A DNA stretch of 63,878 bases, filler included, from Octopus bimaculoides (Eukaryota): assembly GCF_001194135.2 (NCBI RefSeq). It is 7 parts of 5 records of this genome, joined end to end, with 100 filler letters (N's around TTAATTAATTAA, not from the genome) between each part and the next. Parts side by side here need not be neighbours in the genome. Positions count along the whole stretch, not along the records: positions 1 to 12,726 come from NC_069000.1; 6 more parts are not named here. One strand, given 5' to 3'. Both the position numbers and the translations under genes were made by a program. Positions within the stretch are counted from its first letter, which is position 1. Every line of letters starts with the position of its first letter. A model generated the notes under the pieces. It made no database searches, was not told the origin of the DNA, and saw only the letters and a list, made by a program, of their open reading frames with translations. Shown in pieces: positions 1-63,878 of this stretch.

Positions 1-13
1 GAAACATTTCATC

Positions 14-178
14 TGTCACCCACACAAGAGCCAGTCCAGGGGCACTGGCAACAATCTCGCTCGAAAGATATCATGTGTCGCCCGCACATGAGCCAATCCA
101 GGGGCACCAGCAGCGATCTCGCTAGAAAAACCTCATGTGTCACCCGCACAAGAGCCGGCCCAGGGGCACCAGCAACGA
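14..178. repeat. 62-bp GC-rich tandem repeat, about 2.7 copies
   Basis: GGGGCAC(C/T) recurs at 39, 101 and 163 (period 62). A related unit occurs at 22620-22645. Confidence 0.85.
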
Positions 179-274
179 TAAATATATATATATATATATA
201 CATATATTCATATGTATATATGTATATATATAATATCTATTTATATACAATATATAAATATCATTTTCTCATGT

Positions 275-395
275 ACCCTTCTGTTGAAGAGCGTAGGCTC
301 CAAACGTAAATGATTTTCTCACCTTCCCAAGTATTAAACTAATACACCTGTTTGTTGTTTACACACGTCTTTGTCCTTTGTTTTTTTGTAAATTT
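275..395 (+). mobile_element. PLE-type 3' tail fragment with degenerate hammerhead motif
   Basis: CTGTTGA-A-GAGC-GTAG-GCTC-CAAA-CGTA at 281-308. Same family as 54770-54885 on the minus strand. Confidence 0.5.
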
Positions 396-666
396 CAGCT
401 ATATATATATATAATATATATATAAATACATACATATATATAGAGAGAGAGGGTATGAGAGGTAATGGTGTCAATAAGACCCAAAGTGTCAGGTAATGCT
501 GAGTAAGTGCTATGGACAGACCATAGTAAATCTCTAGGTTCGGTGATTATGCGAATCAGGAGTCCAACGTAGGTCATATATCAGCATGTGTGTATATAAA
601 AAATTTTTTTTTTCAGAATGAGATAAAAATCCAAGGCTGTGAAGATTTTACAACATTTATAAATAG

Positions 667-714
667 GTCTTACAGCTGTTTCTGGGATATTTATTATATC
701 CCTTCATCGGAGAC
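667..714 (-). ncRNA. Type I hammerhead ribozyme motif, one core substitution (U4C)
   Basis: Minus strand reads GUCU-CCGAUGA-A-GGGAUAU-aauaa-AUAUCCC-A-GAAA-CAGCUG-UA^AGAC. Helix I is GUCU/AGAC and helix III is the palindrome ACAGCUGU. Confidence 0.65.
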
Positions 715-1655
715 AGTGTGAGAAGATGGTTAAGTAACAGTTAATTTAGATAAGATATGAAATAGAGAGTGAAGTGGAGGAATGAAAATAGATGTGAGAT
801 ATGCAGGGATATTGCATTTGTAGATCCATTATTTAGGCAGAATGGTATACATATAAGATTCCAATACCTTGTGAGAAAATTCCAATAGTATTTAAAAGTG
901 GTCATTCCAAGTATAGAGTTTGTACACAGTGCTATTGAATCGAGGGTTTTATTTAAAGTGACCTAACAGTAGGGAATGTATTTGTATATAGCATGAACCA
1001 AAAATGTATACAGGATCAACCAAAAATTTTAAGCAACGATATGCCGCTTACCTCCATTCTATTAGATATGATAAACATAGTAAATCTACAACACTCGCAA
1101 CCACATACATCATTTCAAAAATACAAATATACCCTATACTCTATCATAGTCCATATTGGATTCAGGGCTTCCCTACTGAGGTCAATGCTCAACCTGCAAG
1201 CTTTACCTGAAGGAGGCACTTCACATATTAAAGCACAACTCTCCAGCACTGCTAAATAAACATAAGGAGGTACTAAACACATGCAACCACTGCTTTTTTC
1301 ACATTCAAATTCTACCACAAATCCAAATGCCTAAACGACCACACAGTATATTTCCACAATACCCCTTAGGTAATCCCAATAACCTTATAAATCTACATTT
1401 TAACTCCTAATCCCTATCTAATTCCTCTCTCATACTCGAATATCACAACCATCTAATTATATTCATGTGTACATGGATATGTGCATGTGTGTATGAGTGT
1501 ATGTGTGAATGTATGTATGTGAGCAAGGTATATATTCCTACGTGTGCAAAGGCAATAATACACACAGATACACATATATATGGATGTGCATGTGTACATA
1601 TATATATTATGAGTATGACTTGTATATGTAGATATTGATAGATATAAATATCTGT

Positions 1656-1662
<7 letters not shown>

Positions 1663-1740
<78 letters not shown>
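1663..1740. repeat. (TA)n microsatellite
   Basis: Pure TA run. Confidence 0.95.
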
Positions 1741-1743
<3 letters not shown>

Positions 1744-3193
1744 GCATCTGTATACATCTTCATATATATATTTTCTTCTACTACTAAGCACTGACCTGTC
1801 CAAATTACTACCTCTCCCTCTGCCCCATCATTTAGACTCTATTACTATATAACTGACACTCCTTTACTTTTTATACTATTATACCTCTCTCTCTATCACC
1901 CCCATTCCTTCTATCTGATACTCCTTTACTCTTTACCCTATCATCTTTTCTCGTTCTATCACCCTCATCTCCCCATTTTTACTTTCAATTTATCTTGACT
2001 GACCACTAACTGGTACACTTTCCCTGTCTTCATCTCTTTATTATCTCTCTCCTTGTTTTTCTTTTTTCCTTTTTTTTTTATTCCTCTCTTCCTGTTTATT
2101 TCTTTTTTTTTCTCTTTTCTTTATTCCTCTCTTCCTGTTTGCAATTTGATCTTACAAATACATTCCCTACTGTTAGGTCACTTTGAATTAAAATCCTTGA
2201 TTCAATAGCACTGTGTACAAACTCTATACTTGGAATAACCACTTTTAAATACTATTGGAATTTATTCACAAGGTATTAGAATCTTACATGTATACCATTC
2301 TGCCTAAATAATGGATCCACAAATGCAATATCCCTGCATATCTCACATCTATTTTCATTCCTCCACTTCACTCTCTATTTCATATCTTATCTAAATTAAC
2401 TATTGCTTAACCATCTTCTCACACTGCAATGAAGGGATATAATAAATATCCCAGAAACAGCTGTAAGACCTTCTATTTATAAATGTTGTAAAATCTTCAT
2501 AGCTTGGTTTTTTATCTCATTCTGAAAAAAAAAATGTATATATATATATATATATATNNNNNNNNNNNNNNNNNNNNNNNNNNNNNNNNNNNNNNNNNNN
2601 NNNNNNNNNNNNNNNNNNNNNNNNNNNNNNNNNNNNNNNNNNNNNNNNNNNNNNNNNNNNNNNNNNNNNNNNNNNNNNNNNNNNNNNNNNNNNNNNNNNN
2701 NNNNNNNNNNNNNNNNNNNNNNNNNNNNNNNNNNNNNNNNNNNNNNNNNNNNNNNNNNNNNNNNNNNNNNNNNNNNNNNNNNNNNNNNNNNNNNNNNNNN
2801 NNNNNNNNNNNNNNNNNNNNNNNNNNNNNNNNNNNNNNNNNNNNNNNNNNNNNNNNNNNNNNNNNNNNNNNNNNNNNNNNNNNNNNNNNNNNNNNNNNNN
2901 NNNNNNNNNNNNNNNNNNNNNNNNNNNNNNNNNNNNNNNNNNNNNNNNNNNNNNNNNNNNNNNNNNNNNNNNNNNNNNNNNNNNNNNNNNNNNNNNNNNN
3001 NNNNNNNNNNNNNNNNNNNNNNNNNNNNNNNNNNNNNNNNNNNNNNNNNNNNNNNNNNNNNNNNNNNNNNNNNNNNNNNNNNNNNNNNNNNNNNNNNNNN
3101 NNNNNNNNNNNNNNNNNNNNNNNNNNNNNNNNNNNNNNNNNNNNNNNNNNNNNNNNNNNNNNNNNNNNNNNNNNNNNNTATATATATATATAT

Positions 3194-3508
3194 GCTGAAA
3201 CCCCTTTCGGTCATGACTGACCAGGGAATTGCACCTAGAAAGTTACCCTCCCAGGCACAAGACCGGGCAAGGTTGTTTATGGAAGAACAGCAGTCGCCCA
3301 TGCATATCGGCCTCCCCTCACCATGCCACCAGTGTTATCCAAGGGAAAGGCAAAGGCTGATACAGCTTGGCACCTGTGATGTCGCAACTCATTTCTACAG
3401 CTGAGTGAACTGGAGCAACGTGAACACAACACGCAGCCTGGTCCGGAATTCGAATTCACAACCTCACGATCACAAGCTTGACGCTCTAACCACTGAGCCA
3501 TGCAACTT
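3194..3508 (-). mobile_element. tRNA-derived SINE
   Basis: Minus strand has A-box-like TGGCTCAGTGG and B-box-like GAATTCGAATTCC, then the core CACGTTGCTCCAGTTCACTCAGCTGTAGAAATGAG shared with 46111 and 51183. Confidence 0.75.
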
Positions 3509-3740
3509 CTATATAATATATATATAATACATATATATATAATATATATATATATATATGTATATTATTTACATTATTATTTAATTCAATGCAACACATC
3601 CATTTCCAAGTAAGTATATATATATATAAATACATATATACATATATGGATGTATATATATCATATATATATATATATCTATAATATGTGTGTGTGTGTG
3701 TGCGTGTGTGTGTGTGTGTGTGTGCGTGCATGTATATATA

Positions 3741-4047
3741 TAAACATAATTAAGAGATCAGCAACAGTTGCTTCACCNNNNNNNNNNCATGCATGCACAA
3801 TTGCCAGCATCGTCAGACTTGCAAACTGGAATATCATACTGATGAGGAAATGAAAAGTTTTTCACTTTTCTAAGCCAGAAATGCGTCTATGATTAACTAA
3901 GATTGGTTTGTTTCGTTGTTTTTTCTTCATGTTTTGCCTTTGTGAGTTACAAGTATTGCTATCTGTTGGAGTTTCAGCACTTTAGCTGCTATTTCTGAAC
4001 TTCAGTATGTGGTGAAGCAACTGTTGCTGATCCCTTAATTATGTTTA
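3741..4047 (+). mobile_element. About 300-bp non-autonomous element with 37-bp inverted ends and an internal hammerhead
   Basis: 3741-3777 versus 4011-4047 are reverse complements with 1 mismatch, in TA flanks. Hammerhead at 3833-3893. Confidence 0.75.
3833..3893 (+). ncRNA. Type I hammerhead ribozyme motif, catalytic core intact
   Basis: AUCAUA-CUGAUGA-(32-nt helix II region)-GAAA-UGC-GUC^UAUGAU. Helix I is a perfect 6 bp, and the cleavage triplet GUC ends at 3887. Confidence 0.7.
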
Positions 4048-4171
4048 TAAATGTATAAGAACTTTTAAATAAGTTCTTCACCGATAATGGTGTTTACATA
4101 CCGAAGGGCTTGGTAAAAATTATTAATTATTAATTTATTAATAAATTGATAATCCTTTACCCTTTTATTTG

Positions 4172-4235
<64 letters not shown>

Positions 4236-4540
4236 TACATATATAATATATTTATAATACACATATATGTAATATGAATTCATCCGATCCTATATGCTTA
4301 TCAGACCACACATTGAGACCCTGGATGTCATAATAAAAAACTATTGTGGCAAGGCTTATAAGGATGGAGAAGATGAAAAAGAAACAAAACCCGGAAGTCT
4401 CTTTGATCCAGTGGTTCCTCAAAAGAATGGATCCCCACCCCTGTGAACAACCAGGCAGAAAGAGATAGGGGAACCAAGGAAGCAGCAACTAGAAGCCCCT
4501 CTGTACCAGTGGTCCTACAAAGGAACGGGCCCTCACCCCA

Positions 4541-5050
4541 TTGGACAACCAGAGGAAAAAAGTTCTCACCACAAGAAAAGAAAGGACTGAACACAAACAC
4601 AAACATAAAGAAGGAAAGAAAGAAAAAGGAAAAGGCAAAAGTGAAACAACCAAAACCGAAACCCCAACCCACCAAACAAAAAACAGAAAACCTCATGGAA
4701 GATCCAATGCCATCCAAAACTCTACAGGAAAGAAGAAATTTGGAAGGCACTCAAGAACCTGCAAATTTTACCTGCAAGGCAAATGTTGGCATGGGGAGGT
4801 TGGCAAAAACTGCCAGTTTGCCTACCCAACACCCTGCCAAAACTACAAGGGCCTTAAGGAGAAAAACTTTCCTGAGGAAAGACAACAAATGTCTTCAAGG
4901 AAAAAATTTACAAAAGAAGTGCGCTCTTCAGAAATTATGCGCAAAGCAGCAGCTGAGCAAGAGTCTTTTTTGTATATGGCGCAAAAGATTGTGCTAGCTA
5001 CACCTGGCTACATCAAGTACAAACAAGGAACCTTGCCCGCCACTGCGTAA
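4541..5050 (+). pseudogene. LINE ORF1 C-terminal part with CCCH-like zinc finger
   Basis: Lys-rich segment followed by CKFYLQGKCWHGEVGKNCQFAYP (C-x7-C-x8-C-x3-Y; the last His is replaced by Tyr). Confidence 0.6.
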
Positions 5051-5075
5051 GACCACCACAGTCAACAGACATGGA

Positions 5076-6340
5076 ATGGCCTCCCCTAACGCCTGCACAG
5101 TCGTCATGCCAATATTTTTACTAAATATTGGGGGCCTGTTGCATCGTAATAAAAGCAAAATTTCTTTCCTGAGAGACCTTGCTGCATGCAATCAAGCCCT
5201 ATGCATAGCACTCACAGAAACTCACCTCAGCCCTGATATAGACGATGCAGAAGTACACATACCAAAATATGCCATACTGTGAACAAACAGAAGGGAAAGG
5301 AGCCATGGTGGAGTTGCTGTATACATCCGTGACGACCTCACACCCCAGGTCTTGCTGTCATACTCAAATTCAGTATGCGACACTCTAATTGTATACATAA
5401 GACAACATAATATAGTCATATGCAATACATATTGCCCACCGGATGCTCCAAACCACATAGGCAAGTTTGAAGATTACCTCACAAGAATGAAAGAAATCCT
5501 CATGAAACTGGAAGACCACGTGACCATATTTCTTATGGGTGATTTCAACTTCCCCAACGTCAAATGGCCTGAAGGTCTCATACTCTCAGGAATGACTCAT
5601 TACAAGCAAGCACAGGTGGGTCCCTGCTCAACCTCACTAATGCCCTATTCATGGAGCAAGCTGTACTCAGACCAACTAGGGCGAATAACATTTTGGATCT
5701 CTGCTTCACGAACAATATGGACATCATTCATGATGTGAAAGGGACGCCGACATTTGTCTCGGATCACAACATAATAGAGCTGTCTATGTTTGGGCCAAAA
5801 GTAAACAGAGACATACAGCCTAAAGGAAGCACCCAAAATCTCTCCAATCTGAACTTCCACAAAGTAGACTGGAAATCGATGCAAAAAGAGATCCTTAGAG
5901 CAGACTGGCCGAAATGTCTCTCTACACCAGACATTGACATGAAACTAGAATGTTTCGTGTGTGTTGTGCAAGCCATATGCCAGAAATATGTTCCAGAACA
6001 CAAGGCCAAAATAAATAGGAACAAGATTCCAGGGGAGAGCAAGATCCTCATGAGACAGTGGACGAAGGTTACAAATCGACTCAACCAGCATCCCAAAAGT
6101 AGCGAAAGGTCCCGCCTAAAAACAACGCTGATGGAGATTGAAAAAAGGTTGCAACAATCCTATGTGAAGGAGAGAGCAAACAAAGAAGCCTGGGCTATAA
6201 AAAACATTAAGTCAAACCCAAAAGGCCTTCTTTCATTACACGAAAGAAACAGGCTCAGTACGCTGCAAGATAGGACTTCTCTTCCAAAAAGGATGGCTCC
6301 ATCACAGACAGTTCAATTAGTATCAGTGAGGTACTGAATG
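5076..6340 (+). pseudogene. LINE ORF2 apurinic-endonuclease domain, with stops and frameshifts
   Basis: ORFs 5076-5282, 5352-5738 and 5651-6337 carry consecutive APE motifs in shifted frames. Confidence 0.85.
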
Positions 6341-6384
6341 ACCAGTTCAAAAGTGTCTTTACTACCCCGTTTGAACACAGACAA

Positions 6385-8073
6385 GTGAACGAACCAGTGG
6401 ACTTCTTTGCCGCCTCACCTATAACTAGCGAGGAAATTACAATGGAATACATCGACATTAGTGAAGAAGATATACTACTAGCCACAGATGAGGTGGACGT
6501 AAACTCAACTGCTGGTCCTGATGGTTTCTCAGCAATCCTCCTCAAATCATGTAAGCTTGCCCTGGCAAAACCCCTCCAGATTCTCTTCCAGAGCTTTCTT
6601 GCAAATGGCAGACTGTTAAGCAAGCTGAAGGAGGGAATAATATGCCCAATCCATAAAGGGGGAAGCAGAGCAGATGCCAAAAACTATAGGCCTATCTCTC
6701 TGACTTCACACATCAGCAATGTCATGGAACGGATAGTCAGAGGGAAACTAATCGCATTCCTTGAAGAAAATAACTTGCTGAGTGATACCAAGCATGGCTT
6801 TCGACCAGGTAGGAGCTGCCCGACCCAGCTCTTACAACATTATGACTGGGTGTTCAGGCAGTTACTGAACAACTCAAATGTGGACGTAATATACCTTGAT
6901 TTTGCAAAAGCTTTTGACAAAGTGGATCATGGTATGATATGCCACAAACTGTGTGATCTCGGCATAGCTGGCAAACTTGGAGAGTGGTTACATGACTTTC
7001 TGAAAGATAGAAGTCAGGTAGTAGTGGCTAATGGAGCCACCTCTATGAAAACACAAATAGTGAGCAGTGTTCCACAGGACACTGTCTTGGGACCACTACT
7101 TTTTATAGTGGCTCTCTCAGATATGCCCTCAAGTGCCCGGATAGCCACCCTTGATAGCTACGCAGATGCAACGAAAGTCTCACAGAAAATACGGAACCCC
7201 AGCGATGTTGCACATATGCAGCAGGAGTTGGACTCAATTTACAGATGCACTGAGGATAATAATATGCAGTTTAATACTGAAAAATTCCAAGCCCTGCACT
7301 ATCAGTGTCCCAAACTGAATATGAAACTTACAGGATACACTGGTCCACGGGGTATTTCAATCCCAAAGCCTAAATCAGTGAGGGACCTGGGTATCGACAT
7401 GAGTAATGATACCTCTTTCCAAGTGTACTTTACCAGGATGGCGACAAAGTGCAGACGACTGGCTGGATGGATCCTGAGAACATTCAGAACCAGAGAAAAG
7501 GAAACCATGATGGTCCTCTGGAGGACATTCGTCCTCAGCCTCCTGGATTACTGCTCCCAGCTATGGTCACCCAATAGTGTGAAATTAACAGTGGACCTTG
7601 AAGCCATCCAGATAAGATTCACAAAGAAGATCGTCTCATTGCAACAGCTCAGCTGCTGGGAGAGGCTGAAACAGCTAAGATTCTACTCCCTGGAGAGAAG
7701 GTGGCAGAGGTATGCAGTAATATACATCTGGAAGATCCTGGAAGGAATTGTGCCAAATTTTGGCATTGAAAGCTACACCCATGCCAGAACGGGACGACAC
7801 TGCACAGTGCCAAAGATTCCAGCAACGCCATTGTACTTTAGGACTAGTTACTGCAATAGCCTGGGTTTCAGGGGCCCACAGCTTTTTAATATTCTCCCAA
7901 AGAGCTTGAGAAACCTGCACAAAGTAGATGTAGGTGTTTTTAAATCAAAGCTGGACCTCTTCCTGTCAAGAGTCCCAGATGAACCTACCTCACAGCAAGA
8001 GGTGCAAATTAGGGTAGCTACATCAAACTCCATTCTTCACCAAGTACCACATATTGGAGGAGACTGTCAGTAA
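6385..8073 (+). CDS. LINE reverse transcriptase, 562-aa open frame, probably inactive
   Basis: Complete CR1-type RT motif series. The catalytic YADD is changed to YADA and PQG to PQD. Confidence 0.85.
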   Translation: MNEPVDFFAASPITSEEITMEYIDISEEDILLATDEVDVNSTAGPDGFSAILLKSCKLALAKPLQILFQSFLANGRLLSKLKEGIICPIHKGGSRADAKNYRPISLTSHISNVMERIVRGKLIAFLEENNLLSDTKHGFRPGRSCPTQLLQHYDWVFRQLLNNSNVDVIYLDFAKAFDKVDHGMICHKLCDLGIAGKLGEWLHDFLKDRSQVVVANGATSMKTQIVSSVPQDTVLGPLLFIVALSDMPSSARIATLDSYADATKVSQKIRNPSDVAHMQQELDSIYRCTEDNNMQFNTEKFQALHYQCPKLNMKLTGYTGPRGISIPKPKSVRDLGIDMSNDTSFQVYFTRMATKCRRLAGWILRTFRTREKETMMVLWRTFVLSLLDYCSQLWSPNSVKLTVDLEAIQIRFTKKIVSLQQLSCWERLKQLRFYSLERRWQRYAVIYIWKILEGIVPNFGIESYTHARTGRHCTVPKIPATPLYFRTSYCNSLGFRGPQLFNILPKSLRNLHKVDVGVFKSKLDLFLSRVPDEPTSQQEVQIRVATSNSILHQVPHIGGDCQ

Positions 8074-9018
8074 TGACAGTGTAGCAAAAACGGCGGTGTA
8101 TCTGCATGGCCACAGCTCTGAGCTGAAACAACAGAAAAAAAAAGAAGAAAAGAAAAAAAAATATTATTTACATTATTATTTAATTTAATGCAAAGCATCC
8201 ATTTCCAAGTAAGTATATNNNNNNNNNNNNNNNNNNNNNNNNNNNNNNNNNNNNNNNNNNNNNNNNNNNNNNNNNNNNNNNNNNNNNNNNNNNNNNNNNN
8301 NNNNNNNNNNNNNNNNNNNNNNNNNNNNNNNNNNNNNNNNNNNNNNNNNNNNNNNNNNNNNNNNNNNNNNNNNNNNNNNNNNNNNNNNNNNNNNNNNNNN
8401 NNNNNNNNNNNNNNNNNNNNNNNNNNNNNNNNNNNNNNNNNNNNNNNNNNNNNNNNNNNNNNNNNNNNNNNNNNNNNNNNNNNNNNNNNNNNNNNNNNNN
8501 NNNNNNNNNNNNNNNNNNNNNNNNNNNNNNNNNNNNNNNNNNNNNNNNNNNNNNNNNNNNNNNNNNNNNNNNNNNNNNNNNNNNNNNNNNNNNNNNNNNN
8601 NNNNNNNNNNNNNNNNNNNNNNNNNNNNNNNNNNNNNNNNNNNNNNNNNNNNNNNNNNNNNNNNNNNNNNNNNNNNNNNNNNNNNNNNNNNNNNNNNNNN
8701 NNNNNNNNNNNNNNNNNNNNNNNNNNNNNNNNNNNNNNNNNNNNNNNNNNNNNNNNNNNNNNNNNNNNNNNNNNNNNNNNNNNNNNNNNNNNNNNNNNNN
8801 NNNNNNNNNNNNNNNNNNNNNNNNNNNNNNNNNNNNNNNNNNNNNNNNNNNNNNNNNNNNNNNNNNNNNNNNNNNNNNNNNNNNNNNNNNNNNNNNNNNN
8901 NNNNNNNNNNNNNNNNNNNNNNNNNNNNNNNNNNNNNNNNTATATATATATGTATAATATCTATCTATATATATATATATATATATAAAACATATATCTA
9001 ATGTATATATATATATCA

Positions 9019-9390
9019 TGGTTGTGTGGTAAGTAGCTTGCTCACCAACCACATGGTCCCGAGTTCAGTTCCACTGCTTGGCATCTTGGGCAAGTGTCTT
9101 CTATAGCCTCCAGCTGACCAAAGCCTTGTGAGTGGATTTGGTAGACGGAGACTCAAAGAAGTCTGTCGCATATACATATGTATATAAATATACATATATG
9201 CATATGTATGTGTGTGTATATGTTGACGTGTCAGTGTTTGTCCCTTCAACATCGCTTGACAACTGATGCTGGTGTGTTTACATCCCCATAACTTTGCAGT
9301 CCCACAAAAAGAGACTGATAGAATAAGTATTATGCTTACAAAGCTTAAGCCCTGGGGTTGATTTGCTCGACTAAAGGTGGTGCTCCAGAA
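9019..9390 (+). mobile_element. Dominant octopus-type tRNA-derived SINE (family A)
   Basis: Head GTGTGGTAAGTAGCTTGC...GAGTTCAGTTCC, body GGCAAGTGTCTTCT...GTGAGTGGATTTGGTAGACGG, internal microsatellite, tail GGTGGTGCTCCAG. Confidence 0.85.
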
Positions 9391-11072
9391 GACACTTGCA
9401 CAAGGTGCCACACAGTGGGACTGAACCCAAGACCATGTGGTTGGTAAGCANNNNNNNNNNNNNNNNNNNNNNNNNNNNNNNNNNNNNNNNNNNNNNNNNN
9501 NNNNNNNNNNNNNNNNNNNNNNNNNNNNNNNNNNNNNNNNNNNNNNNNNNTCTCTCTCCACCAACAACACATAGCTCATCACAGCCCATAACACCACACC
9601 AAGTTTATAAAGTTAATACATTACGCAGTTAACTAAATCAAAGGCTTTAATAATCAGGAAAAACAGATTAATATTTATGCTTATAAAAAGAAAAAAATAA
9701 CAAGTCAAAAATTTATCATTCCCTTTTCAGTTGACAATCCAGAAAGAAAATTTGTTTGATGAAAAGAAACTAAATTATAAAGTGATAACTAAAGCAAGTG
9801 AGCTGGGAAACTCATGGAGATTTATTGCTGATTTATTGTTGAATCAAACTCGAATTGTCAAAAAGAGTTAGCAAAGTATATTGAAAATGTATTTTCTTTT
9901 TTAAAGAAAAATGATTTTATAATATATTTTTGTTATATTCTATTAAACATAGTTCAGTATTAAATTAAGTATATAATACTATTCAGTGACCAATTATTGA
10001 ATTATTAAATTGATTAATAATTTAATAGTTGTATAAAAGTGCATATAAGAATGATTTTATCTATTTTTGTAATGAATTATCAGTTTGTTTTGGGGTACCC
10101 TCAGTGTCTCACCTCCCTCTTGATTGCCCATCTTAATTTGAATATTTCTCAAAGCCCTTATTAATTATAGGTTTTTTGAAAATAAATCCTATACTCGTAT
10201 GTGAAAAAACAGTTTTCCTGACCGCTTGGGTCCAGTTTGAATGATTGATCAATGATTTAACTTGGTGGATTAACCTTTCCATCCTTGCCTCTGACGCTAT
10301 GGACCTAGATGGGATACATAAATATTCCATCTAGGTCCATAATTAAAGTAACTTATAAAAACTTAGGTAAAATGAAGTAAAAAGAAGTAGATACTTGCAC
10401 ACTAACGATGCAGAAAAATATAATTAAACAAGCAAGTATGGAATCAAGAGCAGAAGTAGGACGAGATAAGCAGAGAAAGAGAAAGAAGTATAATTTGACA
10501 AAGAAAAAAGGAAAAATGAGCCGTAAAGAACTTGTGCAGATGTTAACCAGTTAGCATGGACATTGTTGATTAGATGGATTTTCCATGTCGTCAATAATGT
10601 TGAAGTGGAGTTTTGATTAATAACTGTGACCTTACCTTCTGCACTGTCCATTATGTTTGTATGTTTTGCAGCTTTAAAATTTTGGAGCAATTTAGTATGA
10701 TGCAATGATATGTAGCTGTTCATCTTATGAACCAGACATATAACACTCAAAATCTAATATTAGAAAATTAGTACATAAGGATGATCCATCATAATTATAA
10801 ATGCATATACATGTGTTTCTTATATATATAGAGGAATTTCAACCATGTTTCGTGGTCTGCTACCACAACAGCTCCTTTATAGGATCCAGTTAGCTCAAGA
10901 CATCATCAGGAGGAACGACGTCCGGTTTCGGCCCCTATTCCTCTACCGTTTTGACGTGGCGGGGCCACCCCCTTTTGGAGGTGTCTTCAGCTCTGGTGTT
11001 GTGAACTTTACAAATAAAAATATATACCTACATGTTGAAATTTTATGATTCCCAAATTTTCTNNNNNNNNNN

Positions 11073-11174
11073 GTAACCCTCTGTGGTTCCCTATCTTTCA
11101 AACTTAGCTTTGTGGCCCCCAAGAAATGTTTCATGGCTCCCTAGGGGGTCATATGGCTCCTGTTGAGAAACCCT
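11073..11174. mobile_element. Possible MITE end (hAT-like terminus)
   Basis: Ends in GGCTCCTGTTGAGAAACCCT, resembling hAT-type MITE termini. The other end is lost in the gap. Confidence 0.3.
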
Positions 11175-11179
11175 TGTCT

Positions 11180-12383
11180 AAATTATGCAAAAATGAAAAT
11201 AACAGATATATTTACCAAAATTACATAAAAATATCTTGAAATACTAAAGAGTAAATTTATTCAATAAAATCACCATTGGCTTCAACCACAGCCTCCAGAT
11301 GACTTTGGACTCTCCTGCAACTCTTCTGGATGGTTTCCTTGTCTAAGTTGGATCATCTTTGGTGTTACAAGGAGCTTTGTTGGTCTCTCGCTCAACTGCA
11401 TTCCGCACATAATAATCAAGAGGGTTGCAGATGTTAGGGGTGATGCAGTCACAGAAATTAACAGTCATGTCTAGGTTCTCCTGCTTGTGCAGCATGGTGC
11501 AGAGTCCTGTTGCCAGACATAAGGTCTTCTAGTAGCCATCCTCTTGACCCAGGGCAGCACTACCTCATCCAGGCACTTGATGTAGGCCTCCATGTCAAGT
11601 CTGAGGCCGTGTGGGAAGATGAATGGAGGCATAATGTTGTCATCACTAGTGATCACTCCAAACACCATGATGTTGACTGGATGCTTGATTTTTATCACTC
11701 TCAGTACATGATTTGGAGACATGACAAGCCAACGGTTGTTTTGTATGTTTACCATCTGATCCTGGCAGAAATTCTTCTCATCTGAGAAAGACCAAAGCAT
11801 GTTTGGTTGGAGGGGTGCTTGAGTATGTTCAAAAGCTTTGTCGCACAGTCTTTCCTCTTCTCCTTGATGGCTTGGAATAAAAATTGGCCCTTTCTCTTCT
11901 TGTATGAGGAATACCAAATGTCTTCATGCACTGCCTGCCTGATAAGAAGCTCAGACACTCCCATGTCCCTGGTGATGGACCTGATTGACTTTGAGGAATT
12001 GTTGTCAATCATGGCTTAGATCTCACCAACAAATTCAGGAGTTCTTTTCTTATCAGAATGATCAGAATGAGTTTTCCAAACTGCTGTACCTTTGTAATTA
12101 CCATTTGACTAATCCAACTTTTTCCAAATCCTCTGCACTGTCCTCAGATTGACACTCAAACATTCTGAAATGTTTTTATTGGAGCTTCCAGCACAAATAC
12201 CAAGTAGTGGAACATGTCATTTCCAAATTTTTGGCAGAGTGATTTGTGTCATGGTGCTCTTTTTCTCACAGATGGTGTTCAACTGACCCTACTATACTGT
12301 GTACTTGACAAAATCAAAAACAAACAATGGACATGCGCAAAATTAAAATTATAAAATGGCAAGAATTAACCCATCGCACCCTG
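11180..12383 (-). mobile_element. Tc1/mariner superfamily transposon, maT (DD37D)-like, decayed
   Basis: Fragments SIRSITRDMGVSE, WSFSDEKNFCQDQMVNIQNNRW, IKHPVNIMVFGVITSD, VWQQDSAPC. The terminus CGCACCCTG+TA is at 12383. Confidence 0.85.
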
Positions 12384-12391
12384 TATATATT

Positions 12392-12429
<38 letters not shown>

Positions 12430-12726
12430 TAAATATATACTTTTATAAAACAAATTTTACAAAATATATAGTATCTGTTAACAGTCTTAGCCAAAAACTC
12501 ACAGTTGAGTTTTTGTATATATATATGTATACATGTCTCTTAAAGGATAGAGCTCAAAATCAATGCATTGAAGATACTTTATTGCAGCAACAATTATAAT
12601 AACAGAAACAACCACAATAAGCCAAACCTATGCACATTTCAATAGGGTATCCCGGAAAAATAAACCACATCATAAGATGTCTCGTAAAATATTGTAACAA
12701 ATTACAACATATTACAAATTTCTGGA

Positions 12727-12826
12727 NNNNNNNNNNNNNNNNNNNNNNNNNNNNNNNNNNNNNNNNNNNNTTAATTAATTAANNNNNNNNNNNNNNNNNN
12801 NNNNNNNNNNNNNNNNNNNNNNNNNN
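12727..12826. other. Scaffold-join linker (44 N, TTAATTAATTAA, 44 N), an assembly artefact
   Basis: The identical six-frame-stop 12-mer occurs at 12771, 22564, 43169, 47204, 55426 and 61624, always centred in N runs. Confidence 0.92.
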
Positions 12827-12859
<33 letters not shown>

Positions 12860-12870
<11 letters not shown>

Positions 12871-13170
12871 CATTAAAGTGAAAGTATCTGTCATTACAGT
12901 ATCGAAATGTGATTGTTTCAGTTAGTGAAATAGTTTCATTTTTAAAGTGAAAGTATTTGACATGAGTGTTTTTGTTTCACTTTTGACACGTAATACTTAA
13001 ATAGTGGAGGAGATATGATGTTGCTGTGGGCTCGAACTATGCAAGAAGTTAAAAACCCTAAGTAAGACATGTGTAAAATTTGAATGAAATTGGTTGTGGA
13101 GTTCTCGAGTTTTAGGGGAACACACACACAGACAGACAGACAGACACACATTCTCATTTTTCTCCTGTCA
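12860..13170 (-). mobile_element. Non-autonomous Helitron-like fragment
   Basis: The minus strand AATGAGAATGTGTGTCTGTCTG...AACCAATTTCATTCAAATTTTA matches the plus-strand copy at 24683-24900. Confidence 0.45.
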
Positions 13171-14127
13171 AACCATTGAACCCATGCCAGCATGGAAAGC
13201 AAACATTAAATAAGGATGATGATGATGATGATGATATATATATATATATGAATGTATTAGAAATCTGTGGTTTGGTGCCCATGTACATATTTAATCTACC
13301 AGGGTGGGCTGGACTAAGCTGTAGCAAAGGCAGCTAACCCAGGAGATGCAGAACTAACAGATAAACTGGATGTGTTATTCACTGAGTTTAATAACAAACA
13401 TTTGCACCAACTTCCTGCTTTCAACATTTCCAAAAAGTGAAATTATCAAAAAGTGAGACTGGTTTACACAACCTTCACCACTGAAAACAAACCATCTATA
13501 CGGGTAGTCTAACAGTCAAATTGATGGACCCTCATGCATAGAAACTGACAGGAGTATTTACTATATAACACATATATGCATATATATATGCATATATATA
13601 NNNNNNNNNNNNNNNNNNNNNNNNNNNNNNNNNNNNNNNNNNNNNNNNNNNNNNNNNNNNNNNNNNNNNNNNNNNNNNNNNNNNNNNNNNNNNNNNNNNN
13701 NNNNNNNNNNNNNNNNNNNNNNNNNNNNNNNNNNNNNNNNNNNNNNNNNNNNNNNNNNNNNNNNNNNNNNNNNNNNNNNNNNNNNNNNNNNNNNNNNNNN
13801 NNNNNNNNNNNNNNNNNNNNNNNNNNNNNNNNNNNNNNNNNNNNNNNNNNNNNNNATATATATATATATATATATAGCATGCTGTGTGCTAGCCAGTGAA
13901 CAGTATAAGAGGACAAGGAAGATCTAAATCTTGATTAAGTACCCCTTCACTTGCAGCAGTTAAAGAGATTTTTGAAGACATGCTACTGAATATTCAGTTA
14001 TGTAGTTACTTATATGTCGTCTAAATTTTTTTATATCAAACTGTTCAAACTTGCTGTACTCAAGAAGACTCATCCTCCACAGCTGAAGTGTTAATGTCAT
14101 GCCCCCTGATGAAGAGGATTCTCCTGC

Positions 14128-14820
14128 AAGAGACCTCTGCTGGTCCCACATAAAAGCACTCATGCTGGTGCCACATTAAAAACACCCAGCACACACTGTA
14201 AAGTGGTTGGCATTAGGAAGGACATCCAGCCATAGAAACCTAGCCAAATCAGACTGGAACCTGGTGTAGCTCTCTGGCTTGCCAACTCTGGTCAAACTGT
14301 CCAACCCATGCCTGCATGGAAAATGGATATCAAAAGATGAGTCATTGTCATATCTTTGTGAATTATTTACTTCATAGCTTACAACATTGCTGGTAGGATC
14401 TGGCACCCGTGCTGGTACATGTAAAAAGCACCTTTCAAGTGTTTGGCCTCACGCAGGCAAGGTGGCTGATGCTGGTGGCCTGTGAAAAGCATCTTTCAAG
14501 TGTTGAGCCTCATGGAGGCAATGATGAATGACCGAAAACTTTGGCATTATGCCGTGCTTGAGAAGAAGACCCATCAAGCCAGGTAAAATTGCAGGCATGG
14601 CAGATACTGGTGTAACACAAATGGCACCCATGCCAGTGGCATGTAAAAGCACTCATTACACTCTCAGAAAGGTTGGTGTTAGGAAGGAGATCCAGCCATA
14701 GAAACCATGCCAAAACAGACTGGAGTCTGGTACAACCTTACAACTTGCCAGTCCTGGTTAAACTGTCCAACCCATGTCTGCATGGACAGCAAATGTTTGA
14801 TGATGATGATCATCGTCATC
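14128..14820 (+). mobile_element. Two tandem (GAT)n-tailed RTE-3'-end/SINE repeats
   Basis: GGTTGGYRTTAGGAAGG...CCAGCCATAGAAACC...AACCCATGYCWGCATGGA occurs at 14200-14330 and 14670-14810. Confidence 0.75.
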
Positions 14821-16799
14821 ATAATGTTGAAGCATGGTTAAGATGTCTTTTAGTCATTATGGGAAGAAAACCAAATTGAAAATTAAGAATGTGTTGCTGG
14901 CCAATAATGAGACCATACTGAAGATGTCACTAATGATTCAACTGAAACAGATGTGTGATCAGCAAGATGTGTGTGACCATGATGAATAATATGAAACTTT
15001 ATTGTTAAATGAACCAGTCATGTCTATATTTCACGAACCATTGCTTATTGAAAAATTCTTGCACTCTTATTGTAACATGCCTTGATATTATGTGCTTGTT
15101 TGGTAAGCTTCATTGAGGTGACCTAAATATTCAAAATGAATTATTATAAATGAGACTCATTGCTGGCATATATCCTATAGACCAAGAACATTGGAACAAT
15201 TGCAGGAGGAAAAGTCAGTTGTGGCATGTGAACTTCATACTACAACAGAAAATGATATCATGGCTTTACAGTCAACAGTTTGCATGCAGAAGAACCAACA
15301 TCAAAAGTTGCCAATGTCTGTCATGCAAATTTTGTGATTCTAAACGGGTTTTTCAATAGAAAAAAAAATGTCTTGTATTTGAAAGCAACTTCACAAATTG
15401 TGCATCAAAACACCCCCCCCCATCCCATTTTGTAGCTTTAAAAAGAAATCGATGAGAAAAGATCTGACATGGAAACATAGGGATGTACATTATCAGGTAA
15501 GGAAAGAACAACCATACTATGAAATTTAAATTGAATACCGTCAGTTTGATATGCAAGTGAAAACTGACAGTCAGGTTACTTGAATTCCAAGTAACTTTCG
15601 GACATTCATTGTCAATCACAAATTTTTCAAAAGTCATCTGTAACCTTAGCAGTCTGACTGATAAACAAGTAAAACCTTGGACTTATACAATTTCAGATCA
15701 TTCCTCAAGTGTAACAAGTGAGCATCAGAAAACCAGAAAAGTTTGTGTGTCTGGGGTAACAAGGTAAATGTTAATCAAGATTATTAAAATTAACAAACCT
15801 CCAATATTAAATATACATTTCACTCATTAACAAAGATGGATGTTTTTGTAAAATTTGGTCTTTAAAGTATCATCATTATTTAATGTCCTTATTCCAGGTT
15901 GACATGAATTTGGATGGTTTGAAAGGATATGAAAAGTCCAAGACTGCATCATAGCCCATTGTCAACTTTAGCATGGGTGCTACAGCTGAATGCTACATGG
16001 ATGCTCTTGGTGTACAGGGAGAGGTAGCTAGCAGTAGAGGAGCATAATGTTTGGTGGTAGGAGTGAGCATGAATAATGAATAGCAGAGGGAAACTTAGTA
16101 GGTTCACAGGTTCAGATGTAGATACATGCTAAACATTTTAGACTCCACTACTATTCCCATTTTAACAAATGTCATCATATTTGCTTAGGTAGCCAAGTCT
16201 TTTCTTAGTATCACTTGTTGCCAATCATCAAGGTCCTTTATTACTTATTTCATGAGATACCAACATGTTGAAATCAATCTTCCCCTTTTCATCCCACCGC
16301 ATCCCTTTTCCCCCTTTATAACAGGTTTTGTGTCCGTATGAAGAGTTCAGATACACATCACATGTCCACGCCAGTGCAGTATGGTACTGCACTCATAACA
16401 AGGAATTGGACTCATGCAGTCAGAACCGAATCAGGTATAAACTTGAGCCATGTGAAACAAACTGGAATGATAGCAATGGTGTCCAGATGAAATGATACCT
16501 CTCCTGATTGAGGAGCAGCAGTGTTGACGGTGATGTGGGACAAGATCAAAATTGTAGTTAAAACGTCTTTAAAAGAAATACAGTGTACCAGAGAAATACT
16601 ATTTGGATAAATGAACTCATCTTTTGAAATAAATATGTAGCAAGGCATACAGATGGATAGTTGGTAGCAGACAGTCAAAAGGACAGGGAAAACTGCAACT
16701 TGAGTTGAAGTAACCATTAACATTTAGTAATTATAAACTCTTTGGTATACGTTATATTGCACTTCCAGTTAAGTATTGTCATTTGTAATATAGACATGT

Positions 16800-19700
16800 C
16801 AATTGTTATGGTTATTTGTGAATCTATTTAACTCCTAATAGCAACTAATATTTTTTATTTAGTTTCCTTATGACAACAAACTACTTGACGTCTATCATTC
16901 AACTTCATAAAGGAAACCGATTCGTCATAAAGAAAATGTGATATGTTATCATAAAAACTAGATTAAAGAGTGGGAAGAAAAGGAAAATTTTGAAGTTTAT
17001 ATATTGGTATGTGCAATTATATTGGCATCCCAAACAACCTCGTGTATAGCAACACCATGATAGAGTGGGAACTAGGAATTACTGATTGACTTCTTCTGTT
17101 ACCCAATTATTCAGATTTACAACAGAAATGACTGTTAAGGGTTTCGTTCAAAAGAATAGTGGTGTTAAAGTGAGCAAGTATTTGTCTACTACAATTCTAT
17201 GTACATCTAGAATGCTCTAGAAGAATCAACTACAGTACTTGACCGGAATTTTATTTTGTTGACTCTAGACCATGGAAAGGCAAAGTTGACCTCGATTGGA
17301 ATTGAACGTCGAACATAAAGAGGTCTAATTAAAAATTGCAAGTTTATTCGATTCGGTGCTTTAACATTAATGCCAATACCATATGGGTTAGTTACTATAG
17401 ATTTCCTAATCTATAGAACTATCTATTATCTATAAATCGATGTAGTATGTATATCATATGAAATCATTTTAATATATATAGAATAACACAACATCGATAA
17501 AAGTTTGAGGAAATCACTTTTATAAAATGTAGAAACATTGTAACTATCCACAAAATCGGATCTCTTGGATTCAAACCATAATATGCATTTTCACGAATCA
17601 TGGGTTGTAGAAAATATTTTACGAGTTAAGAGACAAATGTCTGAATTCCTTCCATATAAGAAATCGGTCTGACTCAATTTCCAAATTAATATCGTCTTTG
17701 TTAGCTCGGTGATCTTTACGGGTGGCGCAATAATAACTTAGTTACTAAGCGACGACTAAGCATGTGTGGATATTTTCTAAAGAATAAGGAGCAAACAAAA
17801 GATAGAGAGGATATCTAATTTTTTACGTTTATGGATTTGTTTTGCAAGATTCCTTATAAAATAGCCAATAAGTTTTATTTCATAAAGATACTGTAGATAA
17901 AAACGTGTTCCTTCCTAAACTAAAACAAAAATTATTGAGAAAGATTAAGGTTTAGTAAGCTTTATATATTAATGAGTTTTGAAGTAAGCCGTTAAGCCTA
18001 CCAATAAATTCATGGTTAAGTGTCACAATTTCTCATTCAAGGGCAGATTCAAATTAATCTGAGCTGAAAAGTTGCGCTTGAATCTATCCCTTACCGTTGT
18101 TACTGGGCATGGCTTGCGACACAGCAGCAACAAAAAGGCGAACTTGAATCAGAAAATTAAGTCCTTTTAAACAAATGGAGTTTAGGATGGGTAAATAATA
18201 TTTATTTATAGTAATAATGTCATAGTTCACTCACAATATGATGACATAATGACGAATATCTAGAAAAATGTAGATAGGAGCGCGCGCACTAATAACCCAC
18301 TTGCCAACGCACATAAAACTTTAACCGAAAAACAAACCCAGTGAAGTTGATGTGGAATTATTAGATTAGAGATGATGTAAATTCGAGACAGTGAATATGA
18401 TATTAGACTCAGGGATATATAAACACTAAAAGCGTCACTCCTATAGAACAAAATCGAAATTAAAATGTTAGAAACCGTAATTAGTTCACTATTACATCTC
18501 AAGTTGTGTTTTCCGACTTTATTCTATAGGAACACAGCTAAAAGCATGTTATGAGTAATGAACAGATGGTTACAGAAATGGAGAACAACAGTACTAAAAT
18601 ACAAACGGAATGAAATTTAAATTTTTAAGAAAAAAGTAGGGTGATATGTTTTAAGCTGGATAAGAGACGGTTAAAATTAAATAGCAGCATTATGACAAGT
18701 AAACCAAATGGAGTACACACTGTGTGTGATGGCAGATGTAGTATGGAAATGGTTATTCTGAAAAATAAAACTGTAAATTCACTAACATACAGGATGATAC
18801 GTTAAATGTAATTACAAAATTTTCTGATATCAGTTACACGTTAATGAATGAAGGCCTCTTCTGACTTTGGTAAGATGAGAGCAGTAGCAGCTTATAACTG
18901 GGAACTGAAAACGTCACAAATTTCTTATTCAAAAAGTTCAATTCTAGACGAAACAAAAATAAAATCGATTAACAGAACATGAATATTTTCGAAATACAAG
19001 TTTAAACATCTTGGAAACATGAGCATTAGATATGTCTGTTTGTTTATGAAATCGTCACTTACTTCTGGAAAATACCCCATAGATAATTTTGGTCTATGTT
19101 AGATCCGTAATATGCCATTTTCAACAGCTCAGCTTAAAACAGTCTCTGTGCGGTGAATTTAGTAGTTAGTAAAAAAAATCACAGCTGAGAGGTAACAGTA
19201 AATATAAACAGTGCTTTACTAAAATACTACGTGAGGATATGGATTATCACATTGCAATGGATCATATGTGTTAACAGTTTTGATTGGCTAGCATTGACTT
19301 TACGTCACCTACACTGAATCATTTCATATCTATTTTCATTGGTCAGTTCACTAGTTACTACTTTGTCAATTTCAGTTTATTATATTTTCCTATTTTTCAT
19401 CAGCAATGCGCTATTGTGTTTCCCATATTTGGGGGAAATGGCATGAAAAGGAAAAAAAAATGTGCTTAAGTCCGGTACACGTTGACATGTTGGGCTGGAA
19501 CAATAACTCTCAAAAAAAAAAAGAGTTGGCGTTCTTTGTATAGTTTTTATTTCAACTATTCATTCCGATTGCTAAGTCTAAAGAATTAGTGTTAATATAC
19601 TTAATGTACAGACCATTAAAAAGAACGATTAGAAATAATATAAAATAAGAAAAAGAAAACACAAAGAAACTGTGCTGTTGTTGTTGTTGTCTATTAAATA

Positions 19701-19950
19701 CTTAATCCACCGGGACAACTCCAATTATATTTCGTTCAGAACAATCTCGAAATTCCAATCATTTCTCTGCAATTCCTCTTCACACAACCACTCACTCGAT
19801 GTTCTACAGTCAATTATACATAGATACAACCTTGTGGTGGCGCATTACATCAATTTCTCATTACTTCAAGTATTCCAAATGTTTCCTGATTCAACTGACG
19901 CCTGTCAATCAACCCGACAAGTAATACACACTTTCATTTAAATTTCGATC
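16800..19950. promoter_or_regulatory. Repeat-poor, CpG-retaining island around the PDCD6 5' end (promoter, 5' UTR, start of intron 1)
   Basis: Almost no SINEs or microsatellites over about 3 kb, CG dinucleotides are frequent, and it contains the PDCD6 start exon. Confidence 0.5.
19063..19118 (-). CDS. PDCD6: Coding exon 1 of programmed cell death protein 6 (ALG-2, penta-EF-hand)
   Basis: Minus strand reads gaaaATGG, MAYYGSNIDQNYLWGIFQ, then AA|GTAAGT (canonical phase-2 donor). It matches the ALG-2 N-terminus (human DQSFLWNVFQR), where I recall intron 1 falling at the same position. Exon 2 (VDKDRSG...) was not found in the window. Confidence 0.72.
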
Positions 19951-19978
19951 TATCTTTCTTCTATTTCGCTCTTTCCCC

Positions 19979-21878
<1,900 letters not shown>

Positions 21879-21918
21879 TATGAATATACACATATACATA
21901 CATGTATATGTGTGTGTG

Positions 21919-21961
<43 letters not shown>

Positions 21962-22018
21962 TACAAAAAGATAGATTGATAGATACAACTGAGTGGGCAA
22001 ACAAAAATATGAGACACT

Positions 22019-22323
22019 GCCTAGTGCTTTTTTTTATTTTGATAAGCCTGGTACTTACTCCAGTTTCTGCTTGTGAAACCAGTAAGTTATGGGGATGTAA
22101 ATAAACGAACAGCAGTGATGAGGGAGAAACATAGAAACAAAGACACACACATACACTTACATATATACATACATGTATATATATACGATTGATTTCTTTC
22201 AGTTTCTGTCTACAAAATCCACTCACAAGGCTTTGGTTGGTCTGAGGCTATAGCAGAAGACACATGTGTTTTGGACCATGCGTTTTGGAACCAAGTTTCT
22301 TACCACACAGCCATGCCTGCACC
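22019..22323 (-). mobile_element. SINE family A
   Basis: Reverse complement of the 9019 and 30110 family. Confidence 0.8.
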
Positions 22324-22619
22324 TATGTATGCGTGTATGTGTGTGTGTGTGCATGAGTGTATATATGTATGCATGTATATATGTGTACATATTACATGTA
22401 TATTCATATATATACATGTACATCTATATATATATACATGTATATATATATTTATATTTATATATTTGATCCTTTATATTGAACACTCAATATTTCATCT
22501 ACATTCAATACTTTCTTTCNNNNNNNNNNNNNNNNNNNNNNNNNNNNNNNNNNNNNNNNNNNNTTAATTAATTAANNNNNNNNNNNNNNNNNNNNNNNNN
22601 NNNNNNNNNNNNNNNNNNN

Positions 22620-22870
22620 GGGGCACTGGCAACGATCTCGCTCAAATGTCTTTACATATGCCACTGGCACAAGTGCCAGGAAGGCGACGCTGGGCACAGG
22701 TGCCATCACAATTTCGCTTTCGCTTGCTCCAACAGGTCTTCGCAAGCCGAGTTTCGTGTCCAGTGAAGGAGATGACGTTGGCATGGGTTCCAGTCGTCGA
22801 ATTTAGTTCGATTTCGATTTCACTTGCCTCAACAGGTCTTCGCAAGCAGAGTTTAGCGTCCAATGAAGGA
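22620..22870. repeat. GC-rich dispersed/minisatellite repeat with an internal duplication
   Basis: CAACAGGTCTTCGCAAGC(C/A)GAGTTT occurs twice, about 100 bp apart. The start matches the 62-bp unit at 14-178. Confidence 0.6.
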
Positions 22871-23389
22871 AAGGTATGCATAAGTGGGCTGGCTACACCC
22901 CTGGCAGAGGCCTTGGATTTAGGTCTCACTATCTTAAATAATCAAGAACTTGTGTTAACTAACATGGGCCAAGTACAAAATAATAATGGAACAAGGATTA
23001 GATTTATTTAAGTCACCCATAAAATAACAGTAATAATACTACCACAAACAATGGAATAATGGAATAACATGAATCTTTTAGGGTCAGGTATCAAATAAAA
23101 TTTTAAAAGGTTTGAAAACTATTAAAAACTATTAAGAAATGTCAAAACATCCTATTCTTTTAAGTTAACTAAAGTAAAGTAAGATACACACTAAAACTAA
23201 CAGCAATAGCAAAAGTGATGTGAAAAAAATTTAAATAAAACCATATACCATCCATGGATAAAGTTGAAATTTTAGTTATCACAGGAGGTGAAAGATCAAA
23301 AATATGCTATAAAAGTTCAATTTCAATTTAAATATGTACTAACTATAACCTAAGATAAATATGGTAGATGTTAAAATACCACACTATTT

Positions 23390-23790
23390 AAGTTTGCTAC
23401 TTTTAAAAATATTTAAAAGTGCAAGTGGAACAGTGTACACACAATACTCTGTTATTAATCAGGTTAGAACTGTTTCTAAGTTTAAACATTTCATATGTTT
23501 CCATGGAACATAATTCACATCCTTATCTGCTATTTCTGTAAGGTTGGGCTTTTCTTATAATTTCCCATTTAAGGCTAAAACTAGTACCACTTTCCTTTAA
23601 TTCCCATATTTTATTTGATAATGACGTACTATTTGCCTTATGTTTAAGTCTAAAAGATGACAAGTGGTTATATATGTGCTGTTTCAAATTAATCGTACAT
23701 CCGAAGTGAATATAATTATCAGTTATAGTACTTATTGTGCATTTATATACTACGTTTCGGATAAGACATCGGCCTAATAACAGACAATGG
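23390..23790 (-). mobile_element. PLE GIY-YIG endonuclease remnant
   Basis: Minus frame CLLLGRCLIRNVVYKC...FGCTINLKQHIYNHLSSFRLKHKANSTSLSNKIWELKESGTSFSLKWEIIRKAQPY...CELC. Confidence 0.8.
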
Positions 23791-24159
23791 GACTTATTTC
23801 TACAATTGCAACTAGTGGAACTATCAACAACACCAATATTATTACTAAGATTTAAATTATTGTTGTTACAATTATTCGCATTGATATTATTTCTCCTATT
23901 ATTAATTCTGTTATCAGGCTTATTATGATCACTTCTATTACTTTGTGCAGCTGAGGATTGCTCTGCATTTTACATTTAATGTAATGTTCACATTGCTTAA
24001 ATAAATGGAGTCGCATGAAAGGATCGTACTGCATTAACTTTAGATATCCTTGTTGCTTATTTTGATTTTAATCACCTTATTTTGGAATTGTATGGATAAT
24101 ACGATACTTAATTCTGGTGCCTAAACTTAAGTACCACATTCATTTTGAATCTAAATTAT

Positions 24160-24204
<45 letters not shown>

Positions 24205-24682
24205 GGTTGAAAATATATGGAAAACATAAAAAGTGGAAGAGAAATGCCTCCGTTTCACATAGTTTAATATCTTTTTATAAAGANNNNNNNNNNNNNNNNN
24301 NNNNNNNNNNNNNNNNNNNNNNNNNNNNNNNNNNNNNNNNNNNNNNNNNNNNNNNNNNNNNNNNNNNNNNNNNNNNNNNNNNNNNNNNNNNNNNNNNNNN
24401 NNNNNNNNNNNNNNNNNNNNNNNNNNNNNNNNNNNNNNNNNNNNNNNNNNNNNNNNNNNNNNNNNNNNNNNNNNNNNNNNNNNNNNNNNNNNNNNNNNNN
24501 NNNNNNNNNNNNNNNNNNNNNNNNNNNNNNNNNNNNNNNNNNNNNNNNNNNNNNNNNNNNNNNNNNNNNNNNNNNNNNNNNNNNNNNNNNNNNNNNNNNN
24601 NNNNNNNNNNNNNNNNNNNNNNNNNNNNNNNNNNNNNNNNNNNNNNNNNNTATATATATATACACACACACACACACACATA

Positions 24683-25036
24683 TAAAACTGAGAATATCTG
24701 TGTGTGTTTGTGTATGTATGTGTGTGTATGTGTGCATCACTAAACCTCAAGAACTACCCAACTAATTTCATTCAAATTTTATACATGCACTATTTAGCGT
24801 CCATGGAGTGTCATGGGCCCCCCAAATTTTCAACTTCTTACCTAATGCGAGCCCAGAATAATCTCTTAGTCTATTTCAGTATTATGTGTGAAAACTGAAA
24901 CAATAACATCTCTATTGTGAGATAATAGTTTCCCTATTAATAGTTTCACTACGTATATAATATATACATAGTGAAACTATTATCTCACATTACATATACT
25001 AGCAGGAAGACCACCCTCCAGGAGGTTTTCTGCTAG
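24683..25036 (+). mobile_element. Helitron-like non-autonomous element
   Basis: ATATAAAACTGAGAAT start, microsatellite, body shared with 12860-13170, and a terminal hairpin ending in CTGCTAG. Confidence 0.45.
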
Positions 25037-26024
25037 CTCCTTGATAATATTTTTACATTCGATTTCCAATTCTGATAATTTTTATATTTTACATCTAATC
25101 ATTTCTTTGTATAATAGTGCTCACTTGCTTTCATTATTTTATCACAGTCATAATCTCTCTTTTTTAAACAAACATCATGGTAGTCCAACAACAGAGGAAG
25201 AAGCAATTTGTTAAGTTTTACCTTCCCCTCAAAGCAACATAGAGATTTCAGTTCAGCAGCCCTTCTGTAAGCTTTGCAGTGTGTGTGAGAGAGAGAGAGA
25301 ACATTGCAAAAATTTTTCAGGGATTTTCCTCATCTTTTTTAAACCACAGCTCTCGAAATGATGGGGTGTGGGAGCATCTTTGTATGAAAAAGTTTTGTAA
25401 ACTCTTTTTTTCTACACCTGCCTCCCTCATCATTTCACTCTGGACCTATTTTGGCCAATTTTTTTTGCACTTCAAAGTCATGGGAAGAGCATTTTTGGTA
25501 AAAAATTTTTTTTTTAATTGTTAATATTTGCAGAGGGAAACGTGAGTGATTTAAGGGTGATTTGGCTGTTGTTTCTAGCATATCCGAAGAAATCCTCCTC
25601 GTTTCTTTATCACTCTCACATGTATTGATGTTTTTTCAATATTTTTTCCCCATAAATACATTTATATGCTATGAAAAAGAAAATTTGAGAAATTATGAAT
25701 TTTTTGCAACCCCACTCCCTATCCCCGATTGTTTCTGTTTAGAAATGAAAATATTGGAGAGCCTGAGAAGGTCATTGCTGGCATTTGTCTACAGTGATTT
25801 TAAAAACTTACAGAGATGTACTTGCATAGCAAGTGACTTGACCTGAAATCATGTACTGAAACAAAAACAATTGCAGTGTAGATGTTTGTAAGCGATTCAA
25901 GAACACACAGAAACTGTTAGTTTCATTGCACTACTTAAATATACAGATGTCCCTATACGTTGACATAATGATATGAAGGGGAGAGTTAGTTTTAGAGTTA
26001 GTACAAGGACTTGAGATTGTTTTA

Positions 26025-26187
26025 GCTGAAGAATGTGCAAAAATTTCTTTGGAAACAATTCAAACTTTGTATGAGTTCATACCTCATAGAATTCAAGCTG
26101 TAATTACTGCCAAAGGCGGTCCTAACCCATATTAAAATAAATTTGCTTGAAATTTTAAGGTGTTTCCATTATTTTGTCCAACCCCTG
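26025..26187 (+). mobile_element. Tc1 transposase C-terminus and 3' TIR
   Basis: EECAKISLETIQTLYEFIPHRIQAVITAKGGPNPY*, followed by GGTGTTTCCATTATTTTGTCCAACCCCTG+TA. Confidence 0.85.
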
Positions 26188-26561
26188 TATATGTTCATGT
26201 GTGTATGGGCATGTACATATACATGTTTGTGTGAGTGTGTATGTATGTAGAGGTTATGAACGCAGGAGGTTATATGTTTATGTATTGTGAGAATATGGTT
26301 GTGTGTATTTTTTATCTTTTATATTTTTTCCTACCTATTAGAGTAACTTCCCTTTTATTCAATGGATTTTTTTATAGCATCTATTACCATTAATAGCCGA
26401 TGACAATGTATTGTAGCTCTTAGCTCCAGCATTTGAAACTCCAAGTACTATTATGACAACTTACTGATTGTCCTAAACTATACATATATAAATATCCTCT
26501 ATTTACCTAATATCGACGTCTCATTCTTTTGTTATCAGTTTATTATTATTATTATTATATA

Positions 26562-26598
<37 letters not shown>

Positions 26599-26826
26599 TA
26601 ATGCATATAATTTATGGGGGTTTAGTTCACAGGTAATCTAGATGATTAGGTACACTATGTAAGTGCTATAACAGATTACTGGGGCTCCAAGGTTATAGCT
26701 GAGACAGTAGTTATGGAGCCATTGCAGGTTTCTGATGCAGCAGATATATAATTGTTAAACAGGACAGCAAACATTAAGGCAAGGCAAACATCTCAAGTCA
26801 TATACAATATTATTAAGAAATTCAAA

Positions 26827-26882
26827 ATCTTACAGCTGTTTCTTGGATACCCCTGAGTATGGGATATTCTGTCATCAGAGAC
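26827..26882 (-). ncRNA. Type I hammerhead ribozyme motif, core intact
   Basis: GUCU-CUGAUGA-CA-GAAUAUCCC-auacuca-GGGGUAUCC-AA-GAAA-CAGCUG-UA^AGAU. Confidence 0.65.
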
Positions 26883-29150
26883 AAATACTGAAAAGAATAG
26901 GGAAAATGAGAATGGTATATATGAATAAATGACGACATAGAAGAAGAGAGTAAAAGAATAAGGAGATGGAAAGAAAGAAAGAAAAAGAAGCATAAAAGTT
27001 CATAGTTCAACTTTGCAAAGCACAAGTCCTTCGGTGCAATCCTGCATAGATCTATGAGCGTAAGTCCTTGGGTGCAATCCTGCATATATTCATGTGGGTT
27101 AAAATCCTGATATAGTTGACATCCCAAGAAAAAAGATGCAAACATATCAACGTTCAATAACAGAATGGTAGTGGTAAAAGTAAAGATAAGAAAATAGATA
27201 GAAAGAGAGGTAGATAGAGTGAGGTGGGGGCGAGATTTAAGGATTGACTATAGGATAAAGTAAGGTTCATAGGTGTATGGTGTCTAAGAATTGTGTACAG
27301 GGGTAGCCAAGAAGATAACAGAGAAGATGAGCAGGTAAAGGAAAATAGGGTAAAAAAAAATAGAGAAAAATGAAAGTAATTTAAAGAGAGTAGTACATGT
27401 CTGGTAGTCTCAAAGTCTAAAGTTGTTGGGAAGGAAACTTAGTAGTAATTGCTAGTGACCGTTCAGGTTAAGGTAAGTGGCTGTAGAGTTATTTTTAACA
27501 ATGAGGTTGTAGGTGTGTAGGTAATTGAGAAAGGAAGAGCTAGGTGAATGTTAAATTAGTTATGAGTGGGAGTTAGAGTTAGGGGATTTATTGGGTTAAG
27601 ATTCTATGGTGGTTAATTGGAGAGAGAGATGTGGTAGTGCTGGTGGTGGCTAGTATGGTATTAGGTGAATTGATTGTGATATTGCTGTCATTTCTAGAAT
27701 CGATATCAATGCCAACATTACCATTATTATTATTATTATCATCGTTGTCATTATCGGCGTTGTTCTTGTAATTATTATTATTGTTACTAGTATTATTATT
27801 GTACTATTTGTGGTAGTAGTGGTAGTAGCTTTGGTAGTATTGCTAGTAATAGTAGTAGTAGCAGCAGTAGCAGTAGTTGCTGCAGCAGCCGTGGCAGTAT
27901 TGTTAGTAATAATGTTAGTATTAGCGGTGGTAGAGGAGGTGATATTAGTGATGTTATTATTGCGACTATTAATAGTTGTGTTTGTGGTAGGAGTGTTAAT
28001 AATGGTACGTTAATAATGGTAGTATTGCCGTTGGTGTTAGTATTAATATTATTGCTGTTCCTATTAGTAGTTGAAGTATATGTATTATCAGTTGCACTGG
28101 TTATAATATAATTAGTATTGTTAGTGTCTGTGTACCTATTAATGTTTGCGTCGGTTTCAGGTGTGTGCCCATTACCCTCAGAGGTAGGGATTATATTATG
28201 TTTAAGTTGTTTAAAGTGGTTGGGCCATGGGTGTTAGATATGTTATTGTGATTGGTGTTAGTGTTTTTATTGTGTAGGGTTGTAGGGTTGTATGTATTTA
28301 GATAGTAGGAGCTAAGTTTACGTTTATTAGATGAGGTGATAATAGATTCTATATTTGGTGTAGCTGAATAGGATAATTTCAAAGTGGATCTGTTTAAGAT
28401 AGAATGGTACTTATGGTTATGTGGGAAATTGGATTCTACTATTCTAAAGAAAGCTTTAGCGAGGCCCTTAATGTTTAAAGCAAGTGGAGGTGTATACCAG
28501 AGAATAGATCTCCTGTTGCTTTTATTAAGCAAGTTAGGGAAGGTGTAATTCCTAGTGGATGTTAGAGGAGAGTTGGAAGGTCTAATGTTAGTATTAGTGT
28601 TCGTATATCAAGTGTTGTTCATGCGGGTGCTAAGCGGGCAAGATTGACTCATTGTATTAGAAGGGATTGGATTTCTATTTGTGCATGTTTGTTCTGAGCT
28701 AAGTTTCAAGAGGTGTTCCTTAAGTCTAGTATTGGGTATAAATCTAATTTTCTGGGAGAAACCACTAGTAGCTAGAGCTTGGTTATAGTAGTTGGCATAG
28801 TTATTGAAGATTTCTACATTGGCAGATAGATTGGATATTCTGATAGATATGCTTTTGATTATGCTCTCGAAAGTAGATTTATGGTGGCTAGATTTTGTGT
28901 TGATGTATTTAAGGTATTGATTGGGTTTATGATATGGGGAGTATAGTAAGAAGTTTAAATCTAAAGTAACGTTTAGAAAATTTGCTGTCTTGTAAGAGTT
29001 TTCAAAAGAGATAGATAGGTTAAAGTTGGCAAAGAATTTAAGTGTTTTCTAGCTTTTTCTAATGCAGATTTTGTTAGACCGGTTGTAATTAACACTTCAT
29101 CGTCCCTGTATAAACCCCTTTTGATATGGGGGATTTGTCTGTGGAGCTGT

Positions 29151-29213
29151 TGAAGGAGGTACAATCTGAAGGAGGTACAATCTGAAGGAGGTACAATCCA
29201 AAGGAGGTACAAT
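29151..29213. repeat. 16-bp tandem repeat (about 4 copies) inside the PLE RT
   Basis: GGAGGTACAATC(TGAA/CAAA) is repeated. Confidence 0.9.
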
Positions 29214-30109
29214 CAAGAACTGTGACCTGAGCAGAGTTGGATGAGCCCATGGTTATATCAAAGAAGTTACTTCCGTTAGTGTTGAGGTTAGTACAGGACC
29301 AAAGCTTATTATCAAAGGATATGAGGGTCTGCCTAACAGATAGATTTGCATCAATTTCTAAGGAGGTTATGTTGGTTAGGTTTTTAGCTAAGGTAAAGGC
29401 GTTTTTAAGGATAGGTGAATCTAAGTTTAAGCTCACCTCCCATAAATAGCACCCACATACAAACCCCTATGATCATTAACACATACCCCCTCTATAACTC
29501 TTATTACTACCTTATATCTCACCTCATTTCTATCTACCCTACCTCATCACACTATGAGATAAATATTAATTGTTTGATTTATCCTTAATTTATTTTTAAA
29601 CCATAACCCAATAAATCCCCTAATATAAACCCCCTAACTCTAACTCCCACTCAAATAATTTCTCAACTACCTACACACCCAAAACCTCATTGCTAAAAAT
29701 AACTCTACAGCCACTGACCTTAGCCAGAATGGTCACTAGCAATTACTACTAAGTTTCCTCCCCAACAACTTTAGACTTTGAGACTACCAGACATCTACAA
29801 CTCTCTTTAAATTCCTTTCATTTTTCTCTATTTTTTTTACCCTATTTTCCTCTACCTCCTCATCCTCTCTCGTCTTCTTGGCTACTCCTGTGCACAATTC
29901 TTAGACACCATACATCTATGCATCTTACTTTATCCTACAGCCAATCCTTAAAATCCCCCCACCTCACTCTATCTACCTCTCTTTCTATTTATTTCCTTTT
30001 CAAAAAAATAAAAATATTAAATAAAATAGAGAAATACAATTGACAAACTAACAATTTATTTACTTTATGATTTAATATAATATACTATAAAAAATATTAT
30101 ATATATATA

Positions 30110-30505
30110 GGCGCAGGAGTGACTGTGTGGTAAGTAGCTTGCTTACCAACCACATGGCTCCAGGTTCATTCCCACTGCGTAGCACCTTGGGCAAGTGTCT
30201 TCTACTATAGCCTCAGGCCGACCAAAGCCTTGTGAGTGGATTTGGTAGACAGAAACTGAAAGAAACCTGTCGTATATATGTGTGCGTGTGTGTTTGTGTG
30301 TCTGTGTTTGCCCCCCCCCCCCCAACATCGCTTGACAACCAATGGTGATATGTTTATGCCCCACAACTTAGCGGTTCGGCAAAAGAGACCGATAGTATAA
30401 GTACTAGGCTTACAAAGAATAAGTCCTGGGGGCGATTTGCTCAACTAAAGGTGGTGCTCCAGCATGGCCGCAGTCAAATGACTGAAACAAGTAAAAGAGA
30501 GAAAA
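30110..30505 (+). mobile_element. SINE family A, full length
   Basis: Head GGCGCAGGAGTGACTGTGTGGTAAG through tail GCATGGCCGCAGTCAAATGACTGAAACAAGTAAAAGAG. Confidence 0.9.
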
Positions 30506-30615
30506 GAGAAAGAGAATATATAATACAACATAATAGATCTTACTAAAAAAACATATAAAGCTAACAATTTGTTTCGACTTAAATACATTAGTTGATTTAT
30601 AAAAAATTCCTATCT

Positions 30616-30848
30616 TATTTTTTTATTACCCACAAAGGGCTAAACATAGAGGGAACAAACAAGGACAGACAAAGGGATTAAGTTGATTACATCGATCCCA
30701 GTGCGTAACTAGTACCTAATTTATTGACCCCGAAAGGATGAAAGGCAAAGCCGACCTTGGCAGAATTTGAACTCAGAATATAATGGCAGATGAAATACTG
30801 CTAAGCATTTCGCCCGGCGTGCTAACATTTCTGCCAGCTCGCCGCCTT
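30616..30848 (-). mobile_element. tRNA-derived SINE family B with 10-bp target-site duplication
   Basis: Head GGCGGCGAGCTGGCAGAA...GAGTTCAAATT. ATTCCTATCT occurs at 30606-30615 and 30849-30858. Confidence 0.85.
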
Positions 30849-30925
30849 ATTCCTATCTATGTATACAAGTCCCTTCAAAGCCTTGGTTCAAAAGACAGGC
30901 TGCCAAATTGCAAAAATATGTGTAT

Positions 30926-30960
<35 letters not shown>

Positions 30961-31004
30961 AATATGGTAGTCAGAATGTTGGATGATTATTTTTTACTTT
31001 TTCT

Positions 31005-31386
31005 GTTTCTTTTATTTGTTTCAGTCATTTGACTTGACTGTGACCATGCTGGAGCACCACCTTTAGTAAAGTTAATCGACCCCAGAACTTATTCTTTGTA
31101 AGCCTAGTACTTATTCTATCAGCCTCTTTTGCTGAACCACTAAGTTATGGGGACGGCAAACACACCAGCATTGGTTGTCAAGCGATGTTGTGGGGACAAA
31201 CACACACACACACACACATACATATACGATGAGCTTCTTTCAGTTTCTGACTACCAAATCCACTCACAAGGCTTTGATTGGCTTGAGGATATAATAGAAG
31301 ACACTGGCCCAAGATGCCACACAGGGACTGAACAAGGAACCATGTGGCTAGTAAGCAAGCTACTTACCACACAGCCACTCCTGCGC
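31005..31386 (-). mobile_element. SINE family A
   Basis: Reverse-complement copy running from head to tail. Confidence 0.85.
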
Positions 31387-31883
31387 GTATTTTTTTTTTA
31401 TTTATTTACATTTTATTTAAACTTTCAGCACTTTCTTCTATTATCGGATTTATCAAAAAGTGGTCTAAAGTTAGATTTCTTGGCCTTTTTATATATAAAA
31501 AAGGTTTGTGGGGTTTGCCAAGGATGGGAGAAGAAAGAAGAAAAAAATTTTTGAGAAGGAGGGGGAGGTAAAGAGGCATTTCTGTTGTATTGGTATGGTC
31601 AGGCTTGTTTGTTTAGTACTTAGTAGCTTTTAGGGTTTGGAAGGAAAAAGAATTTTTGTATTTGAATTGGTCAAGGTTTCTTTATTCCTTTGCTTTCATT
31701 AATATGGAGGAGGTAAAGAGGTGTGGATTTTGTATTAGCATGGCCAAATTTTTGTAGTGGTCAAGGTTCTTAATTGAAAAACCAGATGTTATTTTTGACT
31801 TTCTTCAGTAAAAATTATTATTGCATTTCCAGGTCTTGTGTATAGATATATATACACATATATACACCCCCACACATATATAT

Positions 31884-33074
31884 AGTTTTGGTCATTTTAG
31901 CCACTACTCTTGATTTTTGTCCGGGTATTTGTCCTTCAGACTGCAAAATGGAATTTTAAAAAAGCAATACACAATGCTGTCATAATTATATTTCCAAATT
32001 CATCTATTTTTAGTTGGCTGTTTTGTTTTGAATATATTTTAAAGCTCCAACTTAGAAAGAGAGCCAAGTACAGAAGAGGGAAAGCAAGTGTTCTTATAGA
32101 ATTTTGGAATCTGGAGTGTTTTGCAAGGTCCAACAACAATGTGGTAAAACGGTTTTAGCAATAGTTTGAGATCATCTTTAATATATAGAATTCCCATAGG
32201 TGGAATTTCAAAAAAATATATAGTTATGTTAATTTTTGTTGAGGACTTTTTTGTGCAGTATAGTTCTGTTATCCTTTGGAACTTTGAATTTTTGTTCACA
32301 TATTTCCTAATGTTTCCTTTTTTCAAGCATTTAATTTTGGTAAGAACTTCTTTATGAAGTATAGCATTATCGTTTTTCAGAAGTTTGGGTCATTGCTTGA
32401 GCATTTGTAGAAGGGGAAGATTTTGAATTTTCCTTCTTCACATATTTCCAAATGTTTGCTGAATGGAATTTTCTGTAGCTCCTCTTGTTGGATGTGCTGT
32501 CTGTGGATTCTTGCACGTTGGCAAAGGGAATTATTGGTTTTGCCAATATAATTCTCCTTGTATTTGGGGCAAGTAATGAAGTATATGAGGTTTTGTGCTC
32601 TGCAGTTCACATTTGTATTTACTTTGAATAAGAATCCACTCTTAAATTTTATGTGGGTGTCCCCATCGATATATGTGTAGTATACTAATGCTGTCTCCAC
32701 ATTCCTTTATGGAGAATTCTGTTTCATTCTCTGATGTGGATTTTGCTCTTGTAAGTTGTTTTTTAAGGGGGGGTTTTCTGGTGTTTACTATTTCGCAGGT
32801 AGCTTTTGTCAATCAGTTTTCTCATTTTGGGGCTCTATAAGAGTATTGGTTAGATTGATTGTATAACATGGAAGCTATTGGTTATTCCAGGGTTGGTTAT
32901 TCTAGGTTGGAGCTTTAAAATATATTCAAAACAAAACAGCCAAACTGAAATAGATGAATTTGAAAATATAATTGTGACAACATTGTGTATTGCTTTTTTT
33001 AAAATTCCATTTTGCAATCTGAAGAACAAATACTCAGACAAAAATGAAGAGTAGTGGCTAAAATGACCAAAACT
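31884..33074 (-). mobile_element. PLE 3' fragment (Neptune-like GIY-YIG) with inverted ends
   Basis: ORF 32377-32700 reads NCRAQNLIYFITCPKYKENYIGKTNNSLCQRARIH. 31884-32057 is the reverse complement of 32900-33074. Confidence 0.8.
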
Positions 33075-33289
33075 TTCCAAATTTATTTAAGCACAGAGAT
33101 GAGTCTTTAATTATATTAATTTTTCTAAAAATCTTAATGTGTACTTATGTATGTGTGATGTGTGTATATGTGCAAAAATATGAACATGTACATATATAAA
33201 TGTTTTTGAGTGTGTATTTATATATATGTGTGTGTGTGTGTATATNNNNNNNNNNTACCAACACATACAACCTCCGATCATACAAACAC

Positions 33290-33725
33290 TCTCCACACAA
33301 TTCTCATCTCGACAAATTTGAAGCAGATATGCTTCATATAATTAGAAAAATTAAATTCTCCAAATATAAATCCCCTTTCAAAAACAACTTTCACATATCA
33401 TAAAGCAAATCAGTTCATCCCCTAAATTACACATCTTCTTGGATAAAACAGGAAATATGTATCCTATTACCATCAAGGAATGCAACAAATTCATAAAGAA
33501 AGAAATCTACAAATCTTACAAGCTAGCACCAACATCCGCCTTGATGACATCAACACAAACCATTGCAAACTTATGAAGGAATTACATGTGGATGACCTCA
33601 CAAAACCATACTGCCCTACACTTCCATGCTTCAACCACAAAGATCATAAGAAGGACTTTATAACCAAACCATCGATATGCCTCATATGCCCCACGAAATC
33701 CAATTTGGGAAGAATAAGCAAAAAT
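33290..33725 (+). mobile_element. PLE N-terminal/pre-RT remnant
   Basis: DKTGNMY...NHKDHKKDFITKPSICLICPTKSNLGRISKNILD. Confidence 0.7.
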
Positions 33726-33734
33726 ATTTTGGAC

Positions 33735-33935
33735 AAAAAAAAAATGGAGACCACCTCCTCCTGTGGGACGAAGTTGAAATAATAGACAGAGAACACCACT
33801 GGAAAATACGAAAACTAAAAGAAGCAGCATATATGCTAGGACACAACAACCTCCTAAGCAGACCGAGTGCAGATATGAATAGCATATGGGAACTGGTGTT
33901 AAGGAAGGATAGGAAAATATTAGATTTATAAGCCT
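33735..33935 (+). mobile_element. C-terminus of a different (Penelope/Poseidon-like) PLE endonuclease
   Basis: HLLLWDEVEIIDREHHWKIRKLKEAAYMLGHNNLLSRPSADMNSIWE. Confidence 0.65.
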
Positions 33936-33961
33936 GAAAATTCAGTCCATAATTGCCCATA

Positions 33962-34045
33962 GGCATATGATGTAGTGGTTAAGAGCGTGGGCTACTCACC
34001 CCAAGATTCCGAGTTCGATTCCAAGCAATGACCTGAATGATGATG

Positions 34046-34078
<33 letters not shown>

Positions 34079-34270
34079 GTAATAACATCGAAATTACCTT
34101 AGGAATGAGAACCCAGGTTCAAAATTTCCCAAGACGCCTGATGAAGGCTGGAGAGTACATCAGCCAAAACGTTGTTTTAACAACAAACAAGATGAGGACA
34201 AATATCTGTCAAATGTAAATAATGTAAATAATGTACATAATTCCTCATCTCTTAAATATAGAACTGTAAA
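33962..34270 (+). mobile_element. tRNA-like head, (AAT)n and hammerhead-containing tail
   Basis: A-box-like TGATGTAGTGG (33968), B-box GAGTTCGATTCC (34011), AAT run, then CTGATGA-A-GGCTG-N10-CAGCC-AAAA-CGTT at 34138-34173. Confidence 0.65.
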
Positions 34271-34324
34271 ATAATACCAGTCATCAAGGAAAAATTAAAC
34301 ATCAACTTATAGTCCTGTACAGGT

Positions 34325-34880
34325 GAAGTCATAATATGGTTCCATCTCTTAAACAACAAAAACTCTTATTCTTTCCTGCAATTCGATATAAATAATTACT
34401 ATTCTTCTATTTCTCCCAAACTTCTTAATCAAGCTCTCCTTCTAGCAAGGAGTCTAACTAACCTTACTCCACTTGAAATTAACATAATCCATAATGCCCG
34501 CAAAACCCTTATTTCTTTTGAGGACAAACTCTGGTGCCGAGCCAATTTAGCAATTAATTTTACATTACTATGGGATCATCTGACTCTCCACCAGCTCCAA
34601 ACACATTTCCCTAACCTCAAAGGGAGGCCTGTAGAGAGATGATGCCTTGCGACTTACCAAGAGCGTAAATAAATCCTCTTTAGAACAAGCTAGAAAGATC
34701 TACACAATTTTTTCTCTAGCCTAAACCTGTCTATTACGTTTGAAAATTTCCACAAAACTACTAACTTTTTAGACATAACTTTAAACTTAGAAACCTCCCA
34801 ATACTCCCCTTATCACAAACCTAACCAATACCTTAAATACCTAAACATTCATTCCAATCACCACAAATCCACCTTTGATA
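34325..34880 (+). mobile_element. PLE reverse transcriptase remnant, same lineage as 26780-30040
   Basis: LQFDINNYYSSISPKLLNQAL...ITMGSSD...RDDA...TNFLDITLNL...YSPYHKPNQYLKY. Confidence 0.75.
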
Positions 34881-34889
34881 ACAAGCTCT

Positions 34890-35926
34890 CAATTCTGCAT
34901 CAGTATTGAACAAAACTTCGCGCATAGCATTTGAAAGAGATCAAAAGAGGTGGAAATCCGTTAGTGCCAAATCAAGAAGGTATGGTGGATGTGGCAGCAC
35001 TTCCCAGCCATGCGTTTGAATGGCTTCATTGGTCATATTGGCGATATGAGGGTGGTTGTTGTTGTGCAGCAGAAGAACTCCATGCTGCTGATTAGGTCTT
35101 TCTCTTGAATAGCCGTGTTGAGTCGTTCCATCTGTTAAACGTAGAGTTCCGTATTGACCGTTTGGTTCTGTTCAAGCAATTCGTAATGGTTAATCCCTTC
35201 CCAGTCCCATTGTTTAATGCGAACGAAGATCTTGCTTCACGCACGGTGTTGCTTGTTTACCAGGGCCAAACCATTCTTTACGCTGCTTCATATTGATGTA
35301 CAGGCACCATTTTTCATTGCCAGTAACGGTTCGGGAGCAAGCAAACCAGCAGAGATTGTGGCTCATTGATTTTTGTTGTTGCCACTTAAAGCATGTGGAA
35401 CCCATGCTCCATACTTCTGAACCTTTCCCATCGAGTGAAGATGCTTCTCTATAACAGTATGGGAGCATTCCAGTTTCTCTGCCAGTTCCCCTGTCGTTTG
35501 ATGAGAATTTCCGTGCAAAAGTTGGTTTAATCACTCTTCATCGAACTCAACTGGACGGTCAGAATGAGGTACGTCTTTGAGATCAAAATTTCCATTTTTG
35601 AACTTGGCATACCAATCACGAGTAGTTCTTTCAGCTTTGACACCCTCTCCATACACAGCACAAATGTCGCAAGCAGCTTTTGCGGCCTTAGAACATGGAT
35701 TAAAAGCAAAAAGAAGGAGGTGTTGAAAATGCTAGTTTTTCTTAACTTGACATTCCATTTTAATGATCTGAAAATAAACAAAAATTAACTGAAATTAACT
35801 AGAAAAAAAAAAAAGATTCCAAAATGATTCAAAAATAGAATTATTGGAAAAAATAGATTCCAAAATTTAAAAACGCAATAAATTCCAAAATGTTAAAAAA
35901 CGGCGGGAACTTAGTTGCCAACCCAA
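34890..35926 (-). mobile_element. mariner (DD34D) transposon, decayed
   Basis: Minus frames AAKAACDICAVYGEG...WYAKFKNGNFDL...GAWVPHAL...LPHPPY..DLALTDFHLF. The 5' TIR reads TA^TTGGGTTGGCAACTAAGTT at 35926. Confidence 0.88.
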
Positions 35927-36213
35927 TAGAAAAGAAGGTTTATCCTCATAGCATTTTATGATAAATAAAGTTATCTGTTATTATGTATCTGTTTTTTTAT
36001 AAACNNNNNNNNNNNNNNNNNNNNNNNNNNNNNNNNNNNNNNNNNNNNNNNNNNNNNNNNNNNNNNNNNNNNNNNNNNNNNNNNNNNNNNNNNNNNNNNN
36101 NNNNNNNNNNNNNNNNNNNNNNNNNNNNNNNNNNNNNNNNNNNNNNNNNNNNNNNNNNNNNNNNNNNNNNNNNNNNNNNNNNNNNNNNNNNNNNNNNNNN
36201 NNNNNNNNNNNNN

Positions 36214-36245
<32 letters not shown>

Positions 36246-36249
36246 TCTT

Positions 36250-36560
36250 ATATTTGTTTCAGTCATTTGACTGCTGTCATGCTGGAGCACCACCTTTAGT
36301 CAAACAAATTGACCCAGAACTTATTCTTTCTAAGCCTAGTACTTCGGTTATGAAGGGATGGTGGAGGAGGAACACACACACACACACACACACATATATA
36401 CGATGGGCTTTCAGTTTCTGTCTATCAAATCCACTTACAAAGCTTTAATCGGTCCGTGGCTATTGTAGAAGACACTTGCCCAAGGTGACACGTGGTGGGA
36501 CGGAACTCGCGATGATGTGGTTGGTAAGCAACCTATTTACCATACAGTCACTCCTGCACC
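36250..36560 (-). mobile_element. SINE family A
   Basis: Reverse-complement copy with an internal deletion. Confidence 0.8.
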
Positions 36561-36589
<29 letters not shown>

Positions 36590-36594
<5 letters not shown>

Positions 36595-37256
36595 CATGTT
36601 GTTGTTGGACATCAAATCCCTATACACCGTGATTCCACACCTCGACCGCCGCCCTGACTCCACACCTAGCACCCCTACGCTGCTTTGTCTGGCAGAACTC
36701 ATCCTCACCCTCAACTGCCTCACGTTCGCCGGAGAAACCTACCAATAGGTGTCTGGTGTCGCGATGGGAACGAGAATGGGCCCCAATTATGCCAACCTAT
36801 TAGTTGGTTACATTGAGGCCCAAGTATTCTCCCAATTCTCCGGTCCGACCCCAGAACTATACGGTCACTACATAGATGACTGTATAGGAGCCACCTCCCT
36901 CTCCCGTGAACAGCTCTGCCTTTTCATGTCTTTCCTCTCTAACTTCCACCCTGCTCTTGAATTTACTTCTACCATCTTGACACCTCTGTTAACTTCCTCG
37001 ACATCTCTCTTTCCATCAACCTCCCTCCAGCTCTCTAACTACCTCCGCCTTCTTCAAAACCACTGACTCCCACCTCTACCTCAACTTCTCCTCTTCCCAT
37101 CCATTCCACACCAAACAGGCCATCCCCTACTCCCAGTTCCTCCGCTTGTGCAGCCTGGACCAGGATTTCGAGACCCAGTCCCAGTACCTTGCCCGTCTGT
37201 TCATGCATCGAGGATACCCCTCCCACCTTGTCCAATCCGCCCTCGACCGCGGTCGT
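36590..37256 (+). mobile_element. Neptune-like PLE reverse transcriptase fragment
   Basis: DIKSLYTVIPH...GVAMGTRMGPNYANL...HYIDDCIG...NFLDISL...SHPFHTKQAIPYSQFLR...RGYP. Runs into a gap. Confidence 0.88.
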
Positions 37257-38089
37257 NNNNNNNNNNNNNNNNNNNNNNNNNNNNNNNNNNNNNNNNNNNN
37301 NNNNNNNNNNNNNNNNNNNNNNNNNNNNNNNNNNNNNNNNNNNNNNNNNNNNNNNNNNNNNNNNNNNNNNNNNNNNNNNNNNNNNNNNNNNNNNNNNNNN
37401 NNNNNNNNNNNNNNNNNNNNNNNNNNNNNNNNNNNNNNNNNNNNNNNNNNNNNNNNNNNNNNNNNNNNNNNNNNNNNNNNNNNNNNNNNNNNNNNNNNNN
37501 NNNNNNNNNNNNNNNNNNNNNNNNNNNNNNNNNNNNNNNNNNNNNNNNNNNNNNNNNNNNNNNNNNNNNNNNNNNNNNNNNNNNNNNNNNNNNNNNNNNN
37601 NNNNNNNNNNNNNNNNNNNNNNNNNNNNNNNNNNNNNNNNNNNNNNNNNNNNNNNNNNNNNNNNNNNNNNNNNNNNNNNNNNNNNNNNNNNNNNNNNNNN
37701 NNNNNNNNNNNNNNNNNNNNNNNNNNNNNNNNNNNNNNNNNNNNNNNNNNNNNNNNNNNNNNNNNNNNNNNNNNNNNNNNNNNNNNNNNNNNNNNNNNNN
37801 NNNNNNNNNNNNNNNNNNNNNNNNNNNNNNNNNNNNNNNNNNNNNNNNNNNNNNNNNNNNNNNNNNNNNNNNNNNNNNNNNNNNNNNNNNNNNNNNNNNN
37901 NNNNNNNNNNNNNNNNNNNNNNTTACGACAATGCAACACTTTTCTTTATTTTTTCTTTGTTTTCCCCACTTTTTATTATATTAACCCCTCCCCCCTTATC
38001 CACTTTACCTTATTTCCATTATTCACTATTTTATTACAATTTTTCACAATTTATTTGATCTCTTCCTACACGCACACATACCCATACAC

Positions 38090-39230
38090 ATAAAAAATAC
38101 ACGCACCCACACACACATGTATGCACACCTACCCCCCCACACACACACACCACACACACACAACACACATGCATGCACTTACACGCTCAGATTCGCCCAC
38201 ACACTTATACAAACACACATACACACGCACACTTGCGCATACACACACGCTAACAAACACGCATACATACACATACACACACACCTATGCATACACACCC
38301 TTGCACACATAAGCCATATATACCCCCATTCACACATAGCCCCCATTCACATATACCTCCCACACACCTTACAACACGCATGACAAACATACATGCGCGC
38401 TCTCACACACACATATACACACACACACACAGGAGTGCACACACACAATAAAACACATACTTGGCACATATCTTTACGCTCACACACACACATACGCACG
38501 CACACACACATATACACACACATACACATTCACACATACACACATGCACACACATACACTCGCACACGCACGCACAAATACCTCTCACATACACAACGCA
38601 CACTCACACAAACATGCATACAACTACACACACAATGGGCATAAATGACACACGCACGTAAGCAAACACATGCACACACACATACACAGGAACGCACATA
38701 TACACAACATTCACACACACACGCACAAAAACATACACAATATACACATACATGCACGCACAAAAAATATACACACACACGCACACAGACACACACATAG
38801 ACACACACGCACACACACACACGCACACGCACCTAACACTCACAATCCCACATACATCACAATCCCACACACACACGCATACGCATTTTCACACACATAC
38901 ACACACACGCACACACCCACATACACACGCACACACACATATACATACGCACATACACACACGCACACACATACACACGCACTCGCATACACACGCACAC
39001 ACCTCTTACAAACACAACACACTCACACACACGCGCACGCACAAAATACACACTCACATACAGACACACACACTCACACACGCACACGTACCCAACACCT
39101 ACAACCCCACACAGACACACGCACGCACATCCACATACACCCACACACATGCACACACCCAAGTATACATACATACACACACGCACACACACATACCCAT
39201 GCACACACACAAGGCAATACACATGTAGAA
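38090..39230. repeat. About 1.1-kb imperfect (CA)n low-complexity tract
   Basis: Continuous CA/CAT/CG dinucleotide mosaic. Confidence 0.9.
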
Positions 39231-39234
39231 ACAT

Positions 39235-39940
39235 GTTAACAAAAAGCAAGGAATATTGTAACACATCATATGAACGATGAATTTCATTTATGAACATGAT
39301 ACTATTGTCACAATACTTTAAGACAATGTCTTGTTTACCATGTTGTTCTCCTACCATAATAATTACACTCAGGAACATTGAATCGATAGACATGTTTTCC
39401 AGATGGTCTTTTCTCGACATCAATGACAACTTGAAAGTCCACAGTTGAAGTATATTCTAAAGTATACTGAAAGCTTCTCACATAAGAATTCTTTCCGTGA
39501 AGCATTTCTTGCAGCTTAAAAATAAGTCCTAATCTTGTACCTGGACAATTCTTGTTGTGACACTACTTCATTTTGAACATCACCTGTAAAATATATTTGT
39601 AAAATTTATTCTGTAAAGGCTTAAGAGAGCGTATTCTTTGATAAATTTGTCCTTGCACTTTAAAAGTCAGCATAAACCCACTTTCCCTAATAATTTTTAC
39701 CCCAAATTTGAAAAGCACAATTGTATGCTCAAATATTTTTTAGGAAGTGTTTTGATTCTGAAGTTGTACCCAAAAGATGTTTTATAAGTTCTGGAGGCTC
39801 AATTATTAGTAAATGGACTTTATCTTTAAAACAACACATACCTAATGATTCCTTATCCCACTTCCTAGCACCACACTTTTCACATGTTTTGCACATAGAG
39901 CCCAGGGAGACAATTTTTTCAGATGCATAATTACGAGTAG
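39235..39940 (-). mobile_element. Helitron Rep-Hel N-terminal region, decayed
   Basis: MCKTCEKCGARKWDKESLGMCC...SKHFLKNI*AYNCAFQ...FKVQGQIY...LQEMLHGKNSYVRSF...KRPSGKHVYRFNVPECN...HRSYDVLQYSLLF. Confidence 0.85.
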
Positions 39941-40365
39941 GATCATGATTAAATGTTATATCTTGCCATTGAAATTGTCCATACTTCTGCTGATTTTCTC
40001 TGGAAAGCTTTCTTCATTTTAGTCGTATTTTTTGGTCGCTTTCACTCTCTTGTTTTCTATTTATTCTACTCTTCTCTCCTTTTTTGCAATTGTATTTCTT
40101 TGTCTTTTTTTTTATTTTCTTGTACTTTTTTACTTCTATAATTTTCTTTTTTTCTCTGCAGTCTTATTTCCCTATCTTTATCACTTTCTTATTCTCTTGT
40201 CCTCCTCTCATATTCTCTCATCTTTTGCAATCTAACTTTCCAATGGCTTTTACTTTCTTCTACAGTTTTCATATTAAGTGTTTGAATTCTCATTCTTTTG
40301 TCTTTTTTACTGTCTTGTGATATTTCACTTCATTCTACATTTCTTTCATGCTCATGAGTGTTTAT

Positions 40366-40740
40366 GGGAAAGAGAGCATTGTAATGGCTGTTGTCAATTT
40401 CACCACTATATAACACTTAAATTTTCCTTTCTGTAAATGTTCGACTGCAAGCAGTGAACAGAGGAAGAATAATTTCATCATCATTTTTGTGATGAACCTG
40501 AATTGCAACATTGTACAATTCACTAATGGCAACTAATTCAACATTACCACCATATGTTCTATCCCTATTCATGTATGCTTGATATTCCTGCATTGCACTG
40601 TTAGGAATAAAAGAATGAAAATACTTCCAATTATTGCATATGTATCATATGGACTCTTCCCAAAGAGTTTGGTAATTTCTGTTGTTTTTGAGTAAGAATG
40701 ACACAGCTGTGAACATACAGTTACCATCACCCATGACTTT
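40366..40740 (-). pseudogene. OTU cysteine-protease domain upstream of the Helitron Rep
   Basis: VMGDGNCMFTAVS...YQAYMNRDRTYGGNVELVAISELYNVAIQVH...VLYSGEIDNSHYNALF, with two in-frame stops. Confidence 0.8.
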
Positions 40741-40899
40741 ATTAAAGGAGTGAATTAATAAATTAATGTAATTGTTGAATATTTTTCAATGAATTCAGTA
40801 AGGGACTTCACCTTCAGTTTAAACTTTAGATGGTTTTGTGAACAGAGCATGATGGAAAATTACAACACCAAAAGAGATATGATACTAAGTGATAGTAAT

Positions 40900-41400
40900 T
40901 TCCCCTTTAGAAATCTGTCTTTCTAACTTTGTGATAGATGAATGGGATGTGTAGGGTTGGGGTGTGGGTGGAGGGGATAATGATGAAGAGAGAAGGTGGA
41001 TAGGAGTGAAGTGAGGAAGCAGGTGTCAGGGCAAGAGAGGAGAGGAGAGGTGGGTAGGAGTGAAGAGAGGAAGTAGGTGTGAAATTAAGAGAGGGGAGGG
41101 GAGTTGAGGCCATGTGGCGCAAAGGAGTAAAGAGAGAAGATTAATTCCTGTTCATGGCAAAGGCAAGAGTCCAGATGGCCCCTGTGCAAAGACAATCCAA
41201 ACACAGATAGGTGTTGTAGTGAATGACTGGTAGAGTAGAAATGGCATGAGATCGGGTGTCGTTGCTGAGCCTAATGTCTCAGAGGTGCTGCATGAACCGG
41301 TCAGCCAAGCGGTGTCCCATTTGCCCAAAGTACAGAGAAGGACAGAAAGAGCAGGAGATGCAGTAAATGACGTTGCTAGAAGTGCATGTAAAGGAGTCAG
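40900..41400 (-). mobile_element. Neptune-like PLE GIY-YIG remnant and pyrimidine-rich tail
   Basis: HFTCTSSNVIYCISCSFCPSLYFGQMGHRLADRFMQHL*DIR. Confidence 0.75.
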
Positions 41401-41864
41401 TGATATGACAGGGACGATGATGGGTGCCTGTGAGGATGGTGGTGTTGGAGAGGTAGGGGCAAGTGCGGCAGCATGGGCAGAAGCATATATATATATATTT
41501 GCTTCCTTCTGTTGTCCTTGCTTCTCCCCTTCACTGCTATACATATTTCTCTCTTACTCCTCCTCCTTGTCTCTCGTTGCTCAACTTTGTTCCACTTCCT
41601 CCCTTTTCCTCTCTCTACCACTCCTCATTGATCCCATGTAACCCATGGTCACCTCTTCCTTTCTGCCTTCAGCCAGCATAAAGGCAAGATGAAACTACTG
41701 TCTCTCTCCGTTCAGCTTCGTCACATCACAGCGTTCAATATCTCATCGTGTTTGGCCCAACAGCCTTTAATGTTGTTTTCACTGTTTAATTTTTCCTGTC
41801 TTGGTTTTTGTTTGCCACCTTGGAACCCTCCGCTTAGCAGGTTAATCCACTAAGCGGGAAGAGC

Positions 41865-42140
41865 TATTCTAAGAGCGCGTTCTGCCTCATCTTCAAAATG
41901 CCTAGTTTAGAATAGAGGCAGCTGATGAAGGAAAAGTTCCATAAGTGGCTCGTCTGTTTTCCTATGTGTTCATTCTGTTGTTCATAAAAAAAGTCCGTTT
42001 TTTGTGCTTTGCTTATGTTCCCATTTCCTTTTTGACGTCCTGTACCCGGATATGCATCTATATATACATGTAGATGTAGGTATGTACATATATGTATGTA
42101 TACATGCATATGCTCATATATCGTTTGTATTATTATATTA
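41865..42140 (+). repeat. Dispersed repeat, family shared with 47660-47792 (-) and 49185-49420 (+)
   Basis: AGAATAGAGGCAGCTGA(T/C)GAAGG...AAGTGGCT...ACGTCCTGTACCC...ATATGCATCTATATA. Confidence 0.75.
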
Positions 42141-42165
42141 TCAAACGTCACGCATCCATTTGCAA

Positions 42166-42205
<40 letters not shown>

Positions 42206-42559
42206 CGTAAATTGAAAACACAAAGGATATCGAGATACACATGTTTCAAGCTTTATACACAATCTGTCATTACATCAGTATATATTGTTGGTATAAAGGA
42301 TGGTTTAAAGCTATCTTCATCCGCAAACAATTTCAGTCCCAAGATTACATCAGAAAAGAAAAAGAAAAAGAAAGAGAAAAAGAAAAAGTCCAATTAGTAT
42401 TATTCATTATAATAGGTTTATCCTTTAAACTGTTATATCTGCATAAATGTTCATTGGATTTCAGAAAACTGCCCATACTGTATCACAATTCAGCATAGAC
42501 TGAATGTTAAATAGATTGGATTGTATTTAACTAGTGTGTATAAGATAGAAAGAAAAGAT

Positions 42560-43123
42560 CAAAAATAAAAACAGTTCTGCAACCACAGGATGAATTTGAT
42601 CAGATAAAATGCTTAAATAGTCTTGACTATTAATTCTGCCATGAAGGGAAACCATTGGGCCAGAGGATTTCCAAGATATAGCTCCCCAGATCATCACAGA
42701 TCCGCCTCCATGCTAAACAGTTGGAAGAAGGCAGTCTGTGTCAAATGCTTCTTTTGGCTGTCTTCACATGTATACTTGGCCGGTGGTCAGAAATGAGGTA
42801 AAGGATGATTCATCTGAGAAAATAACATTCTTCCACTGCTCTAGGGACCAATTCTGTAGGTTTTTACTTCACTCTTAATGATTTGAATCGTTTGTTTTTG
42901 AAAGTAGTGGTTTTCTGATTGTAGCCCTCCTGTGAAATCCAGCTTTGTGCAGTTCCCAGCAAACAATTTTTGTGGGAAATGAGTTCTCGGGGTGGTCATT
43001 AAGTTCTGCAGTAATTTTGGGAGCTGTACTTTTGTGATTCATTCTAACAATTTGCGTAAAGAGTCTGACAGACCCTATTTGAAAGTTTTGGTTTTCTTAT
43101 AGAGTTTCGTTTTGATGAGAAGG
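42560..43123 (-). mobile_element. Tc1 (DD34E-type) transposase remnant
   Basis: TAPKITAELN...IRKPLLS...WKNVIFSDESSF...HGGGSVMIWGAISW...GRINSQDYLSIL. Confidence 0.88.
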
Positions 43124-43344
43124 TNNNNNNNNNNNNNNNNNNNNNNNNNNNNNNNNNNNNNNNNNNNNTTAATTAATTAANNNNNNNNNNNNNNNNNNNN
43201 NNNNNNNNNNNNNNNNNNNNNNNNGAACAGCTGACACTGTAGTACATCTCCAGCGTTAGAAGCTGTGCAAACCATTCTAAAGTACAAAAACAAAAACACC
43301 GTACTCCTCAAAATTATATGCCTATAACATACCTACAGACAACT

Positions 43345-43504
43345 GTGTTGTAAGAAGCTTGCTTCCCAACCACATGGTTCCAGGTTCATTCCCACTGCGT
43401 GACACTTTGGGCAAGTGTCTTCTAATATAGCCTTGGGCCAACCAAAGATTTGTGAGTGGATTTGGTCGACAAAAACAGAAAGATGCCCGTCGTATATATA
43501 TGTA

Positions 43505-43545
<41 letters not shown>

Positions 43546-43810
43546 ATGTATGTATGTATGTATGTATGTATGCATGCATATATGTTTATATTTATGTGTG
43601 TATGTGTCTGTGTTTGTCCCCCGCCATCACTTGACAACCGATGCTGGTGTGTTTATATCCCTGTAACTTAGCGGTTCGGCAAAAGAGTAAGATACAATAA
43701 GTACTAGGCTTACAAAGAATAAGTCCTGGGGTCAATTTCGTTGACTGAAACCCTTTAAGGTGGTACTCTAGCATGCCCGCAGTCAACTGACTGAAACAAG
43801 TAAAATAATA
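43345..43810 (+). mobile_element. SINE family A
   Basis: Head to tail; tail hairpin CAGTC-AACT-GACTG. Confidence 0.85.
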
Positions 43811-44223
43811 AAAGAATAAAAAAACATATACAGCGTCGATTATGTGCAGCCAGTTATTTGCACACCTGGAAAACCGAGTTTGACCAGATGAATAAGACGG
43901 ATGCTGTTAAAATATGTATGGCTGTGAAAAGCAACCACTAATAAATCTAGCCGCTTATAGAAGATTGTATACAGAAGGAAACAAACCTCGGTATTCTAGA
44001 TTCATACACATTGGAGTCACTCTACATAAATAGAATAGTTATATCGCCTCCGAGTCAGTCTTATAATCATAAAGCAAAAAAACTGGTATAACATTGAAGA
44101 AAAAAATCGGTGGAGAAAGATTGTTTAAAATCAGCCCTGTATACGAACGGCCGAAAAGGGGAAAGGATAATGAATTTCCTATGAATATTTTTTGCTTATA
44201 ATAATTCATTTTGTTATAGGCAC

Positions 44224-44508
44224 AGGGCCTGAAATTTGGAGGAGGGGTTTAGTTGAAATCGACCCCAGCGCTCAACTGGTACTTCTTTTTATTATTATTA
44301 CGAAAAGCGGTGGGATGGCAGAATTCTTACAGTGCCGGACAAAATTCTGCGAAGCATTTGTTACGCCTTTACGTTCTGAGATCAAATTCCGCAGAGCTCG
44401 ACTTTGCCTTTCTCCATTTTTTTTTTTGGGGGGGGGGTCGATAAAATAAGTACCAGTTGTGCACTGAGGTCGATTTCAACTAAACCCCCTCCTCCAAATT
44501 TCAGGCCT
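44224..44508 (+). mobile_element. SINE family B with an inverted copy of its 3' end in front
   Basis: 44224-44284 is the reverse complement of 44448-44508 with about 4 differences. Confidence 0.8.
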
Positions 44509-45084
44509 TGGGCTTATAACAAAAAGAATTATTATAAGCAAAATATTCAAAGGAAACTTATCTTTTCTATTTTGCTGCCTTTCTCTGACGATTTTTATTA
44601 CAACAAGCCTGTAGAATGAAACTACCACGAGGTACAGATACTNNNNNNNNNNNNNNNNNNNNNNNNNNNNNNNNNNNNNNNNNNNNNNNNNNNNNNNNNN
44701 NNNNNNNNNNNNNNNNNNNNNNNNNNNNNNNNNNNNNNNNNNNNNNNNNNNNNNNNNNNNNNNNNNNNNNNNNNNNNNNNNNNNNNNNNNNNNNNNNNNN
44801 NNNNNNNNNNNNNNNNNNNNNNNNNNNNNNNNNNNNNNNNNNNNNNNNNNNNNNNNNNNNNNNNNNNNNNNNNNNNNNNNNNNNNNNNNNNNNNNNNNNN
44901 NNNNNNNNNNNNNNNNNNNNNNNNNNNNNNNNNNNNNNNNNNNNNNNNNNNNNNNNNNNNNNNNNNNNNNNNNNNNNNNNNNNNNNNNNNNNNNNNNNNN
45001 NNNNNNNNNNNNNNNNNNNNNNNNNNNNNNNNNNNNNNNNNNNNNNNNNNNNNNNNNNNNNNNNNNNNNNNNNNNNNNNNNCCA

Positions 45085-45430
45085 TATCTAGCTTAATAGC
45101 ACCACCTGATAGGATTATCTAAATCCTTTTTAAGTCAAGTTTTGTTTATGGTCCATTCAAGTAGTGAGTTCTTGTTGAGTGAGTTGTATCCAGGTATGGG
45201 TGGCTTATCTGGTATTCGTTGAAGAAATCTGTCGAGACTCCGTTTAAAGGTGATGGGATCATTTTCCTCTTTAATCAGTTTTGGGAGAATGTTAAACAGG
45301 GCAGGGCTTGTTGAGGAAAAGAAATTATGTTGTAGTGTACCTATATGTTGTGATCCTGAATTGGGCAGGGGACATATGGTCCGTGGTCCCAGGCTTGGAT
45401 GAACCTTGAAACTAATGTTCAGGTCGTTGA
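45085..45430 (-). mobile_element. CR1-clade LINE 3' end
   Basis: TSPALFNILPKLIKEENDPITFKRSLDRFLQRIPDKPPIPGY...NSLLEW. Confidence 0.8.
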
Positions 45431-45552
45431 AATAATGAGAGTGGAAATTAATATTAATTAATCAATATCAATTTAAACCAGAACTTTATACACGTTCTCT
45501 TTCGAGAGGACGTCTTGTGTCTAGTTGTGTGAATTATGTTTTCCCTGCAACG

Positions 45553-45617
45553 GCTGCACTGATGAACGACGGACATTTCCATTTGTGAATGTTAATAGCG
45601 AAATCTAGGTATGTAGC
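45553..45617 (+). ncRNA. Type I hammerhead ribozyme motif, core intact
   Basis: GCUGCA-CUGAUGA-(34 nt containing GACAUU/AAUGUU)-GAAA-UCUAG-GUA^UGUAGC. Confidence 0.65.
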
Positions 45618-46110
45618 TTTTTGCCAAATTTTGTATCTTTTCATTTGCCTTGCTCGTTTTGCATTCTGTCGTTTGCTCAAATTTCTTGAGAACACATTCT
45701 TTGTGGTAAGACGATTTGGCGTCTTCTTTGTAGCATATTAGGAATCCACCTTAGTGGTTATTCAACTTATATATGTGGGTGTGTATATATACATACAGAC
45801 ATATATATATATATATATATATANNNNNNNNNNNNNNNNNNNNNNNNNNNNNNNNNNNNNNNNNNNNNNNNNNNNNNNNNNNNNNNNNNNNNNNNNNNNN
45901 NNNNNNNNNNNNNNNNNNNNNNNNNNNNNNNNNNNNNNNNNNNNNNNNNNNNNNNNNNNNNNNNNNNNNNNNNNNNNNNNNNNNNNNNNNNNNNNNNNNN
46001 NNNNNNNNNNNNNNNNNNNNNNNNNNNNNNNNNNNNNNNNNNNNNNNNNNNNNNNNNNNNNNNNNNNNNNNNNNNNNNNNNNNNNNATATATATATATTT
46101 ATTTATTTGG

Positions 46111-46350
46111 GTGGAGGCGCGTGGCTTAGTGGTTAGAGTGTCAGCATCATGATCGTAAGATTGTAGTTTCGATTCCTGGACCGGGCGACGCGTTGTGTTC
46201 TTGAGCAAAACACTTCATTTCATGTTGCTCCAGTCCACTCAGCAGGCAAAAGTAAGTAACGCTGCGATGGACTGGAGTCCCATCCAGCTGGGGAACACAT
46301 ACGCCATAGAAACCGGGAAACTGGGCCCATGAGCCTGGCTAGGCTTTAAA
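46111..46350 (+). mobile_element. tRNA-derived SINE with V-domain-like segment
   Basis: TGGCTTAGTGG and GTTTCGATTCC boxes; GCTGCGATGGACTGGAGTCCCATCCAG. Confidence 0.75.
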
Positions 46351-46449
46351 AAAGAGAGAAAAAGGAATATGTATATCTATATGTGTGGTGTGTGTGTGTG
46401 TGTATGTATGTACGTATGTATGTACGTATGTATGTATATCTCAATTCCC

Positions 46450-46690
46450 GCTATTTCAGCCTGAGGCAGATTTCATACTGCAAGGAGATAGTTGTACTCC
46501 ACAGTATTCGTTCTTTGATAAGAGCGTTCAGGAAGACTAATGTCTAGATACTCCATAATGTGATGTTATTTCTCCATCTCTTAGGTTGCCGACCTCTGTT
46601 TTCCTTCCATTAATTATGCCTTCCAAACAGACCTTTCTGAGTTCACAAACCATTCATTTAGTGTGGCCTAATAGTTTGAGTACTTTATTT
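46450..46690 (-). mobile_element. RTE LINE C-terminal/3' remnant
   Basis: Minus frame QKGLFGRHN*WKENRGRQPKRWRNNI. Confidence 0.5.
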
Positions 46691-46879
46691 TTTGATTTAG
46701 ATGTGATCGGTTGTAATCTGCGTGTTTGGGCCTAGTAATAAGTCGCATTACATGATTTTGAAAGGCTTTCTGTTTATGTATTGCGACAGAAGACTAGTTA
46801 ACACATAGTAGACCATATAAAACTGATCAAAAACAAGGCGTATGACAACAAACAAATCTAATCTGGAGCTCAAACATAC

Positions 46880-47088
46880 AATGCATGAGAAACCAATAAA
46901 ACAAATTTCTTAGTTGCCCCACCTCGAACACAAACTCTCTTCAAAGAACGATGAAATGATAGCTGTGAATCACAGAATTGGATTTGGTTGGTCAGACTTT
47001 GATAACAACAAAATTACATTTACTTCAAGACGGATCCCATACCATGTAAAATCAAGCATCTACAACACCTATATCCTTCCAGTAGTTG
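46880..47088 (+). mobile_element. RTE LINE RT C-terminal remnant
   Basis: AVNHRIGFGWSDF...TSRRIPYHVKSSIYNTYILPVV. Confidence 0.7.
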
Positions 47089-47110
47089 TGTGTGTGTATG
47101 AGTGTGTGTG

Positions 47111-47159
<49 letters not shown>

Positions 47160-47591
47160 NNNNNNNNNNNNNNNNNNNNNNNNNNNNNNNNNNNNNNNNN
47201 NNNTTAATTAATTAANNNNNNNNNNNNNNNNNNNNNNNNNNNNNNNNNNNNNNNNNNNNATGCATCAATTATACATGTAGATGTAGGTATGTACATGCAT
47301 GTACGTATATATGTATATACACACATATTACTTGTATTATTATATATATGTATATATATATGTATGTGTGTATGTATGTATGTATGTATGTATGTATGTA
47401 TGTATGTATGTATGTATGTATATATATGTGCGTGCATGTGTGTTAACTGTTTTGAAAAAATAAGTACCAGTACCATAGTAGTGATCAACAATATTTTACT
47501 TGAGTCGAGTTTTGCTTCTCTGCATCTCACTTGTAGATGCACAGAAATAGCCAAATGAGTTGTGTTTGGAAATTGATGGTATTATTTCTTG

Positions 47592-47636
<45 letters not shown>

Positions 47637-48708
47637 AATAATACAACGGATATATAAGCATGTATACACACATATATGTACATACTTACATCTACATGTG
47701 TATATAGATGCATATTCGGGTACAGGACGTTAGAAAAATGAACTACAGACAACGGAATGAACACATATAAAAACAAATAGCCACTTGGATTANNNNNNNN
47801 NNNNNNNNNNNNNNNNNNNNNNNNNNNNNNNNNNNNNNNNNNNNNNNNNNNNNNNNNNNNNNNNNNNNNNNNNNNNNNNNNNNNNNNNNNNNNNNNNNNN
47901 NNNNNNNNNNNNNNNNNNNNNNNNNNNNNNNNNNNNNNNNNNNNNNNNNNNNNNNNNNNNNNNNNNNNNNNNNNNNNNNNNNNNNNNNNNNNNNNNNNNN
48001 NNNNNNNNNNNNNNNNNNNNNNNNNNNNNNNNNNNNNNNNNNNNNNNNNNNNNNNNNNNNNNNNNNNNNNNNNNNNNNNNNNNNNNNNNNNNNNNNNNNN
48101 NNNNNNNNNNNNNNNNNNNNNNNNNNNNNNNNNNNNNNNNNNNNNNNNNNNNNNNNNNNNNNNNNNNNNNNNNNNNNNNNNNNNNNNNNNNNNNNNNNNN
48201 NNNNNNNNNNNNNNNNNNNNNNNNNNNNNNNNNNNNNNNNNNNNNNNNNNNNNNNNNNNNNNNNNNNNNNNNNNNNNNNNNNNNNNNNNNNNNNNNNNNN
48301 NNNNNNNNNNNNNNNNNNNNNNNNNNNNNNNNNNNNNNNNNNNNNNNNNNNNNNNNNNNNNNNNNNNNNNNNNNNNNNNNNNNNNNNNNNNNNNNNNNNN
48401 NNNNNNNNNNNNNNNNNNNNNNNNNNNNNNNNNNNNNNNNNNNNNNNNNNNNNNNNNNNNNNNNNNNNNNNNNNNNNNNNNNNNNNNNNNNNNNNNNNNN
48501 NNNNNNNNNNNNNNNNNNNNNNNNNNNNNNNNNNNNNNNNNNNNNNNNNNNNNNNNNNNNNNNNNNNNNNNNNNNNNNNNNNNNNNNNNNNNNNNNNNNN
48601 NNNNNNNNNNNNNNNNNNNNNNNNNNNNNNNNNNNNNNNNNNNNNNNNNNNNNNNNNNNNNNNNNNNNNNNNNNNNNNNNNNNNNNNNNNNNNNNNNNNN
48701 NNNNNNNN

Positions 48709-49088
48709 TATATATATATATATACATACATATATCATAAATATATAGGGATTGACAGTAACCTGCTTCTCCAACATACTGAGAATTCAGAAATAGCAGT
48801 CAAAGAACTACTGATTTCAAAACTACAAATTATTACTCCAGATTGATAGCGATATTTTTGATACACACAGAACAAAAAACAGTAGAGAAGAGTAAAAAAC
48901 ACTTGCCTTTAGTTAATTTAGTTAATCTGTGTGTATCAAAAATATCGCTATCAATCTGGAGTAATAATTTGTAGTTTTGAAATCAGTAGTTCTTTGACTG
49001 CTATTTCTGAATTCTCAGTATGTTGGAGAAGCAGGTTACTGTCAATCCCTATATATTTATGATATATGTATGTATATATATATATATA
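48709..49088. repeat. Perfect palindrome: about 163-bp arms and a 54-nt spacer
   Basis: 48709-48871 is the exact reverse complement of 48926-49088 on reading. Confidence 0.9.
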
Positions 49089-49598
49089 TAATTATATTAT
49101 ATGTGTGTATAAACGTTATGCACGAAGGGAAAAGCCTCTAAGTGGTTTTCCAACACGCTAGAAATGGGAGTTAAATCCCAAACCACGAAAAGGCTATTCT
49201 TGTTTTAGCACGTTGAATGTAGGAGGGCATAGATCGAAACGTCTAGTTAGAATAGAGGCAGCTGACGAAGGATTAATTCCAAGTGGCTATCTGTTTTCCT
49301 ATATGTTCGTTCCGTGGTCTGTAGTTCATTTTCCTAACGTCCTGTACCCTGATATGCATCTATATACACATGTAGATGTAAGTATGTACATATATATGTG
49401 GGTATACATGCATATATATTCTTTGTATTATATATATATATATATATATATGCAATTCCCATTAATTTCTAGTTACAACTTGCGTAAAAATGCTTCGCTC
49501 CGACAGGTACAACGCAGATTAGCAGGTAACTGGCACGACCAAAATATAATGTATATCATATTATATTATGTTATATAATATTTGTAACGCTCCGAACT

Positions 49599-49698
49599 GT
49601 TCCCTGATGATCCATTCAGGTTTAGCATCAAAATGCGCTTGTATCACTCAATACAGGGTTCGAAAAAAAAACAATAATGGTGAAACGTACGTAGGAAC
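49599..49698 (+). ncRNA. Type I hammerhead ribozyme motif with 71-nt branched helix II, core intact
   Basis: GUUCC-CUGAUGA-U-CCAUU...AAUGG-U-GAAA-CGUAC-GUA^GGAAC. Confidence 0.75.
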
Positions 49699-50094
49699 TA
49701 ATAATATAAATTTGTGTTTATTTTAATTTCTCCTATAACACACATACACTCACACCTCCACACACACAAAAACATACACACACACAGATATAGATATACA
49801 CGTGTATGCATACATCCATCCATCCATCCATACATCCATCCATCCATCCATCCATCCATCCATCCATACATACATACATACACACACATACACACATACA
49901 TACATACATGCATATATACATACGCACACTACAAATGTTCACGGTATCTGGTAGTAATAAAAGCCTGCAAGACCCTTAAGATTTAAGAGATGATAAACGA
50001 AATAAGATGCTTTCCTTCGCAACCTTGGTACCATGTAGGTGGCCGGTCAAAATTTACTCTAAATTAAAAAGAGAAAGGGAAGAAAATTTATGTT

Positions 50095-50506
50095 CCGTAA
50101 ATCCTCGAGTATAATCCTCACTTTTTTCCCAAAATTTAAGGGTCAAAATCCCTAGTGCGTACTATATACGAGGTTAAAAATGAAAAATATTTTCTTAGCA
50201 AAATTTTCTAAGTGATAAATATGTAAAGGCAATTTACTTAATATTTATTTTTCACTGTTATTTCTTTATTTTCTGCAAACAAAGTGCACAAAAAAGCTAC
50301 ACGTTTGCATTATGTTATATATACAATAGTAATAAAGGACGTTACTGTATATACGTTTACAAACCAAGGACGTTATATAGACCTCCTTGACTCAAGTTAG
50401 AGAAGGGGTGCGTATTATACACAAGGTTTAAGTTTTTCAGAGGTACATCCCCTAAAAATCCCCTACGTATTATACTCAAGGGCGGACTATACTCAAGTAT
50501 TTACGG
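50095..50506. mobile_element. pogo/Tigger-like MITE
   Basis: Inverted ends CCGTAAAT(C/A)CT(C/T)GAGTATA(A/G)TCC, TA on the right flank, and subterminal GTATTATAC repeats. Confidence 0.75.
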
Positions 50507-51049
50507 TATATATAACAGCTCTGATTTATACATATCTACTAAAATACAACAATCCTTAGAATTTAATACATTTTGGATAAATTTTAAAAAGATGTTGAAA
50601 ATCTTCGCAAATGTTAATTCCTTTGAATATTGTTTTGGTTTATAATAATTCACAGAATAATAATGAATTACGTTTTAAACCAAAAATTTAATTTGTTGAT
50701 GCATTTTCGTATTTTTTGAGAAAATATTTGTTTTCCTAAAATGCGATAATAATTTATATTACGAGCATGCATAGCTGTGTGGTCAAGAAACTCGCTTTAC
50801 AACCATGTGGTTTCGGGATTAGTCACACCGAGTGGTATACTGGACGACTATCTTATTCTATTGCCTCAGGTCGACCTATGCTTTGTGAAGGAATCTGGTT
50901 GAAAGAAAAACTATCAGGAAGCCCGTGGTACTTTGAGACCGAATGAATTTGACTAATTGCCTGACGATACAGGGCACGCTAAACATGCTTACTCGACTAT
51001 CGTACAGCAACCCCTATTTAAATCCTGTATATATATATATACATATACG

Positions 51050-51355
51050 TGGAGACGCAATGGCGCAGTGATTAGGGCAGCGGACTCGCGGTCTGAGGAT
51101 CGCGGTTTCGATTCCCAGGCCGGGCGTTGTGTGTGTTTATTGAGCGAAAACACCTAAATGTTGCTGTACTAAATACCACGTGAAGGCGCATGGCTAGGTG
51201 GCTAGGGTATTCGGCTCACGGCCATAAGGTCATGAGTTCAATTCTTGGCGGCGCGTTGAGTCCTTCAGCAAGACACTTTATTTCACGTTGCTGCAGTCCG
51301 CTCATCTGGCAAAAATTGAGTCGTACCTGTATTTCAAAGGGCCAGCCTTATCACA
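51050..51355 (+). mobile_element. Two adjacent tRNA-derived SINE heads
   Basis: TGGCGCAGTGA/GGTTTCGATTCC at 51061-51116 and TGGCTAGGTGG/GAGTTCAATTC at 51191-51245. Neither folds into a complete tRNA. Confidence 0.7.
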
Positions 51356-51668
51356 GGACACGGGCATCGATGGATTTGAACCAACTTCTGAGTGGATCAA
51401 CATCTCACACCTGCGCCCAGAATATAGGCAAGGCTGAGTATTTAAATAGATCGCTTTGCAAGAATAATGAGGTAGCGGGGTTCGTTCCCACAGCGTAGCA
51501 CCTTTGAAATCATATATATGCGTGCGCGCATGTGTGTGTGTGTGTGTGTGTGTGTGTAGGTNNNNNNNNNNACAGCGTAGCACCTTTGAAATCATATATA
51601 TGCGTGCGCGCATGTGTGTGTGTGTGTGTGTGTGTGTGTAGGTATATGCATTTATATGTGTGTGTATG

Positions 51669-51701
<33 letters not shown>

Positions 51702-52166
51702 TTACATACTACATACTCATACTTGAGATTGTGTGCGTGCCTGTGTCTATGTATGTACGTATGTATGCATGTGTATATATATATGTATATATATGTATAT
51801 ATATGTATACATGTATAATGAGAGAGAGAGAGATGTATGTGTTTGTGTGTGTGTGTATACTCGTATGTATGTATATATATATGTATCGGAGTAGGGTACT
51901 TCTGTGTATGTACGAATATACATATGCATAAATATACCTTCTTTATACATAAATACATGTATACGTACACACACACACATACATACATAATACATACATA
52001 CACACATACATGTGCGTGTGTGTGTGTATGAACTTTTCTTTATATACATGTATATGTACGCGTTAGCGTGCGTGCTTCCGTGCTTGATTATAATAAATAT
52101 TATTAAATGTCTAACGGAAACTGATAGTGTGATCATATTGGACGATTTGTTAATTCTGACCACACC

Positions 52167-52197
<31 letters not shown>

Positions 52198-52324
52198 GAA
52201 AAAACAAGAAAAAAGAATCCTTAGGAATTTGGCTGCATTGCCACTAAAGTTGTAGAAAACTCTGTCAGTAAAATTCCTGTAACCATATCCATAAAATTAT
52301 AGAAGGTATACTCTTTTACTCTTT

Positions 52325-52515
52325 TACTCTTTTATTTGTTTCAGTAATTTGCCTTTAGTCGAAGAAATCGACCCCAGGACTTATTCTTTGTAAGCCTAGT
52401 ACTTATTCTTTCGGTCTCTTTTGCCGAATGCTAAGTTATGGGGATGTAAACACACCAGCATCGGTTGTCAAGCGATGTTGGGGTGACAAACACAGAAACA
52501 CAAACATACACACAC

Positions 52516-52546
<31 letters not shown>

Positions 52547-52697
52547 CGACGGGCTTCTTTCAGTTTCTGTCTACCAAATCCACTCACAAGGCTTTGGTCG
52601 GGTCGAGGCTATAGTTGAAGACAATGTGCCACGCAGCGGGACTCAATCTGGAACCATGTGATTGGTAAGCAAGCTACTTACCACACAGCCACTCCTA
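52325..52697 (-). mobile_element. SINE family A
   Basis: Reverse-complement copy. Confidence 0.85.
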
Positions 52698-53982
52698 CAT
52701 AATCTATCAGAAAACTACAAATTATTTACAACTGAGATTCCTTTCCGTTAGCTATAAGTCTAGGTACTCCTTGTGGTTATATTTTCTTCAGTTTCATCCA
52801 TATTTTCGGCGTTCTGTATGGCCAACTTTGAAAAAAACCTAGGTTATAACGATATCATATATATGCAGTAAGTCGATGAATATTCATTGAGACGAACATG
52901 CAAAGACAGACAGTCAAATTTAAAGGAAATCTCGAAAATAATTTCATCCTCAAATTGTTATAACTGCTGATGTGTGCCTCCTATCGAATTTCCGAAAAAC
53001 TGATATTTTCTCAAAAATTTTCAACAGAAACATTTCGGATGATGTAGATTACGATACTTGATGTGCAAAAAAAAAAAAAAAAAGGTGTGTGTGTGTGTGT
53101 GAAATGGGTGGATAGTAATTCACACATCTTATCAAAACTCATGAAGAAACAAAGTCGACGCACGTGGATTACTCGACTTCTACCCAAATTTTTTCTCACA
53201 TCAAATATCGACACAATCGTATACACCATCTGAAAAGTATTTGTAGAAAATTTTTATTAAAAAATATTTTTTCAGTTATAAGAATGTTATGAGGAGCAAG
53301 TCGAGGTGTGTGAAATGTGTCTCTGGAAGGTTTGAGTGATACTCAAGGTCCTTGCTCGAGATCACGTGTTCAAATTCAACATCAGAAATACTTTTTTTTA
53401 TGTTACGAATAGTAAGATCCATCATTTGATAGGATTTTGTCGAACTCTTTCATTGAACCAAGTTTAATATGGAGCGGAGATAACAGCCCCACTTCTTATT
53501 CTTGATTTATCTCGCTAAATCTGATGAGATTTTTTCCTGTTTGGTCATTCTTTCTGATTAATTGCTGGTAGAGACACCGTACTTCATTATGCAACCATGA
53601 TATACCAACAAATATATTAAAAGCTTATAAGTCAATACAGTATCCTACCTGTGTTAGCAGTGCGATTCAATCCCTTTTTAAAGTTATCTCTACTGATTGT
53701 CTATAAAAACTAGAGCCAGCTCTGAAATTAACGACGTAAACAATGCGATGGCCACTTATATTAGTGTAATAAACTAAAAATCCGTTTTTCTTGAAACGTG
53801 CAGCAAACGCTTTTTCGCTTATTTCGATAATAAGATAAAATATAAGTTATATAGCCATCAGTATAGCATAATTCATATGTACACACTGTCGATAGGTCGG
53901 TTACTGCAGTATTTGTCTTAAGATAGGATTTTGTCTGGGGCCTTGATGAATGCCATGAGACAGGAAAGTATACTAGTCCTTA

Positions 53983-54067
53983 TATATTCAATACTCTATA
54001 TTTAATACTCAATATTTCATATATTCAATACTCTATATTTAATACTCAATATTTCATATATTCAATA
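53983..54067. repeat. 37-bp AT-rich tandem repeat, about 2.3 copies
   Basis: ATATTCAATACTCTATATTTAATACTCAATATTTCAT is repeated. Confidence 0.85.
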
Positions 54068-54653
54068 AGACATTCAATACTTCATTTCATTTTACTATTT
54101 ATATTATATATTTCATATTCTATATCCCACATTAATTTTATAAGAATATAAATAGAACATAAAAAACAGAGTTGGAACTCTTTTAAATAATATATTCCCC
54201 TATACACGATCATACAAAACCCTTTTTTATATATCTTTATTTTTATTTTTATTCACACACACNNNNNNNNNNNNNNNNNNNNNNNNNNNNNNNNNNNNNN
54301 NNNNNNNNNNNNNNNNNNNNNNNNNNNNNNNNNNNNNNNNNNNNNNNNNNNNNNNNNNNNNNNNNNNNNNNNNNNNNNNNNNNNNNNNNNNNNNNNNNNN
54401 NNNNNNNNNNNNNNNNNNNNNNNNNNNNNNNNNNNNNNNNNNNNNNNNNNNNNNNNNNNNNNNNNNNNNNNNNNNNNNNNNNNNNNNNNNNNNNNNNNNN
54501 NNNNNNNNNNNNNNNNNNNNNNNNNNNNNNNNNNNNNNNNNNNNNNNNNNNNNNNNNNNNNNNNNNNNNNNNNNNNNNNNNNNNTATATATATATATATA
54601 TATACACGATCATACAAAACCCTTTTTTATATATCTTTATTTTTATTTTTATT

Positions 54654-54684
<31 letters not shown>

Positions 54685-54769
54685 GTGTGTGTGTGTGTAT
54701 GTGTGTGTGTAAATACATACGTATATATTTATATGGTTCAAAACTGTGCAAAAAGCTAAAAGCAAAAGA

Positions 54770-54885
54770 GAGAGACAAGTGAGGGAACAACAAACAAGAT
54801 GTATGAGTTTGACGCTGAAGAAAAATAGAAGAGTTTTTGACGTTTCGAGCCTACGTTCTTTTACAGAAAGGAGTGAGGAGAAAAT
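54770..54885 (-). mobile_element. PLE-type tail with degenerate hammerhead (family of 275-395)
   Basis: Minus strand CTGTAAA-A-GAAC-GTAG-GCTC-GAAA-CGTC-AAAAAC. Confidence 0.5.
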
Positions 54886-54953
54886 AACGTCTGGTATACA
54901 TACATACATACATACATACATACCTACATACATACATACATACATACATACAT

Positions 54954-55006
<53 letters not shown>

Positions 55007-55073
55007 CATGTATATATAAGTGTGTATATATATACATATATTATATATATATATTTATATATATATATGTATA

Positions 55074-55164
55074 CTAGCAGAAATACCCGGCGTTGCCCGG
55101 GTTAAAGAGAATAATGAAATCTAAAAACGCCGTCTAGACTACGCATCATCTTTATATATAGAGA
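55074..55164 (-). mobile_element. 91-bp complete mini-Helitron
   Basis: A^TCTCTATATATAAAG...ACCCGG-GCAACG-CCGGGT-ATTTCTGCTAG^T: 5' TC, subterminal hairpin, 3' CTAG, inserted between A and T with no TSD. Confidence 0.8.
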
Positions 55165-55481
55165 TGTATATACACACACGCACCCAAACACACGTATATA
55201 TATGTATATCAATATAAATATATGAAAGTCAATGAAGTTTCGTAAAAGAAGGTGATCATGTACATACTTTCTTGCTGTTGTGATTATAACACCACATTGT
55301 AAACTATGTTCCTTGTTTTCCCTTGTGGAGCATATACAAATAGGTTTTTTGTTGCTGCCCACTCTTGAGCAGCCAACATACNNNNNNNNNNNNNNNNNNN
55401 NNNNNNNNNNNNNNNNNNNNNNNNNTTAATTAATTAANNNNNNNNNNNNNNNNNNNNNNNNNNNNNNNNNNNNNNNNNNNN

Positions 55482-55627
55482 GGACGTTAAACGATGATGA
55501 TGATGATGATGATATATATATATAACCCTGCCAAATCAGATTGGAGCCTGGTGTAGCCATCTGGTTTCACCAGTACTCAGTCAAATCGTCCAACCCATGC
55601 TAGCATGGAAAGAGGACGTTAAACGAA

Positions 55628-55670
<43 letters not shown>
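55482..55670 (+). mobile_element. (GAT)n-tailed RTE-3'/SINE ends, two tails
   Basis: AACCCATGCTAGCATGGAAAGAGGACGTTAAACGA(TGA)n. Confidence 0.8.
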
Positions 55671-55672
<2 letters not shown>

Positions 55673-57799
55673 ATATATATATATATATATGTAATAGGCT
55701 TTTACTTTTTGTTATTAGGCTCGAAGACATTAAAGGATAAGGGCAGGGCAGTCAGTCCTTACAAAAGTGCAATGAATGAATAATAGATATCACAACTATT
55801 ACAGCAAATTGTGTTCAGTGATGTGTGACAAACATGTATGCTTCTTGATCAGCTGAAACTGATTTAATTTTGCTTTCTTTTCAGTTGATCTGTTTACCTC
55901 ACTTACGCTAGTAATGTTGAAGGGCTGGGCATGAATGCTACTTTATCCTGTTCTCTACCCCTTTGCTTCCATAGACTACAGAAACTATGTTGCATTAAAA
56001 GAAACCTGTAAACCTGTATGTCAACATTTTAAAGTGACATGTATTTAAGGTCATGAATTGAACCGGAGGTAAATATTTTTGCTATTTAGATATACTATGG
56101 AATAAGTTGTTGGGGGGCTTCAATATTAATTAATCTTCATCATCATCATCATTTAACGTCCATTTTTCATGCTGGCATGGGTTGGATGGTTTGTCAGAAG
56201 CTGGCAAGTGAGAGGGCTGCACTAGAGGGCTATACAAGTGCGTGATATCATGAACTCTCACACATCTTATGATTGAACCAGCTAGATTCATCTTACCTTG
56301 TGTTAATTTTTTATTTGTTTCAGTCACTGGAATGTGACCATGCTGGAGCACTGCTTTTCTTTAGTCAAACAAATCTATGACTGGATGATCTTCCTCACCC
56401 CAACCACTTTACAAAGTATACTGGGTGCTCTTACATGGTGCTGGCAAAGGTGCTTTTTTAATTAATCACAAAAGTAGAATGCTAAGACAAAACATTAATG
56501 ATACCATTATTATTCTATAGCGTGTCTAAATGACCAAAGTGTTTATCTCTAATTCAGTTTATGGCAACCAAATAGCAGAATATTAGCTTGTATTTTCATA
56601 TGTCCAAAGATGTTATGGTCCAAGTCCAATGAGAATGGCAACAGTTCCTTAATTTCCTTAAGATTTTATCAGTAAAAAAATCATATTTCCTAGTTTACTT
56701 AAGCATGAATTGTCTCATCTTTGGCACTTTTTCTTTCTTGGATAAGGCTAAGTCTCTTATAGAGGGGATATAAGGTGGGACAATTATCAAGCTGTGAGTC
56801 AGAAACATATATTCACAACTATCCTCTTATCTCCAAGCAACAAGCTTGTCTACTGTTTATATTAGTCATACTGGTATCTTCATCTTGATTACTGCTTTCA
56901 CTACATTTCATGGAATTGCATTGTTCTTGTTCTGCTCTTTGTGTTTCATGACATTTTTTCCTTCAGTTGACTTTTTTTTGTGAATTACCATAGTGCTTTG
57001 CTTGGGATTGAACTCAGAAACTCTTTGGTAATTATGATTCATCCTTTTAAGTTTGAGATAATTTTAATACATCAATAATTTATGTATGGTATTTGATATA
57101 CCTGTATTTGTCTATGTTGTTCAAATACATGTTACTGGCCACTCTGAAATATTTCTCTTAGCTCATTTTGGTTAATGTTTATTGTCTATTTATAATACTT
57201 ATTTTTTATCTTTAGATTATCACTAATTGCTCTTCCCCTTCAGCTGAGACTTGTTTGATGGCAATTTCTCTTATATGCTTCTCTTTCTTTCTATGGTGTT
57301 ACGTGACTTGTCTTATTTAGTCTACTATAATTGGGGCAAACATGATTTCATCATCATCATCATTTAATATCTGCCTTCCATGCTGGCATGGGTTGGACGC
57401 TAATCATAATTCACTTGTAATCAACTAACGAGTGTGGTACTACATAGCAAGTTCTTATACAACCACTTGAAATGTGTGAATCAAATGCATTTGAAAATAT
57501 CAGGAATTGGTTTTGTGATTATTCTAATAATATATGACTTATGTTAATAACAATCTAGCCTATCTCTGCTAAGATAATATGATTATAATGGGTATTGGAG
57601 TAGAATGGTGATCTGGATGCTGAGTTGGAAATATTTGGTAAAGTGTACTCTATCAAGGCATACAACTGAATATATAAATTGATGACAAGAAAAGCATCTG
57701 ACTATACAAAATCTTCCTCCACAAGTTCTGTCCAACTCATGCAAGCATAGTAAACTGGACATTAAAATGATGATTATACACACACACACACCATATATA

Positions 57800-57980
57800 T
57801 CATCATTATTATTTAACATCTGGTCTCTATTCTGGCATGGGTTAGATGGTTTGACTGGAACTGATGAGCCGGAGAGCTGCACCAAGTTCTGATTTGGAAT
57901 GGTTTCTACGTTTGGATGACCTTCCTAATACCAACCACTCCAGGAGTGTAATAGGTGCTTTTATGTGCCACTGGCACAGG
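57800..57980 (-). mobile_element. (GAT)n-tailed RTE-3'/SINE fragment
   Basis: Reverse complement of the 14128-14820 family. Shorter pieces are at 13175-13235, 56130-56215, 57345-57400 and 60610-60740. Confidence 0.7.
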
Positions 57981-58194
57981 TATATGTATATATATACATG
58001 TTTGTGTGTGTGTGTTCATATATATATATATATATATTGTGTTCATCTATAGATCTTAGAATGTGCACATCTGATATGTGTAACCTTATCAGAACTCCTT
58101 ATATTAAATAGAATTACTATATGATCACAACTGTCTGATGAAGAGAACATGAAACTCTGAGTAACAATTTGTGAAGGTTCTGAAGCTTTAATAA

Positions 58195-58244
<50 letters not shown>

Positions 58245-59029
58245 ATGCGCATGCTGGTATGTCTGTATGTATGAATGAATGAAGCAGGTGATTACTTTAG
58301 TCACTACTTCAAGTTTCTTATTTTTGTGTGTTTGTTCATCTTATTGTGTGAAATAATGTACAAAAGTAAGAAACTCAGGGTACTTACTGGTTGAATAAGC
58401 TCTTCAACATGTTTTGAATAAGCTATTCTACATGTTTTGAATACTTAAGTACTCTTTTTGTTAATCTAAATACACATATGTCTACATTCATGCATCATAT
58501 ATTTTAAAGAGAGAGAGTGAGGACAGCAAGATAAAGGGATGCATAGATAAATGTAATTTCATTAGCAATGGCTACAGCTAGTCTGATGTTACCTTTGCAT
58601 GTCATGTTACATGGCCATAATTTTCATTATTGCAAATGAGCAGCATTTATGGAGATGTGGGTCATATATAAGTGAGTGATATCATGAACTCTAACACAAC
58701 TTATGATTGAACCAGCTAGATTCATCTTACCTCATGTTAATCTTTCATTTGTTTCAGTCACTGGAATGCGACCATGCTGGAGCACTGCTTTTCTTTAGTC
58801 AAACAAATCAACCCCAGTGCTTGTTTTAAGTTTGGTAGTTATTCTAATGGTCTCTTTTGCTGAACCACTAAGGTATATAGATGCAAACAAAACCAACACT
58901 AGTTGTCAAACAGTAGGTGTAATCTAAATTGAAACCGTCCCTCAAAATTTCAAGTTAATTTATGTTCCAAACGTCAGCTGAATAATTCTAATTTATGCTC
59001 AAGGCCAGCAAATTTATGAAGAAGGGGTT

Positions 59030-59190
59030 AAGTCAGTTGCATTGATTGTAGTACTGGACTGGTACTTTACTTCACTGACCCTAAGGGGATGAAAAGTAAA
59101 GTTGATCATAGCAGTATTTAAACACAGAACATAAAGAGTTGGAAGAAATGCCACTAAGCATTTTGTCCAACATGCTAATTTTGAACATTA
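59030..59190 (-). mobile_element. SINE family B, decayed
   Basis: Matches 30616-30848; another copy is at 60050-60185. Confidence 0.65.
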
Positions 59191-59194
59191 ATAG

Positions 59195-59650
59195 GCACAT
59201 GAGTAGCTGTGTGGTAAGTAGCTTGCTTACCAACCACAGGGTTCTGGGTTCAGTCCCACTGCATGGCACTTTGGGCAAATGTCTTCAACTATAGCGTCGA
59301 ACCGACCAAAGTCAATGGATTTGGTAGACGGAAACTGAAAGAAGCCTGTATACACACATACATACATATGTGTGTGTGTGTGCACGCGTGTGCATGTGTG
59401 TTTGTTTGTGTGTGTCTGCGTGTGTGTGCGTGTGCATGTATATGTTTGTGTGTCTGTGTTTGTCCCCCCACCATCACTTGGCAACCGATGCTGGTGTGTT
59501 TATGTCCCCATAATTTAACAGTTCAGCAAAAGAGACCAATAGAATAAGTACTAGGCTTACAAAGAATAAGTCTTGGGGTCGATTTGCTCGACTAAAGGTG
59601 GTGCTCTAGCATAGCCGCAGTCAAATGACTGAAACAAATAAAAGAGTAAA
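59195..59650 (+). mobile_element. SINE family A, full length
   Basis: Head to tail CAGTC-AAAT-GACTGAAACAAATAAAAGAG. Confidence 0.88.
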
Positions 59651-59669
59651 AAAGAGTATTAATGGTCAC

Positions 59670-60050
59670 AAATTGTCTAGCTGATCATTCATTTTCTCAG
59701 TTGATGTATATTAAAAATCCCATCAGAACAGCAATGCAACAAAGCTGGCTGGATGCCTTATGTCTACTAAATATACAAGCAATTGTATTACATAAAATTA
59801 ATTTTGAGAATCTGATCAAAGACTTTGCAATTAAAAATAAGTAGGTGAAAACTTTTCAAACATAAACAAAATGGAGATATACAAAAATAAACATTATTTG
59901 CCATCTTACTGTTAGTTGTGTTTCATTATGAAAAATACAAATTTATTTCATGGATTATTTTTGTTGTTTATATTTTGAATTATGTATATGTGGGGGCACC
60001 GAAATCTTTTAAGTGCTTAGGGCCTCTATAGGTCTTAATATGGCCCAGCC
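59670..60050 (+). mobile_element. hAT transposase dimerisation-domain remnant and 3' end
   Basis: HSFSQLMYIKNPIRTAMQQSWLDALCLLNIQAIVLHKINFENLIKDFAIK; the terminus GGGCCTCTATAGGTCTTAATATGGCCC follows. Confidence 0.7.
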
Positions 60051-60191
60051 CCAGTGCTCAACTTGGGACATATTTTATTCTCCCCCAAAAGGATGAAAGG
60101 CTAAGTTGACCTTGGTGGAATTCGAACTAAGAACATGAAGATGGATGAAATGTTGTTAAGCATTTTGCCCAGTATGCTAACAATAATGATG

Positions 60192-60242
<51 letters not shown>

Positions 60243-61272
60243 TCGCTGTGAAAACAACATCCATTCATGAATTTATTTATTTTTTAATTTTTAAAAAAAA
60301 TACATATTTTACCTGTGAATTTGCGTGTGTAAACTGGGAATGCATACAATGAGCTTCTCTGCCCTAGGTGTACGGAAAACACTCGGCAAGAAATGGAAGA
60401 AAATTTGAAGAAAGGAGAAAAAAGAAAAAACATAATAATAATAATAATATCACTGCTTGAAAAATAAGGAGTGTTACCTTAGTTCACTGGTAGTGAACAG
60501 CTAGTACCATAGTACATCTCCAGCATTAGAAGCAGTGCAAAGACAATAAATAACAACAACAACAACAACAATAATAATCAGCATCACGAAACCCATCATC
60601 ACTACCATCATCATCATCATCATTTAGCATCCATTTTCGATACTGGCATAGATTGGAGGGTGCAAGAGGAGCTGGTGAGCCAGAGAATTATACCAAGCTC
60701 CACTGGCATGATTTCTACAGCTGAATGCCCTTCCTAACACCATAAGTAATACAATGTATGTGACACATACTATGATGAAATTTACTTCTCCATGTTACCT
60801 CTTAACAGAACATGAATGTCTGAATGGACAAGCGAGCAAAAGGTTATCGGTTTGTTATTCTGTAACTAAAAACTGCATTGTGTTTGAGGCTGAAATGTTT
60901 AACTCTCAACAGCTTAAATCTGCCTATATAAAAGCAAGATGACTTTGAAAATATAAATAAAAGAAAGAGAGAAGGACGGAGTGAGGTGATATTATTACAT
61001 ATACATATTGTACATTGACCTACCAAATCAATATTGTTGCATATTGAAGATTTGCACATCAAAGTTGAAATACTTAGTATTTAACTATGATTCAATAAAC
61101 AGAAATCAAGACTTCTAAAAAGTCAGATACATTACATATGTACACACACTCACACACACAACAACACTCAGACATATATAATTTTTACTAGTTTCAGTCA
61201 TTTTGTATGTATGCATACTATATGCACATTTATATATGCATAATGTACATGAAATTATATATATATGTGTTC

Positions 61273-61341
<69 letters not shown>

Positions 61342-61524
61342 AATACACACACACATACACACCTGTTTAGTGTTGACAGCTGAGCAAAAGAATACTTGAT
61401 ACCATTGTAGATATTAATAACATTTTACTTGAGTCAGTATTTTGCAAGATCCTGTGCACCCACAGTAAAACTCAGAGTAGCAAGAGATTAACTTGACCAT
61501 AAGAAAATAATATCAGATCATGTG

Positions 61525-61579
<55 letters not shown>

Positions 61580-61704
61580 NNNNNNNNNNNNNNNNNNNNN
61601 NNNNNNNNNNNNNNNNNNNNNNNTTAATTAATTAANNNNNNNNNNNNNNNNNNNNNNNNNNNNNNNNNNNNNNNNNNNNATATATATATATATATATATA
61701 AAAT

Positions 61705-62289
61705 CTGGTGGTGTGAGTCATAGCTTAGTCACCCGTATTGTAAACCAGGTAGTTCATAAAAGAATCATACCCATTGACTGGCATAGTCAGCTCCTACAAA
61801 GGCAAAGGTGATGCTTTAGATAGAAATAACTACAGGGGTATCAAACTGGTGGATCAAGCGATGAAGGTCCCAGAGAGGATCACAGCCCAACTAATTAGGG
61901 AGAGAGTTTGCTTAGATGAGATGCAGTTCAGTTTTGTGCCAGGTAGAAGCACCACTGATGCTATGTTCCTGGTGTGGCAACTGCAGGAGAAATACCTAGC
62001 CAAAGACAAACCACTATATTTGGCTTTTGTTAACTTAGTGAAAGCCTTTTACAGGGTCCCCCGATCCCTTATCTGGTGAGCGATGTGGAAACTGGGGATT
62101 GATGAGTGGTTAATAAAAGCTGTACAGGCCTAGTACAGATATGCTGTTAGTAAGGTAAGGGTTGGCAATGAGTATAGCGAATAATTCTGGGTAGAAGTAG
62201 GGGTTCATCAAGGATCAGCCCTCAACCCCCTCATATTCATCATAATCCTCCAGGCAATAACAGAGGAGTTCAAGACAGGCTGCCTCTGN
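61705..62289 (+). mobile_element. RTE-clade LINE reverse transcriptase fragment
   Basis: YKGKGDALDRNNYRGIKL...QFSFVPGRSTTDA...AFVNLVKAFYRVPR...VGVHQGSALNPLIFII, with stops. Confidence 0.9.
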
Positions 62290-63771
62290 NNNNNNNNNNN
62301 NNNNNNNNNNNNNNNNNNNNNNNNNNNNNNNNNNNNNNNNNNNNNNNNNNNNNNNNNNNNNNNNNNNNNNNNNNNNNNNNNNNNNNNNNNNNNNNNNNNN
62401 NNNNNNNNNNNNNNNNNNNNNNNNNNNNNNNNNNNNNNNNNNNNNNNNNNNNNNNNNNNNNNNNNNNNNNNNNNNNNNNNNNNNNNNNNNNNNNNNNNNN
62501 NNNNNNNNNNNNNNNNNNNNNNNNNNNNNNNNNNNNNNNNNNNNNNNNNNNNNNNNNNNNNNNNNNNNNNNNNNNNNNNNNNNNNNNNNNNNNNNNNNNN
62601 NNNNNNNNNNNNNNNNNNNNNNNNNNNNNNNNNNNNNNNNNNNNNNNNNNNNNNNNNNNNNNNNNNNNNNNNNNNNNNNNNNNNNNNNNNNNNNNNNNNN
62701 NNNNNNNNNNNNNNNNNNNNNNNNNNNNNNNNNNNNNNNNNNNNNNNNNNNNNNNNNNNNNNNNNNNNNNNNNNNNNNNNNNNNNNNNNNNNNNNNNNNN
62801 NNNNNNNNNNNNNNNNNNNNNNNNNNNNNNNNNNNNNNNNNNNNNNNNNNNNNNNNNNNNNNNNNNNNNNNNNNNNNNNNNNNNNNNNNNNNNNNNNNNN
62901 NNNNNNNNNNNNNNNNNNNNNNNNNNNNNNNNNNNNNNNNNNNNNNNNNNNNNNNNNNNNNNNNNNNNNNNNNNNNNNNNNNNNNNNNNNNNNNNNNNNN
63001 NNNNNNNNGCTCAGATATTGAGATTTAATAGCTATCGTATAAAAACAATGAGGACAAGATATCTCCCCTGGACCTGAGGATAAAAAACCTTTACAGTCTC
63101 ATAATAGCCTACCCAGCAAATAGGGGAGATCCTATTTTCCAGTAGGTATCACTTGAAATGGACACTTTTATTGAAAATTTCTTTATGATTAATTGATGTG
63201 CCAGGTTTAGCATAGTTCTAAAGAAGTTTGGTTCTGCCCGCAATGCAGATTTTGCAACGGTCCGGTCACTCTCATTAATATATGGGCCTGGATGTTCTAT
63301 TATTTTCTACCTGATATCACATGAGGCCCCTCGATCTTTGAGGTCCCCACATATGGCTGGCCAGGGATGTGACAAAATGACTTTCTGGAACTCAGAAGGA
63401 TAATTAGTGGTTGCGGAAGCAATGTTCGAAAGCTGCATTTGCTGATCTGATATTTTTACAAACTTGGGATGTGGCTATATTCGCACTCCTGATATATCTC
63501 TGATAGGCTCCAGGCCTGGGGATGCTGTTGGTCACACCATTTGGCGATGATGCTGCCACCGTTAGTGTGGGTGTGGCCTGTGATAACATGGTGCGGGGCT
63601 GGTCATCATCTATGGTGGTAATATTCGGAACGCTGGATACCTCCTCTGTGTTACTGGTTTCCTGATTGGTCATCTCTGAGTGTGGCAGTTGTACTGGTGG
63701 GTAACATATGATGCAGAGCTGGTCACTCTATATACATCTGACACAGGTCATATAACTTTACACATATGTAT

Positions 63772-63872
<101 letters not shown>

Positions 63873-63878
63873 ATCATC

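What the first reader, a model, noticed from the sequence alone, without database searches (positions are those of the whole stretch)
3741..4047. MITE-looking element that actually carries a hammerhead
Seen: 37-bp inverted ends in TA flanks would be annotated as a MITE, but the interior has AUCAUA-CUGAUGA...GAAA-UGC-GUC^UAUGAU. A single C-to-T change (CpG decay) from GAAACGCGUC would restore the ACGCGU palindrome. Inference: this is a PLE-dependent retroelement whose inverted end arose during reverse transcription, not a DNA transposon.
Basis: partly seen in the sequence, partly recalled or inferred. Interest (0 to 1): 0.7.

Follow-up and report, generated by a model that had tools for sequence, protein, structure and literature searches.

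The report
Hammerhead-like repeat mimicking a MITE
A roughly 300-base repeat in an octopus-like genome looks like a small cut-and-paste transposon but carries a slightly damaged hammerhead-ribozyme motif, so it is most likely a fragment of a Penelope-type retroelement, a known kind, though this one gap-interrupted copy cannot prove it.

Summary
Arms 3741-3777 and 4011-4047 are 36/37 complementary, with TA on both sides. The + strand at 3833-3893 reads AUCAUA-CUGAUGA-(helix II)-A-GAAA-UGCG-UC^UAUGAU.

Caveats:
- The left arm is the last 37 bases of a 599-bp contig that ends at the N gap, so its true length and its adjacency to the interior are unknown.
- The TA flanks lie in a (TA)n tract.
- One extra A sits between helix II and GAAA.
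- Rfam finds no hammerhead: the best hit is 13.6 bits against a gathering score of 56.3, and it uses a different pairing.

The motif is rare by chance, about 1e-3 per window. The window comes from an octopod-like cephalopod. In Octopus vulgaris, Penelope-like elements (PLEs) cover 6.8% of the genome. PLEs carry such hammerheads in their terminal repeats, insert at (TA)n, often add a head-to-head inverted truncated copy, and break short-read assemblies.

Best reading (about 0.5): a pLTR-sized 3' fragment of a PLE, or of a PLE-dependent unit, with an inverted partial copy. Main rival (about 0.25): a TA-targeting MITE with a chance motif. This is known biology; its value is as an annotation pitfall.

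The parts
3741..3777 (-). Left arm: inverted copy of the unit's right (3') end, at least 37 nt. It is cut off by the contig end and the gap.
   Evidence: 36/37 complementary to 4011-4047. It forms the last bases of contig 3179-3777.
3778..3787 (.). Assembly gap (10 N). It hides the junction between the inverted arm and the interior.
   Evidence: the contig ends do not overlap and the IR does not resume after the gap.
3788..4010 (+). Interior of the unit: non-coding, about 35% G+C, not unusually structured.
   Evidence: No ORF longer than 31 aa lies wholly inside the unit. Interior fold z = +0.9 against shuffles.
3833..3893 (+). Hammerhead-like motif. Helix I is 3833-3838 paired with 3888-3893. 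CUGAUGA is 3839-3845. Helix II is GG 3846-3847 with CC 3875-3876, plus the distal 7-bp stem 3852-3858 with 3864-3870. The extra A is 3877. GAAA is 3878-3881. UGCG is 3882-3885. U16.1 and C17 are 3886-3887, so predicted cleavage falls between 3887 and 3888.
   Evidence: Helices I and II have pair probabilities of 0.7-0.94. There is no Rfam hammerhead hit above threshold.
4011..4047 (+). Right arm: the 3' terminal 37 nt of the unit. It contains the palindrome AGCAAC-T-GTTGCT.
3739..3740 (.). Left TA flank: a possible TA target duplication, or simply the end of a (TA)n tract.
4048..4049 (.). Right TA flank.
3729..3736 (.). CATGTATA: a possible alternative 8-bp target duplication, matching AATGTATA at 4050-4057 in 7 of 8 positions. 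It is offset from the IR end by one TA unit.
   Evidence: My rough estimate is p about 0.06, so this is a hint only.
4050..4057 (.). AATGTATA: the partner of 3729-3736.
1071..1123 (+). Weak, diverged match to the reverse complement of the unit's right end. It covers 59 nt of the unit and so runs 21 nt beyond the 37-nt arm.
   Evidence: Local alignment score 20.5; 9 of 100 window shuffles reach that score.
9701..9742 (-). Weak match (79% over 42 nt) to the 5' half of the hammerhead-like region. The core box reads CTGAAAA here.
   Evidence: Score 22.5; 2 of 100 window shuffles reach it. The match does not extend further.

Best explanation
The unit is most likely a pLTR-sized 3' terminal fragment, at least 260 bp, of a Penelope-like retroelement (PLE) or of a short PLE-dependent derivative of one. 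It is oriented on the + strand with its 3' end at 4047. It sits head-to-head with a short inverted copy of its own 3' end (the left arm) and was inserted at the edge of a (TA)n tract.

Inferred mechanism, taken from published PLE biology and not shown here:
- A PLE reverse transcriptase plus GIY-YIG endonuclease copies the RNA into a nicked AT-rich target.
- Copying stops early, giving 5' truncation.
- Template switching or self-priming adds an inverted partial copy, so both outer ends are the element's 3' terminus and mimic terminal inverted repeats.
- The hammerhead lies in the terminal repeat. In master copies arranged in tandem, two such motifs pair through the palindromic helix III to cleave multimeric transcripts.

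This particular copy is probably inert. It is single, its helix III palindrome is weakened (UGCG instead of CGCG), and it has an extra A between helix II and GAAA.

Shown here: the arms, the motif, its rarity by chance, and the cephalopod origin of the window. Inferred: PLE parentage, the origin of the inverted arm, and any cleavage.
For: - The motif is the only descriptor hit in the window. The same relaxed descriptor gave 1 hit in 30 Mb of Markov-1 random sequence with a 6-bp helix I, 5 hits with 5 bp and 20 with 4 bp. That is about 1e-3 expected per window on both strands.
- A 6-bp helix I, and a 1-bp helix III capped by a near-palindromic tetraloop, match the published metazoan and PLE type I architecture. 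The self-dimer of GAAAUGCGUC still pairs (-5.3 kcal/mol, against -8.9 for CGCG).
- Helices I and II dominate the folding ensemble.
- The predicted cleavage site is 160 nt from the 3' end, within the roughly 180-220 bp pLTR scale reported for rotifer PLEs.
- The LINE and a SINE-like repeat in the window have their closest named relatives in Argonauta hians.
- PLEs cover 6.83% of the O. vulgaris genome, against 4.2% for Tc1-Mariner and 0.007% annotated MITE. Penelope is among the most abundant families in coleoid cephalopods.
- Canonical PLEs carry hammerheads in their pLTRs.
- Inverted 5'-truncated copies, (TA)n targets, 8-10 bp target duplications and assembly failures at these structures are documented.
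- The gap sits exactly at the inner edge of the inverted arm.
Against: - No PLE ORF or remnant was found in the window.
- There is no direct or tandem repeat of the unit.
- No Rfam hammerhead model matches above noise.
- The extra A lies on the 3' side of helix II. The only insertion described for PLE hammerheads is between positions 9 and 10.1.
- The base of helix II is only 2 bp.
- The fold is not more stable than shuffles (z -0.9), and the minimum-energy structure sequesters G5-G8 and the cleavage site.
- A 36/37 IR with TA on both sides is exactly what a Tc1/mariner-type MITE looks like.
- The base-rate argument uses O. vulgaris figures, and the species of the window is not identified.
- No other copy or autonomous partner could be retrieved.
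Confidence: 0.5

Rival explanations
1. An ordinary non-autonomous DNA transposon: a MITE of the Tc1/mariner or another TA-targeting superfamily. It would have TIRs of at least 37 bp and a TA target duplication, and would move by cut-and-paste using a transposase encoded elsewhere. The hammerhead-like string would be a coincidence with no function.
For: - The IR is 36/37 and reaches the very ends, with TA on both sides; the unit is small and non-coding.
- Tc1-Mariner is the largest TIR group in O. vulgaris, at 119 Mb.
- No Rfam hammerhead hit, a core insertion, and a weak helix II base.
- The second weak copy of the region has CTGAAAA in place of CTGATGA.
Against: - The chance rate of the motif inside a 230-bp interior is of the order of 1e-5 (derived).
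- The helix III architecture matches PLE hammerheads.
- The TA flanks lie in a (TA)n tract, so they are weak evidence.
- No TIR-matching autonomous element is in the window.
- The fixed TIR length cannot be seen because the arm ends at a contig end.
Confidence: 0.25
2. The inverted repeat is an assembly or scaffolding artefact. On this reading the 599-bp contig 3179-3777 carries the 3' end of another copy of the same repeat with a different flank, and was placed or oriented wrongly. The real locus would then be a solitary 5'-truncated repeat fragment (3788-4047) with no left arm.
For: - The arm is exactly the terminal 37 nt of a short contig bounded by gaps on both sides, as expected where a unique flank runs about k-1 bases into a repeat.
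- The arms differ at one base, so they are two distinct copies.
- The same short contig also shares 58 bp (95%) with the far end of the next contig, so repeat-driven linking is plausible.
Against: - Nothing contradicts the scaffold order.
- Head-to-head structures are genuine and common for PLEs.
- No reads are available to test this.
Confidence: 0.1
3. A genuine hammerhead carried by something other than a PLE fragment. It could be a class II MITE family that captured or evolved a ribozyme, or a solitary monomer of a non-LTR retrozyme that circulates as a small circular RNA.
For: - The motif is statistically non-random.
- The unit size of about 300 bp and its low G+C match non-LTR retrozyme monomers.
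- Solo monomers are documented.
Against: - The interior is not rod-like or highly self-paired (z +0.9).
- There is no tandem copy.
- No hammerhead-bearing MITE turned up in the literature searched.
Confidence: 0.07

Closest known systems
Hammerhead motifs in the pseudo-LTRs of Penelope-like elements (Cervera & de la Pena 2014, PMC4209133)
   Same: Type I layout with open helix I, CUGAUGA and GAAA boxes, a GUC site, a long helix II stem, and a minimal helix III whose (near-)palindromic loop implies action as a dimer. The motif lies within about 200 nt of the element's 3' end. Many such motifs occur as single copies in truncated elements, some close together on opposite strands.
   Different: The extra unpaired base is 3' of helix II, not between positions 9 and 10.1. 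Helix II has a 4x4 internal loop. Helix I is 6 bp (4-5 in the min-HHRs). No linked PLE ORF was seen and no family alignment is available.
Head-to-head (inverted pLTR) insertion structure of PLEs (Arkhipova 2013, PMC3846280; Craig 2021, PMC8557442)
   Same: An inverted partial copy abuts the 5' side, so both outer ends are the element's 3' end. The target is in (TA)n. A short target duplication is possible. The assembly breaks at the inverted junction.
   Different: The visible inverted copy is only 37 nt or more. There is no direct pLTR pair and no ORF. The junction is hidden in the gap.
Non-LTR retrozymes of animals (Cervera & de la Pena 2020, PMC7229834; Li et al. 2026 preprint)
   Same: A short, AT-rich, non-coding unit of about 300 bp with a type I hammerhead whose helix III is a single pair capped by a tetraloop. 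Thought to depend on PLEs. Solo monomers exist.
   Different: There is no tandem repeat here, the RNA is not highly self-paired, and inverted arms are not a described feature of retrozymes.
Tc1/mariner-derived (Stowaway-like) MITEs
   Same: Size, terminal inverted repeats, TA on both sides, no coding capacity.
   Different: The termini (TAAACAT... or AACAT...) match no transposon seen here. The interior carries a statistically unlikely hammerhead-like motif. Copy number and TIR constancy are untested.

Membership tests
Hammerhead ribozyme (type I, metazoan/PLE-type) | Core boxes CUGANGA and GAAA and an NUH cleavage triplet in the correct order | tested here: met
   CUGAUGA 3839-3845, GAAA 3878-3881, GUC 3885-3887.
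Hammerhead ribozyme (type I, metazoan/PLE-type) | Helix II closes directly onto the core (G10.1-C11.1 followed immediately by G12) | tested here: not met
   An unpaired A (3877) lies between C11.1 and G12. Only 2 bp (GG/CC) precede a 4x4 internal loop. The alternative register has a 1-bp helix II and is energetically unfavourable (+1.0 kcal/mol).
Hammerhead ribozyme (type I, metazoan/PLE-type) | Helix I flanking the core and the cleavage site | tested here: met
   6 bp, AUCAUA/UAUGAU, pair probability 0.75-0.94.
Hammerhead ribozyme (type I, metazoan/PLE-type) | Short helix III with a palindromic loop that allows a dimeric active form | tested here: inconclusive
   AUGCGU self-pairs only with two G-U wobbles (-5.3 kcal/mol, against -8.9 for ACGCGU). 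No second motif nearby could serve as a partner.
Hammerhead ribozyme (type I, metazoan/PLE-type) | Score above threshold with a curated covariance model | tested here: not met
   No hammerhead family at E<=10 in the 12.7-kb and 223-nt scans. RAGATH-1-hammerhead scores 13.6 bits (gathering score 56.3) in the 75-nt scan.
Hammerhead ribozyme (type I, metazoan/PLE-type) | Conservation or covariation across copies, and self-cleavage | not testable with these tools
   No further copies could be retrieved.
Penelope-like element (fragment or derivative) | Sequence continuity or shared 3' end with an element encoding PLE reverse transcriptase plus GIY-YIG endonuclease | not testable with these tools
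   The source genome is not searchable here. The window itself holds only a LINE (RVT_1 plus an AP-endonuclease domain) and no PLE domains.
Penelope-like element (fragment or derivative) | pLTR arrangement: a partial tandem and/or an inverted 5'-truncated copy | tested here: inconclusive
   An inverted partial copy is present, at least 37 nt. There is no direct tandem copy. The junction lies in the gap.
Penelope-like element (fragment or derivative) | Variable 5' truncation with a fixed 3' end among copies | not testable with these tools
   Only one weak extra 3'-end-like fragment was found in the window (1071-1123; 9 of 100 shuffles reach its score).
Penelope-like element (fragment or derivative) | Insertion bias for microsatellites such as (TA)n | tested here: met
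   The left flank is (TG)n(TA)n running up to the element. This is not specific to PLEs.
Non-LTR retrozyme | Tandem repeats of a 150-450 bp unit, each with a type I hammerhead | tested here: not met
   The unit is single, and the only direct-repeat families are microsatellites.
Non-LTR retrozyme | Highly self-paired (rod-like) RNA | tested here: not met
   Interior minimum free energy is -44.4 kcal/mol against a shuffle mean of -48.4 (z +0.9).
MITE (TA-targeting, Tc1/mariner-type) | Terminal inverted repeats at both ends of a short non-coding unit | tested here: met
   36/37 over 37 nt. The arm length is a lower bound because of the gap.
MITE (TA-targeting, Tc1/mariner-type) | TA target-site duplication | tested here: inconclusive
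   TA is present on both sides, but inside a TA-rich tract. An 8-bp repeat matching in 7 of 8 positions is an alternative.
MITE (TA-targeting, Tc1/mariner-type) | Many copies with constant ends, and TIRs matching an autonomous transposon | not testable with these tools
   No second full copy is in the window, and the public collections searched gave only chance hits.

The most novel reading that the evidence does not exclude
A true class II element: a MITE family mobilised by a DDE transposase whose consensus carries a conserved, cleavage-competent hammerhead. That would mean a ribozyme hitch-hiking on a DNA transposon rather than on a retroelement.
Probability: 0.05. Interest if true: 0.6.

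Novelty: new member of a known kind. Interest (0 to 1): 0.27.

Why it matters
If the best reading is right, this is one more PLE-derived hammerhead fragment in a genome group where PLEs are abundant, which is known biology. Its practical value is as an annotation warning. Head-to-head PLE fragments have perfect inverted ends and sit in TA tracts, so structure-based MITE finders would call them MITEs. A hammerhead scan of 'MITE' libraries could reclassify them.

It would also suggest that cephalopod PLEs carry hammerhead variants that the curated Rfam models miss. Only the unlikely case of a hammerhead truly fixed in a DNA-transposon family would be new.

Tried and rejected
1. Fetching other copies.
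- The 21-mer from the arm gave 0 hits in viral contigs and 0 in JGI metagenomes. It gave 3 hits in bacterial MAGs with no extension beyond the 21-mer, so these are chance.
- A gapped hammerhead pattern gave 10 metagenome hits. All are G+C-rich bacterial contigs with no related helix I or flanks, so chance.
- A six-frame translation of the unit, used as a protein query against 5.8 billion proteins, gave no hit at E<=10.
- Three window ORFs are not on record in the contig index.
- Literal sequence strings were not found in the paper library, nor in an octopus repeat paper's supplement.

2. A 22-kb Argonauta hians locus and an ENA metagenome contig share the LINE (both) and a SINE-like repeat (A. 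hians only) with the window. Neither contains the unit or any descriptor hit.

3. Retrozyme-like rod structure: rejected.

4. Alternative hammerhead register suggested by the RAGATH-1 alignment (1-bp helix II, long helix III): rejected on energy (+1.0 kcal/mol, pair probabilities about 0).

5. Extension of the 9701-9742 match to the whole unit: not significant (52.8 against 47.1 +/- 4.2).

6. PLE protein remnants in the window: no Pfam hit in five of seven pooled sets of stop-free segments of at least 40 aa outside the LINE. The two sets left out were mostly microsatellite translations.

7. The G+C-rich block 10832-11000 (- strand), with two CUGANGA boxes, does not satisfy helix I and is not a hammerhead.

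Full report
WHAT IS THERE

Two arms, 3741-3777 and 4011-4047, are reverse complements at 36 of 37 positions. With the flanking TA on each side, BLAST reports 39 nt at 97.4%. The inner 22-mer occurs nowhere else in the window, even with 3 mismatches, and never in 200 shuffles.

On the + strand, 3833-3893 reads AUCAUA CUGAUGA GG-AAAU-GAAAAGU-UUUUC-ACUUUUC-UAAG-CC A GAAA UGCG UC^ UAUGAU. This gives:
- a 6-bp helix I bracketing the motif;
- both hammerhead core boxes;
- a GUC cleavage triplet;
- a helix III reduced to the A15.1-U16.1 pair around UGCG.

Changing T3882 to C would give the ACGCGU palindrome. The window is strongly CpG-depleted (o/e 0.35, TpG o/e 1.33), so a CpG-to-TpG decay is plausible.

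First, the gap. The window consists of six contigs, and the left arm is the last 37 bases of a 599-bp contig (3179-3777) that has gaps on both sides.
- '37 bp' is therefore a lower bound fixed by the contig end, not a measured arm length.
- The arm's adjacency to the interior rests on scaffolding alone.
- The two contig ends do not overlap.
- The inverted repeat does not resume after the gap (best score 8, against 8.5 +/- 1.3 for shuffles).
- Nothing here is coding, so reading frame is not an issue.
- Continuity cannot be tested further without reads.

Second, the left flank is a (TG)n(TA)n microsatellite, so TA next to the element means little. An 8-bp direct repeat (C/A)ATGTATA at 3729-3736 and 4050-4057, offset by one TA unit, is an alternative target duplication. 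By my rough estimate it has about a 6% chance of arising at random.

Third, there is an extra A (3877) between helix II and GAAA, and only two base pairs at the base of helix II.

IS THE HAMMERHEAD-LIKE MOTIF MORE THAN CHANCE?

I wrote a deliberately relaxed descriptor. It requires a helix I of n bp abutting CUGANGA, 8-61 nt, GAAA, 0-8 nt, U then a non-G base, then the other helix I strand. It makes no demand on helix II.
- It finds only this site in the window, even with a 4-bp helix I. The window has 9 CUGANGA sites in total.
- In 30 Mb of first-order Markov sequence with the window's composition it found 1 hit with 6 bp, 5 with 5 bp and 20 with 4 bp.
- That is about 0.03-0.04 hits per Mb per strand, or about 1e-3 per window, and about 1e-5 inside a given 230-bp interior.
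- A quarter of the 4-bp hits also had a hairpin of at least 7 bp where helix II belongs.

Thermodynamics:
- Helices I and II are the dominant pairs (probabilities 0.7-0.94).
- The hammerhead-compatible structure has -8.0 kcal/mol. The minimum, -10.8 kcal/mol, adds four pairs that sequester G5-G8 and the cleavage site.
- The fold is no more stable than shuffles (z -0.9).

Curated models give no support. No hammerhead family appears at E<=10 in the scans of the whole window or of 223 nt. In a 75-nt scan only RAGATH-1-hammerhead appears, at 13.6 bits against a gathering score of 56.3. It uses a different register, which is energetically unfavourable (+1.0 kcal/mol).

So the motif is hammerhead-like and statistically non-random, but it does not pass a membership test.

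WHERE THE WINDOW COMES FROM, AND THE BASE RATES

The window is eukaryotic. A LINE with an AP-endonuclease domain and RVT_1 has its best named relatives in the octopod Argonauta hians, at 57-60% amino-acid identity. A 95-bp SINE-like repeat (9075-9170) has five copies at 81-85% identity in one 22-kb A. hians locus.

Published figures for Octopus vulgaris:
- Penelope-like elements (PLEs): 6.83% of the genome (191 Mb, 190 families).
- Tc1-Mariner: 119 Mb.
- Elements annotated as MITE: 0.19 Mb.

Penelope is also among the most abundant families across coleoid cephalopods.

Published PLE biology relevant here:
- Canonical PLEs carry hammerheads in their pseudo-LTRs.
- Those hammerheads typically have a long helix II, a minimal helix III with palindromic positions, great sequence variability and low activity, and they are thought to act as dimers.
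- PLE insertions are 5'-truncated.
- They often have an inverted 5'-truncated copy abutting the 5' side, so the whole insert gains inverted ends.
- They prefer microsatellites such as (TA)n.
- They make target duplications of about 8-10 bp.
- They 'often lead to problems in WGS assemblies'.

Every one of these features is compatible with this locus. That includes the gap at the inner edge of the inverted arm, and the position of the predicted cleavage site, 160 nt from the 3' end and so within a pLTR-sized terminal segment.

WEIGHING

The IR plus TA favours a MITE by a modest factor. The motif favours a hammerhead-bearing retroelement by a large factor, because a chance motif inside a given small element has a probability of about 1e-5. 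By contrast, an octopod window is expected to hold several hundred bases of PLE sequence.

This argument is an inference. It borrows numbers from O. vulgaris for an unidentified species, and it assumes that octopod PLEs carry hammerheads as other canonical PLEs do.

Direct evidence is missing:
- The window has no PLE domains.
- There is no tandem pLTR.
- I could not obtain a single further full copy.

Inside the window there are only two weak partial matches.
- 1071-1123 resembles the reverse complement of the right end over 59 nt of the unit, 21 nt further than the arm. Nine of 100 window shuffles score as high.
- 9701-9742 (- strand) resembles the 5' half of the motif at 79%, with CTGAAAA in place of CTGATGA. 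Two of 100 shuffles score as high.

These matches suggest an old repeat family but decide nothing.

Confidences:
- About 0.5 for a PLE-type fragment with a head-to-head inverted partial copy.
- About 0.25 for a TA-targeting MITE with a chance motif.
- About 0.1 that the inverted repeat is a scaffolding artefact, with the arm belonging to another copy.
- About 0.07 for other hammerhead carriers (a retrozyme monomer, or a MITE with a real ribozyme).

A retrozyme-like rod structure is not supported (interior z +0.9).

FUNCTION OF THIS COPY

Even on the best reading this copy is probably inert.
- It is a single motif with no partner in cis.
- Its dimer helix III is weakened (-5.3 against -8.9 kcal/mol).
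- The extra A lies at a position where no tolerated insertion is described. The known one is between positions 9 and 10.1.

COMPARISON AND NOVELTY

PLE hammerheads (2014), PLE head-to-head structures (2013, 2021) and PLE-derived non-autonomous hammerhead units (2020, and the 2026 preprint) are all described.

The practical point is that such fragments would be misfiled as MITEs by structure-based tools.

Noticed in passing
window 3562-3619 and 8161-8218: A 58-bp direct repeat (55/58 identical) brackets the microsatellite, the focal unit and the whole LINE. The second copy starts right after the LINE's A-rich tail and is cut off by the contig end. It is absent from related LINE 3' ends in L014 and L015. 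It could be an unusually long target duplication with 5' transduction, a segmental duplication, or a fragment of another repeat.
   Followed up: partly
window 4443-8161 (+): A LINE with an ORF1-like region, an AP-endonuclease domain and RVT_1, broken by frame changes between 5352-5738, 5651-6337 and 6385-8073. It ends in an A-rich tail at about 8133-8161. Closest named relatives are Argonauta hians proteins (57-60% identity). An ENA metagenome contig (ERZ23491053) carries a LINE that is 76% identical at the DNA level.
   Followed up: partly
window 593-986 and 2153-2546: A 399-bp inverted repeat at 93.5% identity flanks about 1.17 kb that includes a long (TA)n tract. The right arm ends 11 bp before the 621-N gap. 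It may be an element with long inverted ends or two copies head-to-head. It was not classified.
   Followed up: no
window 9039-9170 and 9387-9450; L014 (five sites): A SINE-like repeat of about 95-130 bp is present in the window with an inverted partial partner that runs into the 100-N gap. It has five copies at 81-85% identity within one 22-kb Argonauta hians locus, which points to an octopod origin for the window.
   Followed up: partly
window 10832-11000 (- strand): A G+C-rich block carries two CUGANGA boxes 81 nt apart and the strings CCGAAACCGGACGUC and CACGAAACAUGG, and ends at a (TA)5 tract. It does not satisfy helix I pairing and is not a hammerhead by my descriptor. Its nature is unknown.
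   Followed up: partly
window 11471-12012 (- strand): Two overlapping ORFs (148 and 87 aa) look transposase-like by eye but have no Pfam match, even at E<=1.
   Followed up: partly
L002, L003, L005, L008, L009, L010 (soil and other metagenome contigs): Six G+C-rich contigs share a near-identical stretch, CUGAUGAGGCC...(G/A)CCAGAAAUGCGUC. Two of them have a GGCC/GGCC stem and a 4-bp helix I. This is probably a conserved coding region matched by chance through my own search pattern.
   Followed up: no
window 3395-3500 (- strand): The stretch GGCTCAGTGGTTAGAGCGTCAAGC... resembles a tRNA-derived SINE head by eye. ARAGORN and Rfam report no tRNA there.
   Followed up: no
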